The translations under genes were made by a program, and so were the position numbers. A stretch of 64,000 nt of DNA. Origin: Callorhinchus milii. Lineage: Eukaryota. Below the pieces are notes generated by a model, which saw only the letters and a program-made list of their open reading frames with translations, ran no database searches and was not told where the DNA came from. Position 1 is the first letter of the stretch, and each line of letters begins with the position of its first letter. This document shows, one piece after another, positions 1-64,000 of this stretch. The DNA lies in assembly GCF_018977255.1 (NCBI RefSeq), contig NW_024704742.1:107634001-107698000 (forward strand). Direction: 5' to 3'.

Positions 1-39
1 GACTCTGGAAGGTTCAATCTGATTTGTCACTTTGTCCTC

Positions 40-565
40 CTGAGGATTGGAATCACTTTAAAATATTCTTGGTGATGTCAGGTGCCAGATGTGAAAGCAT
101 AATTTTATCCATCATTTCATGCTGCATGTGAATCCGTTCAGTTTGTGTGTATTGAGGAATGCCTGACCGCACCGTGGCAATGTAGCAAACAAAGAAGTGC
201 TCAAAAAGGTATTTACCAGCCATCTGTATTGATTTTGTTTCGGTGAGCGAGTTTTCCTCATCTCATCCCCCGATATTCCCTTGATCAAAATGTGCAAGTT
301 CCTTGACCTGGTCCATGGCATTGAAACCACTCACAATCCCAATGTACTTCCAACCACCAAAAGATGCAGGCATCGATCCGTTCTTCACAACTTCTGATCA
401 AATATCAATCCGCTGGATTAACTTCCTTTACCAAATCTAGACTTGAACCAAATCTTCTTAATTTCATCTTAGCCAAAAAGCTTAGAAGTGATGCGTCCGG
501 ATTGATGAATATTGTCTTCTCATCATGAATGAAAATGGACAAGGCAGCATACGGTACATGGCACC
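40..565 (-). pseudogene. Heavily decayed Gypsy-like LTR retrotransposon integrase fragment (tentative)
   Basis: Minus-strand translation across stops and frameshifts gives TETKSIQMAGKYLFEHFFVCY...GIPQYTQTERIH...DKIML. This resembles the Gypsy integrase segments TAKVLFEHFFVHYG and PQ..G.TER.N..L..ML. No intact ORF. Confidence 0.3.
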
Positions 566-999
566 TATAAATCCCTTCACACCCTAGCACCTGACCTATC
601 TCTATGATCTTCTTCCACTGCTCTATTTTGCTCGCTCCTTCCGCTTGGCTAACTGCTGCATAAACCCCAACCCCCTCTGCTCCACCATCGGACAGTTATT
701 GAAACTAATCTCTGAAAAATCCCTCTCTCTGCCTCACTCGTTATCTATCTGTCTTTCAACCTTGCGTAAAAACCTTACTTCTTCAACTGGGCCTAGTCAC
801 CTCCCCCTTCCCCCTCCCCCTTTCTCGACATCTGACCATGTTTTTTGAAGTGTCACAAGACGTCACCCTATGTGAAGGGCGCTATATATATAATATATAT
901 AGCTGAATATCACAAGCTACTGATTTTAATTTGATATTATGCATAATTATAAAGATGTACTTGCAATTCAAATACACTTTGTAGTCCAACAATTCAATA

Positions 1000-1119
1000 C
1001 ACCCCAAGCACTGCAGTGGAGTGTCAATGTAGACTATATGAGTTCCCAGTCCCAAAGTGGGGCTTGAACCCACAACCTTCTGCCTCAGAGGCAAGAGTGT
1101 TACCAGCTGAGCCAGGCTG
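1000..1119 (-). mobile_element. 5' tRNA-derived head of old DeuSINE/SacSINE1-like SINE
   Basis: Reverse complement reads cagcctggctcagctggtaacactcttgcctctgaggcagaaggttgtgggttcaagccccac (pol III A and B boxes). It matches the heads at 1959, 13028 and 51948. Confidence 0.8.
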
Positions 1120-1704
1120 CCTCACATGCTTTCTGACATTAACTTGTATCTTAACTTAGTTTAAACTCCAGTTCTGAGTGTGGCTTATAATTCAAACATA
1201 TCGTAGATGTCCAGTTAAAGTTATCTGCATCCACCAATGCTATTGTCATATTGCAAAACTGTATGTTGACACCCAAACTAGCTTTATCCTCATGGTATGA
1301 GATGCAAACTAAATTGCCATCAGGTGAATTATCATCTTCTATTATGTTAACATATCTTAATTTTCCCCATCCCTTATCCCGGGCTTGGCTGGGCTTTCAG
1401 CACTTTGCCCCAAAACTCTGGAACTCCCTCATTCAGTCCCTCACCTTCTCCCCCTTTTAACCCATCTTCAGATTACATGTGATATTCCTCTTTAAACGTG
1501 CCTATGGTTACCTTCCCTTTCTCTCCATCAAATTCCACCTTTGTCAATTGTTCAGAGATGCTACCCTGTGAAGGGTGCTGTATAAGTGCACGATGTTGGT
1601 TTTAATTTTGTCCTGATAATATCCAAGTCAATTTACAGTAACATCTACAATGTTATTTTCTGTGCTTATAAGAGTCAGAGAGTTAGGATTAAAACTATAT
1701 TTTG

Positions 1705-1950
1705 AGTGACCAGCAGTGACAGGTACTGATCGATTCTGGTGCTCCAGTTTTTCGCACTATATATGAATTAACTTGATGTGGGAATAGAGGCAAGTATATC
1801 TAAGAGTGCAGATGACACAAAACTAGGGGGTGCAGTGAATCGTGAAGAAGAGAGCAGAATATTGCAATAGGACAGATGAAGATTAAGCAAGATTGCAGAT
1901 GCAGATTCAGCATAGCAAAGTATGAAGTGGTACACCTTGGATGCAAAAAT
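1705..1950 (+). mobile_element. CR1 LINE reverse-transcriptase fragment (decayed)
   Basis: Translates to ISKSADDTKLGGAVNREEE, matching the CR1 RT motif SKFADDTKLGG. Confidence 0.75.
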
Positions 1951-1958
1951 TATTTGTG

Positions 1959-2433
1959 TGTCAACCTGGCTCAGTTGGTAGCACTCTTACCTCTGAGTCA
2001 AAAGGTTATGGGCTCAAACCCCACATCGGAAAATGGAACTCATGTAGTCTAAGCTGACACTCCAATGCAATGCTGGGGTGTTGCATTGTTGGAGGTGCCA
2101 TCCTTCGGAGGAGATGTTAAACTGAGAAGGGAGTTTCTCCAGGTGTCCTGCCGCACAATCCCCCAAATAAAATTACTCATTTACTTTATGGTTGTTTGTG
2201 TGACAGTGCTGTGGGGCAATGTTTGTGGGACAAATGGGGAAGGCACTAAAGCACTGCTCGTGTGAAGCACGCTATAAGAATACAAGTTGTTGTTGTTGCT
2301 TTGTCCAAATTGGCTGCCACATACACCAACAAAACACACAGTCACTGCACTTTACAGTATATTCTGTGAAGCGCTTCAAGATGTCCTCCCAATGTGAAAG
2401 GCGCTATGCCAAATGCAAAGATTATTATTATTA
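1959..2433 (+). mobile_element. DeuSINE/SacSINE1-like SINE, near full length, with an L2-tail fragment inserted at about 2235-2300
   Basis: Head gtcaacctggctcagttggtagcactcttacctctgagtc, body ggaggtgccatccttcggaggagatgttaaac, tail gaagcgcttcaagatgtcctcccaatgtgaaaggcgctat...(tta)n. Confidence 0.8.
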
Positions 2434-2739
2434 TATGGGAGAAGAAAGAACAAAAGAATTTAGGAATCTGATATACAATTCATGAAAATGTGATTTGCAG
2501 TTGCAATACAATACTAATTTACATTTATTGAGCACCTTTCATGCAGGGAGGACATCCCAAGGTGCTGGACATGCCGAAGTTTGCACCAAACTGAAGGGGT
2601 GAAGACGACGGGATGCAGAGGGGAAGATGGCTAAAAGAGCAGGAAAAGAAGAAGGTCTTGAAGGAGGCGAGCGAAAGGGTGAGTCAAAGGGACTCTGGGA
2701 TGGAGTTACAGAGAGTGAGGGCAGATACACTGAAAGAAG

Positions 2740-3270
2740 GAAACAATTAAGGATAATGGGATAGGTATTGAATACAAAAACTTGGAAGTGCTACTGCAGT
2801 TACATAAAGTGGTTGTCAGATCTCCTTCTGGAGTATTGGAATCAGTTTTGAGCATTCACTTTAGAAAGCATATAATTGGTCTTGGAGCAAGGCCAGCCAC
2901 AATTCACCAGATTGGGAGTTATCTTTGATAAAAGGCTAAACAAATTTACATTATATTCCCTAGAGCTGAGGTTAAGGGGTGTTCTGATTGAAGTGTTTCA
3001 ACTGATAAAAGTAAATTGAAAAGGTAGAGAGGGAACCATTCTTTTCTTTCATAGGTAAAATGAAAGAACGGGACGTAATCTTCAAATTAGAATTAAATTG
3101 GTTAAAATGAATCCAGGAAAGCGTGCTGCCCACAAAGTACATGAGAATGTGGAATGCATTGCCCCCAGTAGATTGTTGATGGAGAATCAATTGAAATGTA
3201 TAGAAGGGAGATGAAGACTCAGGAAGTAAGGATATTGAGGGATATGGAGATAAAATGGGGAAAATAGGAT
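2740..3270 (+). mobile_element. Old CR1 LINE 3' region (decayed)
   Basis: Resembles the better-preserved CR1 at 42345-42860 (e.g. gagctgaggttaaggggtgttctgattgaagtgtttcaa, atgtggaatgcattgcc). Confidence 0.65.
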
Positions 3271-4904
3271 TAATTTTATCCAAATTCTTTAGTAATCATG
3301 GATGAATTCAGCTTATTCTCATTAGATGAGAATAAACTGAAATCCCTAAGTGGGAAGAATCTCTGGGGCCCAATAACCAGTCTCTCCCTCCGAGTCCTGC
3401 TTATGGGCCAGGCTGGATGGTCTGTCATGAGCAGTGCCCTGGAGTACTGCAGACACACCTGGCTCAGGAACTGGACGACTATGTTAGCCAAGGAGGCTTG
3501 ACTCAATTCCGACATTCTGTTGTAAAGCATGTCACTTTGCAGCCAACACCTCCCGCTTACCTTCCGCCAAGAAGGATAGTCAAACTGTACAATACAAACC
3601 GTACATAACATGTATAATAAAACAATTCATTACATGAAGAGCCATCCTTCAAAACTATCCCAAACATTGCATTAGTATCCTTTGTGCATTATTAAAACTG
3701 AATAATCAGATTAAAATCCTGAATAAGAAAGTATTCTTGTGTTACAGTATTCTCCAACTATCTTATTCCAATAGTACTGCTTTGAATTTTTAAAAACGAC
3801 TTTAAAAATATTTTTCGCCTTTTTATCACTAGATCGCATAAAGCTATTTGCCTTCTTGACACTTGAAACTCGGAATACAGAATAATCATTGATGACAATG
3901 ATTCTGTAGACAACAATGACTCCCTCCACTTACAGACAACTACAAAAATAGCACAGATTCAGGAAATTAACTTGGATGGGAAAGAGAAGTTGGAAAACAA
4001 ATGGTGTAAATATGTAGCTCTGCAAGCAAATGAGTTATTCCATATTAAAAACTTTGGATTCTAATTTAATTTATTCAGATTTTAGACCTCTGGCATGAAG
4101 CTTTGTACTTGAATAATAACATGATTTACATCTGAATACCTGAGTCAAAACAAGATGATTGTTTTTGAATACAGAATAAGATAGCACTCATTCCATTATT
4201 TTTCACAAAATTCTTAACTTTTAGTTTGCATGTGGAACTTGCCAATGCTCGATTTATATTTTTCCATAAATGCTTCATATCAATTTATTTCTTTGTGATG
4301 GTTCAAATATCTGTCAGAAAAGTAATTGGACTCTATCCTCCTTAGCAAATGTCATCATTCCAATTCTTTAAAATATGCGTTTTAATTTTAGCAGAATGTC
4401 ACTTTTCTCCATATAAGGTCATAAGTGATAGTTTTCATGCCTGGTGAACAAATTGAATTTAGAAGATTCTGGTCCAGCTCTTGCTAACCAGCAAAATGAC
4501 TAGATTCAAAGCGTCTGTGAATTTCATCAGTGAGCCAATAGTGAACCTGTGGAACAGGCTCCCTAGGGAGACGGTTGAAGCAGGAAGTGTTGATTCTTTC
4601 AAACACAAATTAGACAGTTTTCTTTAAGGAAATAACATTATGGGATATAGTACATAGATAGATCAGGTCATATGTGCATGTGACCACCAGGAAGGTGGAA
4701 GGTGAACTGGAGGGACCTTGGTCTTTTTTCATTTCGCATTTCTTACTTTCTTATGTTCTTATTCATGAATATTGAAAGTTGTTTGAATGGTTACATTAGC
4801 AAAACAGTTCATTGCAATTTTCAGCAACCACCAAAGTGCAACAAAAGGCCAATATTAAAATGGCTGATGATCTTCTCACACTTTCACTGACCTTTTCTCA
4901 CACT

Positions 4905-5273
4905 CACAGGAGGTTATGGGTTCAAGCCCCACATCGGGACCTTAAACTCATACAAAGATGCATTGTCGGAAGTGCTGTGCTTCAGATCAGACTTTAAACT
5001 AAAGTCTTGTCTGCCTGTTCAAGTGGAAGTCAAAGAACCCATGGCACTATTTGAAAAGAGAAGGGAATTTCTCCCAGATTCCAGTCAACATTCCCCCAAA
5101 TAAAATTGGTTGCTCAATTTCAAAGCAGTTTATGAATCATTGGTGTGTGCAATTTAGCAAATTGGCCACAAATACACAGTGACTACACCTCACAGTAAAA
5201 TGCTATGAAGTGTATTGACATTTTCTGTATATGGGATATTGTTATATCAAATGCAAGGATTATTATTACTATT
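4905..5273 (+). mobile_element. DeuSINE/SacSINE1-like SINE
   Basis: ggttatgggttcaagccccac B box, aacccatggcactatttgaaaagagaaggg body, tatatcaaatgcaaggattattatt tail. Confidence 0.8.
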
Positions 5274-5444
5274 ACTTTTCACTTAAAATTCCAACTAATC
5301 TTAGCCTGTAAGACCATTGTTTGTTAAAAATAAACATTGGGTAGATTAATGCAAAAATATATCTCAATTCAGTTTTAATTTGGAAGCCAGTTTCAGCAGT
5401 TCTTAAAAAGAAGCAGCTTCCAAATTAACCATTAACATACATGG

Positions 5445-6770
5445 TTCTTTCCTTGAATGCTTCAGATCCTACCTCTCATACTGTCTCCACTTCATCTGCA
5501 CAAACCGCTTCTCCTCTAGCCCCCGCACCATCTCGTTCAGCGTTCCTCAGGGCTCTGTCCTTGGTCCCCTCCTCTTCAAGATATACATCGTCCCTCTTGG
5601 TGACATCATTATTAGTATTATCATCTGCAGACATGGGGTCAATTTCCACATGTATGCGGATGACACCCAACTCTGTCTTTTTACTTCCACCCTGTCCTGA
5701 TAGAATGTCTGTCAGACATCAAGTCCTGGATGAGAGCTAACTTTCTACAGTTGAACATCAAGAAGACCGAGGCTCTCCTGATTGGCTCCCGTTAGCGCCT
5801 CCTCGCCTCACACGCTGACAGCATCACCATCCATGGTTGCACACTCCACCTCACTAAGCCAGTCCGGAAGCTTGTCATCTTGTTTGACCCTCAACTATCC
5901 TTTCTACCCCACACCCATACCATGTCCCGCTCTGCCTTCCCCACCCCCCGCAACATCGCCCGGCTCCGCCACTGTTTCACACCTCAGGCCGCCGAAACCC
6001 TCATACATGCATTCATAACATCCAAGCTCAGCTACTCAAACTCCCTGCTCAGCTACGCAAACTCCCACTGCTTGTGGGACACTGCTGTGCGCAATTGGCT
6101 GCCGCGTTCGCCCACAAATATACAGTCAATTCACTTTACAGTATATTCTGTGAAGCGCTTTGGGAAGTCTAGAAGACGTGGAAAGCGCTATATCAAATGC
6201 AAGGATTATTATTATTATTATTATTATTGTCAGCCTCCCCAACTCTTCCCTTTATAGGCTGCAGATCATCCAGAACTCTGCAGCCCATGTCCTCTCCCGC
6301 ACCAGGATCCATGACCCTATCACCCCCATTTTTGCCCGACTCCACTGACTTCCCATCACACAGAGGATACAGTTCAAGATTCTGGTCCTCACCTTCAAAG
6401 CCCTCCATGGCCTTGCTCCCCCCGACCTCTGAGACCTCCTAACCCCCACCAACCTGCCCACTCCCTTTGGCCAGCGGACTCTGGCCTGCTTCACTTCCAC
6501 TGCTGCGCCCACCCCACCATTGGTGGTCGGGGCTTCTGCCACTCTGCCTCCACCCCCTGGAACTCCATCCCACAATCCCTCCCCCTCGCCCCCTCCCTTG
6601 CCTTCTGAAAGACCCACCTCAAGACCCTTTTCTTCACCCTGCTTCCTCCCCTGCGCTCTACCCTCCCCGATTCCGACTCCCAGCTCAGGTTCTAAACACT
6701 GATTGTCCAGTGCCTTGGGACATTCTCCCGATGTGAAGGGTGCTGTACAAATGTAATTTTGTTGTTGTTG
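5445..6770 (+). mobile_element. 5'-truncated L2 (LINE2) element, interrupted by a SINE tail at about 6070-6228
   Basis: RT-region motifs (cagggctctgtccttggtccc = QGSVLGP; tatgcggatgacacccaa = YADDTQ), LQIIQNSAAHVL...DPITPIFARLH, and a 3' end with stem-loop and (ttg)n. Frameshifted. Confidence 0.9.
6070..6228 (+). mobile_element. 5'-truncated young SINE tail nested in L2
   Basis: tgtgggacactgctgtgcgcaattggctgccgcgttcgcccacaaatatacagtcaattc...aaggattattattatt, as in the full copies at 28638 and 52357. Confidence 0.9.
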
Positions 6771-9264
6771 TCTGAAGTGAAGAATTTTCCATAATTCTGC
6801 TAAATCGTACATTTTAATAAAGAAGAAAGGATTCACAGTCTAAAACTAGGTGGAACTTGGGTTTTGTCAGCCTTTGGAAAACGCAATTAGCACATCAAAT
6901 TTAATCTGCTATGTGGATGGTGTTCGGAGATGCTACATGCGTGAAGGCCCTATATAAATGCAAGTTGTTGATGTTGAATAGCACTGGTTTAATCCACATT
7001 CTATATTTCAAGAATAAACCGGAAACAATAGGAATTTGGCTATATATCTTGTTGATATGTAAAGGAAATGTAGCTTTGAGCTGGAGTTAATAAGGTATGT
7101 GGTTATATGTGAAATTTAAACAGTGCCACTAAATTTCACATTGTCATCCGTACATTCCCTCAATCTTCACAAAGATGTTCATATGCATTTGGTTAACAAC
7201 TGTATAATTTTATTGAAAGATTAGTGGGAACAATCATTCAGGATTATTTATGCCAAGTAATATAATATAGAATATTATATAGCCTTGCTTATTTATTATT
7301 TAGCTAACCCTGAAAAAGTATATCTATATTCTGTCATGAAATGTGACAAAGTTAGATGATTTGTGGCTTAGCACCCAACAGGAGTTTGTATCATCAGCAA
7401 CAAATATGAAGCATTCAAACTTCAATTGATTATTCATTCCTACTATTAGTACCCAGAATATATATTGCATTAAAAGCATGGATTTTATCAGAATTATTGC
7501 TTCATCTCAGTGCTACATGATTCAGTAAGCAAATGTGCGGTGGTATGAAACAGGTTTCCATTTTAAAAGACCAAGAATTCCCTAGTTGGGAATAATACAG
7601 CCAGATGCAAAATAAAGTTGTGATTTATATGTATTATATACACCATCCCCCCTTTCATAAATGTATTTTATTTATTTATAATATGATCACCTGCATAAAA
7701 TAGTCTATTTCTGGCTTCAGTTGCAACAAAACCTCTGCTTTTATTGAGAGCCGTGTCAATTAAATCGAAGGTGGCTTCAGCGAGACTATTTTGTAATTCT
7801 GAAGCCCTGAAGCTGTATTCTGAGGTTTACCTGCACCACAGAGGTCAGTTATGAAAAACAAATAAAAATTGAAAATCTAATATGCACTGTACAGATGCAT
7901 CGAAGGTCCCATTACTCAGCTGCAAAAAAACTGCAAAAAATAACAAGATTGTACTATCATGTGATATGATTATTCTTCAGGTCTAGTGTATATCATTACC
8001 CTTGTTCTTAGGCACCAATTTCTTCTTCATTGCACTGCCAGGAAACATTTGAATATAAAAGAAACCAAGAACACATCAAAACCATGAACTCTTTCAGAAT
8101 TGTACTGTTCATTGAACTACTGTAGACTTAAAATGTACCTGCCAACTGGCTCAGCAAAGAAAAATATGTTGAAGAAAACGGTAGCAAATATAAATTAAAC
8201 ATCATAGTTTAGAGGCCAGCAACCTCTAAGGTATCACAAAAACAGACATTTTCAGTGAAGGAACAGGCCATTCAGCCTATTGTTTTTATTGATCTTCAGT
8301 TTTAAACATTGTGATTTGCTATGCTACACATCAGAATATATAACTGTAAGAGATGTCAGACTGTCCTGGGTAAACTAGTCAACATCACTCTCATGGAATG
8401 AATATGCTTAATCTCAGCAGAAACCGCTTGTTTAGGTTATAGTTGCATATATCACCTCCCACATATTGAACATTTTAAACGATGACGATACATACAGTAT
8501 AATGCTTAAGATGTTGACTTTTTTGTGGCTGAGTAATGACTGCCTGAAGTGATCTGTGCATTGACTCGGTTTCTGTTCTATTTTCAGTCAATAAAGCCTT
8601 ATACAGAAGTAATCAAAAGCAAAATAAGCATCAAGATATAGTCAGATCCCTAAAATATGCCTACATATCACTTTACCAGGTTTTACTGATAGCATAGCAT
8701 GTGTAACATGCAGATCTGTGCTGATAAATGTTGAATGAGGTCATTCTGCTGCCTAGCAACCCAAGAAAACCCAAAACTAATTTCAAGAAATTCAATGTCA
8801 TTGCTTACTATGTATTGATATTATAGCTGTATTTTATGTTGCATGAAAGGATATGGCAGACAAAAATAAATGAAATTATTATTATTGGTTACTTAGCCGG
8901 GATATTTAATTCTTTATTTACCTTCACTGACCTGCAAAGCTTTGCTGATCAAAATTAATCTGAAAATGATCAATGTGGGCTTGGTGGCCAAATGTCCTTG
9001 AATGCTGTCCTTCACCTCTGGGATCAGGATGTAACCACTGCCTACAAAATACAGTCATTGCACTTTATAGTAAATCCTGTGAAGCAATTTGAGACAACTT
9101 CCTGATGTGAAAAGTGCTCTATCAAATGTAAGGATTTTTTTTTTGCTTCTTGCTTAGAATGGTGGGGTGAAAGTTTCCGAGTAAAAGATCCAGTAGCAGT
9201 GGGCCAATTCCCAATAATGTGAGCTCAAAACAATACACTGCACATAATTCACTCTTGAGTATGG

Positions 9265-9584
9265 TAATAATATAATAATAATCCTTGCATTTGATATAGC
9301 GCTTTTCACGTCTTCTAGATGTCTCAAAGCACTTCACAGAGTATTCTGTAAAGTGAATTGACTGTATATTTGAGGGCAAAATGCAGCAGCCAATTACGCA
9401 CAGCAGTGTCCCACAAACAGTCGTGGATTGAAGTGACCAATTTATTATTCTTTTATTTTCTTGAGGAATTATTATCAGACGTGTGGAGTAAGGAAACTTG
9501 CCCAAGGTTTCACCCTGTCGGGAATCAAACCCAGGTCTCTCGCTTGCAAAGCGAGTACTCTAACCACTGAGCTATAGGACTCCA
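9265..9584 (-). mobile_element. Young tRNA-Ala-derived SINE, full length, short form
   Basis: Reverse complement starts tggagtcctatagctcagtggttagagtactcgctttgcaagcgagagacctgggtttgattcc and ends in the L2-like stem-loop and (tta)n. Confidence 0.92.
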
Positions 9585-10779
9585 CAGCATTAATGCAAGA
9601 TTAGCACTTGTCTCAGCATTTTAGTGAAATTTTATAGAATGTGCTAGCAATCAACATGTTAATACACAGATTCTGCCCCCACCCAATTTCCCTATGCACA
9701 GAATTTTCCTTCTGAACCTGGTATGAAGAAAGGGATAAGCCTGAAAGAGTTAAACTATGAGGTTGCAGAAACAGTGTTCTTATTTGCCATTAAAGCAATC
9801 TTTGAACTTTTGAAAATGGATGTTAAAATAACTTGACAATTTATATGGTTCAATACAGTTCAGGACTGCTAAATTCAACGGCTTCTTCACAACACTGTGT
9901 TTTCCACATAACACTGTAATCTGCCAAAGGACAAAGGTAGATGTAAAAGATGCCAAGAATAATAATGTACCAGATGACATTGAGAATCGTGCAGATTTGC
10001 AGACTTTGAAGAGCTGAGGGTTAGATACGTGGTTTAAAATGTAAGAACAGAATGAATTACTAATAAAGAGTTGGGAATGTTTTTCATAACAGATTTGATA
10101 GTTCTGCGATATTTTGTCATTATTAGAAATGTGGACACTTTCTTTGAGACATTCTCCTTATGTGAAAGGCGCTATATAAATATAAATTGTATTGTAGGAC
10201 CATAGGGGAGGAAGCTTCAAGGGTCAGAGCCTCTGTCTTCTTAAAAAGGTGCCCAAAAAATGTGTCCCATCACTCTCTTACTTGGGCTGGGCTGAAGATA
10301 GAGAGCCTGCCCTGCCCTGGGCCAAGAATCATGAGGCCTAGGTCACATGGCTGGTCCAAGGTTGATTAACAGTTGAATTTAGAGCAGGCGGGTTTGCAAA
10401 TGTGTGGGTTTGTAAGAGGGGTGACAACCCAGGTACCTGCATCATCTGCAGTAGTGTTGCTGTCATAGATTTAACCCTCCCCCTTAATATGATGTCCCAA
10501 GACTGAAAAGTCCCAACTTGTGTAATTATTGCTGAAAGCTAATTCCTCTAACACTGGGATCATCCTCATTGCTCTTCGCTGCACAAAAGAACATTGCACT
10601 CTTTGTTAGCGATGGCCAAGGAAATTGTTACAGGTTCAATGAGACCTGATAATTTGCTCCACACTGTGCTGTGCTGACAGACAACCCTCGAAGTAGATTG
10701 AAACTTTGTTCTGTTCTGTGTCTTGTCAACATCCAACAGAAGAATTCACATTTCCATAGCACCTGATCATCAAAAAAAG

Positions 10780-11110
10780 TGCTTCCCAAGTAATTACTGT
10801 TAAGTGTGATGACTGTTTGGCAGGTAAACACAGCAGCCATTTGCATCAGCAAAGTCACAAAAAGAACCAAGAGGTAAATAAATAAGAAGAACTCCCAAGA
10901 CATCGGAAGAACATCCTGTCTTTTTCATTGACTACTTGGGATTTTTTATGTCCACCTGAAAACCGGTTTATTTTGTCTGTTACATGTGATCTCATTTCAA
11001 CTGAAAAATGGCAAGTATGGCAATTCAGCGGAGTACAGCACTGGAATGCCAGGTTAGACTATTGGGATTTAAACCCACAACCTTGAATCTCAGCAGAAGA
11101 CAAGATGTAA
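10780..11110 (-). mobile_element. Decayed DeuSINE/SacSINE1-like SINE
   Basis: gggatttaaacccacaaccttgaatctcag head and cagcagccatttgcatcagcaaagtcacaaaa tail region on the minus strand. Confidence 0.6.
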
Positions 11111-12319
11111 CTTGTTTACAAAATACAGTCATTACACCTGATAAACTAATACATAATAAATTGTGATGCTTTTTAAGACATTTCAATGTCTTTGAAGGCA
11201 TTACAAAATGCAAGCTGTTCTTCAAATTTTCCTTATATCTTATTCAGACTTCGATCATGAAACTGTGTCTGCTCTCCTATACACATCTGGCACATCTCAT
11301 AAAGAGTGTCTCTGGACTGTCTGCTGGGAGGGCAGCATATTGTTTACATAAGATTTTATTGTGGTTTGGTTGGACAGGCAGATAGCCAGCATCAGGCACT
11401 CTGTTGTCACCCTGTATTATTTTCAAGCAATGTAGCATTCTTCGTTTGTTGGCAGTACTCCAAAAGAACCGCAGAAAGCCAACTTCTAAGATAAAACCGA
11501 GTTTAAGAACAGCCTCCAAATTCAACACAGTCTTACATTTTGAGACAATGGTCTTATAATAATACTTGATATAGTGTCATCAAGACTTCTCAAATCGCTT
11601 CACTGGATAAATTGTAAGTGGTGTGACTGTATTTTGTTGGCAAATGTGACAGCCAATTTCCACACAGCAATGTTTCATATTGAGTGAGTAACCAATTTTA
11701 TTCAGGGGATTGTTGGCCAGGATATGTTCAGCCTAACATGAGGAATTGTGCTCTAATTACTCTAACTGAGAGCAAGGTCAGACCGAATTGAACACGTGAG
11801 ATAAACATGGTTGATGAATAGGTGGTTTATTAGTGCCAGGGGAGGAGACTTCAGTTAATTCAACTGTTTGTACACCCTCTTCCAACTTACTCTCACCCAC
11901 ACTCCTCACTTGGGTACTTATGGGCTAATGTGCGATGCTCTAAACTCACAGATCTTCTCTAGAACATCTGCTCAACATCTAGTTCAAAGGAGTTTCTTCA
12001 TCTGAATCACTCTTGTAATAAAAGAATGTCTGGCCCAATTCGATGACCTGCATTTATGAGCCTATTTCCAAAACTATACATTTATGATGTAAATATCTGC
12101 ATTTATACCTGGCACATTTGTAATAGTGGAGTTTCCCACTTATCAGTCAGGATCTGAGCCAGTACAAGGAACTAGGTTTCTTCTAAATAAGACAGGGAGA
12201 CAATGAACTGTCAGATGCTGGATAGCCTGTTTATCCAACTAGACTGGAATAAAATCATATTTCAACAATATGTTGCCCACCCAGAGGATGTGCCAGATGT
12301 GTGCAGGAGAGCAGAACTG

Positions 12320-12790
12320 ACACAACGCTTTTTGAGTTTTATTTTTCTCCTTCTAGTGATTATTTTAATTCCCTGCACGCTTGTCAGCTTTCTAACAAAT
12401 GTTGCAAGTTTTTCTTTCCCATTCTGGTTTGTAATTATCCAGTCACAGATCCATCTGCTGGTATTTGGCAGCTTCCGTACAAGAAGTTTACTTCTTTCTT
12501 CAGCTTCTTCCCCTTCTGCCCCCAAATGTAGCTTCAATATTATCTGTGGCATTTTCGCATATCACTAATTTCTTTTGTTTTGCTTCCATCCTTAGCTGAA
12601 GGCTATTTTCACATCTGTCAGTAATATTTGCTTTCTCCTGCATGTTTTTCTACACATTGATTATTACCGGTATACACACTATTTCAAAGATGGCAAGGAG
12701 TCTTTCAAACAGTTTAATCAGGTAACATTGCTTTGTGAAGAGAAACACCGTCTTCATAAAAAAAAATGATCCTTTGCTTTCACCTTTCTG
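12320..12790 (-). pseudogene. Possible decayed piggyBac-like transposase C-terminus (tentative)
   Basis: Across frameshifts: FMKTV...CYLIKLFERLLAIFEIV (cf. KWYKKLFFRLLDIA), NSLQLRMEA (cf. LQFRLE), then ERKTCNIC*KADK...LCQFC resembling the Cys-rich C-terminal domain. Confidence 0.3.
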
Positions 12791-13187
12791 GAGAAAGAAG
12801 ACACAGAAATACTGTGCAGCCTTCCTGGGTTAGATAGTCCAAAAGGATGAGAGAGACTATATTGATTTGCTCTGCCAAATCCTAGTATCCAGTAGCATTA
12901 AATAGCAACCGAGGAATACAGCATCAGAAAAGGCTATTGTGGCCCATCTGGACTTCCCAAAGCTAAAAAGAAATATGACTGCCCTATTTCTATTTCTCCC
13001 TTATTTCACATACCCCCAAAACAGGTGTGTCAGCCTTGCTCAGTGTAAGCACTCTCGCCTCTGAGTCAGAAAGTTGTGAGTACAAGGCAAGAGAAATCAT
13101 TAAACTTTGGACTCTCTAAAAAAATTAAGGCTGCCTATTTGCAGTCCTGATGTTGCTCATTACTTCATTTTCAGCATGACTCAGTAT

Positions 13188-13640
13188 CAGCCTGACTAAG
13201 TTGGCAGCAGTCTTACCTCTAAGATATTTTGCCCACAAATATACAGTCAATTCACTTTACAGTATATTCTGTGAAGCGCTTTGAGATGTCTAGAATACGT
13301 GAAAAGCGCTATATCAAATGCAAGGATATTATTATTATTATTAGATGGAAGATTATGGGTTCAGGCCCCATACTGGACTTTGAACTCACAATCTAGGCTT
13401 GCACTTTCATGCTGTGCTGGGTGTGCACTGATTTATTCTCTGTGCTGGGGATGAGATATTAAACTAGGTCCTATCTGCCTTTTCAGATGGATATTTCTCC
13501 AGTGTCCTGAACATCAGTCTCCCAAAATAAAATTGGTCATTCACATCATATGTGATATTGTTATGCCGCATTTGTCTACAAAATACAATTCACAGTAAAT
13601 CCTGTCTTCACAATATGAAACGATTCTTATTATTATTACA
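13188..13640 (+). mobile_element. DeuSINE/SacSINE1-like SINE with a young SINE tail (about 13225-13343) inserted in its tRNA head
   Basis: Head cagcctgactaagttggcagcagtcttacctct is broken by ttgcccacaaatatacagtc...attattatt and resumes at gaagattatgggttcaggcccca. Confidence 0.75.
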
Positions 13641-14269
13641 CCACACACCACAAATGGAATAATAAAACAAAGCTGTGAAAATCAAATGGTTCGATTACAG
13701 ATTACACTGCATTTGAACCTCTTTACATTTCCCACAAATAAAGAGAACCACACACTGCAGTTCAGATTTCATTACAGTATATTTTGCTTTTCCCAACATA
13801 TTTCATTGTAATTAAATTTAAAGTGCAATTTTAAGTACGATCAGTTTGTGGAAATATTGCTGTTTATGTTTTATGAAACAATTAAATATTTAGTTAACAT
13901 TTATATTTTATATTTTTGTTGTGCCAATACATCAAAATAAAAGTTCATAGCGAAAATGGTAATAACTTTGTCTTACTTCAAAAAGACCTGAGGCGACTGT
14001 CAAATGGTTTTAAAGAATTTTTTTTTTGTCAACGTTTGCTAAATATAAGTGATTTAGTGATTTAGAGTCAGGTGTTTATTTTATTCACTACAATTACAAT
14101 ATCTTGTAAACCACATTAGTAAGGTTTATATGACTTCTATGTCAATGGCTAAATGGAAATAGAGTAACAAACAATTTCATAAAAACTGTATTAAGACTGA
14201 TAGTTTGCATTGCTTCAGTGAATAGTTTAAAGGTCCCTTCTGATATTCATCATACTGAATAATAGTAAT

Positions 14270-15050
14270 AATCCTTGCATTTGCTATAGCACCTTATCAC
14301 TTCATTAAAATGTAAAAAGTGCTTCACAGGATTTATTGTAAAGTGTAGTGACTGTATTCAGTAGGCAAACCTGACAGCTGATTTCCGCACAGTTCCACAA
14401 AAATGAATAATTGATTTTACTCAGGGGATAGTTGGAGACCAGGAGAATAGTGTCTTCTTTTTTCAAATAGTGCCATGGGATCTTTAACATCTACCTGAAT
14501 AGATAAACAGAACCCCAATTTAATGGCACATCCGGAGTTTGGCGCCTCTGGCAACGCAATCCTCTATAAAGTATCAGCTTTTGGCTGCTGAGGGCTGGAT
14601 CTCAGATTTGAGAAATATCCGCGGGCCACATAAGCAATATTTTTGTGTTTCCCTTCCAGAAACATAACCCATAAGAAGAATCATATAGAAACCCTTAGGT
14701 GGTCCAACGGGCGGCCCATGGGCTGCATCTGGCCCGGGGGATGATTTTATCCAGCACGCAAACCATTACCGACTTCATTGTTTTCCTTTCCTGCTGTGCC
14801 TCTCTTCCTGTCACTTACTGCTCTGTCTCTCATAAGGTTGTACAAGGCACGAAGCAGCATGGAGACCGACTGGAAAAGAAGTGCTGCCGGGAGGGAAAAC
14901 AATGAAGTCGGAAATGGTGTGCCGGCTGGATGATATCATTCCCAGGCCGATGCCAGTTGGATCACCCTGGTCTAGACTATCATCTCAAAATCCTTGATAT
15001 GGAGATTGAACTTGCAATCTTCTAAGTCAGAGATGAGAGCGCTAATATCT
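14270..15050 (-). mobile_element. DeuSINE/SacSINE1-like SINE split by a hAT MITE insertion
   Basis: Tail at 14270-14400, body aatagtgccatgggatctttaacatc, break after gtatcagc, resumption at ctagactat...gaacttgcaatcttctaagtcagag. Confidence 0.7.
14696..14969. mobile_element. Non-autonomous hAT (Charlie-like) MITE with long internal inverted repeat
   Basis: Left end aggtggtccaacgggcggccc; right end gttggatcaccctg followed by gtctagac (the Charlie-type NTCTAGAN target). Internal arms 14731-14795 and 14885-14948 are reverse complements. Confidence 0.75.
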
Positions 15051-15956
15051 AAATCCCACTAAAGTAAGGTTCAGACCAATGTACTCTCTTTTCTTTTGCC
15101 ATTACTTTCTATTGCATCTGAGTTGATCTTCACATTTCACATCCTGTGCATTCTGGTAGATGGATATTTGTTAGGTCAACATATTTGTTAGATCAGCCAT
15201 GATCTTATAGATCTTATGGAATAGCAGAACAGGCTTGATGGGCTGAATGGCCTACTCCTGTTTCTATGTTTCTATCTACTGTAGCGTCGCTGATACTCAG
15301 AATCACCTTTTGGCTTCAATGTGGGAATTGATATCATGAAAAACTTAAGTTTCAAATGTCTGAGTCAGTGGAGAATTGTAATTGTTATTATCCACCTTCG
15401 TTATTCTTTATTAGGTCACATAAACCAGATTTTGTGATTAATATTCATCAGATTTGGTTTACAGCCTCAATCCCCTTTTCTTTGGATCATTCAGAATCGT
15501 TGGATATCACTGAAATTGCAAGCTAAAGATTTAATGTTTTTCAGAGTAAAGCACTTGTTTCAATCAATGATTCACTTGGTGTCTGTTTAATTACATACTT
15601 TTGACCTCACGCATGCAAAATATTGGCAAGGTCCAAGTTTTTCAGAATGCTGTAGAGAAAGAGCAGGCATACATTGAATTAATTGACTATTCACAGCTAA
15701 ATAGCTCAAATATGCTTGAAAGTCACAAAAGAAATGAATTCTTGTAGACAGAAGATTTCTGTACAGTAATAATTCTAAAAGAAATTGTTGTTCTCCATGT
15801 CAAAATATTTAATCATGTTGCAACCACTTTACTGATTCTTCCTGAAATACACAGTATAAGGAATAGGCACCAGGGACAGAAAATATACTTACTGCCAGCA
15901 ATCACATACGTTACGGTTGCCGTGAAACAATTGAGTTATGGTGACTATGACAGGAA

Positions 15957-16326
15957 AATAATAATCCTTGCATTCGATATAGCGCCTTATCATGTCTCCA
16001 AGACATCTTAAAGAGTTTCACAGAATATACTGTAAAGTGAATTGACTGTCTATTTTGTGGGCGAAACGTGGCAGTCAATTGCGCACAGGACAATCCCACA
16101 ACAGTCATGGATTGAGTGACCAAATTACTATTATTGTTATTTTATTTTGAAGGTATTATTAACCACCGGAAAAGCAATCTGCTAATTGACTAACAACTCG
16201 GCTCCTACTCACTGCTAGGTAAACAAAGACGCGTGGAGTAAGGACATTTTCACCCTGCCCAGGAATGAAACTCAGGTCCTCTCGCTTGCTATGTGAGTGC
16301 TTTAACCACTAAGCTACAGGACGCCA
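15957..16326 (-). mobile_element. Young tRNA-Ala-derived SINE, long form
   Basis: Head cctgtagcttagtggttaaagcactc plus the extra internal segment gtttacctagcagtgagtaggagcc...gcagattgcttttcc; standard tail. Confidence 0.85.
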
Positions 16327-17605
16327 CTTAAATGCACTTAAAGCCCGTTAATTGAAAAACCCAGGTGAAGGACTAACACCCTCGTACAAAACAGCGCTAT
16401 GGTTGAAAAGATGGAAGAAGTTTAGATAAATCGAAACATAGCATTTAGGCAATGTCAAGCCTGACTTATAAAAGCCTGCAGATATTCTAGAATTTTGCTA
16501 GAATATTTTTAGGGAATTTTTCAGAATCCTCCTCTTAAGGAGATTGAATCAGTGAGATTAAGCCAATGACAGAGGTAGATTGTTTATGGATGGAGCAAAC
16601 TTGATGAGCTTAATAACAAGGCGATAGGGAAGACTGAATGAAATAAGGCATTCCATAATTATGAGGCCCTGGGAAAGAATGAGTTTGTGAGGATTCACTG
16701 AAACAAGAAAAAGAGAGAATATAGGAGGTTACATTTGAAAGTTGGGAAAGATTTAAAGGAGCATTTACTATATCAATTCCTTGCTCTATGAATAAAATAG
16801 ACAGGGTATATTAGTGATACATAAGGTGGTATATATGTGATCGATACTTATGTTAATACTTTGATAGATTTCATGGCCTAACATATCGGGCTACTGGATC
16901 ATAGCATAAAAAACAAAAACAAATAAATGAGGATAAGGCCATTTAGCTCATCAAGTCTGCTCCCTCCACAGGCTATCCATCTATTGTTATCTTAGCTCCA
17001 CCTATTTAATTTCCTGTGGAAGGATTCAATAAAGTAAAAGTATTGAAGACAAATTGAAGAATATTTATATTGTCTCACTATTCAATTGGGTCATCTTTCT
17101 TCCATTGGATAACACCCTCTCTCCTCTCTTCCCTGGTCCCTGCAGTATGCCACCTTCTTAGTTTCTAGCTTCTTTATGAATGGTCAATGGGCAATACACT
17201 GTCCTCTATCTCACTCTCCAAAAATGCACGCCTGTGTTTGACAGCAACCTAGTTAAAAGAAATGAGCTGCGGAATTGCATTTTTTCAGACACATTGGCTG
17301 TATCCTCCATTAGTTTCTATGGATTCCCTTCAAGTGATGTTTTGGACTCATGTTGGTGATCGCAACAGGAATTTTAAAAGTAGTTCAGAATAGGGAGCGG
17401 AGGAGAATGCTTCTGTGCAGAATTGTTTCGATTTTTTTTCAGTGGGGTTGGGGGTGGCCAGTTCTTGCTGCAGACTGCATAAGGTAGTGATGATTCAGAT
17501 CAAACTAAACAAAGCCATCAAAATGATGCTATAATAATAACAATAATAATCTTTCACTTGATTTCATTTCATATCAGGAGGATGTCCCAAAGCACTTTAT
17601 GTGAC

Positions 17606-17632
17606 ATATATATATATATATATATATATATA
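17606..17632. repeat. (TA)n microsatellite
   Basis: Uninterrupted run of tatata. Confidence 0.95.
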
Positions 17633-17734
17633 GTGTAGTAATTGTGTGTTTTATGTGTGAACTTCCTAACTCCCTACAAATTACAATTAATAAATAACCA
17701 GAGGTAAAATGGTTAGTTTTTATTTTAATCATTT

Positions 17735-18085
17735 GTCAGCTTGACTGAGTTGGTAATTTTCCTGCTCTGGATCGGACAGTTTTGGTTTCACTGACTTTGA
17801 GTCCATAGTCTGGACTGTCATTCCAGTGCAATAATGGGGAGCACTGGAGGTGCTGTCCTTTGGGTGAAGTATTAAACTGTGGTCCAGTTAAATAATCCAG
17901 CTAAAGGATTCATGATACATTTCAAGGCTGCCTTGACCAACAATCCTTTAGAAAAAATGATCATTCACCTCCTGGCTGTTTGTGGACATTGCTGTGTGCA
18001 AATTGGTTCCTGTGTTTGCCTTCAATTACTCTGAAGCACTTTTAGATTTTATAGGCCCTGTATCCAATCTAAGGATTATTATGTA
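17735..18085 (+). mobile_element. Decayed DeuSINE/SacSINE1-like SINE
   Basis: gtcagcttgactgagttggta head, ggaggtgctgtcctttgggtgaagtattaaac body, aaggattattat tail. Confidence 0.7.
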
Positions 18086-18974
18086 TTTTACTTTCCTTCT
18101 TTAGAGCACACATTTCTAGTCAGCACATTTTCTCCTTCAGCAAAAAGTATGGGAGCAGCACATTTCTCAACGGGCACTGTGAGTGCTTGATGGATTTATT
18201 AACTGAAAGTTAGTCAGTCGGGGTGGGATTGGATACCACAGTGTAATTTTGCTTTGCTGTCTGAAAGGGATTCGCATGCTGAATGAACCTAAGTCCTCTT
18301 GTCAAGTACAATATCTGATAAACCAACCTGCAAGTGTACGCGAAGGATGGAAAGTGTAGTATTTAGTTTAAGCTGTTCCTTTCTACACCAATTTGTGTCA
18401 AACAATATGTTTTGCCAATTGGAGGTGTTAATAAATTGGAAATATTGTTGTGGATTCACAAATCACATATAATAAGAGTTGTTTGTCAAAGCCCTGGTCA
18501 AAGTGACAAATGATAAATGGCAACCAGGGCTCCCTCTGCTTTCTCGTCCTCTTTGACCTCTCTGCTACCTTCAAAAGCGTTGATCACTCAATCCTCATCC
18601 ACCGCCTCTTCTCTCACCTCAACCTTCATGATTCTGTCCTTGACTGGTTCAGATCTTACCTCTCACACCACCTCCACTTCATCTCCACAAATGGCTTCTC
18701 CTCTAGCCCCCAACCATCTTGTGTGGCGTTCCTCTGGGCTCTGTCCTTGTTTTTTTCCTCTTCAATATCTATATGCTCCCTGTTGGTGACATAATCCGCA
18801 GACGTGGGGTCAACTTCCACATGTATGCGAATGACACCCAAATGTACTTCTCTGCTTCCACCCTTGACTCCAAGACTACTGGTGTCCTGACAGAATGTCT
18901 GTCAGACATCAAGTCCTGGATGAGAGCTAACTTTCTAGAGTTGAACATCAATAAGACTGAGGCTCTCTTAAATC

Positions 18975-19490
18975 AAATTCAAGATCTTCATCCTCACCTA
19001 CAAGGCCATTCACGGCCTTGCTCCCTCCTACCTCTCTGACCTACTATCCCCCTACTTACCTGCCCATACCCTCCGTTCCTCTGGCTTTGGTCTGCTCCAC
19101 ATCCCCCGCCCCAACCGCCCTACCATCGGTGGCCGGGCCTTCAGCCTCTCAGCCCCTAGGCTCTGGGCCTTGCTTCCTCCCTTTCCTCCTTCAAGGCCGG
19201 TCTCAAGACCTTTCTCTTTGACCGTGCCTTCAGCTCCCCTCTCGACTCTCTACCCCCTCCTCGCTCCCTCCCATCCCTCCCCTCACCCTGACCATTTCCC
19301 CCCTCTTCGCTGCCTCCCTTCCCTCCCCTCACCCTGACCATTTCCCCCCTCCTCGCTCCCTCCCTTCCCTCCCCTCACCCTGACCATTTCCCCCCTGCTC
19401 GGGTCCTGACCCAACTGTACAGCGCCTTGGGACGTCCTCCTGACGTGAAAGGCGCTCTATAAATGGAATCTTGTTGTCGTTGTTGTTGTA
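18975..19490 (+). mobile_element. Younger L2 3' fragment nested in the older L2
   Basis: Ends agcgccttgggacgtcctcctgacgtgaaaggcgctctataaatggaatc(ttg)n. CpGs retained. Same subfamily as 43410-43671. Confidence 0.85.
19253..19390 (+). repeat. 46-bp C/T-rich minisatellite, 3 units, inside the L2 3' UTR
   Basis: accctgaccatttc recurs at 19285, 19331 and 19377 (period 46). Confidence 0.9.
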
Positions 19491-20182
19491 ATTGGCTTTG
19501 TCAGCACCTCCACACCTCAGGCGCTGACAGAATCACCATCCATGATTACCCATTCCACCTCACTAAGCCAGTCCAGAACCTTGGGGTCTTGTTTGACCCT
19601 CAACTATCCTTTCTACCCACATCCATGCCAAGACCTGCTCTGTCATCCCCCACATCTGCAACATTGCCCAGCTCCTACCATGTCTCCCACTACAGGTCAC
19701 CAAACTCTCATACATGCATTCATTACATCGAGGCTTGACTTCACAAACTCCTTGCTTGTCAGCCTCCCCAACTCCTCCCTCCATAGACTGCAGATATTCA
19801 GAACTCTGCAGTCCATGTCCTCTCCCGCACTAGGCTCTGTGACTCTATCACCCCCATTCTCGCCCGACTCCACTGGCTTCCCATCACACAGAGGATACAA
19901 TTCAAGATCCTGGTCTTCACCTTCAAAACCCTCCATGGTCTTGCTTCCCCCCTACCTCTGCGACCTCCTAACCCACTACTATCCTGCCTGTTCCCTCCGT
20001 TCAGCGGGCTCCAGTCTGCGTCACATCCCCCGCCTCGCCCACCCCACTATTGGCGGGCGGACCTTCTGCCACTCTGCCCCCAACCTCTGGAACTCCATCC
20101 TGCAGTCCCTCCACCTCGCCCCCCTCCCTTGCCTTCTTCAAGTCCCATCTCAAGACCTTCCTCTTCGACTGTGCTTTCGATC

Positions 20183-20400
20183 AGGGGGTAATAATCCCTT
20201 CAAAAAACAAATGTTTTAAATAATTTGGTCACTCAATCCACGACTGTTTGTGGGACACTGCTGTGCACAATTGGCTGCCGCTTCTCACCCACAAAATATA
20301 CAGTCAATTCACTTTACAGTATATTCTGTGAAGTGCTTTGAGGCATCCCGAAGACGTGATAAGGCGCTATATCAAATGCAAGGCTTATTATATTATTATC
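20183..20400 (+). mobile_element. 5'-truncated young SINE (long-form 3' part)
   Basis: ggggtaataatcccttc...actgtttgtgggacactgctgtgcac...tatatcaaatgcaagg(tta)n. Confidence 0.85.
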
Positions 20401-21769
20401 ATAAATAGTATCCACTGTATTGTCTGACTATTTATACCCTGTCTGACCTATATCTCTGCCTGACAAAAGCTGTCTATGATTGTATTTTATTCAAATCGGA
20501 CCAATGATATTGGTATTAAAATACAATCTGAATTACATGTAGCCAGAATCTGAGGAAAAAAGATAAAACGTAATCTAATTTTCTTTTGCTAATTTTTACT
20601 GTGGTTTAGCTGAACCAGAGTCTGACCTCAGTAATAATAGGATTGTAACTGTCCTGAAAAGCAACTAAATGGAGAAGGAAGTGCAGATCTATTGAACTTC
20701 AGTTGTTTTTGTTAACCATTGGATTAATCCATCTGTAGATTCCTCAATTATTGGTACAACTGTTCCTCTCTCTTTTTGCTTGCTGTTTCAATCCACCTAG
20801 CGATAGAAATCAGTAATAATAGGTTATAATACAATATCATTTTGTCAGATGATTTATAAAATGTGACAGAAACTGGCATGACATCATCAATAACCATGCA
20901 TTGTACAGATTAAACCATTTCAGGCATGGAGACATTCACAGTTATTGCAATATCTCCATTCGGGCACACTGACTTATTGAGACATAAAACCTTGTGGAAA
21001 AAATAACAAATCGTGACCCCATCAGTCTAAATTCAGTGAGGTGCCTATTCGATAGTGGTGCTAATCCTAGCTCCCACCTATAGCTTTTCTGCTTGGTTGC
21101 AATTCCAGATTCACAAAAAAAATGTGCTTTGAATAAGAAGCACTCTTCCTATCAAGATCTTGTCACAAAGTAAATATCAGTACATAGTAATTGATGAAGA
21201 AAATTTTTCCAGATGGTCTATTAAAAAATCTCATGAGCAAATTAAACTTCTCCAATCCTCACAATATAACCTGGTTAATAAAATGCTCTACATTTATTGA
21301 CTCTTACAACAGCCGATTAATCCTTTGAGCACTGCGTTTTCTTTTTCTTGAATGATTTTTGGTCTGAGAATCAATTGCTGTATCCTTCAAAACAACACTC
21401 AATAGCATTGGAATGAATAAACAGGACCAGAAAATATCATTGTGCCCCAATTGCATTAAAAAAATTCCTACACTATTTATAACCCTCAATCAATTTCTTC
21501 ACTGAATGACTATTTAAGACCCTTTTGAATTTGCTGTCACATTGTGCCTGAACCACATCTCTAGACAGCCTATTTCGCGTATTTTCACCATGTTGTGTAA
21601 AATAATTAAACCTAAACTATTTACTTACCTATCCTTTTCTAAGCTCCATTGCATGTTCCCATGTATTAGACTTTTAAGTAATGTGAACTATATTATATTT
21701 GGGTTCAATTTATTTAAACCTACTTTTAGAAAAAATGCACGTCTTTTGATAAATCGTTCAACTTCTTTG

Positions 21770-22145
21770 GTTCTCCATCCCCCATTGGCTCAAATTCAAG
21801 ATTCTTGTTGTCACCTTTAAATCCCATCATCTTACCTCTGCGACCTCCTCAAATCTTACCGCCCTGGACCCTCCCTTCGCTCAGTGAGCACTGGCCTGCT
21901 TCATGTCTCCTACCCTATCTGTTTCCCGTCGGCAGACAAGCTTTCAGCCATTCTGCTCCCGCTCTCTGAGAAGAACTCCTTGCGACTCATTCCGTCCATC
22001 CCTCTTTCAAGGCATGTCTCAAAACCTACCTCTTTGGCCGACCTTTTGGTCATCTTTTCCCTCCCTACCCTTCTCAGTTCCTACCCCCCAATGTGCTTTA
22101 AGATGTCTGCCAACATGAAAGGGCTATATAAATGTAAATTGTATT
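21770..22145 (+). mobile_element. Decayed L2 3' fragment
   Basis: aaattcaagattcttg...acctctgcgacctcct...gatgtctgccaacatgaaagggctatataaatg. Confidence 0.75.
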
Positions 22146-22674
22146 GCATGATATAGTAATATAATTATATATTATATATATGACATTATCAAGAATAATC
22201 TGTTAAAAAGCTAGATTTTTGGTACCAATATTACTAATATTTCCAAATAATTGGCCCAGTTTCCATGAAAATCCAATTTATTTTCAATTACCCATCTTGT
22301 GCATGGCATCAGCAATTTAACAAATTCAACAAACACTTAATGTTCACAAGGTGAAAATGGCTGCTTTTTCAAGGCAAATAAGAATAATAGCTTATCACTT
22401 CCAAATGTAGTGCACGTTTTAAGAGTTACAGGATTTCCTCTTAAGATCAATTTAATAAGTACTTTGAAAATATAGAATCAGAACACAATGCATTAAGACT
22501 TCATTACTATTCATCCCATAATATAACTTTGACTGCTCCATCTGCAAGAAAGAACATGCTTTTTATGGCACTTTTATCAATTTACCACAAATGTTTTAAA
22601 ACACTTTATAATAATTACTATCAACTGTAGTGGCTGATTTTGTAGACATACATCCCAAGCATCTTATGTACAGC

Positions 22675-23062
22675 AACAACAACAAATTATACTTGTATAG
22701 CACCCTTCACATCAGAAAGACGTCTCAGGGGGCAGGACAGTCAGAGGGGGTTTGGACCCGAGCTGGAAGTTGGGGTCAGGAGGGGTGGAGGGTGGGGGGG
22801 GGTTGGGGGTGGGAGGGTGGCACAGTCGAAGGGGAAGGTCTTCAGATGGGTCTTGAATGAGGCAAGAGTGGGAGTAAGGCTGAGGGATTGCGGGATAGAG
22901 TTCCAGAGGTTGGGGGCAGAGCTGCTGAATGCCCAACCACCAATGGTGCAGTGGGAAGTGCGGGGGACCTGAAGCAGGCCAGTGTCTGCCGAGCGGAAGG
23001 AGCGGACAGGCTGATATGGGGTTAGGAGGTCGGAGAGGTAAGGGGAAGCAAGACCATGGATG
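22675..23062 (-). mobile_element. L2 3' fragment
   Basis: (caa)n tail, gtatagcacccttcacatc stem, gggttaggaggtcggagaggta body on the minus strand. Confidence 0.85.
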
Positions 23063-23074
23063 TTCTACAAAACA

Positions 23075-23340
23075 ACCATGACCAATTTTACCTGGAGGAT
23101 CATTAGCCAAGAAATGGGGAGAGACTCCTTTTCTCTTTCAAAGTAGCATCCTAGCATCTTAAATATCACCTGAAGAACAGGCAGACAGAAATTTAGTTTA
23201 ACATCTCATCTGAAGGATAGCACCCCTAACAATACTGAACACCCTCAGTACTCCACTGAGATGTTGATTTCATCCATGAGCTCAACACCCGATATGTGTT
23301 TGAACAATCAACTTTCTGACTCAGAGGTGATACCAACTGA
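23075..23340 (-). mobile_element. DeuSINE/SacSINE1-like SINE
   Basis: tttaacatctcatctgaaggatagcacc and actttctgactcagaggtgataccaactga are reverse complements of the SINE body and head. Confidence 0.75.
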
Positions 23341-23615
23341 CCCTTATCTCTTAGAATGAGATAAGATTACTCTGCAAAATGTTGTGCTTATTCAGCGAAT
23401 ACTGCAAGTGAGCAAATATCATTCTACCATACTTCTTTCATTCTGTATTATAATATAAACCACAATATTTATTTCACAAAATAACAATTTTGCACTTTTG
23501 TAGTACTATAAACACATATGTGCCTTCAAACCTGTCTTCTATCTTCTTCTATACTGACAATATCTGTCTTCAAGAAGGAGTTCAATAACCAATTGACGTA
23601 GAAACATGATTTATA

Positions 23616-23930
23616 ACTCACCTGAAAGGTCTTGCATCTAGGAGTGACATGGGCATATTTGTTTTGGGGTATCTCCTATCATTTGTGAGTTATTTTCAGT
23701 TTTGCAATTTTTTTACTGTAGTTACAGCTTGTGGCTGCTGAGTCACAGAGCACCTACGTATGGCACACTCTGCAGTTACACCTGGTGGATGTGCCGGTTA
23801 ACCGTGGCACTGTGGCATCCTGCGTCATAGAGCACGCACATAGCCAAGCCGCAGGAAAAAAATAAAGAACACAGACGAAGCTAAGCCACGGTAAATCCCG
23901 CAAAATTTAATTTTTAAAGTGCCGAGTCCT
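23616..23930 (-). promoter_or_regulatory. Candidate promoter/first exon or enhancer: CpG-rich, with ARE/MARE, CRE-like site and consensus splice donor
   Basis: About 10 CpGs in 23750-23930 in non-repeat sequence. TGCTGAGTCAC at 23736-23746, TGCGTCA at 23821-23827, and minus-strand CAG|GTGAGT at 23622/23621. Confidence 0.4.
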
Positions 23931-24044
23931 CCCACTGAGTTCTCCCAAAAGAAGTCCTCCCAGATGAATATAGATAAAGATGAAATGTCTGTCTTTGTGT
24001 CAATCTACATTCCATATTGGATCCTTTGGTTGCAAGCGAAGCCG

Positions 24045-24515
24045 ATGCTTACCACCCCATGTCATCTAATTCCAAAGTAGATTGGCTAAGAAACCAGGAG
24101 AATTCTGCTCTTCATCAAAATGGTGCCATGGGATCTTCAACATTAAATTGAACAGATCTCAGTGTAATTTACAGTATGAAGTACAGCCCCTTCGCTAATC
24201 CAGCACTTTCCCAGTGGTGCACTGGAGATTCAGCCTGAATCATGCCCTTAAAGTCTCGATGTAGATTTTGAGCCTACAACTTCCTGACTTACCAACTAAG
24301 CCAAGGTAGAAAGTGCCATTATTGAAAGCAGCAATAGAGATAAACTAAATTGCAATAAGCCAGTGAGTTTAACATCATAAATTTACTAGAAATCAATATC
24401 AGTGACAGAATAGCTGAGCCAGGAGAGGACTGACTATATGGGAACTTGAGAAATTTCTTGAGTGTCCCTGTGATTGGCTCCCAATGCTTACCACCCCATG
24501 TCATCTAATTCCAAA
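24045..24515 (+). repeat. Exact 32-bp direct repeat pair (24045-24076 and 24484-24515)
   Basis: atgcttaccaccccatgtcatctaattccaaa occurs identically twice, 439 bp apart. Confidence 0.95.
24085..24305 (-). mobile_element. Decayed DeuSINE/SacSINE1-like SINE
   Basis: atggtgccatgggatcttcaac body and gagcctacaacttcctgacttaccaactaagccaagg head. Confidence 0.7.
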
Positions 24516-24722
24516 AATCTATTTAAGCCCCAAAAATATTTTTAAATGCAATGTTTTATGCCGAACCGATTCCCCACAAATCGACACACCCACCCCTACC
24601 CATGCCTCGGTGCTCCCATTTTACTTGACAATCCTGAGCCCTTTTTGGGAGCCAGTCCGCTACTGAACTGAACACAAGTATGAGATGATTACAAAACACA
24701 CAGGAAACTGAATAAAAACTGA

Positions 24723-24955
24723 TGAGTCCTGTAGGATATTTGTTACTGGGCTCACCTTGCAAGCAAGAGACCTAGGTTTGATTCCTGGACAGGGCAAACT
24801 GTTCGGCAAGTTTCCTTACTCCACACACCTCTGTTTACCTAGCAGTAAGTATGAACTAATTTGATAGTCGATTGCCGGATTGCTTTTCCAGGGATAATAA
24901 TCCCTTCAATTTTTCAACAAAAAATAATAATTTGATGACTCAGTCCATTATTGTT
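24723..24955 (+). mobile_element. tRNA-Ala-derived SINE, long form, diverged and 3'-truncated
   Basis: ttgcaagcaagagacctaggtttgattcc...ggcaagtttccttactccacacacctctgtttacctagcagtaagta. Confidence 0.8.
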
Positions 24956-25569
24956 TCCTGTTATTCTTGATTTGGGAGTGCTGTGAATAGTAGTCTAAAC
25001 ACAAATAAGGTGTGTAAACATTGTATTTTACTCACATAGTGGGTAGATAAATCTCAAAGGTATTCAAAAAGAGGAGGGAGTTTTTTGGCCAACAATCCCC
25101 TCGGTAAAATTCGTCACTAACTTTATTGTGAAACAATGTTGTTAGCAAAATGCATGCCATTTTGCCTACAAATACACAATCACTACACTTTACAGAAAAT
25201 GTGAAGTGCTTTAAAATGTTATAGATGCTACATCAAAAAAATTAATATTACAGCTGGTGCTCGTTGTCAGGGAAATATATTACAAAGAGTATCAAAGATT
25301 TGGCATAAATTTCCTTCCTTAACATTGTTTTGGTGTTGGGTTTCAGTCTGTAAACCAATACTGGCTGTGTTTCCCAGTATCTTGGGCGACACTGATAAAT
25401 GAAATGAATCACAGATCCCAAGTGCCCAGTAAGACTGAAAACTGTTGAACACTATTGTTCCACAGGGACACACTCTGAGATAAGATTCAGGAATAACGCC
25501 AAGAAACCACATCCACTCTCACTAAAGTGTCACTCTATCAACACCTGTGAAAGAAAATCATTGCATTGA

Positions 25570-25810
25570 TACAGACGTCTCAAAGAGTTTCACAGGATTT
25601 GTATTTTGTGGGCAACACACGGCAGCCAGTTTGCACTCAGCAATGTCCCACTAACAGCCATGGAGTGAGTGACCAATTTTGTATTTGGGGATTGTTAGCC
25701 AGGACACCAGGAGAAACTCCCTTCTCTTTTCAAATAGTGCCACTGGTTCTTTAACATCCACCTGACAGGCAGATGGAACCTCGGTTTAACGTCTCATCTG
25801 AAGGATAGGA
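25570..25810 (-). mobile_element. DeuSINE/SacSINE1-like SINE fragment
   Basis: ccaggacaccaggagaaactcc...aatagtgcca...tttaacgtctcatctgaagga. Confidence 0.75.
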
Positions 25811-26679
25811 TACACAAAGGGCTGGGAAATGTATTAAAATTATTGAGTGGAGTGAGGCCATATACTCATGAGGGGCACAAGTGCAGATGAATTATGTCAG
25901 CCACTGCATTTACTGTAAAGCACTGCTAATTGATGCCCACGGAGGACATGTTGTCTATGGAGGGCAGTAGGTCAAACAGAATTGTGAAAATCTTGAGATG
26001 AATGAATATTTGGGATATTTTGCTTAATTATGTTTGGGCTTTAGGAAGTATTTATGCAGAATGTTCCCTAAAGAGATTAATGGAGAGGTAGAACAGAGCC
26101 TCTGTACGAAAGAAGCAAGCTTGATGACCTTCTCTCATTTATGATAATAATCCTTGTATTTGGCACATCATCGAAATGTCTCTAACGTTTTGCAGGATTT
26201 ATTGTAAAGTGCATTTGTAGGCAGAAAAAGCAGCCAATTTGCACACAGCAATGTCCCACAAACAGCCATGAAGAAGTAGTAGGTCTTCAAATTGGATTTG
26301 AAGACAGATAAAAAGGGGTCGAGACGTAGGGATTGAGGCAGAGAGTTTCAGAGATTAAGGATGTAGTGTCTTAAGGCATGATCACTGATTTGGTGAGGAG
26401 CAGTCAGGGGATGCTCAGCTGGCCTGTATTAGCTGAGAAAAGGTGGAGAGCAGAGGAGTGGGGTATAATTAGATAATCATACCAAACAGGTATCCTCAGT
26501 ACCGGCTATGATTTTATGGTACATATATGTAGCAGGTGTAACGGTGAACTAGACAGTGTCACAGAGATTAAGCCATCTGAAAGTGAATGCTGTTGATCCA
26601 ATATAGTGTTTCATGCTTTGCACAACTTTATCTTTATATGGATTACCTTATCTCTTATCATTTGTTACTTTATACTTTC

Positions 26680-26945
26680 TTACTGTGCGCAATTGGCTGC
26701 TGCGTTTCACCCAGAAAATATACAGTCAATTCACTTTACAGCATACTCTGTAAAGTGCTTTGAGACATCTAGAAGAAGTGAAAAGTGCTATATAAAATGC
26801 AAGGATTATTATTATTTGGTTCAGCTGACTTTGACTAAGTTAACTGTTTTCAGTATTAGTATTACTTCACAGTATTTTCTGTGAAGCGCTTTGAGACATC
26901 TTGATAAGGGACTATATCAAATGCAAAGATTATTATGATTATTGT
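26680..26945 (+). mobile_element. Two tandem 5'-truncated SINE tails
   Basis: Tail motif ...tatataaaatgcaaggattattatt ends at about 26815 and again tatatcaaatgcaaagattatt at about 26940. Confidence 0.8.
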
Positions 26946-28637
26946 TATCTCTCAGAGCAGTTAGACAACACAATGAAACTGTAATATGAAACAGGAAAAT
27001 AAATGTTAAGAGATAGGCAATAATTTTAATAAAATAAGTAATAAAATATCACTCATTCAAAATAATGGGAGTGAGTAGGGACAAGGGGAAAATTCATTGT
27101 GTGAGGAGTCACTTCATTGAGTTGGAAGAGATTGGAGGATAAGAAAATGAAACTGGAACAATATTCCCAAAGCTAAACATACCAAGTCAGGAATAGTCAC
27201 ATGAAAGCTCAGGATTGTTCTAAATAAAGATGCTTTTAGTGTGCAGAACACAGACTTTAAAATAAGATTGAATTTAAGGATTTTCCAAAATTCTGCACAA
27301 TCTTCAATTTCAAAGCTCAGCCCATGAGGGATTCCAGGCCTCATATTTTGCTTTTAGGTTATAACTTTCCTGAAAGTATAATGGCCCTAAATCATACTGA
27401 ATGATGCATTCTGTTAAAAAGTGTAACAATTAGCTCTGTAAATTCAATAAATCCTCTCTTCAGCTATCAATGAGGTCAATTGTTCAATCCTCCAACCATC
27501 AAGTGGTGGGATAAATATCTCTGGAATCGCAGTTAGATACAAAAGACAACAGGCTCTTGGATTCCTGCAAGGGTTTCTAAACACAGAGCAGCATTACCTG
27601 ACTGTCATACAGTTCTGGGTCATTGCAGCAGTTTAGTATTGGATGAATCCTGTGAGAGGGTGTATGACGAAATGACTGCCAATGAATGTTTGCAAGCATG
27701 TTTTTGAAAAGTTCAGCTCCACCTAACAGAAAGTTTGTAACAAGTTTTTACAGTTTCGTTCTGTACGTGTGTGTGTGTATATATGTCCTCATTTAAAAGC
27801 CAATTGATGCCAACAATACCCATCCTTTCTGAAATGTAAAAATCAAAATGAGGAGTGGAGGAGGAAGTTATTTTTCGAGATTAGCTTCAACATTAAGAAT
27901 TAAATGTTTTTTCTGCCAATTGTAAAGACCCAGGAACCACTGAAACAGAAGCTGAGACATGAGAAGTCAATAGAGTTGAAAATCCTACGAAACACTGACT
28001 TTCAAGTAATTCAATTTATAGAACATCTTAGATAAAGTGGCTAATATAGATTTTTGTTCAACACACATAAATCCATTGTCATGCTTAAGAGTATCCAAAC
28101 CAGACTGAGTTTGCCACCTACACATCGATATTTTCTTGTGGATGGAATGGAGTGCATACTCTCTCCTTGGTGGGACACACCCAGAGAGTATGAGGTGCAT
28201 GTCAGTGAGAGTCAAGGACTGGGAATTCCAGATTGTGCATCAGGGTATGGCTGGAGTTTAAGTAGTTAAAATATAGCTTACTACTTCAGAACACTCAAGC
28301 TTTTCCCCACTGCTTGTCCACCTAGGCCCTCCCTAGCCCTACAAGTTAGGGCTTTGGCTTGTGAGGTTAACAAGACCTGAGTGGGAAGAAGATACTCCAA
28401 GACGTGCCAATGAACCAGGTTGTTAATATGTAAGAATAACAATATGTAGCATATGCTATATTGTTTCAGAGATGATTATATCAGAACGATGAGGGAGCAC
28501 TTAATTTACCTTGTTCTCTTATCTTGTTTTATTTTAAGCTCATGGTTCATTTCAGGCCAATTTCATAACATTGAGGAATAAGGGATTTATGTTTACTTTG
28601 TTTATTTAGAAGCTTAATAGCCAAGAGATTGTTACAG

Positions 28638-28951
28638 TGGAGTCCTGTAGCTCAGTGGTTAGAGCACTCGCTTTGCAAGTAAGAGACCTGAGTTCAATTC
28701 CAGGCAGGGCGAAACCTTGGGCAAGTTTCCTTACTCCACACGCCTAATAATAATCCCTCCAAAAAAAAAAAAAAAATTGGTCATTTTCAATCCATGACTG
28801 TTTGTGGGACATTGCTGTGCGCAATTGGCTGTCACGTTCACCCATAAATATACAGTCAATTCACTTTACAGTGTATTCTGTGAAGCGCTTTGGGACGTCT
28901 AGAAGATGTGAAAAGCGCTATATCAAATGCAAGGATTATTATTATTATTAT
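28638..28951 (+). mobile_element. Young tRNA-Ala-derived SINE, full length, short form
   Basis: tggagtcctgtagctcagtggttagagcactcgctttgcaagt (A box, TGC anticodon loop), gagttcaattcc (B box), CORE-like accttgggcaagtttcctta, L2-like tail and (tta)n. Confidence 0.95.
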
Positions 28952-30425
28952 ATGAATGTCATATCTGATTGGCAGCCCAATGGCAATAAATTCTAATTAT
29001 AGAGCGATTGATCTGAATGCAGGGATTAATTTTACATTACATAGAAATGCACAGAGGAGTGATTCTAAACCCTTTTGGAGCCATGATCCACCTGCAAACC
29101 GATGGCCTGTCACGACCCAGCATACAGCCCCAGCGGAAAAAACATCTGACACTCCAAACACAGCCTAAAGCACACCCATGTCTGCGTCCATAGCAGAAAG
29201 TTCCACAGAAAGAGAGCCAACAAGAGAGGAAGGCCAAGCCACTGGCAACCAAACAACCCGGCCTGAACTGCGTCAAAATTGGCAGTGGTGAATAAAGCCC
29301 AGAACACAGCTGCTCACCTCGTACAAACATGACGCAGCCCAATAAATGCAGGAGCCTGCACCAGCACAGCCTCCAAAACAGCAGAAGAACCTCTCCAAGC
29401 ACAAATGTCCAAAGTTTGCCCATCACCTCTGACACAACCCGGCAACCAAATCCTAGGTTGTGACGCAAAGGTTGAGAAATCCAGGCACAAACTATACAGC
29501 ACTGAAATAGGCCATTCAGGCCAACTAGTCCGTGATGGTGTTTACAACAACAAATTGCATTTATATAGCGCCATTCATCTGGGAGGACATCCCAAGACTA
29601 CACTGCACATGACATTCCAACCCTCCTAATCCTCCGCTCATATCCCTCTATACGCTTCTCCCTCAACATGCAGTAATTAATAATACTACTGATAATAAAC
29701 CTTGCAATTGATATACAGTAGCGCCTTATTTTCCTTTAACAAAAAAATCTTCTACATATTTTTTCACAAAAATAAATAAATATGAACAGCTCATGATATG
29801 GATTATTTTTTCTTTCTTTCAAGCTGTGAAATTTATTTTCCCATTAGTGGAATAAAGATTTATATGGAAAAAATCACTTTTTATTTGACAGCAAAAAGGC
29901 AGATTAATATTCCACATAGTTAAAATGCCAGCAATTAATTTCACCACTGCTTCTATTTGTAAAAAGAGTGTAGACTGCTGGAAATATAACTGAGAGGTTT
30001 CACTGTTAAGAATTCTCCTCAGGGACTGTGTTCGAGGAGAGTCTCACATTGGCCACAGTGGTTTTCAATGTCACACTGTTTATGCCAACAGAATGGTCAG
30101 CAGTAACTTGACTTGCAGTGGGTAAAAAAGGATAGCAGATGTAGCATAGCAGCAGATTGATGGCACAGTCAACCATGGAGTCCCCAGCCAGCCTGGGTAC
30201 TGTGAAGCAAAAATATAATGTTACTAAACAGCTGGTTGAAGCCACTCTGCACAGCATCAGTTTTTGATTGCCTGTGATTTCAAGCACTTTCGCTTCCGCT
30301 CTCTCAAAATTTGGAGTCGACTGGAAAGCTCAGGACTCCTGAGGTTCACGGTTTATGACCTCACAGATGCATACCTTTCCAAGGAATGTATCAGGACTTT
30401 TTTTTCTCTCTGTTATATGAGGAAC

Positions 30426-30680
30426 ATAATAATAATAATCCTTGAATTTGACATCTCAAAGTGCTTCACAGAATAGACTGTAAAGTGAATTGACTGGATT
30501 TGCGGGCGAAACGCGACAGCCAATTGCGCACAGTAGTGTCCCACAAACAGTCGTGGATTAAAAATGACCAATTTATTATTATTTTGTTTTTTGGAGGGAT
30601 TACTATTAGGCGTGTGCAGTAAGGAAACTTGCCCAAGGTTTCGCCCTGCCGGGAATTGAACCCAGATGTCTCGCTTGGCA
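30426..30680 (-). mobile_element. Young SINE, short form, truncated head and deleted tail stem
   Basis: aaggaaacttgcccaaggtttcgccctgccgggaattgaaccc plus body and tail matching 28638-28951. Confidence 0.88.
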
Positions 30681-31484
30681 GGAAGTACAACATGACAATG
30701 ATGGATAAAATGCATTGGGGTCTAAAAATCAATATAATGGTGGTTGGGGAGGGGGAGGGACGGCGGGGAGGAGGGAGGGTGTAATCACAAACCACATTAT
30801 AACAGTACTGCTAAAAGCTGTTTTACAGACAGACGGATCACTTCCTGTCCTTAAATAAAGAGTTCCTGGTTGTGAGGTTGCCATCAACATCATTTCCATT
30901 CACCAAACACATGAATGTTCTGGAATTGACATTGACAATGATCTAACGATCTGCAAGTTGGCTTTCTGAGTTTGAGACTGGCCAGCATGTACTAGATTCC
31001 TGCACTCTAATGGAGTTTTACTCTGTTTGTAGACTGCATTTATTGCTTTAACTACAGCTTGTGGTGTATGATTTGTGATTTTAAAATTCAAAAAAAGAAC
31101 TAAGGCCACTGTTTTTTTGAATTCTCCACTTTTGATAAACATCATAAAAAGGCTAGCACTTTGCATGTTAGCTTTTTGTCACATTATTCAAGCCTTTCCT
31201 CTGCCAAAGCAAAGATCCAAACGCCAAGCAAACTATTGTTTATCTGTTTTCACTGAAATTGATAAGATCAAGTGATCTGCTTCAAATTTACGAATGGTTT
31301 TTGTCAGGGTTAATGGAGAGCCTATACCCAATGATTGGTAGATAAGTAACAAGAGGACATAAATTGAAGATTATTAACAGAAGAAAAAAAATGCAGATTA
31401 AAAGAATTTTCTTAGTATGCGGAATGGAGTGTTGAGGTGTATTGCATTGTTCGAGGTGCTGTCACTCGAATGAGATGTTAAATC

Positions 31485-31850
31485 AACAACAACAATAACA
31501 GCTTACAACAACAAACAAAACAACAACAAAATTACATTTGTATAGCACCTTTCATGTCGGGAGGACATCCCAAGGAGCTGGACATACAGAGTTTCGGACC
31601 CAAGCTGGGGGTCTTGAGATGGGCCTTAAAGGAGGGGGCGAGGCAGAGAGACTGTGGGATGGAGTTCCAGAGGGTGGAGGCAGTGTGACAGAAGGCCCGC
31701 CTGCTAATAGTGGGGCAAGCGAGGAGGGTTATGTGAAGCAGGCCGGAGGCCACTGAGCGGGGCGAGTGAGCAAGAATGGTAGGGGGTTAGGAGGTCGCAG
31801 AGGTAGGGGGGAGCAAGGCCATGGAGGGCTTTGAAGGTGAAAGTGAAGGT
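31485..31850 (-). mobile_element. L2 3' fragment
   Basis: (caa)n tail, atagcacctttcatgtcgggaggacatcccaagg stem-loop, ggccatggagggctttgaaggtga body. Confidence 0.88.
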
Positions 31851-31874
31851 GATTACATTTGTATAGCGCAAGGT

Positions 31875-32150
31875 GCTGGGCCCATCTGCCTGTTTAGGAG
31901 GATATTAAAGATGCCATGCCATTGTTCAAAAAGGGAAGAGAGTTTCTCCTGGTGTCCTAGCCAACAATCCTCTAAATTAAATAGGTTATTCATTTCATAG
32001 CTGTTTCTGGGACATTGCTGTGTGCAAATTGGCTGCATTCTCTTACAAATACATAGTCATTACATTTTACAATAAAATCCTGTGAAGCATTTTGAGATGT
32101 CTCAACAAAGTGATAAGGCTCTATACTAAATGCAAGAATTATATTATTAT
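31875..32150 (+). mobile_element. DeuSINE/SacSINE1-like SINE, 3' two-thirds
   Basis: cccatctgcctgtttagg...gtttctcctggtgtcctagccaac...gggacattgctgtgtgcaaattggctgc. Confidence 0.8.
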
Positions 32151-32328
32151 CTTATATATTGTTATATAGTTGAATCCATTGGGAGAGTTTGAACTAGTAC
32201 AGATACGATGGGCTGCATAGTAAACCTGATGTGATTCTAAGGTAAGAGTAATCAGTCTATCCGTCTAGCCAGGACAAATGGAAATAACGGAAGAGATCAC
32301 TTGCCCTATGGTCCAGTGAATCTGGAAG

Positions 32329-32664
32329 ATAATAATAATAATAATAATAATAATAATCCTTGCATTTGATATAGCGCTTTTCATGTCGGGAGGACGTCCC
32401 AAAGCGCTTCACACAATATACCGTAAAGTGAATTGACTGTATATTTGTGGGCGAACGTGGCAGCCAATTGCGCACAGCAATGTCCCACCAACAGTCGTAG
32501 ATTGAAAATGACCAATTTATTATTGTTTTTGGTTTTGGAGGGATTATTATTAGGCTCTGTGTGGAGTAAGGAAACTTGCCCAAGGTTTCGCCCTCTGCCT
32601 GGAATTGAACTCAGGTCTCTCACTTGCAAAGCGAGTGCTCTAACCACTGAGCTACAGGACTCCA
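32329..32664 (-). mobile_element. Young tRNA-Ala-derived SINE, full length, short form
   Basis: Nearly the reverse complement of 52357-52681; long (taa)n tail; CpGs retained. Confidence 0.95.
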
Positions 32665-33639
32665 CAAGATAAAACACTGCCTCATGTACATAATAATATA
32701 ACGATAATAATCCTTGTACTGGATATTGCACCATACTGGATCATCAAGACGTCTCAAAGGCATTTCGCAAGATTTTACTGGATAATACGCTGTATTTCCT
32801 AGGTGAATGCAGCAGTCAATTTGCAACCAGCAAGGTCCTACAAACAGCCATGAAGTAAATGACCAATTTTTATCTGTAAGTTTGTTGGCAAGGACACCAG
32901 AAGAAATTCTTTGCTCATTTTGAATAGTGCCAACTTTCAATTGAACAAGCAGATGGGGTGTATATTTTCCTCACTATTTTTAGTTTAAAGAATCTATCCA
33001 TTTTGGAGAACTAGCAATTGTTTTGAGGTCTGAATTACAAGAGCTGTTGCCAAGTCTTTTAGCTAGCAGTAATAGATGGCTATTTAAATTATATATTGAT
33101 AGTCAAGTTACAGTTTGCTTTCTGCTGCTGAAGTCAAAAATAAAGTCTGACTCATCACAAAGGTCAGATGGTTCATTTCTTGTTGTTAGGGTGAAAAATC
33201 TGTATGATTGCATTTAACCTTAATTGAACGTCTTAATTTACCACCAACAGCAAATCAAAGTTTAGACAAAGGCTGTAATTAAATGTTAATACTCTCCATT
33301 TACCCCCAAGTATCTTTAACACCCACAGGTTAGGTGACTTCACCTATCAGGTGCATGAGGATGTGTCAATTAACATCTAAAAGTCAGCTGTATAGCCTGA
33401 TGCTTACTTCTTTAATGAACGTTTGATCCCATAGTTGTTACTTTTTGCGCCAGTCGCTATATTCAAGGTTTTCTTAGTCAGCTGGATGTCTGATACCTGC
33501 AAGAATCTTTTACGATGCTTAATGTATACCAACCTAATTACAAAGAGTCCCACATATGCATGGATATTCCCCTTTGTCTGGAATGGAGTGTGCACCCTCT
33601 CATAATGGGTTGCAATGGAGGCAGGAATGAGATCAACCT

Positions 33640-34712
33640 TGCCTCTCCTCTCACCTCAACCTCCACGGCGCTGTCCTTGACTGGTTCAGATCATACCTCT
33701 CACATTGCCTGCACTTCATCTCCACAAACGGCTCCTCCTCTAGCCCCCGGACCATCTTGTGCGGCATTCTTCAGAGCTCTGTCGTTGGTCCTCTCCTCTT
33801 CAACATCTATATGCTCCCTCTTGGTGACATCATCTGCAGACATCGGGTCAACTTCCACATTTATGCAAATGACATTCCAACTTTATCTCTCTGCCTCCAC
33901 CCTTGACTCCAGGGCCACTGCTGTGCTGACAGAATGTCTGTCAGACATCAAGTCCTGGATGAGAGCTAACTTTCTTCAGTTAAACATCAACAAGATCGAG
34001 GCTCTCCTGATTGGCTCCCGTCAGCGCCTCCTCACCTCAGACGCTGACAGCATCACCATCCATGGTTGCACACTCCACCTCACTGAGCCAGTCCAGATCC
34101 TTGGGGTCTTGTTCGACCCTCAACTATCCTTTCTACTCCACATCTGCGCCATTACCCGCTCTGCCTTCCCCCACCTCGACAACGTCACCCGGCTCCACCA
34201 ATGTCTCACACCGCAGGCTGCCGAAACCCTTATACATACTTTCATTACATTGAGGCTCAAACTCATTGCTTGTCGGCCTCTCCAACTCCTCCCTCCACAG
34301 GCTGAACATCATCCAGAACTCTGCGGTCCGTGTCCTCTCTCGTGCTTGGCTCTGGAACCCTATCATCCCCATCCTTGCCTAACTACACTGGCTTCCCATC
34401 AAAGCCCCCGATGGTCTTGTTCCCCCTACCTCTGCGACCTCCTAACCCCCTGCCATCCTGTTTGCTCCCTCCACTCAGCAGGCTCTGGCCTGCTTCACGT
34501 CCCCTGTCTTGCTCACCCCACTATTGACAGACGGGCCTTCTGCCACTCTGCCCCCACCCTCTGGAATGCCATCTCGCAGTCCTTCTGCCTCGCCCCCTCC
34601 CTTGCCACCTTCAAGACCCATCTCAAGGCCCTCCCCCTCGACCGTGCTTTCGATCTCAATGCTTCCCCCCCTGCCCTCCACCCTCTCCCACCCCGACCCC
34701 CAGCTTGGGTCC
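33640..34712 (+). mobile_element. 5'-truncated L2 element; explains the 406-aa ORF at 33515-34735
   Basis: Only the middle of the ORF is in the RT frame (QLYLSASTLDSRATAVLTECLSDIKSWMRANFLQLNINKIEALLIG...ILGVLFDPQLSF). The flanks are frameshifted L2 or unique sequence. Confidence 0.92.
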
Positions 34713-35937
34713 AAAACAGAACAGATGCAAAATGAAGCCTCCTCTTCTCTGTTACTACAATTTGATTCAATCCCTGATCTCCGAGAAGGAAAAAAAGAAC
34801 TGTTGGCCAGCATAAAATTTCACCATCCTGTAGTTTCTCAGAATGTGATTTGTATCTTGAACGTATAATTTCACGGAGCGAATGTTTTTGTCTGAAGTAC
34901 TGAGTCAATGTCTTTTGATGAAAACTTCAAGCTGATTTCCAAGATAAAGTCCACAGTGCATTGAGGAAACGTGTCATGGATTTGATAAGCTGTTCTCTTG
35001 TGGTGCATTGCAAGTTAAACATATGGAAATCACTCGTGCCATCTGCCGTTCTAGGCCATGCTTGTGTGAAGCTGATTTATTTTTAGAAAGCTTTAGAGGG
35101 CACTGTGAATCTATTAAGGGATGGGTGAAATATTTTATGAACATCCAGCCCTAATTTAAATAGGCATGTTTAACAGGTGGCCAGAAACCTCAAACACATT
35201 CACTGCAAGTGAATCCAAAATGATGATAAATATCATAGTACAAATGATAAAAAATGTTTCCAGCAAACTTTAAGGTGAAACTTGCAATGTTTTATAAGAT
35301 AGCAAGTAAGTCCCAGAAACAAAGGAACTCATTATTTTCCAAAGTGATTGTCTTGTTTTCCACAAATACTGAATCGCTTTTTATTAAGACAACCCTAAAT
35401 TTGGTCCATTTCAACACCTTTTAACCCACTGAATAAAATAGGTCCAAATGGGGCAAATGTACATTCCCTTTGAGACATTTGAGTGCTGTTTGTCTGATTC
35501 CTTGATTATTTTGTTTATCTTGCTTTCTCCCCACCTTCAATTTAATTTTCTTGCACTGCACGTTTTCTGGTCAAGAGATGAGCTGTAGACCTCTACCAAG
35601 CTCTACCAATCCATCGTATTAAGTTTATGTGTCAATGTTTTATTTTTCCAAGTGTATAAGTCCCACATGAGCACAGCTGAGATGGGGAATTTAACGTGTA
35701 AGGAATCACAGCCAGCTACACTTCAGAACCAGCTGATTTGTCACTGTAAGTGAATTGAATTCCCTGGCAACATAAAAATGTAAAATGCAAATTCTCGTAT
35801 TTATGATACTGAGCAGTGTTCTACTGGCATCATTTTATCTGTACCCTATAAAGCATAAGTTCTAAATTATTATCTATTGACTGTTGGAATAGTAATGTTA
35901 TACAGTATACTAAATTGTTCCATACAAATGTAACTTA

Positions 35938-36205
35938 TAATAATATAATAATAATCCTTGCATTCAATATAGCACCTTATCATGTCTTTGAGACATCTCA
36001 AAGCGCTTCACAGAATATACTGTCAAGTGAATTGACTGTATGTTTCGTGAGCGAAACGCGGCAGTCAATTGCACACAGCAGTGTCCCACAAGCAGTCATG
36101 GATTGAGTGACCAAATCATTATTTATTTTTTATTATTCTTTTGAAGTATTTGAATTATTACCCCGGAAATGCGATTCGCCAAACGACCAACAACCAGGTT
36201 CCTAA
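35938..36205 (-). mobile_element. Young SINE, long form, 5'-truncated
   Basis: Standard tail plus attattaccccggaaatgcgattcgccaaacgaccaacaaccaggttccta, the long-form segment. Confidence 0.85.
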
Positions 36206-36594
36206 ATTATATATTAAAACCGGGACAAAGAGAAGAAACTTGATCTGTTTTAGGACATTGAAATGAAACAGCTTCACATTTTATAATTTATTAACTACAT
36301 ACAGTGAGTTAATACGTAGTTTTATGGACATTATTCTTCCCCCCATTAACAGACAAGGGTGGAGGAGAGGAGAGACAATTCCACACTGTGTTCAGATTGA
36401 ATTTTAAACCCAGATCCAAATTCCAAAACAGCAGCATCAAGCAGGATCTAAAATATGTTCTTTTTAAAAAACTGAAATGAAGCAAGGCCAAAGGATCATT
36501 TGGTCCATCAAGCCTACTCAAATTTAACATTAGCATAATACTTTGGATTGTTTTGACAGAATATTTCTCAGGCTGCATTATAGATCTGACTCAG

Positions 36595-36870
36595 GTCTCA
36601 GGCTGGCTCAGATAGAAGATGCACTCCCACCTCTGTGTCAGAAGGTTGTACATTCAACCACCGTTGAAACTTTGATCTTACAGCCTGAGCTAATATACTA
36701 CGAAGCTAACTTATTAGTAAAGGAGCGCAGCATCAGAGGTGCTGATGCATCATTCCGATGAGATTTTAAACCTAGGATTTGTCTGCCTATTCAGATAGAT
36801 GTTAAAATTCCCATGACAGAATTCAAAAAGAACAAGGAGTTTCTCCCAGCTTCCTAGCCAACAATCCTGT
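36595..36870 (+). mobile_element. DeuSINE/SacSINE1-like SINE (5' and middle)
   Basis: ggctcagatagaagatgcactcccacctctgtgtcagaaggttgt head; gagtttctcccagcttcctagccaacaatcc body. Confidence 0.75.
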
Positions 36871-36879
36871 GAATAAAAA

Positions 36880-37101
36880 CAGAGAGAGCCGGGAAAACTC
36901 AGCAGGTCAGGCAGCATCTATGGAGAAAGGAAACTCTTCTTTGTCTTCCTTGTCCTGCCTCCCCCTCTCAACGTATCCTTTACAACCTCTCCCTCCCAAC
37001 ATGCCCCAGTTCTGACGAAGGGTCGTGGACCTGAAACGTTGACTCACTTTCCTTTCTCCATAGATGCTGCCTGATCTGCTGAGTTTTCCCAACTCTCTCT
37101 G
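36880..37101 (+). mobile_element. Non-coding fold-back element of Penelope-like type
   Basis: Arms 36881-36933 and 37048-37100 are reverse complements at 50 of 53 positions. They enclose a pyrimidine-rich tract and a hammerhead core. Confidence 0.75.
37008..37044 (+). ncRNA. Minimal type I hammerhead ribozyme motif
   Basis: AGTT-CTGACGA-AGGGTC-GTG-GACCT-GAAAC-GTT-GACT: catalytic boxes CUGANGA (37012-37018) and GAAA (37033-37036), helix II, palindromic ACGT helix III, GUU cleavage triplet, 4-bp helix I. Confidence 0.7.
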
Positions 37102-37119
37102 ACCTTATTCATTACGCTA

Positions 37120-37305
37120 TTATGTGGTACCTTATCCGAACGCCTTTTGGAAATCCAAATATATTAAATCTACCGCATTACCCTTGTCTACTCTTTCTGT
37201 TACCTCTTCAAAGAATTTAATGCGGTTGGTCAAGCATTACCTTCCTTTTTGAAATCCGCATTGACTATTCTTTATTATGTTTTCCATTTCTGGATGTTTT
37301 TCTAT
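37120..37305 (-). mobile_element. CR1 LINE RT fragment
   Basis: Minus strand reads ...SQCGFQKG...CLTN...EFFEEV...VDKGNAVDLIYLDFQKAF.KVPH, the classic CR1 RT motifs. Confidence 0.85.
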
Positions 37306-37379
37306 TACCTCCTTCCACTCATGTTCCCTCCTTTCAGCATTCCAATCGGCAGTTTTGCTGGGAACCTTGCCCTCAACTG

Positions 37380-37687
37380 CCAGAGATACTGTCGAAAAAT
37401 TTAAGATAGCTGTCAAAAGAACCAGAGGGAATATCAGGCAAATTTTTTTCACACAGTGAGTTGTTTGGATATGGAATGCACTGCCTGAAAGGGGGTGGAA
37501 GCAGATGCGGTAACAACTTTCAAGAGAAAAGTGGATAAATATTTGGGGAGGACAAACTTTCTAGGCTATGGGGAAAGCGCGGAGGAGTGGGATTAATTTG
37601 GACAGCTTTTTCAAGAGCTGGCACGGGAACGATGGGCCAAATGGCCTCCTTCTGTGCTGAATAATTCTATGGTTCAATGTTTCTATG
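37380..37687 (+). mobile_element. CR1 LINE 3' end
   Basis: tttttttcacacagtgagttgtt...tggaatgcactgcctga...gatgggccaaatggcctccttctgtgctg...ttctatg tail. Confidence 0.85.
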
Positions 37688-38139
37688 AGTTCCTGTTGGA
37701 CAATTGTGCCTGTAGATTGGCCATCATTGTCTTTATCAGGCCTGCATTTTTCCAACCTCTCCCTGAGTGACAATTTCATGATGTTCAGAACCACTCGTGG
37801 ACAATGGAACATTTCTCCCCTTGGAAAGCTCTGTTTCAAAATTGGAAAGATGTCATCAAGAATAATAATAATAATCTTTGCATTTGATATAGCGCCTTAT
37901 CATGTCGTCGAGACGCCTCAAAACATTTGATAGAATTTACTGTAAAGTGAATTGACTGTAAATAATCAATAATAACATTATTAATTAAAATTATCAAAAC
38001 TGTAAATAATCAACAATAAACTGAATATGCTTATTTGCAGGATAGTGGACCTCAACTTAACAGTGTTCCTTAATACTATGCCTGCAGGGTAAGGAAAATC
38101 CATGTAATATGACAGAATTCCACTGGTAAAGAGCAACCA

Positions 38140-38460
38140 TCCTTTGGATTAGATGTTAAACCAAGGTCCCATCTGTGCCTGTTCAGGTGGCTGTTAAAGA
38201 TCCCATGGCATTATTTGAAAAGAGAAGGAAGTTTCTCTCTCCCAGTGTCCTGGACAACAATCCCACAAATAAAATTGATCACTCACTGCATGGCTGTTTG
38301 TGGGACATTGCTATGCACAACCAACTGCTGCAATTGCTTTTGAATACCCAGGCTATCCACTTTATAGTATCCTTTGAAACATCCTGCTGATGTGATAAGC
38401 CGATATATCAAATGTAAGGATTATTATTATTATTATTATTATCATTATTATTATTATTAT
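38140..38460 (+). mobile_element. DeuSINE/SacSINE1-like SINE with an expanded (tta)n tail
   Basis: gttaaagatcccatggcattatttgaaaagag body; about 40-nt (tta)n at 38421-38460. Confidence 0.85.
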
Positions 38461-39964
38461 GCTCCTTTGAAGGTGGGAATGTTGAATTCAAAACTGGACA
38501 ATGATATAATATCCCTGATGTGTGAAGACACTTACCAGGCTTGATTGAGCATGCCATTGATACTTAATTAGGCAGTCATTGTAGCCCTACTTCTCTTGGT
38601 ATAATAACAGCCTTAACTTGAAGAAAAATTAATTTCCGTCTTACATTAATAGTATTTATGCCTAACAAAGACAAATGCATTTCCTTATTTATTACGTTCT
38701 TCAGGATTCCCTGAAGACCTCACTAACCTTAAATATTTGTAAAATTGCGTTAGAAGCAAGTTTCAGAAACACTGTCAGATGTGGAGCATATGAATAAGGA
38801 GAAAAATAGCACAAAGTTGCACAAACTGGACTAAAAGACAAACAACGTGATGGAATTCACTAAAGGGAAGGGAATAAGGGAGAAACTGCCTGACAAATGA
38901 GTTTGCATTTGATTAATAGAATATGAGGGCATTGCTAATTTTGCTAGACAGCATTATAGTACGTTAAGAAGATCAATAGTTTCCTTGGACTGTTACAAAA
39001 CACATTTTTCTGCAGTTGGAGCTGCCTTACTTCTGATGGATGAGTTGAGGCAGTGTTGTGTAGTGGAGCACCAATCCATAATCTTGCACATTTTGGGAGT
39101 ATATAAGCACTGAACGTTTTTTTAAAGTCTTCATGCAAATCACACGAAGTGGCATTTGGCCTGAAGTACTACTAACTGATGCATAATGCATAAAATTATA
39201 TTGTTTTAATTAAATACTCATGATTCTAGACGTCATCGTTAGACTTAAAATTCTGTTCAACTCGTTATTAACAAAGTAAGAAAGAACAAGATTTTGGGAG
39301 ACATCCCCCCCCACTCAGGATTTCCTCTGATGTAGGCATTTAGCAGTCATTTCCCTCTGATTCCAGTAATGTACAAATATGACTAATGGGAATGGACATA
39401 AAGAGCAAACACTTCATTGGAGAACAAAGAAGAGTATTGATTACCATCATTCAGGAATTCCAAAATGCTTTTGGGAGTGGATGTGCATGCATTTTTCCAT
39501 CTGCAGAATATATGCATGTTATTTTCTCCCTTTGTCTTAGCCAACGATGCCCAACAACATAATAGGTCACTTTATCAAATGCAAGGATTATTTATTTTCT
39601 ATTATTATTATTTTAAGGTTCTGCAATCTTAATTGTCGCTAGGGAAGAGGGCAGTGAGAATTGAGTTTGTGTTCTGTTTATACTTGCCTGATTTTTCTTT
39701 GTTTTATGAAAAAAAGGCATAGTGAATAGCTGAGTAAAACAAATCAATTATTTATTCAATATGAACAAAATAAACAAAATAAATTTTAAAAAGGGCAGAT
39801 TGACTTTTTATATAAAAATATAAAAAACAAGGCAATCTGTTTATTTATATAATTCTTTTTTAAAAATGGCAATCCACCTTAATATTATATTGAAAATGTA
39901 AACACAAAATTACTGACTGGTTTTGAATTAAATATGAAAAAGAAATATATTTTTCCATAAAATC

Positions 39965-40160
39965 TAAAGTAGAATTAAATAGCACAAAAGGAGACCATTT
40001 GGCCCATTGTGTCTATGGCGGCTCTTTTAAAAGAACTATCCAAATCAATCCCACTCCCCAGCTCTCTCCCCATAGCCCTGCAAACTTGTCCTCCCCAAAT
40101 AATTATCTACTTCTCTCTTAAAAGTTGTTATTGAATTGGCTTCCACCACTCTTTCAGGCA
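39965..40160 (-). mobile_element. CR1 LINE 3' end
   Basis: Reverse complement of the CR1 terminus (agcacaaaaggagaccatttggcccatt...ccccatagccctgcaaac). Confidence 0.85.
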
Positions 40161-40259
40161 TATACACATACGCCTTTGTGTTTTATCCATATATATACAT
40201 ATATGCATATATACATACCTAATAGTGTGCCTAGAATCGGTGTAATATGATGTGTCTTT

Positions 40260-40760
40260 CCTCCTACACACTAACTGGGCACTTCTTTGTGGTGGTGTTC
40301 CGACATCCTGACGGCCCACAGTGGGTCTTGTGTGGGGGTTGCAGTGATTGACTCCAGTGGATCACTTCATGGCTGTTTTCTGTGAGAAAATTGACTACTG
40401 ATTCGTCTACAAATACACAGTCACTACACTTTACAGTAATTCATTTGAAGCCCTTGGAGATATCCTCTTAACATAAAAGGTGCTATTATAATATCTGTCC
40501 ATGCAGTAGGGTGGTAAATGGAGCAGTGTCTGGTGCACTTTGAAGGCTCGATGTACCCTCCCGGGTACCTGCAGATACCCAGGAGGGTTGACGGAGAGCA
40601 GGAGCCTAACCTCACACCCTGTCAAATGGTCCAATGCGTCCACAAAGTTGGATTGACCTGGTGGTGGGAGTTGGAATTGGCCACATGCCAGCTACATCAG
40701 CTTGTTCTGCAAAAAGTTAGCATTTTTTAGATGCCCTTCACTTCAGAGCGAGTGCCTTCA
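40260..40760 (+). pseudogene. Possible fossil Gypsy reverse transcriptase, split by a SINE fragment (tentative)
   Basis: YTLTGHFFVVVFRHPDGP (cf. F.T..GHY.F.VMPFGL.NAP), then after the SINE EQCLVHFEG (cf. CLVYLDD), HKVGL, CQL...KVSIF, in the expected order. Confidence 0.3.
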
Positions 40761-41062
40761 TTGTATGTTGAATTCACAATGTTTTCTCCTCTTCTAACAC
40801 TGCCTGTTTTGTCTTTGTCTTTTTGGTCTATTGTTTCCTCTTCAACTCTTTGCACTCAATGTTACACCCTTTTGTTCAGTAGGCAGCTGCTCTGTTCAGT
40901 CTTGTTTTGTCTTCTTTGTCTTTCTTTCTTCTTGACATGCCAAACTCACTGAAACCTGATCTCAATCACTGACCCATCCATCTGCCAAGGTTCCTCAATT
41001 GCTGACTGACACCTACTTTCAGCTTAAATGTGTTATTCACTGGAATAGTGAAAAGCTTAATA

Positions 41063-41265
41063 GGAAATAAAAGCAGAAAATGCTGTAGATCCACAAAAGG
41101 TCAATTAGTATCTGAAGGAGGAAGACACGTTAACATTTCAAGCAGGATCCTTTATCTGCCTTCAGCTAAACATGATTTGTTATTCTCCTTAAGATGCCAA
41201 ATTAGCTGTTGTGGAATTTTGGTATTTCCTGGTTTTATTTTAGATTTTTAGCATCTGCAGTTTTT
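41063..41265. mobile_element. Decayed relative of the Penelope-type fold-back element
   Basis: aaataaaagcagaaaatgctg...ggttttattttagatttttagcatctgcagt. The reverse complement of 41129-41158 (cagataaaggatcctgcttgaaatgttaac) is an eroded hammerhead region. Confidence 0.5.
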
Positions 41266-41479
41266 TCAAACTGAGACAAACAGGGAAAATTGGTCAAAAA
41301 GTAAACCTGCAGACAGCAGAGAAGCATACACACAAATACACCAACAAATTACACACAAGGAATAAGAACCCAGTTGGGAATGATGCAGTGCTAAAGAAAT
41401 TAAGGTCAGGAATGAGAAAAGGCAATAGACCAAGGAAGCAGTAACAGATAGAGTAATAAGAAACAAGATCATGTGTTCA

Positions 41480-41790
41480 GGAAAAAGATTAATATCAAGA
41501 TTTAAGAGTCTGGGTATTAAAGGTAAAGTGATAGAGCAGATAGGGGGATGGCTAAGGGATAGAGTGCAGAGAGTGGAAAACAGTGGCTGTTTCACAGACT
41601 GGCAGGATACAACTGATAGTTTGCCCCAAGGTGTTTTTTTAAACAAAATACATTAATGATTTGAGTGGGGACATAAAGAGGGATTACATCCAAGTTTGCT
41701 GATGATACTAAATTCGAAAGATTGTCAAATTGTGAGAATAATTGTGAGAGTGAGAATAAGTCATTGTTAGGCTAGAGAAACGATGGTCAG
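41480..41790 (+). mobile_element. Decayed CR1 RT fragment
   Basis: GIKGKVIEQIGGWLRDRVQRV...PQG and tccaagtttgctgatgatactaaa = SKFADDTK. Confidence 0.8.
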
Positions 41791-42344
41791 ACAACAACAC
41801 CTTGCAATTATATAGCGCTCTTCAAGCGGGGTAGCATCCCAGAGCACTTGACAGTGGCGGAGTCTGACACCGAGCTAGGGGGAGATGGCGGGGGGAGATG
41901 ATTGTAAGATCGATCAAAAAGGAAGGTCTTTAGGCGGCATTTGAAAGTGGGGAGGGAGGGGGCAAGGTGGAAGGGTTGAGGGAGAGCAGACTGATAAATG
42001 GAAAGCTGATAAAACTTCCAACAAAACAGTCACTAATTGTGATAGAAATTACTTTGAAGTCCTTTAAAACACTTGAATGCTGTAGGTGCTATAAAAACAA
42101 AAAAATCATTCATTCATTCATTCATTCATTTATTCAAGTAGTGCATTTTGGGAAGAAAATAAAACAAGTGGAATTACACAAGAAAGGCTTCCTTCTGCGC
42201 TGTGCTGAAAATGTCAATATTTCTATGAAAGTCAAGAATAAGCTCACAAAAGTGAAAAGTGAAGGGACACAAATATTAATATACTTTTTCATACTGAATC
42301 TGTTAGTACTCAACACCACAGGGACAAACCAACAATGGAAACCA

Positions 42345-42860
42345 GAACAGCTAGGGTGCAGGGGAGATTTACGAGGATGGTACCAGGAATGAGGGACCTT
42401 GATTATGAGGAAAGGCGAGAGAGGCTGGGATTATTCTCATTGGAGCTGAGAAGGTTACGAGGACACCTAATAGAGGTTTCAAAATCAAGAGGGGATTTGA
42501 TAGGTTAGAAAGGGAAAAACTGTTTCCACTGGTGGGTGTGTCGGTGACTTGAGGTCACAGATTCAAAATAGTTTCTAAAAGAAGCAGAGGGAAGGTGAGA
42601 AGAATTTTTTTCACGCAGCGAGTTGTTCGAATCTGGAACGCATTGCCTGAAAGGTTGGTGGAGGCCGATTCAATAACTACTTTTAAAAACGCGGTGGACG
42701 GGTATTTGAGGAGGACGGGTTTGCAGGGTTATGGGGAAAGGGCTGGGGAGTGGGATTGACATTAATTGCTCTATTCAAAGAGCCATAACAAACTCAATGG
42801 GCCGAATGGCCTCTTTTGGTGCTGTACGATTCTATGATTCTTTGATTCTATGCTTCTATG
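42345..42860 (+). mobile_element. Young CR1 LINE 3' end
   Basis: RFTRMVPGMRDLDYEER.ERLGLFSLE.RRLRG.LIEV ORF2 C-terminus, 3' UTR and (attctatg)n tail. Confidence 0.93.
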
Positions 42861-43409
42861 ACTGAAGCAAAGTATTTTTTGCTGATTTTCACTGGAAGCT
42901 GTGATACTGCGATTTAATTGCATTTTTCTCTATAGGTTTCCACAAGACCCAAGAAGACATCCTTCTCCCAGGCTACTAATAGCAATCTGTAATCAACAGC
43001 AGGACTGACCTGAGGTGATTGTTTGTTGCTTTCTCTTCCCTCCCTGAAGAGCATTCAATCTTCAATCTTGCTTCTGCTGTCTGAAGGTATGACTGGGATC
43101 AGAAGCAGCAATTCTCTGTGGATCAGCTTACCTAGGACACATGCACATTGCAGCAACATTACCTCCCTTTGGTACAGAACCATTTTATTTGCACTGCCAT
43201 GAAAAACAATAGATAGGGGAAAAACAAAAAAAGATATATTACAGAGCATTTTATTTAAATTGTTAATTTCTTGCTATTATTTAAGTGTTGCTAAAAACAT
43301 TAGACCTAGCTAACCAGGAACCAATATACAACATGATAACATAATTTGATTGATGTATTTTTACAAGGAACCGTTGCTTTAATATAATGTTTTAATTCAT
43401 TCATTAATA

Positions 43410-43671
43410 CAACAACAACAACAACAACAACAGCAACAAGATTCCATTTATAGAGCGCCTTTCACGTTGGGAGGACGTCCCAAGGCGCTGGACAGTTGGG
43501 TCAGGACCCGAGCAGGGGGGAAATGGTCAGGGTGGGGGGAGGGAAGGGAGGGAGTGAGGAAGGGGTAGAGAGTCGAGAGGAGAGCTGAAGGCACGGTCAA
43601 AGAGAAAGGTCTTGAGACCGGCCTTGAAGGAGGAAAGGGAGGAAGCGGCGAAGGCACTGGTGGATGGAGTT
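43410..43671 (-). mobile_element. Young L2 3' fragment
   Basis: (caa)n tail and gagcgcctttcacgttgggaggacgtcccaaggcgct stem-loop; same subfamily as 18975-19490. Confidence 0.9.
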
Positions 43672-44295
43672 CTGCCACTACCTCACCCCTCAGGCCACTG
43701 AAACTCTTGTTCACGCCTTCATCACCCCCAGACTCCACTATACAAACACCCTGCTTGTCGGCCTTCCAAACTCCTCCCTCCACAGGCTGCAGATAATCCA
43801 GAACTCTGCAGCCCGTGTCCTTTCCTGCACAAAACTCCGTGACCCCATCACCCCCATTCTTGCCCAACTCCATTGGCTCCCTATCCTTCAGAGGATCCAG
43901 TACAAGTTCCTGGTCTTCACCTACAAAGCCTTCCATGGCCTCGCCCCACCCTACCTCTGTGACCTCCTAAACCCCTATCAACCCGCCCGCTCCCTCCGCT
44001 CAGTTGGCTCCGGCCTGCTCCACGTCTCCCGACCCACCCGCCCCACCATTGGCAGGAGAGCCTTTAGCCACTCTTGGCCCAACTTCTGGAATTCCATCCC
44101 CCAGTCACTCCGCCTCATCCCCTCCTTAGCCTCCTTCAAGTCCTGCCTCAAGACCCTCCTCTTCGACCATGCCATCGGTCACCCCCCTTCCCCTCCTCTC
44201 CCTTCTCCCTTCCTGACCCCAGCGCCGTCCAGCGCCTTGGGACATCCTCCCGACGTGAAAGGCGCTACACAAATGTAATCTTATTGTTGTTGTTG
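43672..44295 (+). mobile_element. L2 3' fragment with an uninterrupted ORF2 C-terminal frame
   Basis: ETLVHAFITPRLHYTNTLLVGLP...LQIIQNSAARVL...ITPILAQLHWLPI.QRIQYK...WNSIP...FKSCLKTLLF, then 3' stem-loop and (ttg)n. Confidence 0.93.
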
Positions 44296-44714
44296 GTAAG
44301 AAGAAAAACCTTGTATTTTTGTGGTGCCCTTCAAGCAGGATAGTGTCTCAGACACTAACAGTTCCAGTTATCGATTATCATCTCTATATAAAAAAATCTG
44401 TGCATGTGTCTGTCACTAACCCTTGCCCTCTAGTCCTTCTTCTGAAAACATTATTCTGGGATTACTTTCTCTGTCACATTTTTGTATGTTTTATGCAGAC
44501 ATCTTTTATGGTTCAATATGCCCTTGTTAGTCCTCATATCATAGCTCATCCTTCTAACATTGGGGATCAGTTTCATTGCTCTTCTTTACACTGTCTCTGA
44601 GTCCCGGGCAGATCTCTGATACTGTAGTGACAGGAACAACTGGGCATATTCCAGGTTCAGCATAACCAGAGCAGTGTACAGCTTAAACTTGACATTTGGG
44701 ATCTGAGCTGAACT

Positions 44715-44995
44715 GAGCCCCACCACTGGCAGGCGGGCCTTCTAGCACTCTGCCCCCACCCTCTGGAACTCTATCCTACAGTCGCTCTGCCTATCTATCC
44801 TCCCTTGCCTCCTTCAAGACCCATCTCAAGACCTTCCTCTTCGACTGTGCTTTTGATCACCCTGCTTCCCCCCCTTGCCTTCCACCCTCCCCAATCCTAA
44901 CCCCCAACTGGGGTCTGAAGCTCTGACTGTCCAGCGCCTTGGGATGTCCTCCCGAAATGAAAGGCCTTATACAATTTTGTTCTTGTATTTTGTTG
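44715..44995 (+). mobile_element. L2 3' fragment
   Basis: ccaccactggcaggcgggccttc...cagcgccttgggatgtcctcccgaaatgaaagg. Confidence 0.87.
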
Positions 44996-45369
44996 AACTG
45001 ATGTGGCAGTGTAACCAGAAAATTGTAATCTTTTTTAATTGTCACCCCACACTGTTAGAATAAGATGAGCGATGACTCCGCCACCATCTCCAGGTCTCTT
45101 TCAACTTCTCCCTTGTAAGGCTCTTTCCTTTGTCTGATGCCTAGTACTACCTGCTTCAGTTCCCTTTTTAATACAAAAGGAAACAGCAAACTGTCTGACG
45201 CTTGACTTGTCCTCCACGGGTGGTCAAAGATAAAAGTATAAATGTAGAGGGCACAGATAACCTTTGCAATCACTGTTTGTGGTTGAACCATCCCTACAAG
45301 TCTTCATGAAGCATGTGACACAACTTGATCATAGTCTCCTTGGATACCTCAGCCCTTTCAGGCACTGTC

Positions 45370-45890
45370 ATTATTCAGAACTCTGCAGCTCGTGTCCTCT
45401 TCCGCACCAAACTCCGTGAACCTATCACTTCCATTCTCACTCGGCTCCACTGGCTCCCCACCTCCCAGAGGATAGAGTTCAAAATCCTCGCCCTTGCTTT
45501 CAAAGCCCTACATGGTCTTGCTCCTCCTACCTCTGTGACCTGGTAACCCCATATCAACCTGTCCGTTCCTTCCGCTCCGTAGGATGTGGCCTGCTCCGTG
45601 TCCCCTGCCCACCCCACCATTGTTGTCAATCCTTCAGGATTTCTAGCCCCACCCCTTGGAACTCCTTCCCACATTTCCCTCATCATTTCCTATCTCCTTA
45701 TCCCCTCCCTTGCCTCCTTCAAAGCCCGTCTTAGACCCTCCTCTTCAACCGTGCCTTTGGCCACTCTCCCTACCCTCCACCCTTCCTATCCCCAACCCTC
45801 AGCTCAGATGAATCTTTGACTGCCCAGCGGCCTGGGACATCCTCCCAATGTCAAATGCGCTATACAAATGTAATTTGTTGTTATTCTTGT
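45370..45890 (+). mobile_element. L2 3' fragment
   Basis: IIQNSAARVLFRTKLREPITSILTRLHWLPTSQRIEFKIL and terminal stem-loop. Confidence 0.9.
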
Positions 45891-47209
45891 CATGGTCAGG
45901 TATCTTACAGTATTGCAATACCCCTACTGACTGGGTATAGTTCCTACTGTTCCTCATAAGTCTCCAATCATCTCAATGCTCCAGCCTCCTCCACCTTCCT
46001 CACATACATATCCCTGGTACATTAATTGCAACTACGTTCCAGCTCTCTCACAAAGATCTTGTACTCTTCACTGATCATAATGCTCTCCATTTACTCAGAA
46101 CTCTTTACCTTTGTTCTCCTCACCAATTACAGGTCTGACCTGAAGTCAAAACTCTAGTATTCGATGAGTCCTCTTACCTGGAGAATTCAGTGCTCTTTAA
46201 CAAAAGTTTACAAGCTAAACTGGGCTTTTTTAGAAACAATTTTAGCATTGTTTTTTTTCAAGTGCAGGAATTTCAGTAGTAGCAACACATAATTCATCTA
46301 TGTAATCTCCACTATTCTGTCTGTGGTTACGCACAATCCAATCTGTATCTCACTAGCATTATAAACCGCGGAATCACGGGCTTGTCCTCTGCGATACTTA
46401 TTTTCTGCTTTCTGTCAGTAATATTAGGAATGAGCCCTTGCAAATTATGCTGTATTAAAATGTTTTGCATGTCTTTTCATCTGCAACTATCACTCTTATA
46501 TTAATTACAAATGATGCATAGTAAAATATATTCAATTTTGGATGAGCTATTATTAAATTATTATATTTCACACTCACATGCCATATGGCGCATACTTGCT
46601 TAAATGCTGTTAATGCTTAGCAGATTAATTTTATTTTAACTATTTTCTGTAATGGATTTCTCCATAGTAACACATTAAAAAATAATAAGGCACTGTTTTT
46701 CTTTTGTTGCTATGGCTCTGCCAAGCATTAGTTTATTTTATGCAAAGTAACTCTCATGGCTTTATTAATTCAGTACAGCACAGCAAGGAATTCAAAGTAC
46801 AGAAAGAATAAAGATCAGACTATTTTTGATGATTCGTGGTGACAGCAATCTTCCTAATAATAGATATGAAATTTAAATTAAACTATTTGGAGGCAGAGCC
46901 TCCCTGCTCCAACCCTTCATTCAAAATTTCAGCTATTTATAATCAATTATAAACTCATTAGTTGTAATCGATTTTAAATTGTTGAAATTGGGCATTAGAG
47001 GTTATTTTTTAAGCCAATGAACCCTTTTAATAACTATAGAGAATAGGCTTCAAAGTGAAAACTAAATTCAGCAAACTATCAGATTTTGCACAGTGTGAAA
47101 TGTTACGTTAATAGAGCAAATCTAGACTTGAATGGAATTTTTACTATCAGGAGAATCTAACTTTCTCAAAAATACAAGTGAACTAATCTTGCATATTCGG
47201 TATATACAC

Positions 47210-47395
47210 CAATAATAATAATCCCTGCATTTGATATAGCGCCTTATCATGTCTTTGAGAGTCTCAAAGTGATTCACAGAATATACTGTAAAGTGAATTA
47301 ACTGTATATTTTGTGGGCGAAACGCAGAAGCCAATTGCACACAGCAGTGTCCCACAAACAGTCGTGGATTTAGTGACCAATTTATTATTATTTAT
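47210..47395 (-). mobile_element. 5'-truncated young SINE tail
   Basis: Reverse complement of the standard SINE 3' 180 bp. Confidence 0.87.
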
Positions 47396-50147
47396 TACAA
47401 TACTATACACCTGAGCTTGGGACGGAAGCCGAAGAGTATGTGGAAGGGAAAGATGACCGAAAGCGTGGTCAAAGAGCGCCGTCTTGAGCGTATATATGTG
47501 GTAATCAATTAGATACATGTGGACTTGGTTTATCCAGTGTCTACTTGCAAAAGCAGAATGTTTGCTACTCACCATCTTTTTTACATTTGTTTCTGTGCGA
47601 AAAGAATAAGTGAAGGTTTGTGATGGACAATCGTTGAGCGCCAGATTGTACTTGACTGGTGCACATAAATGACAAGTGGCTAAAGCTCAGCTCAGCCATG
47701 GCAAAGGCCAAATGGGCCTGACCCTGGCCAGAGTTGCTCTGCAATAGCCACGCTCAAGTCAGTGCCACATCCCCGCCCACTAGGGTACCTATTCGGTGGA
47801 AGGAGTAATATCTGTGTATTGTAGAGGAGGACACTAGTCTTGTAACCAAACAGCATCCCGAGAATGTGACGTTTGTCTGTAAGTTTGTCTGTCTTTCCCA
47901 TAAAAGGGGGAGCAGCAGAGTGTGGAATATTGGCTCACCATCCGCTAAGTGAGGGATGACAGAGCTGCGACCAGCCCAACGGTGTAACTGCTCCCTGTAG
48001 AACCCCAGGGCGAGGAAGCCTTGGTCCCTCCACCGCAAGGATACAGCACCCCGCCACAAGCGGACGGGTCTGCTTCGGTTCGTAACCTATTTTCTTTTTT
48101 CTGTTACGGCTGTAGTTTTCATGAGGAAAGCGTAAATATATTTTTATATGAATAAAATATTTGTTTATAAAAAAACACATCACCTCTGAAAACGACAAGT
48201 GGCCAAATCAGAATTGAGTTGTGTAGGTGGTTTCCTATAAGTAGATGTTGCATGTTATATGGTCTATGAATAAGTAATTTTTCACTCTGTTCTACTGAAT
48301 TGCCTCTTATACCTAATCGACAATGCACAACAAATATTCATAAATCGTCTGCTGCATTGAAATATATGAAGTTCATTGTGCTCACCCCCCAATAATGATT
48401 GTATTTGTTTACATTAATATACAGTCTGGAATAGTTTACAAGACTATACAGTTGCATTAATATTGTGGCATTGAATACTAAAGGATGTTTCACTTGTTAG
48501 TGAGAATCCTCTAGATTAATTGATCACTCATTTCTTTGTAGTTTGTGGAGCCTAACTGGACACTGCACAGTAACTACACTTGACAATAATCATTTGTAAA
48601 GTGCTTCTGAAACTATAAAAAATCCAAGTGCTTCCTTTAAATAGTATCAGTTAAATAATGGAAACATATCAGGGTTTATGCAGTTTGAAACACTGTAGCT
48701 CGTGGCTACTTTATAATTGTATTGCTTGGCTACCATCTATGAAAATATATACTTGACTGTGCACTCGTCAAGGGAGAGATTGAATAAGTTAGTGGTAAGG
48801 ACCATGCCCCAATTGACCAGAGAATTTGTAATTTCTCTGGAGAGAGCCAGGTTGCTGTTAACTAAATCCAGAGGCAAATGGTTATATTTGTAACAGTTTG
48901 AATAACTAATGAAGGGGAAATATAGGTCAGATTAAGCAAAAACTAGAAAGGTTGACACTGACTGATCCAGACTGCGATACATTCCTCTACATAATAAGAG
49001 TTATCCTTGAATTTCATACAGTAGCTTTCACTGTATGCCTTTCAGAAGGATGTCTCAAAGTGCTTCACAGCTCTGAAATGCTGCGTTCTGCGACTACCAC
49101 AGTAACCTATTCCACCATCATAAATAAAGATAGTGGCAATTAGAATTTTGGAGATGGCCTCGGGCTCAACAATCCCAGTTTAAAGACATTTAAATTCTAT
49201 ACTTTCACTTCCATCTTCCCTTTTGCAATTCGAGCTGCTAGAATATTTTTTTTTAAGTCAGAAATTAAATTTTAGACCACTACCTGGCAAAGAAACATGA
49301 AAGTTTGCACTCTCTACGGACTGTATTTATCCTTACTTGGATCGGAGGTCGAATGGATGTGTCACATTTAAGATGAAAGGTTAAAAAGAAATGCCGTCTC
49401 GCTGTTCAGATGGATGTGAATGATCCTGTGACGCTCTCCCAAAAGAGAAGGGAGTTTCTCCTTGCATCGTGGACAACAATCCTCCAGATTAAATCTGTCA
49501 TAAATTTCAAAGTTGTTTGTGGGACCTTGCTCTGTGCAAAATGCCTGCCTGTATTACAAGAGAGATTCAGATGAAGAAGCCCCACTGCCTATTTGATCTC
49601 AACATTTCAGAGCCTCTCATCCTTCCATTCCTGTTCCAGTCATTAATTACCCTCTAGCTAAAGAAATACTTCCTGCTGTATGTCCTGAAATTGTCCTTGT
49701 TCTGCTGATATGGCATATTGTAACTATTGTTCTGGGATAACTTTCCCATCCTATTTAAAAACTTATACATTTCTCTATAGGTGCCTCTGAGACATTTCTT
49801 TGCCCATACTGCCTGCATAGTCGTATATTCCATGCCCTAATTTATCTAACCCCAAATTATCTAATCATTGCTGACAGCTCCTTCCTCTAACATTAGGGAT
49901 CATCCTTATTGCTCTCTTCTAGACTACCTCTGGGCAATCCCTTTATGTCACAGTGATCAGAACTATATGTAGTGATCAAACCTGACCAGAACACTGTGAA
50001 TCTGGAGTCAACTGATTTGACACTATAGTCCAGTAGCAAACAAGGTGCATATATATATAGAAAGGCAAGTTCTTTCTTCTTTGAAATTATAAACTCCCAA
50101 TACATCACAAACAGCATTGATAGTCCAGCGACTACTAAAATGTTTGG

Positions 50148-51095
50148 TATCATAGAATCATAGAATCATAGAATTGTACAGCACAAAAAGAGGCCATTCG
50201 GCCCATCGAGTTTGTGACGGCTCTTTGAATAGAGCAATTAATGTCAATCCCACTCCCCAGCCCTTTCTCCATCACCCTGCAAACCTGTCCTCCTCAAATA
50301 CCCATCCACCGCATTTTTAAAAGTAGTTATCGAATTGGCCTCGACCACCCTTTCAGGCAATGCGTTCCAGATTCGAACAACTCGCTGCGTGAAAAGATTT
50401 CTTCTCACCTCCCCTCTGCTTCTTTTAGAAACTATTTTGAATCTGTGACCTCACCCACCAGTGGAAACAGTTTTTCTCTTTCTAACCTATCAAATCCCCT
50501 CTTGATTTTGAAGACCTCTATTAGGTCTCCTCGTAACCTTCTCGGCTCCAATGAGAATAATCCCAGCCTCTCTAGCCCTTCCTCATAATCAAGGTCCCTC
50601 ATTCCTGGTACCATCCTCGTAAATCTCCCCAGCACCCTTTCCAATGCCTTAACATCCTTTCTCTAGTGTGGTGCCCAGAACTGAGGCCTAACCAGTGTTT
50701 TATATAGGTTAATCATAACCTCCTGACTCTTGTACACTATGCCCCTATTTATAAAGCCTAGTATCCCATATGCCCTTTTTACAGCCTTATCTATCTGTCC
50801 TGCCACCTTCAAGCATTCATTTACCTGCACCCCCAAGTCTCTCTGTTCTTTTACCCCCTTTAAGATTGTATTACCAGCCTGTATTGCCTCCCCTCATTCT
50901 TTCTACCAAAATGCATTACTTTGCATTTCTCTACATTGAAACTCATCTGCCATGTGTCTGCCCATTTTACCATTCTGTCTACGTCTTCCTGCAGTTGGCT
51001 CCTATCTTTCTCATTGTTTACCATCCTACCTAACTTTGTGTAGTCCGCAAACTTGGAAATGGTGCTTGCTATACCCAAGTCCAGATCATTTATGT
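50148..51095 (-). mobile_element. Young 5'-truncated CR1 LINE
   Basis: YINDLDLGIASTISKFADYTKLG...WADTWQMSFNVEKCKVMHFGRKN and RFTRMVPGMRDLDYEE.LERLGLFSLE; (catagaat)n tail at 50150. Confidence 0.95.
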
Positions 51096-51947
51096 ATACC
51101 CTAGTTAGAATTTGAAATCCTCTGCAGTGAACTTGTTGAATGCAGATAGGCAATGCACCAACATCTTTCATAATATGCAAACTGTCTGTCACAGTCTTCT
51201 GGCCATGAACAAGCAGTAGGTGGTTCAGTCAGTCTTGTCTCATGCTTGAGTAGAGATTACTTTTAATAAGTCTCTAGGCACTGGATCAGAATTCACCAAG
51301 GTTAGTGACCAGCATCACTCGGATCAAATGTGTCAAAACCTTCACACATGAGGAAAAGGTTTGTTTGCTATTAGACAGATATTTTGTGAAATCAGTCACA
51401 ACTTTAAGTTTTAGATTCTTTATCACTTTAAGGGAAACATGCCACACAGAGAACATGCCTTCATTTGATCGGGATACAGTATGATTTGGTTTGATCACAT
51501 TTTGTCATACTTTGACTAGTTTCAGATTACCTGCTTAGCCTTAGTGCTAACATACAGGCTGTTCACAAACCATCTCTAGTGCATGTAGTAACTGAGTGTC
51601 ACACAAGTTCACTGTCCTAGCCTTTAAATCTCTTCACATCTCAGCCCTCCGTATTGATGCAATCTTTTTCAGGGGCGGCATAATGGTTCATAAAATATAT
51701 TACAAAGCATTGATGCATTTCAGAATAGCCATCCAGCTAGGACTGCTGTATTTATTCTGGATTTCAGAGTTGAGGATATGACCATATAGTGAGGGCTCAG
51801 GTAGCATGGTAACCTTCCAAATCAAATATATTTAATTAGAATCCCCAGTAATGTATCAGCAATTCATATTATGTGCCACATTAAAATTCCCTGCAGGCTC
51901 ATGTGCCCACTGAAGGCAAATTATTACTTGTTATCACAAATTTAGCT

Positions 51948-52345
51948 GTCAGCCAAGATCAGTTGGTAGCATTCTCAACCTCAGAAAGTTATGGATTCAA
52001 GCCCCACATCAGGACTTTGAACTCATAACATATCGTTGACACTCCAGTACGATGTTGGGGGTGCACAACATTATTGGAGAAGCCACTCTTTGGATGAAAC
52101 GTTAAACTCAACGTTAAACCCGCCTACCTGTTTAGGTAGATGTTAAAGTTTCGATGGTACAACTTGAAAAGAGAAGGAATTTTCTCTGGCATTCTGGCCA
52201 GTAATGCTCCAAATAAAATTAATCATTCACTTCATTATCGTTTACTGTGTAGCTTTACATTGCTGTGTGCAAAATGGCTGTCGTGTTTGTCTACAAAATA
52301 CACAATCATTACACATTACAGTAACTCCTGTGAAGCACTTTGCCA
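51948..52345 (+). mobile_element. DeuSINE/SacSINE1-like SINE, near full length
   Basis: gtcagccaagatcagttggtagcattctc...ttcaagccccac head through ctgtgaagcacttt tail. Confidence 0.8.
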
Positions 52346-52356
52346 CTCCTGTAAAT

Positions 52357-52681
52357 TGGAGTCCTGTAGCTCAGTGGTTAGCGCACTCGCTTTGCAAGTG
52401 AGAGACCTGAGTTCAATTCCAGGCAGGGCGAAACCTTGGGCAAGTTTCCTTACTCCACGCGCCTAATAATAATCCCTCCCAAACCAAAAACAATAATAAA
52501 TTGGTCATTTTTAATCTACGACTGTTTGTGGGACATTGCTGTGCGCAAATGGCTGCCGCGTTCGCCCACAAATATACAGTCAATTCACTTTACAGTGTTT
52601 CTGTGAAGCGCTTTGGGACGTCCTCCCGACGTGAAAAGCGCTATATTAAACGCAAGGATTATTATCTTTATGATTATTATT
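52357..52681 (+). mobile_element. Young tRNA-Ala-derived SINE, full length, short form
   Basis: Intact A and B boxes, retained CpGs, tail agcgctttgggacgtcctcccgacgtgaaaagcgct. Confidence 0.95.
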
Positions 52682-53289
52682 AAAGCACTTCACAGGATTT
52701 ACTGTTAGGTGTATTTCATATTGAGTTCAACTGTTTAATTTAATTAATTTGTAATCATGATTTTAAGAGACAGTATTTGTTGAAGTAGGATTGATTTATT
52801 GCTCGCACAGCCAGGAATAATTTGGGGCCCTCCGCTCCTCTCAAGTTAATGGAAACTGCACTGTGTGTGTGTGTGTGCGTGCATGTTCTCTTGTGGGAGA
52901 GCATGATTCACAGAATGCTTTGCGTGCCTGAATGAATGCCTCATATCTATTGTGGAGGAGGTTGATACACATAATCTTCCTTTTAGCAAAAAGTGGCAAA
53001 GTCTTAGCTGTACCAACTATAGTGGTTTTACGATGCTGTTTACAAGTTCACACGATTAATCAGGTGAATAAAACCCTTTAGCCCATCTGATCTCTTCCTT
53101 GCACATCACCCACCCCATTACAACATCAAGGCTGTTTTTTTAAATGAGTCCAATGTGCTGGCCTCAACCACTCTTCCTGGGCAAACTGTTCCAATTGATA
53201 ATTGTTCTCTGGGTAAAGAAAACTTCCCATTTCCTAGCCCAGCATCGTGTTTCCTTTTGTTTATCGCTACTTCAGACTGTTTTGACATA

Positions 53290-53760
53290 CAACAACAACA
53301 ACTTGCATTATATAGCACTCTTCATATAGCGTAGCATTCCCTAGCTCTTAACAATGGCAGAGCTTGATGCTAAGCCGGGGAGAGAGGGGAGGTGACTGGA
53401 GGCACGGTCAAAAAAGAAGGTATTCAGGCGGCTGAAAGCGTAGTGGTTGAAAGCATAGCTACTAATGGTGGAGCGGAGGTGATGAGGGACAAGCAAGAGC
53501 CCGGAGTCAGCTGAGCGGAGACAACGGGTGGTGGAGTGGCGAGTAAGCAGCTTGAAGAGTAGGAAGGTGTCAGGGCATGAAGGGGTTTGTAAACGAGCGT
53601 GAGGATCTTGAAGTTGATTTGTTTTATGATAGGAAGCTAGTGGAACTTGCCGAGGACTGATATGATGGGGGCACGGAGTTTAGAGCAGGTGAGTATATGG
53701 GTGGCGGAGTTCTGAATTAGATGGATTAGTTAGAACAGGAGTTTGGGATTATTTTTGGCC
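53290..53760 (-). mobile_element. L2 3' fragment of a more divergent subfamily
   Basis: (caa)n tail with cttgcattatatagcactcttca, then gtgaggatcttgaagttgat and gcggagttctgaattag. Tail type shared with about 41790-41990. Confidence 0.7.
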
Positions 53761-55197
53761 TCCAGGATAGCCTGGGAGAAGAGTACTGACATACTCACTA
53801 TCTCAGCAGAATGATATAGTGAGCAATGAGTCAACAAACAGCCCAAGATTTCTTTTAGCTCCCCCTTGGCAAGTGTTCTCCATTCTGCAGAACTCTCTCA
53901 TATTCTTGCACTTTCTCTGCCCATACTCATTGATCCATTTTCTCTTTCCACACACTCTATCTCTCCTTCATTCTCACCATAAAATGGCGAGTGATGCTCT
54001 GTATTCCAATACATTTAACGTATGTTGATGCTTTTGATGAGAAATGCCTTTAACTGTGTACATCATAGGTTCTACGGGAAGGTCTTTAACATTGAAAGTG
54101 ATTTAATATTTTGTTAATATTATATTACAAGGATTTAATTAAAATCTTGTGGGAAAAATCAGCATTGCAATGAGAATATTTAATTCCATTTGTACAATTT
54201 AATTATAATCAATATCACACATTACAAATATGATTAATCTAAATGTAAAAATATTTAATAAAAAAGATATCTTAGCAATGTATTCAATACAGCTATCTTA
54301 CAAATATCACAAACATACCTTAGCAATATTAATATACATGACACTACAGTAATAACAACATAAAATGAACAATATGTATGCATTAAAATATGAACGGTAT
54401 TTCATTAAAATAATAACAAATATATTTATTGAAATTGATAAAATGTTAAATGTGATATAATTTAACTAATGCTGAAGTGCCATGTTTTTGTATCATTAAA
54501 AGCACATCTTGAAGGAAAATTAATTGAAACTATCTGGTGATATAAAAAGACAATTAAAATAACATCATCAATGTATTGTATTCAGAAATATACCTTATAT
54601 TTTAGTTAAATAGAATATTGATATTGGATTCTTACTTGAGGGATTAATTATCAGTATTTTTACTGTTTACTTCCGATTCTCAGAAAAGGTGGGGGAGGGG
54701 GGGGTGGACACTTTGCATTTTCTAATTCAGATTCCTTACGAAGGAATCCTGTTTAGAAATACCATTAATTAGAATCCACTATGTGTAATTAAGATGAGAC
54801 CACTATTTACATCTTAACTTTTGTTTGATTAAAAACATTGATTTTACAAATAATAACATTTCATACCACACACAATTTACAAACTCTACGTGATCCAACG
54901 TAGTCTGCCTGTAAATCTATTTTATTTTAAAATGTAAGATTCTCTAAAATCCAGTCTTAATTTGGAAGTATGTTTGTTTTAAGAATTGTGAAAACCTAGC
55001 TTCCAAGTCATTCAAGAGTGAATTGGAGAATTGTCTACGGTTCTATACAGTCTTAAGTGTTAAGTCAATACCTAGTGATATTTTGGACCTCCTGCTTCTA
55101 TTATGTATCTTAAAAGTGCATGGGTTTCACAAGAGAGTCTGTGCTAAACTATATTCTCTTTAAGGAGTGAGCAGGCCTGTGGACCCTATTCATCATT

Positions 55198-55342
55198 TAT
55201 AGAATCATAGAATCATAGAATTTTACAGCACAGAAGGAAGCCATTCGGCCCATCGTGTCTGTGCCAGCTCTTTGAAAAGAGCTATCCAAATCAATCCCAC
55301 TCCCCCGCTCTCACCCCATAGCCCTGCAAACCTGTCCTCCTC
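55198..55342 (-). mobile_element. CR1 3' terminus
   Basis: (atagaatc)n followed by acagcacagaaggaagccattcggcccatcg. Confidence 0.9.
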
Positions 55343-56404
55343 ATTTTGACATGCTACGCACGTATATTTCCATTATGCATATTTTCAGTTTTACGTCATG
55401 GCAACATGTTTCCCACAAACAAATGAAAACAGTTTGCCAAACACAATTTCATGAAAATGTGCCCTTTAAAGTCAGAAGCCTACTTATAATATGCATAATT
55501 CAAATCACTCACCATTGTATTTTATTATATCTGTGTATTATTTGACTGCTTTTTCATTTCTTCTCCCCCACCGTCCCCCACACCCGTCTCCTTTGTTGTC
55601 ATCTTGAGGCAGTGACTTATTCTGGGTACATTAGCCCAAGTTCCGATAGCTGTTTTGCACCTCTCCCAGCTGGTCATTCATTTGTGAACCTACACAGAGT
55701 GAGTGAGTGACAACAGGTTACTTGACAGGGAAAAGGAGCAAATTCAATCGATCCTGATCATGTCCTCATTTAATGACAAATTCCTATAGGAGGTGTCATC
55801 CCATAAATAAATGTTTTGGGCCAATTGCAATCCTGTGCATAGTCTCGCAGTGCTAATGTCACCATTAAGCATTTTGTTTCCAATCCAGAATGAAATTCTA
55901 CATTTTGATTTCATTAAAAATTATATTTGAAACAAACGTGAGGTGACTGCACTAATCCGGGCAGACATATTGTGAGGAAACAATAATAAACAAACTGCTG
56001 GGTGAAAAAAGGAAAGGAATGAAAATCCATGAAAACAAAGAAACCAGAGAGAAAAATCCATATAGCTATAGTAGAAGGCATTAGAACCAGTCTTTAAGCA
56101 AAATCATTCAATCACATAGATCTGCATCCCACTGAATATTTTCTTCGAATTTTATTTACAAACGCAACCTTTCGTATCCTCTGATTTTCGAGCTGGACAA
56201 AGCAGGTGTTTTATTGTGTTGAAACTCCCATTACACAATCAGTCGGGCACTGCCTGCATGACATGAAACGAAAGGAATTTTTAACAAAAATACTTGATAA
56301 TAAGGATAGATGACAGGAACAGCTAACCTTACCCCAAAAATACACACACTCTTTACAAGTATATAGCACTGGTGAAACCACATGATTCATAACATGTCAC
56401 AAAT

Positions 56405-56595
56405 GATAATCCTTGCACTTGATATAGTGTCTGATCATGTCATTGAGACGTCTCAAAGCGCATCACAGAATATACTGAGAAGTGAATTGACAGTGTATTT
56501 TGAGGGAGGGGGAATGCAACAGCCAATTGCGCACAGCAGTGTCTCACAAACAGTTATGGATTGAGTGACCAAATTAATATTATTTTTATTTTATT
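56405..56595 (-). mobile_element. 5'-truncated SINE tail
   Basis: ataatccttgcacttgatatag...cagccaattgcgcacagcagtgtc. Confidence 0.85.
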
Positions 56596-56640
56596 TTATT
56601 AGTTTGCTGTGACAAACAGTGACTCTTGCAGATAACCTCT

Positions 56641-56925
56641 CAAGCGAGAGACCTGAGTTTGATTCCCGGCAGAGTGAAACCTTGAGCAAGTTTCTTTACT
56701 CCACACGCCTAATAATAAGCCCTCAAGAAAACCAAAAAATAATAAATTGGTCACTTTAATCCACGACTGTTTGTGGGACATTGCTGTACGCAATTGGCTG
56801 CCGCGTTTCACCCGCAAATATACAGTCAATTCACTTTACAGTATATTCTGTGAAGTGCTTTGAGACGTCTAGAACACGTGAAAAGCGCGATATCAAATGC
56901 AAGGATTATCATTATTATTATTATA
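56641..56925 (+). mobile_element. Young SINE, short form, head partly missing
   Basis: caagcgagagacctgagtttgattcc...ccacacgcctaataataa...tail. Confidence 0.9.
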
Positions 56926-57017
56926 ACTGGACATATGTCACAGTGCAGGAATTCCACTCTGGAAGAAGATCCGGTTGGAGCAGAGTTCGAACTCGTCGGT
57001 ATGATGTACATACCTGG

Positions 57018-57350
57018 AAGACCTGAGTTTGATTCGTTGGGCAGGGCGAAATGTTAGGCAAGTTTCCTTACTCTACACGCCTCTGTTTACCTACCAGTAA
57101 GTAGGAACCTGGTTGTTAGTCGATTGGCAGATTTCTTTTCCAGAGGTAATAATCCCTTAAAAATAAAAATAATAATAATTTGGTCATTCAATCCACGACT
57201 GTTTGTGGGACACTGTTGTGCACAATTGGCGCCACTTTTTGCCCATAATATTTACAGTTAATTCACTTTACAGTTTTTTCTGTGATGTACTTTGAGACGT
57301 TTCAATGATGTGATCAAACACTATATCAAATGCAAGGATTATTATTATTA
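57018..57350 (+). mobile_element. Young SINE, long form, head partly missing
   Basis: acacgcctctgtttacctaccagtaagtaggaacctggttgttagtcgattggcagatttcttttccagaggtaataatccc, then standard tail. Confidence 0.9.
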
Positions 57351-57929
57351 TACCTAGAGGAGTTACTATTTGCAAATATATAGGGCACCACATTGTTTTA
57401 GAACCCAACAAGTTTCCTGGGAAGGTAGAAATTAAACAAAATATATTTGATAATTGAGTGGTATGTTTTATTTGCCTGGAGGAAATAAAGTGATAAATAA
57501 AAATCCAAATTTCAAGGGATAGTTCACATATTCACAATGTAGATCATTTGTCAGTGAGAACTTGGATAAATGGACACGTTGCTAATGTTCACAAAATTGA
57601 ATTTTTTTTAAGTCTACACCATTTACTTCACGTTTTCATAAGACAATTGTTGATCTTCATATTGACTGGCAACTAATAAGCCGATTAATACACAGAGAGT
57701 AGTGACTGGCAGCAAGTAATCAATCACCAGGCAGTTCCTCATTTACTTCAAAGATGTTTCAATTTTTGTATGAATATAATTTAAAATGCACTTTTCCCGA
57801 AAGAGCTCTACTTGTCCATTTTATTTTGTTTAAGAAGTTTTTTTTCTTTGATGTTTTTTTCTGTATCCAAAGAACAAAGAAAAAATAAGCTCATGCCACG
57901 GGGTTGCATTCCTGTGTGTGATGGAGCAA

Positions 57930-58490
57930 TAATAACAACAACAATTGAATTTACATTATGCTTTTCACATCGGGAAGATGTCTCAAGTCGCTGGACACTG
58001 AATGGTTCGCACCCGAGCTGGGGTTGGAGTCAAGGGCCGTGGGAGAGGAGGATGGGGGAGGTGGGAGGGTCGAGGTGAGAGGTTGACTGAAAGCACGGTC
58101 AGAGAGGAAGGTCTTGAGATGGGCCTTGAAGGAGGCAAGAGAGGTGGAGGGTCTCCGGGAAGGAGTTCCAGAGGGTAGGGGCAGGAAGGCTGAAGGCCCA
58201 ACTGCCTTTGGTGGATGAGGATGGCAAGGGATATGGAATAGGCCAGTGCCAAGCAGAGGGAGTGGGCAGGTTGGTAACATTTTAGTCGGTTACAAAAGTA
58301 GGGAAGGGAAAAACCATGGAAGGCTTTAAAAGTGAATACAAGGATACAACTCAATCTTCTGAGGTATGAGGAATCAATGAAGCCGAGCGACGATGGGGAT
58401 GATTGGCTCATGGGGTTTAATGCGGGTGAGGACACAGAATACAGAGTTTTGACAAATCTGCAGCTTGTGGAGGAAAGAGTTGGGGATATA
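57930..58490 (-). mobile_element. L2 3' fragment
   Basis: ILVFTFKAFHG, ASFKAHLKTFL and (caa)n tail. Confidence 0.85.
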
Positions 58491-59132
58491 AAAGTAGATT
58501 TTTTTTCCCCCATTGGGTGCATGGCAATTAACCTACTGTACAGCTCAAGTGTAGACATAGACATTGAGCTCTCTGTTGCTTAATCGTCTTAGCCTTTGGT
58601 GGTGTTTAAAGCAGATAAGGCATTAATACTGTGTGATTAAAGAATGGTTCTTCTTAATAGACACGGCATGCAGCTCATTATTTATGGATGAAATGCATGT
58701 GACTGCGCACATAAAAGGCAGAGAGCACTGTTGTGATCTATTTTGATTAAAGCAGTTAAATATTTTCAGCAAGTAGTAGTGTTGAGTATCTGTGATAAAA
58801 AATCATTGCTGTTAAAATTTGCTCATTTTTGGTCACAATTATGCATAATAGTTCAAACCTGTCATATAAACTTTAGAAGATATTTTTGACAGGACTCGGA
58901 CATGTTATAAGAAAAAGAATTTTTGCAAAGACTTTTCACTAGAGTTATCAGATATTGAATGTCTCCTGTCTTGATTGAATGGACAGAGTTCATGTGCCTA
59001 TGGTATTTATTCAATATTTGGAATTATTTATTCTCAAAAAGATTGTGGATAAGTGGTAACATTAACTGCTTAAAGTAAACAAAATAAATAACGTTATCTA
59101 TATCTAAATGTGTCCCATATGATAGACATTAA

Positions 59133-59548
59133 CGTGGCTCAGATGGAAGCACATTTCACCACAAGTCAGAAGGTTTGTGGGTTTGAACTCCATGTGTGGA
59201 GTTTGAACTCATGGTTGAAGCTAACATGCCAGTGCAGTACTGGGGAGGCCATCCTTCGAATGAAATGTTAAATCCATGTCCCGTTTGTCTGTTCAGGTGG
59301 ATGTTAAAGATCTTATGGCACTATTCAAAAAGAGGAAAAAGTTTCTCCATGTATCCTGGCCAACAATCCCACAAATATATCTGATCATTCATTCGATGGC
59401 TGGTTGTGATTCATCACTGTGCGCAATTTGGCTTCAGTGTTTGCATACAATTTACACAGTCAGTAGACTTCACAGTAAATCCTGCAAAGCACTTCTAGAC
59501 ATCCGCCTGACATAAAGGACACTATATCAAATGTAAGCATTATTATTA
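59133..59548 (+). mobile_element. DeuSINE/SacSINE1-like SINE, near full length
   Basis: gtggctcagatggaagca...gtcagaaggtttgtgggtttgaa head, caggtggatgttaaagatcttatggcacta body, (tta)n tail. Confidence 0.8.
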
Positions 59549-62389
59549 TAACAGTACAAATATGCTATCCAGTGCTGTGCTCCTTTCTAGCATATCACCT
59601 CCACTCATGGTAACTGTAGCTATTGGTCTACATAAGATGTGTCTGTAACACCACCCTGTTGGTGGTAGTAACCGGAAACCAGGAGTGAGCCCATCTGCTG
59701 CTAATACGCCAGTCCACTCCCAGGACACTGTCATGTATGTAAACGCAGAGTGAGGAGAGGAGAGCTGTCTCTACTGGAATTTTTCCTGACAGTCCCAATG
59801 CTACATCTCAACCTCCACACATAAGCAAAAATGACAGGTGCAAAAGCCATAAAGAAACAAATGCTGTAACTTTTAACCAAAAGACAGTTGGTGTTTGATT
59901 TTAAAGTTCTTGACAAAGAGTCAGGGGAATTCTTTTTCGTATACGCCTTTGCAATATTGATGTACAGCTGTTCTCTATTTTATTTTTGTATAAGGTCCAT
60001 CAGTCACTATTCTTGAAATAAGTCAAATTATAGCGGAGAATGAAAGACCTCCTAGATTGTTAGGAAATGAGGCAGAGCCTATTAGTACCAATTCTCCACT
60101 CACCACTTGAAAGCAACAGTACCCACCAACATAAATCACACTGTTCATATTTCTAAGCAATTTCCTTAAATTAGTAAGAAAATTGCCTCCTGTCTTTGCA
60201 CCGCAGCACAATTCCGGGCACCATGGAAATGTTCCCATCCATCAACGTCACTTATAATTACTTGCAACCGCTTGATTGACTGTTTTCCCATCAAACTTCA
60301 CTCTGCTTGAAATAAATGTAAAAGATTAGAGTAACCAAAAACGCACTCAGCAAAAGAAATTAGACCTTCATTGTATGCTCACTCATCACTTGTTTGTGAC
60401 CAAGGCTGTGCTGAACAATGTTCTTTCTATCTGCTCCATTGAAACCCAGCCATAGGGGCAGGAGACAGTGATGGGAAAATATGACTGCCGTCTGCAGAAA
60501 ATTTAATCAATGTACTTTAAAGGTGCTTTCTTCTCCCTTCCATCCCCACCCCCTCCAGCCCTACCTTTGCACAAATATCTTTATTTATATTTATGTATTT
60601 ATTTTAAATAAATTAACGTTGTTCTGGTCCACTCTTTGAAGTCATTGGACTATAAACTGACATTCAGAGAGATTCCGATCAGAATTGAATTGAAAACACT
60701 TCATACTCCATAAACAAAGAATAGTTGGATCACGTCCCTTATTATTATTATTATTATCATCCAAATGCAAGGATTATTATTATTTGAGCCTGAATCTGAA
60801 TATAAGGGAAATGGGAATTATATCTGTGCCACCATAGAGATTTCTTGTAAGACCTTTAGTTAACTCTGGCCCAAGGGTCAGCCTTACAATGGTTGTAACC
60901 ATCAGTTTCTTACTGATGGGGGACAGTAGGGTGGGTGTTCTGGAGGATGATAATTGGATGGGTCTTCCTCATTCAGACCAATATTGTGTTTTTGTGATCG
61001 TACAAGTATTTGTTTTTAAATCAGTTATTTATAAGGTAGGAGATTTTGGGAATCTAGTAAGAAAATGATATAACCTTAACAGGGGAAGTTTTTAAGCAGA
61101 GCAGGAGGAAATTGCTCATGTTTTATTTATATTACCCATACGCTGATCATCCTCGGAGGTGGGGGGGAAGTAGAGAATGGTAAGCGGGGTCTCCTTGGAG
61201 CTGAACTGGCTTCAAGGTGGCAGGTTTGCCAATGGAAAGTCAGAATCAAATCAATCCTCTGTGATGGTCTTGGCTGTGTGGTTTCTGGGCCACACGAGCT
61301 TGGGATGTCCCCAAATCGTGAAAGGCGCTATACAAATTTAATTTTGTTGTTGTTGTTGTTGTTGTCTGCAGTACCCCAGGGCATTGCTGACCACAAACCA
61401 GCTAGTCTGGCTTGGGAGCTTTGGAGGTGAGCTACAAATATCTTTCTTTCAGTTTTAATAGTGGCTGATAATCCAATTCATCCCTAACATAGTGGCTTTT
61501 AGTCTCCCCTGATGGCCCATTATTGTAATAAACACTCCAGTACCATCCACCGATCCTGCGTAGAAACACCTCTATCAGTCTATTATGTACAATAATCTTC
61601 TCCTCTCGTTAATCCTCTTGTCTCCTTTTACAGAGCCTTCTAAATCATTCACTTTCCACCACTGAAGTTATTTTATTTCACAGAGCAAAAGGTATTCACT
61701 CAACTATAGGACATCATCGGCTTTGAACTTCAGTTGCACTAAAAGCATATAATAGACCTAAATAATAGCTGTCCATTAGCTAAGAACAGAGAGATGAATT
61801 TAAGGTTGATAGCATAATTTTGCCTGAGAAGGTGGTGGCATTGATTACCATGTGTTGCAGTAATAATCTAAAGCTTGTTGGAGGGAGTAGGGATTTGTTG
61901 TATACATGTGGGAGAAGGGAATAGATGAGTATAGGAGAGGGGAGTAAGAGGGTGGAGGTTCATGTGGAGTATAAACACTGGAACAGACTAGTTGGGATGA
62001 ATGACCTGTTTCCATGCTAAAGCATTCTATGTAATTTCAGAGGAAAGTAACAATAGTGAACACTGATTCATTAGCAAAAGTGGAAAATAAATGAGTTTGG
62101 TTATTTATAAAATGAAAGTTGTTTCATTTTGGAGACAAAGAAAATCAAAAAAGCTAACCCATGTTTTTTTAGATGCTGAAAGCCATGGTTGTAATAGATG
62201 TAACCAAGACTAAAGTGCACTATGATTATACAGCTACACAAGTAAAACAATCAACAACAAACAAGCAAACCAAGAGATGAGACCCACCGTTTAGTAGATT
62301 TGTGAAATTATTCCGAGTAAAATAATTGAATGCTGTGTGGAAGAATTTCTTTGAAAAGAGTTGAGTATCTGCTTAAGATTGGAATTGTA

Positions 62390-62780
62390 ATAATAATAAT
62401 CCTTACAGCACCTTTCACATCAGGAGACATCTCAAAGCACGTCACAAGATATACTGTGAAATAGAGTGACTTGTAGGTGAACGTGGCAGCCGATTGTGCA
62501 CAGCAATGTCCCACAAACAGTCATGAAGTGAATGACCAATATTATTTGGCTACTTGTTAGCTGGGACAATAGGAAACATTGCCTGATCTTTGCGAATAGT
62601 GCCGCGGGATCTTTAACTTTCACTTTAACAGGCATCCAAAGGATGGCACCTCCAATAATTTAGTGCCCCCACCCAAGCCCAGCATTGGAATGTAGACTGT
62701 ACCCCAAGTCCTGATGTGGGGCTTGAACCCACAACCTTCTGACTGAAGATACTAGAGTACTATGAACTGTCCCAGGCTGA
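62390..62780 (-). mobile_element. DeuSINE/SacSINE1-like SINE, near full length
   Basis: gtggggcttgaacccacaaccttctgact head, aatagtgccgcgggatctttaac body, tail at 62390. Confidence 0.82.
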
Positions 62781-63209
62781 AACTCTAAGCTACTGTGAAT
62801 TCAAAGCTACAACAAACACAAAAGGGAACTCTGTGATTCCTGTGCTATCAGTTCTCTTTACCTAAATCAATATTCACAAGTGAAATTAAGAACAAAAGCT
62901 ATAAAAGGTGACACAAATATACAAAAAGGTACATAAATGATTATAGACAGGAGATAGACAAGATAAAGAAAAAAGCTAATTATGAAAAGCTATAGTATGA
63001 AGAATGAATTGAGTAGACTGGAGGGAAAAATTGGCAAACAAAGATGTTGACAACAATGGAAGATCTTTAAGCATGAGATAATAAAGGTGCAGGAGAAATA
63101 AGCAAAATTAACTCATAACGTGATGCCATGGATGAATAAGAAGGTGAAGACAAACTGCAGCTTAGCAAAAAAAAATTTGAAAAGTACAAGTAAACCCCCC
63201 AAATAAAAA

Positions 63210-63948
63210 ATAATAATAATAATCCTTACATTTGATATAGCAACTTATCATGTCGATGAAATGTCTCAAAGCCCTTCAGGGGATTTACTGTAACGTGGAG
63301 TGACTGTGTATTTTGTGGGTGAAACGTGGCAACCAATTGCGCACAGCAGTGTCCCACAAACAGCTGTGGAGTGAGAGATCAACATTTTATTTATTTTTTA
63401 TTTGTGGGGATTGTTGACCAGGACACCAAGAGAGAGAAACTCCCAATGGGTCATTCACTTCATGGATGTAAACAAGCCATTGCTTTGTGCAAATGGCTGT
63501 TGTGTTTGTCAAAAACACAGTTACTACAGTTTTGCTGATATGAAAAACACTATACCAAATGTAAGGATTATTATTATAAGATATGTAGAAAGTGAAGTGT
63601 AAAAAATGGAATCAACACAGTGTTGCAGTAATGAGTGCTCTTCTGAGTGGGGATGGGGAGGAATACATTTTCTTGGGACAGAGGAAGGTATCTTTGGTCT
63701 GTGCTTGACAAACGCAATGCTTGGCCTGAAAGTACTTGAATCAGATATCCACATTCAAAAATGGAATTGTCAGCTAAACAATGTGACACATGATGTATTT
63801 GAAAATTGTACCATTTCATGGCTGTTCGTGGAACATTGCTGTGCACATATTGGCTGCTGCATTCCCCTACCACATTTACAGTAATTTGAGACGTTAAAGT
63901 GATATGATAAAGACATAATATCAAATGCAAGGATAATTATTATTATTT
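63210..63948. mobile_element. Cluster of SINE 3' fragments (63210-63430 minus; about 63450-63578 and 63815-63948 plus)
   Basis: Three copies of the caaatg(c/t)aaggat(t/a)att terminus with adjacent body sequence. Confidence 0.75.
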
Positions 63949-64000
63949 TTAGAAAAGAGAAAGTCGGAAATAGCAGTTTGCTGTTAAACAGAAGAAGAAA

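Follow-up and report, generated by a model that had tools for sequence, protein, structure and literature searches.

The fold-back element at 36880-37101 of the window (the whole 64-kb stretch of DNA analysed here) is most likely a dead-on-arrival, inert insertion of a truncated, endonuclease-bearing Penelope-like retrotransposon (PLE). It carries a minimal hammerhead ribozyme motif (min-HHR) that, judging from its sequence, has most likely drifted and become silent in this copy. The earlier note on this DNA had offered two origins: a severely truncated Penelope insertion or a non-autonomous ribozyme-bearing element of 220 bp. The former is supported by a high-copy repeat family, by the variable 5' ends and arms of its members and by the fit to the published min-HHR consensus. 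The latter, as a fixed 220-bp unit, finds no support because boundaries differ between copies. The family is probably the end of an endonuclease-bearing (EN+) PLE with a min-HHR. This membership is probable rather than proven; the motif, the truncation and the inverted copy all fit. The locus is retroelement debris of a kind that has been described since 2014.

Architecture of the element and its junctions

The inverted arms have the length and match first described for them (36880-36932 and 37049-37101, 50/53), and the total span is 222 bp rather than 220 bp. One more inward base pairs between the arms, so that 51/54 positions are identical when 36880-36933 is compared with 37048-37101. The predicted fold of the fold-back RNA has an energy of -119.7 kcal/mol (z = -14.3), which none of 200 shuffled sequences equals. 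Translations of the body at 36934..37007 give no coding signal, and blastn finds no second copy of the element in the 64-kb window (Table 1).

Table 1. Features of the fold-back element and its flanks, in window coordinates
Feature	Position	Strand	Basis or remark
Old SINE-like repeat, left flank	36748..36878	+	Aligns to 36878 with five other window copies, not beyond
Left arm, inverted 5'-truncated copy of the family 3' end	36870..36933	-	51/54 identity; loose ends before 36891
Body rich in pyrimidines, 5' of the hammerhead, presumably pLTR / 3' UTR	36934..37007	+	Contigs of other copies
Minimal type I hammerhead motif	37008..37044	+	Descriptor match; consensus of PMC4209133 Fig. S3; cleavage predicted
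Right arm, 3' end of the direct copy	37045..37101	+	Shares its final five bases, 37097-37101, with the CR1 flank
Right flank, broken LINE reverse-transcriptase fragment, CR1-like	37097..37330	-	Translation ...YLDFQKAF / DKVPH...MNKVR; many contig pieces start at 37097

The left arm ends before reaching the hammerhead and extends deeper into the terminal sequence of the family than the right arm does. It agrees with the family end out to about 36870, which makes it about 10 nt longer at this end than the right arm, a difference that does not define a full tail.

Both flanks are repeats that break off at the element. On the left, the last 7 bases (36872-36878) of a repeat that we take to be a SINE overlap the family end. 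On the right, a LINE fragment, presumably of the CR1 type, reads on the minus strand as far as 37097 and has 5 bases in common with the arm. An extra 7-bp complementarity at 37105-37111 falls within the CR1 reading frame and belongs to the LINE, because the LINE fragment extends up to 37097. There is no target-site duplication (TSD): no direct match exists between the outer flanks, and the best candidate (7/8) lies inside the arm. Two unrelated repeats are cut at the two junctions, and target DNA was therefore presumably lost at or after insertion. A division of the left SINE by inversion of 36115-36878 was considered and rejected, because 35937-36204 is an independent, younger SINE copy. The missing SINE half was also looked for after the LINE end at 37688 and was not seen there.

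Two LINE fragments lie back to back, a reverse-transcriptase piece at 37097-37330 (-) and a 3' end at 37399-37688 (+), and possibly represent one inverted, truncated insertion. Two opposed SINE copies form, through their tails, a 65-nt inverted pair (78%) at 37858-37922 and 38373-38437, in which ATT/AAT microsatellites occur. Four near-identical tRNA-like sequences score above the Rfam tRNA threshold (9510-9581 (-), 28641-28712 (+), 32595-32657 (-) and 52360-52431 (+)) and are most likely the heads of one tRNA-derived SINE family, not tRNA genes.

The hammerhead motif

Both catalytic boxes are exact, as had been claimed: CTGACGA occupies 37012-37018 and GAAA 37033-37036, within GAAAC at 37033-37037. 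The earlier account of helix I (AGTT with GACT, here placed at 37008-37011 and 37041-37044, 4 pairs) and of helix III, reduced to the palindrome ACGT (37036-37039) before a predicted cut after U37040, is also confirmed. The version of helix II with an A-U pair and a bulged G is better replaced. A helix of 5 pairs between 37020-37024 and 37028-37032, with A37019 unpaired and G37020 paired to U37032, is predicted to be more stable (-6.3 versus -2.0 kcal/mol). The published min-HHR consensus likewise includes an extra unpaired nucleotide before helix II (PMC4209133). The complete PLE min-HHR core, which consists of CUGANGA with an extra nucleotide, GAAAN and NUH, is present at 37012-37019 and 37033-37040.

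Helices I and II contain one G.U pair each, in both cases adjoining the core, and that of helix I is the wobble U37011.G37041 beside the cut. The description of the ribozyme as apparently intact therefore holds for its two core boxes and fails for the core-flanking pairs, both of which are G.U and one of which departs from most family copies.

A minimal-hammerhead descriptor has 1 match on both strands of the window and 0 in 500 dinucleotide shuffles. Rfam reports no hammerhead at the gathering score or at E values up to 10 (other families give 4 and 6 matches), which is unsurprising because the motif lacks a helix III stem. The 64-kb window holds no second hammerhead, and on its minus strand the element lacks a core box.

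A dimer duplex of ACGU at 37036-37039 has a predicted energy of -1.7 kcal/mol. Read over six bases (37035-37040), the sequence is still palindromic, so that A14 and U17 could also pair in a dimer, at -3.5 rather than -1.7 kcal/mol. Another copy type has a further six-base palindrome that spans the cut site (37038-37043).

The 37-nt motif alone is predicted to form helix I (p 0.5-0.8) and helix II (p 0.96), and both are predicted not to form (p below 0.001) when the motif is folded with its own upstream body. Bases 36968-36974 are predicted to pair with the cut site over 7 bp (p 0.8-0.99), but this was rejected as a specific block, because 91% of 1,000 shuffled spacers also abolish helix I.

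The repeat family in sequencing runs

Contigs of four public sequencing runs were aligned to 36650-37350 at 80% likeness. Run X1 comes from the species of the locus and possibly supplied the assembly itself. Two other organisms are represented by X10 and X11, and X14 is, by our guess, RNA. Matching contigs number 9,189 in X1, 22,562 in X10, 21,011 in X11 and 3,257 in X14. Summed depth in X1 is 8.3 in the unique left flank, 2-4 × 10⁵ in the arms and 1.5 × 10⁵ in the hammerhead; summed depth is no copy number, and the safe reading is that the family has thousands of copies. The first X1 record spans 36650-36906 without differences, so the left junction is present in read contigs. X14 contains the family and leaves the unique flanks uncovered, which is no evidence either way on this locus. 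No empty site was seen, and X10 and X11 have no cover of the unique flanks.

In the contigs of these runs, boundaries vary between copies. Among the 15 joints listed (of 281), arms end at 36918, 36926 or 36933; body starts include 37007-37011 (6 rows), 37017-37018 (2), 37034 (1) and 37042 (1), and 5 of these listed joints change strand. Loose ends behind 36933 mark copies whose inverted arm continues through the hammerhead. The upstream body is common to other copies, because several contig pieces in X1, X11 and X14 cover 36935-37096. The family is anchored at its 3' end; the extent of 5' truncation and the inverted partner differ from copy to copy.

Depth increases toward the 3' end. In X1 it is 3.5-5.7 × 10³ in the body upstream of 36985 and 1.5-4.1 × 10⁵ at 37010-37057. 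The rise is 7.6-10.3 fold from 36983 to 36997, about 3 fold from 37002 to 37024 and 1.2-1.7 fold in each later step. Among the 24 loose-end rows listed (of 1,551), those before 37008-37009 count 133 in X1, 281 and 212 in X10, 207 and 126 in X11 and 43 in X14. They lead into unrelated AT-rich flanks, with an agreement of 0.34-0.37, compared with 0.59-0.65 behind 37091, where the family continues. None of the listed rows is a loose end at the cut site, the nearest entry being the single joint at 37042, and no place where many molecules begin is listed. Local alignments may stop where conservation stops.

After the right arm, most copies continue beyond 37091 as a pyrimidine run ending in CAG, which resembles a 3' splice acceptor. 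The window copy has diverged or stops before this run. PLEs often have an intron in the pLTR or 5' UTR (PMC4209133).

Pattern scans for the family found 0 loci in viral_contigs, 0 and then 6 in metagenome_contigs and 2 in genome_contigs. These 8 loci were dropped as family copies, since only 22-26 bases match, as expected by chance. The literature search found no description of the family from cartilaginous fish; Repbase and Dfam lay outside its scope and may well contain it.

State of the window copy

The G.U pair of helix II departs from most of the family. T37032 is C in 72-85% of family depth across the four runs, and a C would restore the usual G10.1-C11.1 pair if 37020 stays G; position 37020 is absent from the 40 variant rows listed (139 others). 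CpG deamination is a likely cause of T37032, because the base precedes G. No core position appears among the same 40 rows, for which reads were selected at 80% likeness. Loose-end summaries, which are column-wise and not per molecule, hint at G-C/A-U and C-G/U-A exchanges in helix II and at another copy type with an A-U pair at 10.1-11.1 and an A opposite U37011.

Published PLE hammerheads, counted by eye in Fig. S3 of PMC4209133, have G.U at 10.1-11.1 in 8/56 rows and U at position 17 in 24/56. These features do not prove decay, because they are common there. In the same rows, no wobble (0/56) adjoins the cut. Such a wobble would be expected to lower cleavage, an effect on which the literature search found no paper. 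The exact core boxes of this copy count against decay.

The arms differ from each other at 3/53 sites and share a base at 36896/37085 that is unlike 48-69% of family depth. This pattern fits arms that would have been copied from one template and then aged modestly.

A model for the insertion

The parent would be an element encoding a reverse transcriptase (RT) with a GIY-YIG endonuclease in its open reading frame (ORF). About 170 nt of its 3' end, comprising the pLTR end and the minimal hammerhead, would have been reverse-transcribed into the site, and a shorter copy of the same 3' end, about 55-64 nt long, would have been placed inverted at the 5' side to yield the fold-back. Both arms could derive from one template in one event, either because both nicked strands primed synthesis or by self-priming. 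Priming from both strands would leave two 3' ends facing outward, which is the arrangement seen. Loss of target DNA would have occurred during or after the same insertion. The hammerhead, which lies about 60 nt from the 3' end and for that reason would be carried along, is probably a passenger whose function lay in the parent RNA, exerted by a dimer or aided by protein.

Insertions of PLEs are described as strongly 5'-truncated, often with an adjacent inverted, 5'-truncated copy at the 5' end and a one-sided tail (PMC8557442, PMC3846280). TSDs are usual but not universal, some copies have inverted pLTRs and no TSD or have microhomology at their junctions, and self-priming has been proposed for the head-to-head form (PMC3846280). 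With purified anole PLE protein, both strands of the DNA are nicked and then extended, in each case from the same internal sites of the RNA; the protein favours AT-rich DNA and works with RNA that is uncut (PMC11167929). Opposite-strand pairs of min-HHRs, as well as lone min-HHRs, have been described as probable truncated PLEs (PMC4209133).

Comparison with known elements

The window motif resembles the PLE min-HHRs of Cervera and De la Pena 2014 (PMC4209133) in its CUGANGA box with an extra nucleotide, its GAAA box, a helix II that opens with G, a two-base palindromic helix III and a short helix I. Thousands of lone copies per genome and opposite-strand pairs are described there as well. The window copy differs from the 56 min-HHR rows of Fig. 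S3 in the U.G wobble adjacent to its cut. It also differs from the elements of that paper in that the inverted arm stops before the ribozyme and no ORF adjoins. Neither RT nor GIY-YIG sequence was found next to the element, and 0/163 frames scanned with Pfam across the window contain a GIY-YIG domain. Cartilaginous fish are not represented among the 56 rows.

Among EN+ PLE units, the Penelope/Poseidon, Neptune and Nematis elements (PMC8557442, PMC3846280, PMC11167929) share with the window locus 5' truncation, an adjacent inverted copy, end sequence that is longer on one side, an AT-rich junction and the occasional absence of a TSD together with microhomology. The EN+ PLE tail is 30-40 bp, optional and present on one side only, to be compared with the modest excess of the left arm over the right. 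Unlike these units, the window element has no ORF sequence, so its clade is not assignable, and it lies between two cut repeats that are unrelated to each other.

Animal non-LTR retrozymes (bioRxiv 10.64898/2026.07.22.740005) are likewise short, non-coding and PLE-derived and carry a type I hammerhead; both hammerhead retrozymes and PLEs are reported in the one chondrichthyan sampled there. Retrozymes are head-to-tail tandem units, each with a hammerhead, whereas the window locus consists of one unit and an inverted partial arm, and tandem hammerhead units are absent from the window. Compared with the canonical type I hammerhead of Rfam, the motif has no match to a curated model. The element is neither a tandem retrozyme nor a miniature inverted-repeat transposable element (MITE).

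Host sequence near the element

The earlier note had raised the possibility that the ribozyme cuts a host pre-mRNA or lncRNA. No host exon was recognised in the window, and no transcript of the locus was found. Of 155 frames of at least 58 aa outside repeats, 150 were scanned together with 13 more, and they yield only sub-threshold Pfam hits. A crude exon scan returned 29 unconvincing candidates, none of them at stricter cut-offs; shorter exons could be missed by such a scan. One exon-like frame, 58338-58577 (+), was set aside: it is in its first part or largely an antisense LINE repeat with several window copies, and searches with it returned nothing, or two repetitive proteins without a plausible link. 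A sub-threshold Ezh2_MCSS Pfam hit at 41934-42389 (+) (E 3.3e-5) is probably spurious, because a repeat tail and, after it, a TTCA microsatellite seem to make up the DNA there.

Published metazoan min-HHRs do not cut as monomers. A single Schistosoma mansoni min-HHR shows no cleavage and dimers cleave weakly (PMC4209133), and 1/9 of the Xenopus dimers tested is active (bioRxiv 10.64898/2026.07.22.740005). In the anole, cleavage by the PLE hammerhead required PLE protein, and the experiments reported in PMC11167929 detected no RNA ends at its cut site.

Alternative explanations

The least improbable alternative is a dedicated non-autonomous PLE derivative, in which PLE protein copies in trans a transcript that is either headed by the hammerhead and short (about 100-130 nt) or spans the whole fold-back, this locus being a longer member. 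In each of the four runs, the loose ends before 37008-37009 rank with the best supported, 6 of the 15 listed joints (of 281) enter the body at 37007-37011, depth rises about 3 fold from 37002 to 37024, and non-autonomous PLE derivatives are known from the literature. The clustering of starts at 37008-37009 also seems tighter than random truncation predicts, which counts against plain truncation. However, arm ends and body starts vary, this and other copies reach 74 nt further upstream, and the largest step in depth (8-10 fold) lies at 36983-36997, not at the edge of the hammerhead. The clustering is drawn from 24 of 1,551 loose-end rows and 15 of 281 joints, and alignment ends may track conservation. 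We regard such a derivative as improbable. It is doubtful, though somewhat less far-fetched, that the short copies favour starts on the 5' strand of helix I (37007-37011) over the cut site (37041) and so mark a real hammerhead-headed template RNA. If the clustering is real, the template would be uncut RNA that starts at the ribozyme edge, either because transcription begins there or because a splice junction falls there. In Penelope of Drosophila virilis, the intron has its end at the 5' side of helix I. In the window copy, the CAG at 37007-37009 (AG at 37008-37009) is a weak splice acceptor, at the 81st percentile of window AGs.

The other readings of the locus are more distant. The direct copy might have inserted alone and acquired its inverted arm later, through template switching or repair, in the event that also took away parts of the SINE and the LINE. 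The lack of a TSD and the cut repeats with 5-7 bp overlaps on both flanks would agree with this, but the same arm-to-body joints recur in many other copies in three organisms. Moreover, the left arm was not copied from the present right arm alone, because it holds family end sequence that the right arm lacks, and a later origin is very improbable. Still harder to credit is co-option as an active ribozyme that cuts a host pre-mRNA or lncRNA beside a long double-stranded stem. The exact core boxes and the helices that the isolated motif is predicted to form speak for it. Against it stand the lack of a recognised host exon and of a partner hammerhead in 64 kb, the inactivity of published metazoan min-HHR monomers and weakness of dimers, the protein needed by the anole ribozyme, the wobble at the cut-site pair, and the predicted loss of the helices next to the native upstream sequence (a loss shared with 91% of shuffled spacers). 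Cutting of host RNA is unlikely, although a partner hammerhead may come from another transcribed copy of the family. Finally, a MITE or fold-back DNA transposon with terminal inverted repeats would account for a small, non-coding, high-copy element with inverted ends. This is the least credible reading and is largely excluded by variable arm lengths and inner junctions in place of fixed terminal repeats, a gradient of 5' truncation, the missing TSD and a PLE-type hammerhead. A truncated EN+ PLE insertion remains the preferred explanation.

Implications

The role of PLE hammerheads is still called unclear (PMC8557442). As the debris of such an element, this family has thousands of short, truncated and inverted copies that could show statistically where the template RNA begins, and could also reveal whether cut RNA is copied and how the inverted arm forms. 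If a hammerhead-headed RNA of about 100-130 nt did serve as template, it would amount to a non-autonomous PLE unit of which a vertebrate carries thousands of amplified copies, and these would serve as a natural map of the starts of PLE template RNA and of the purpose of the ribozyme. Fold-backs of this kind, if transcribed inside introns, would supply 50-bp RNA stems.
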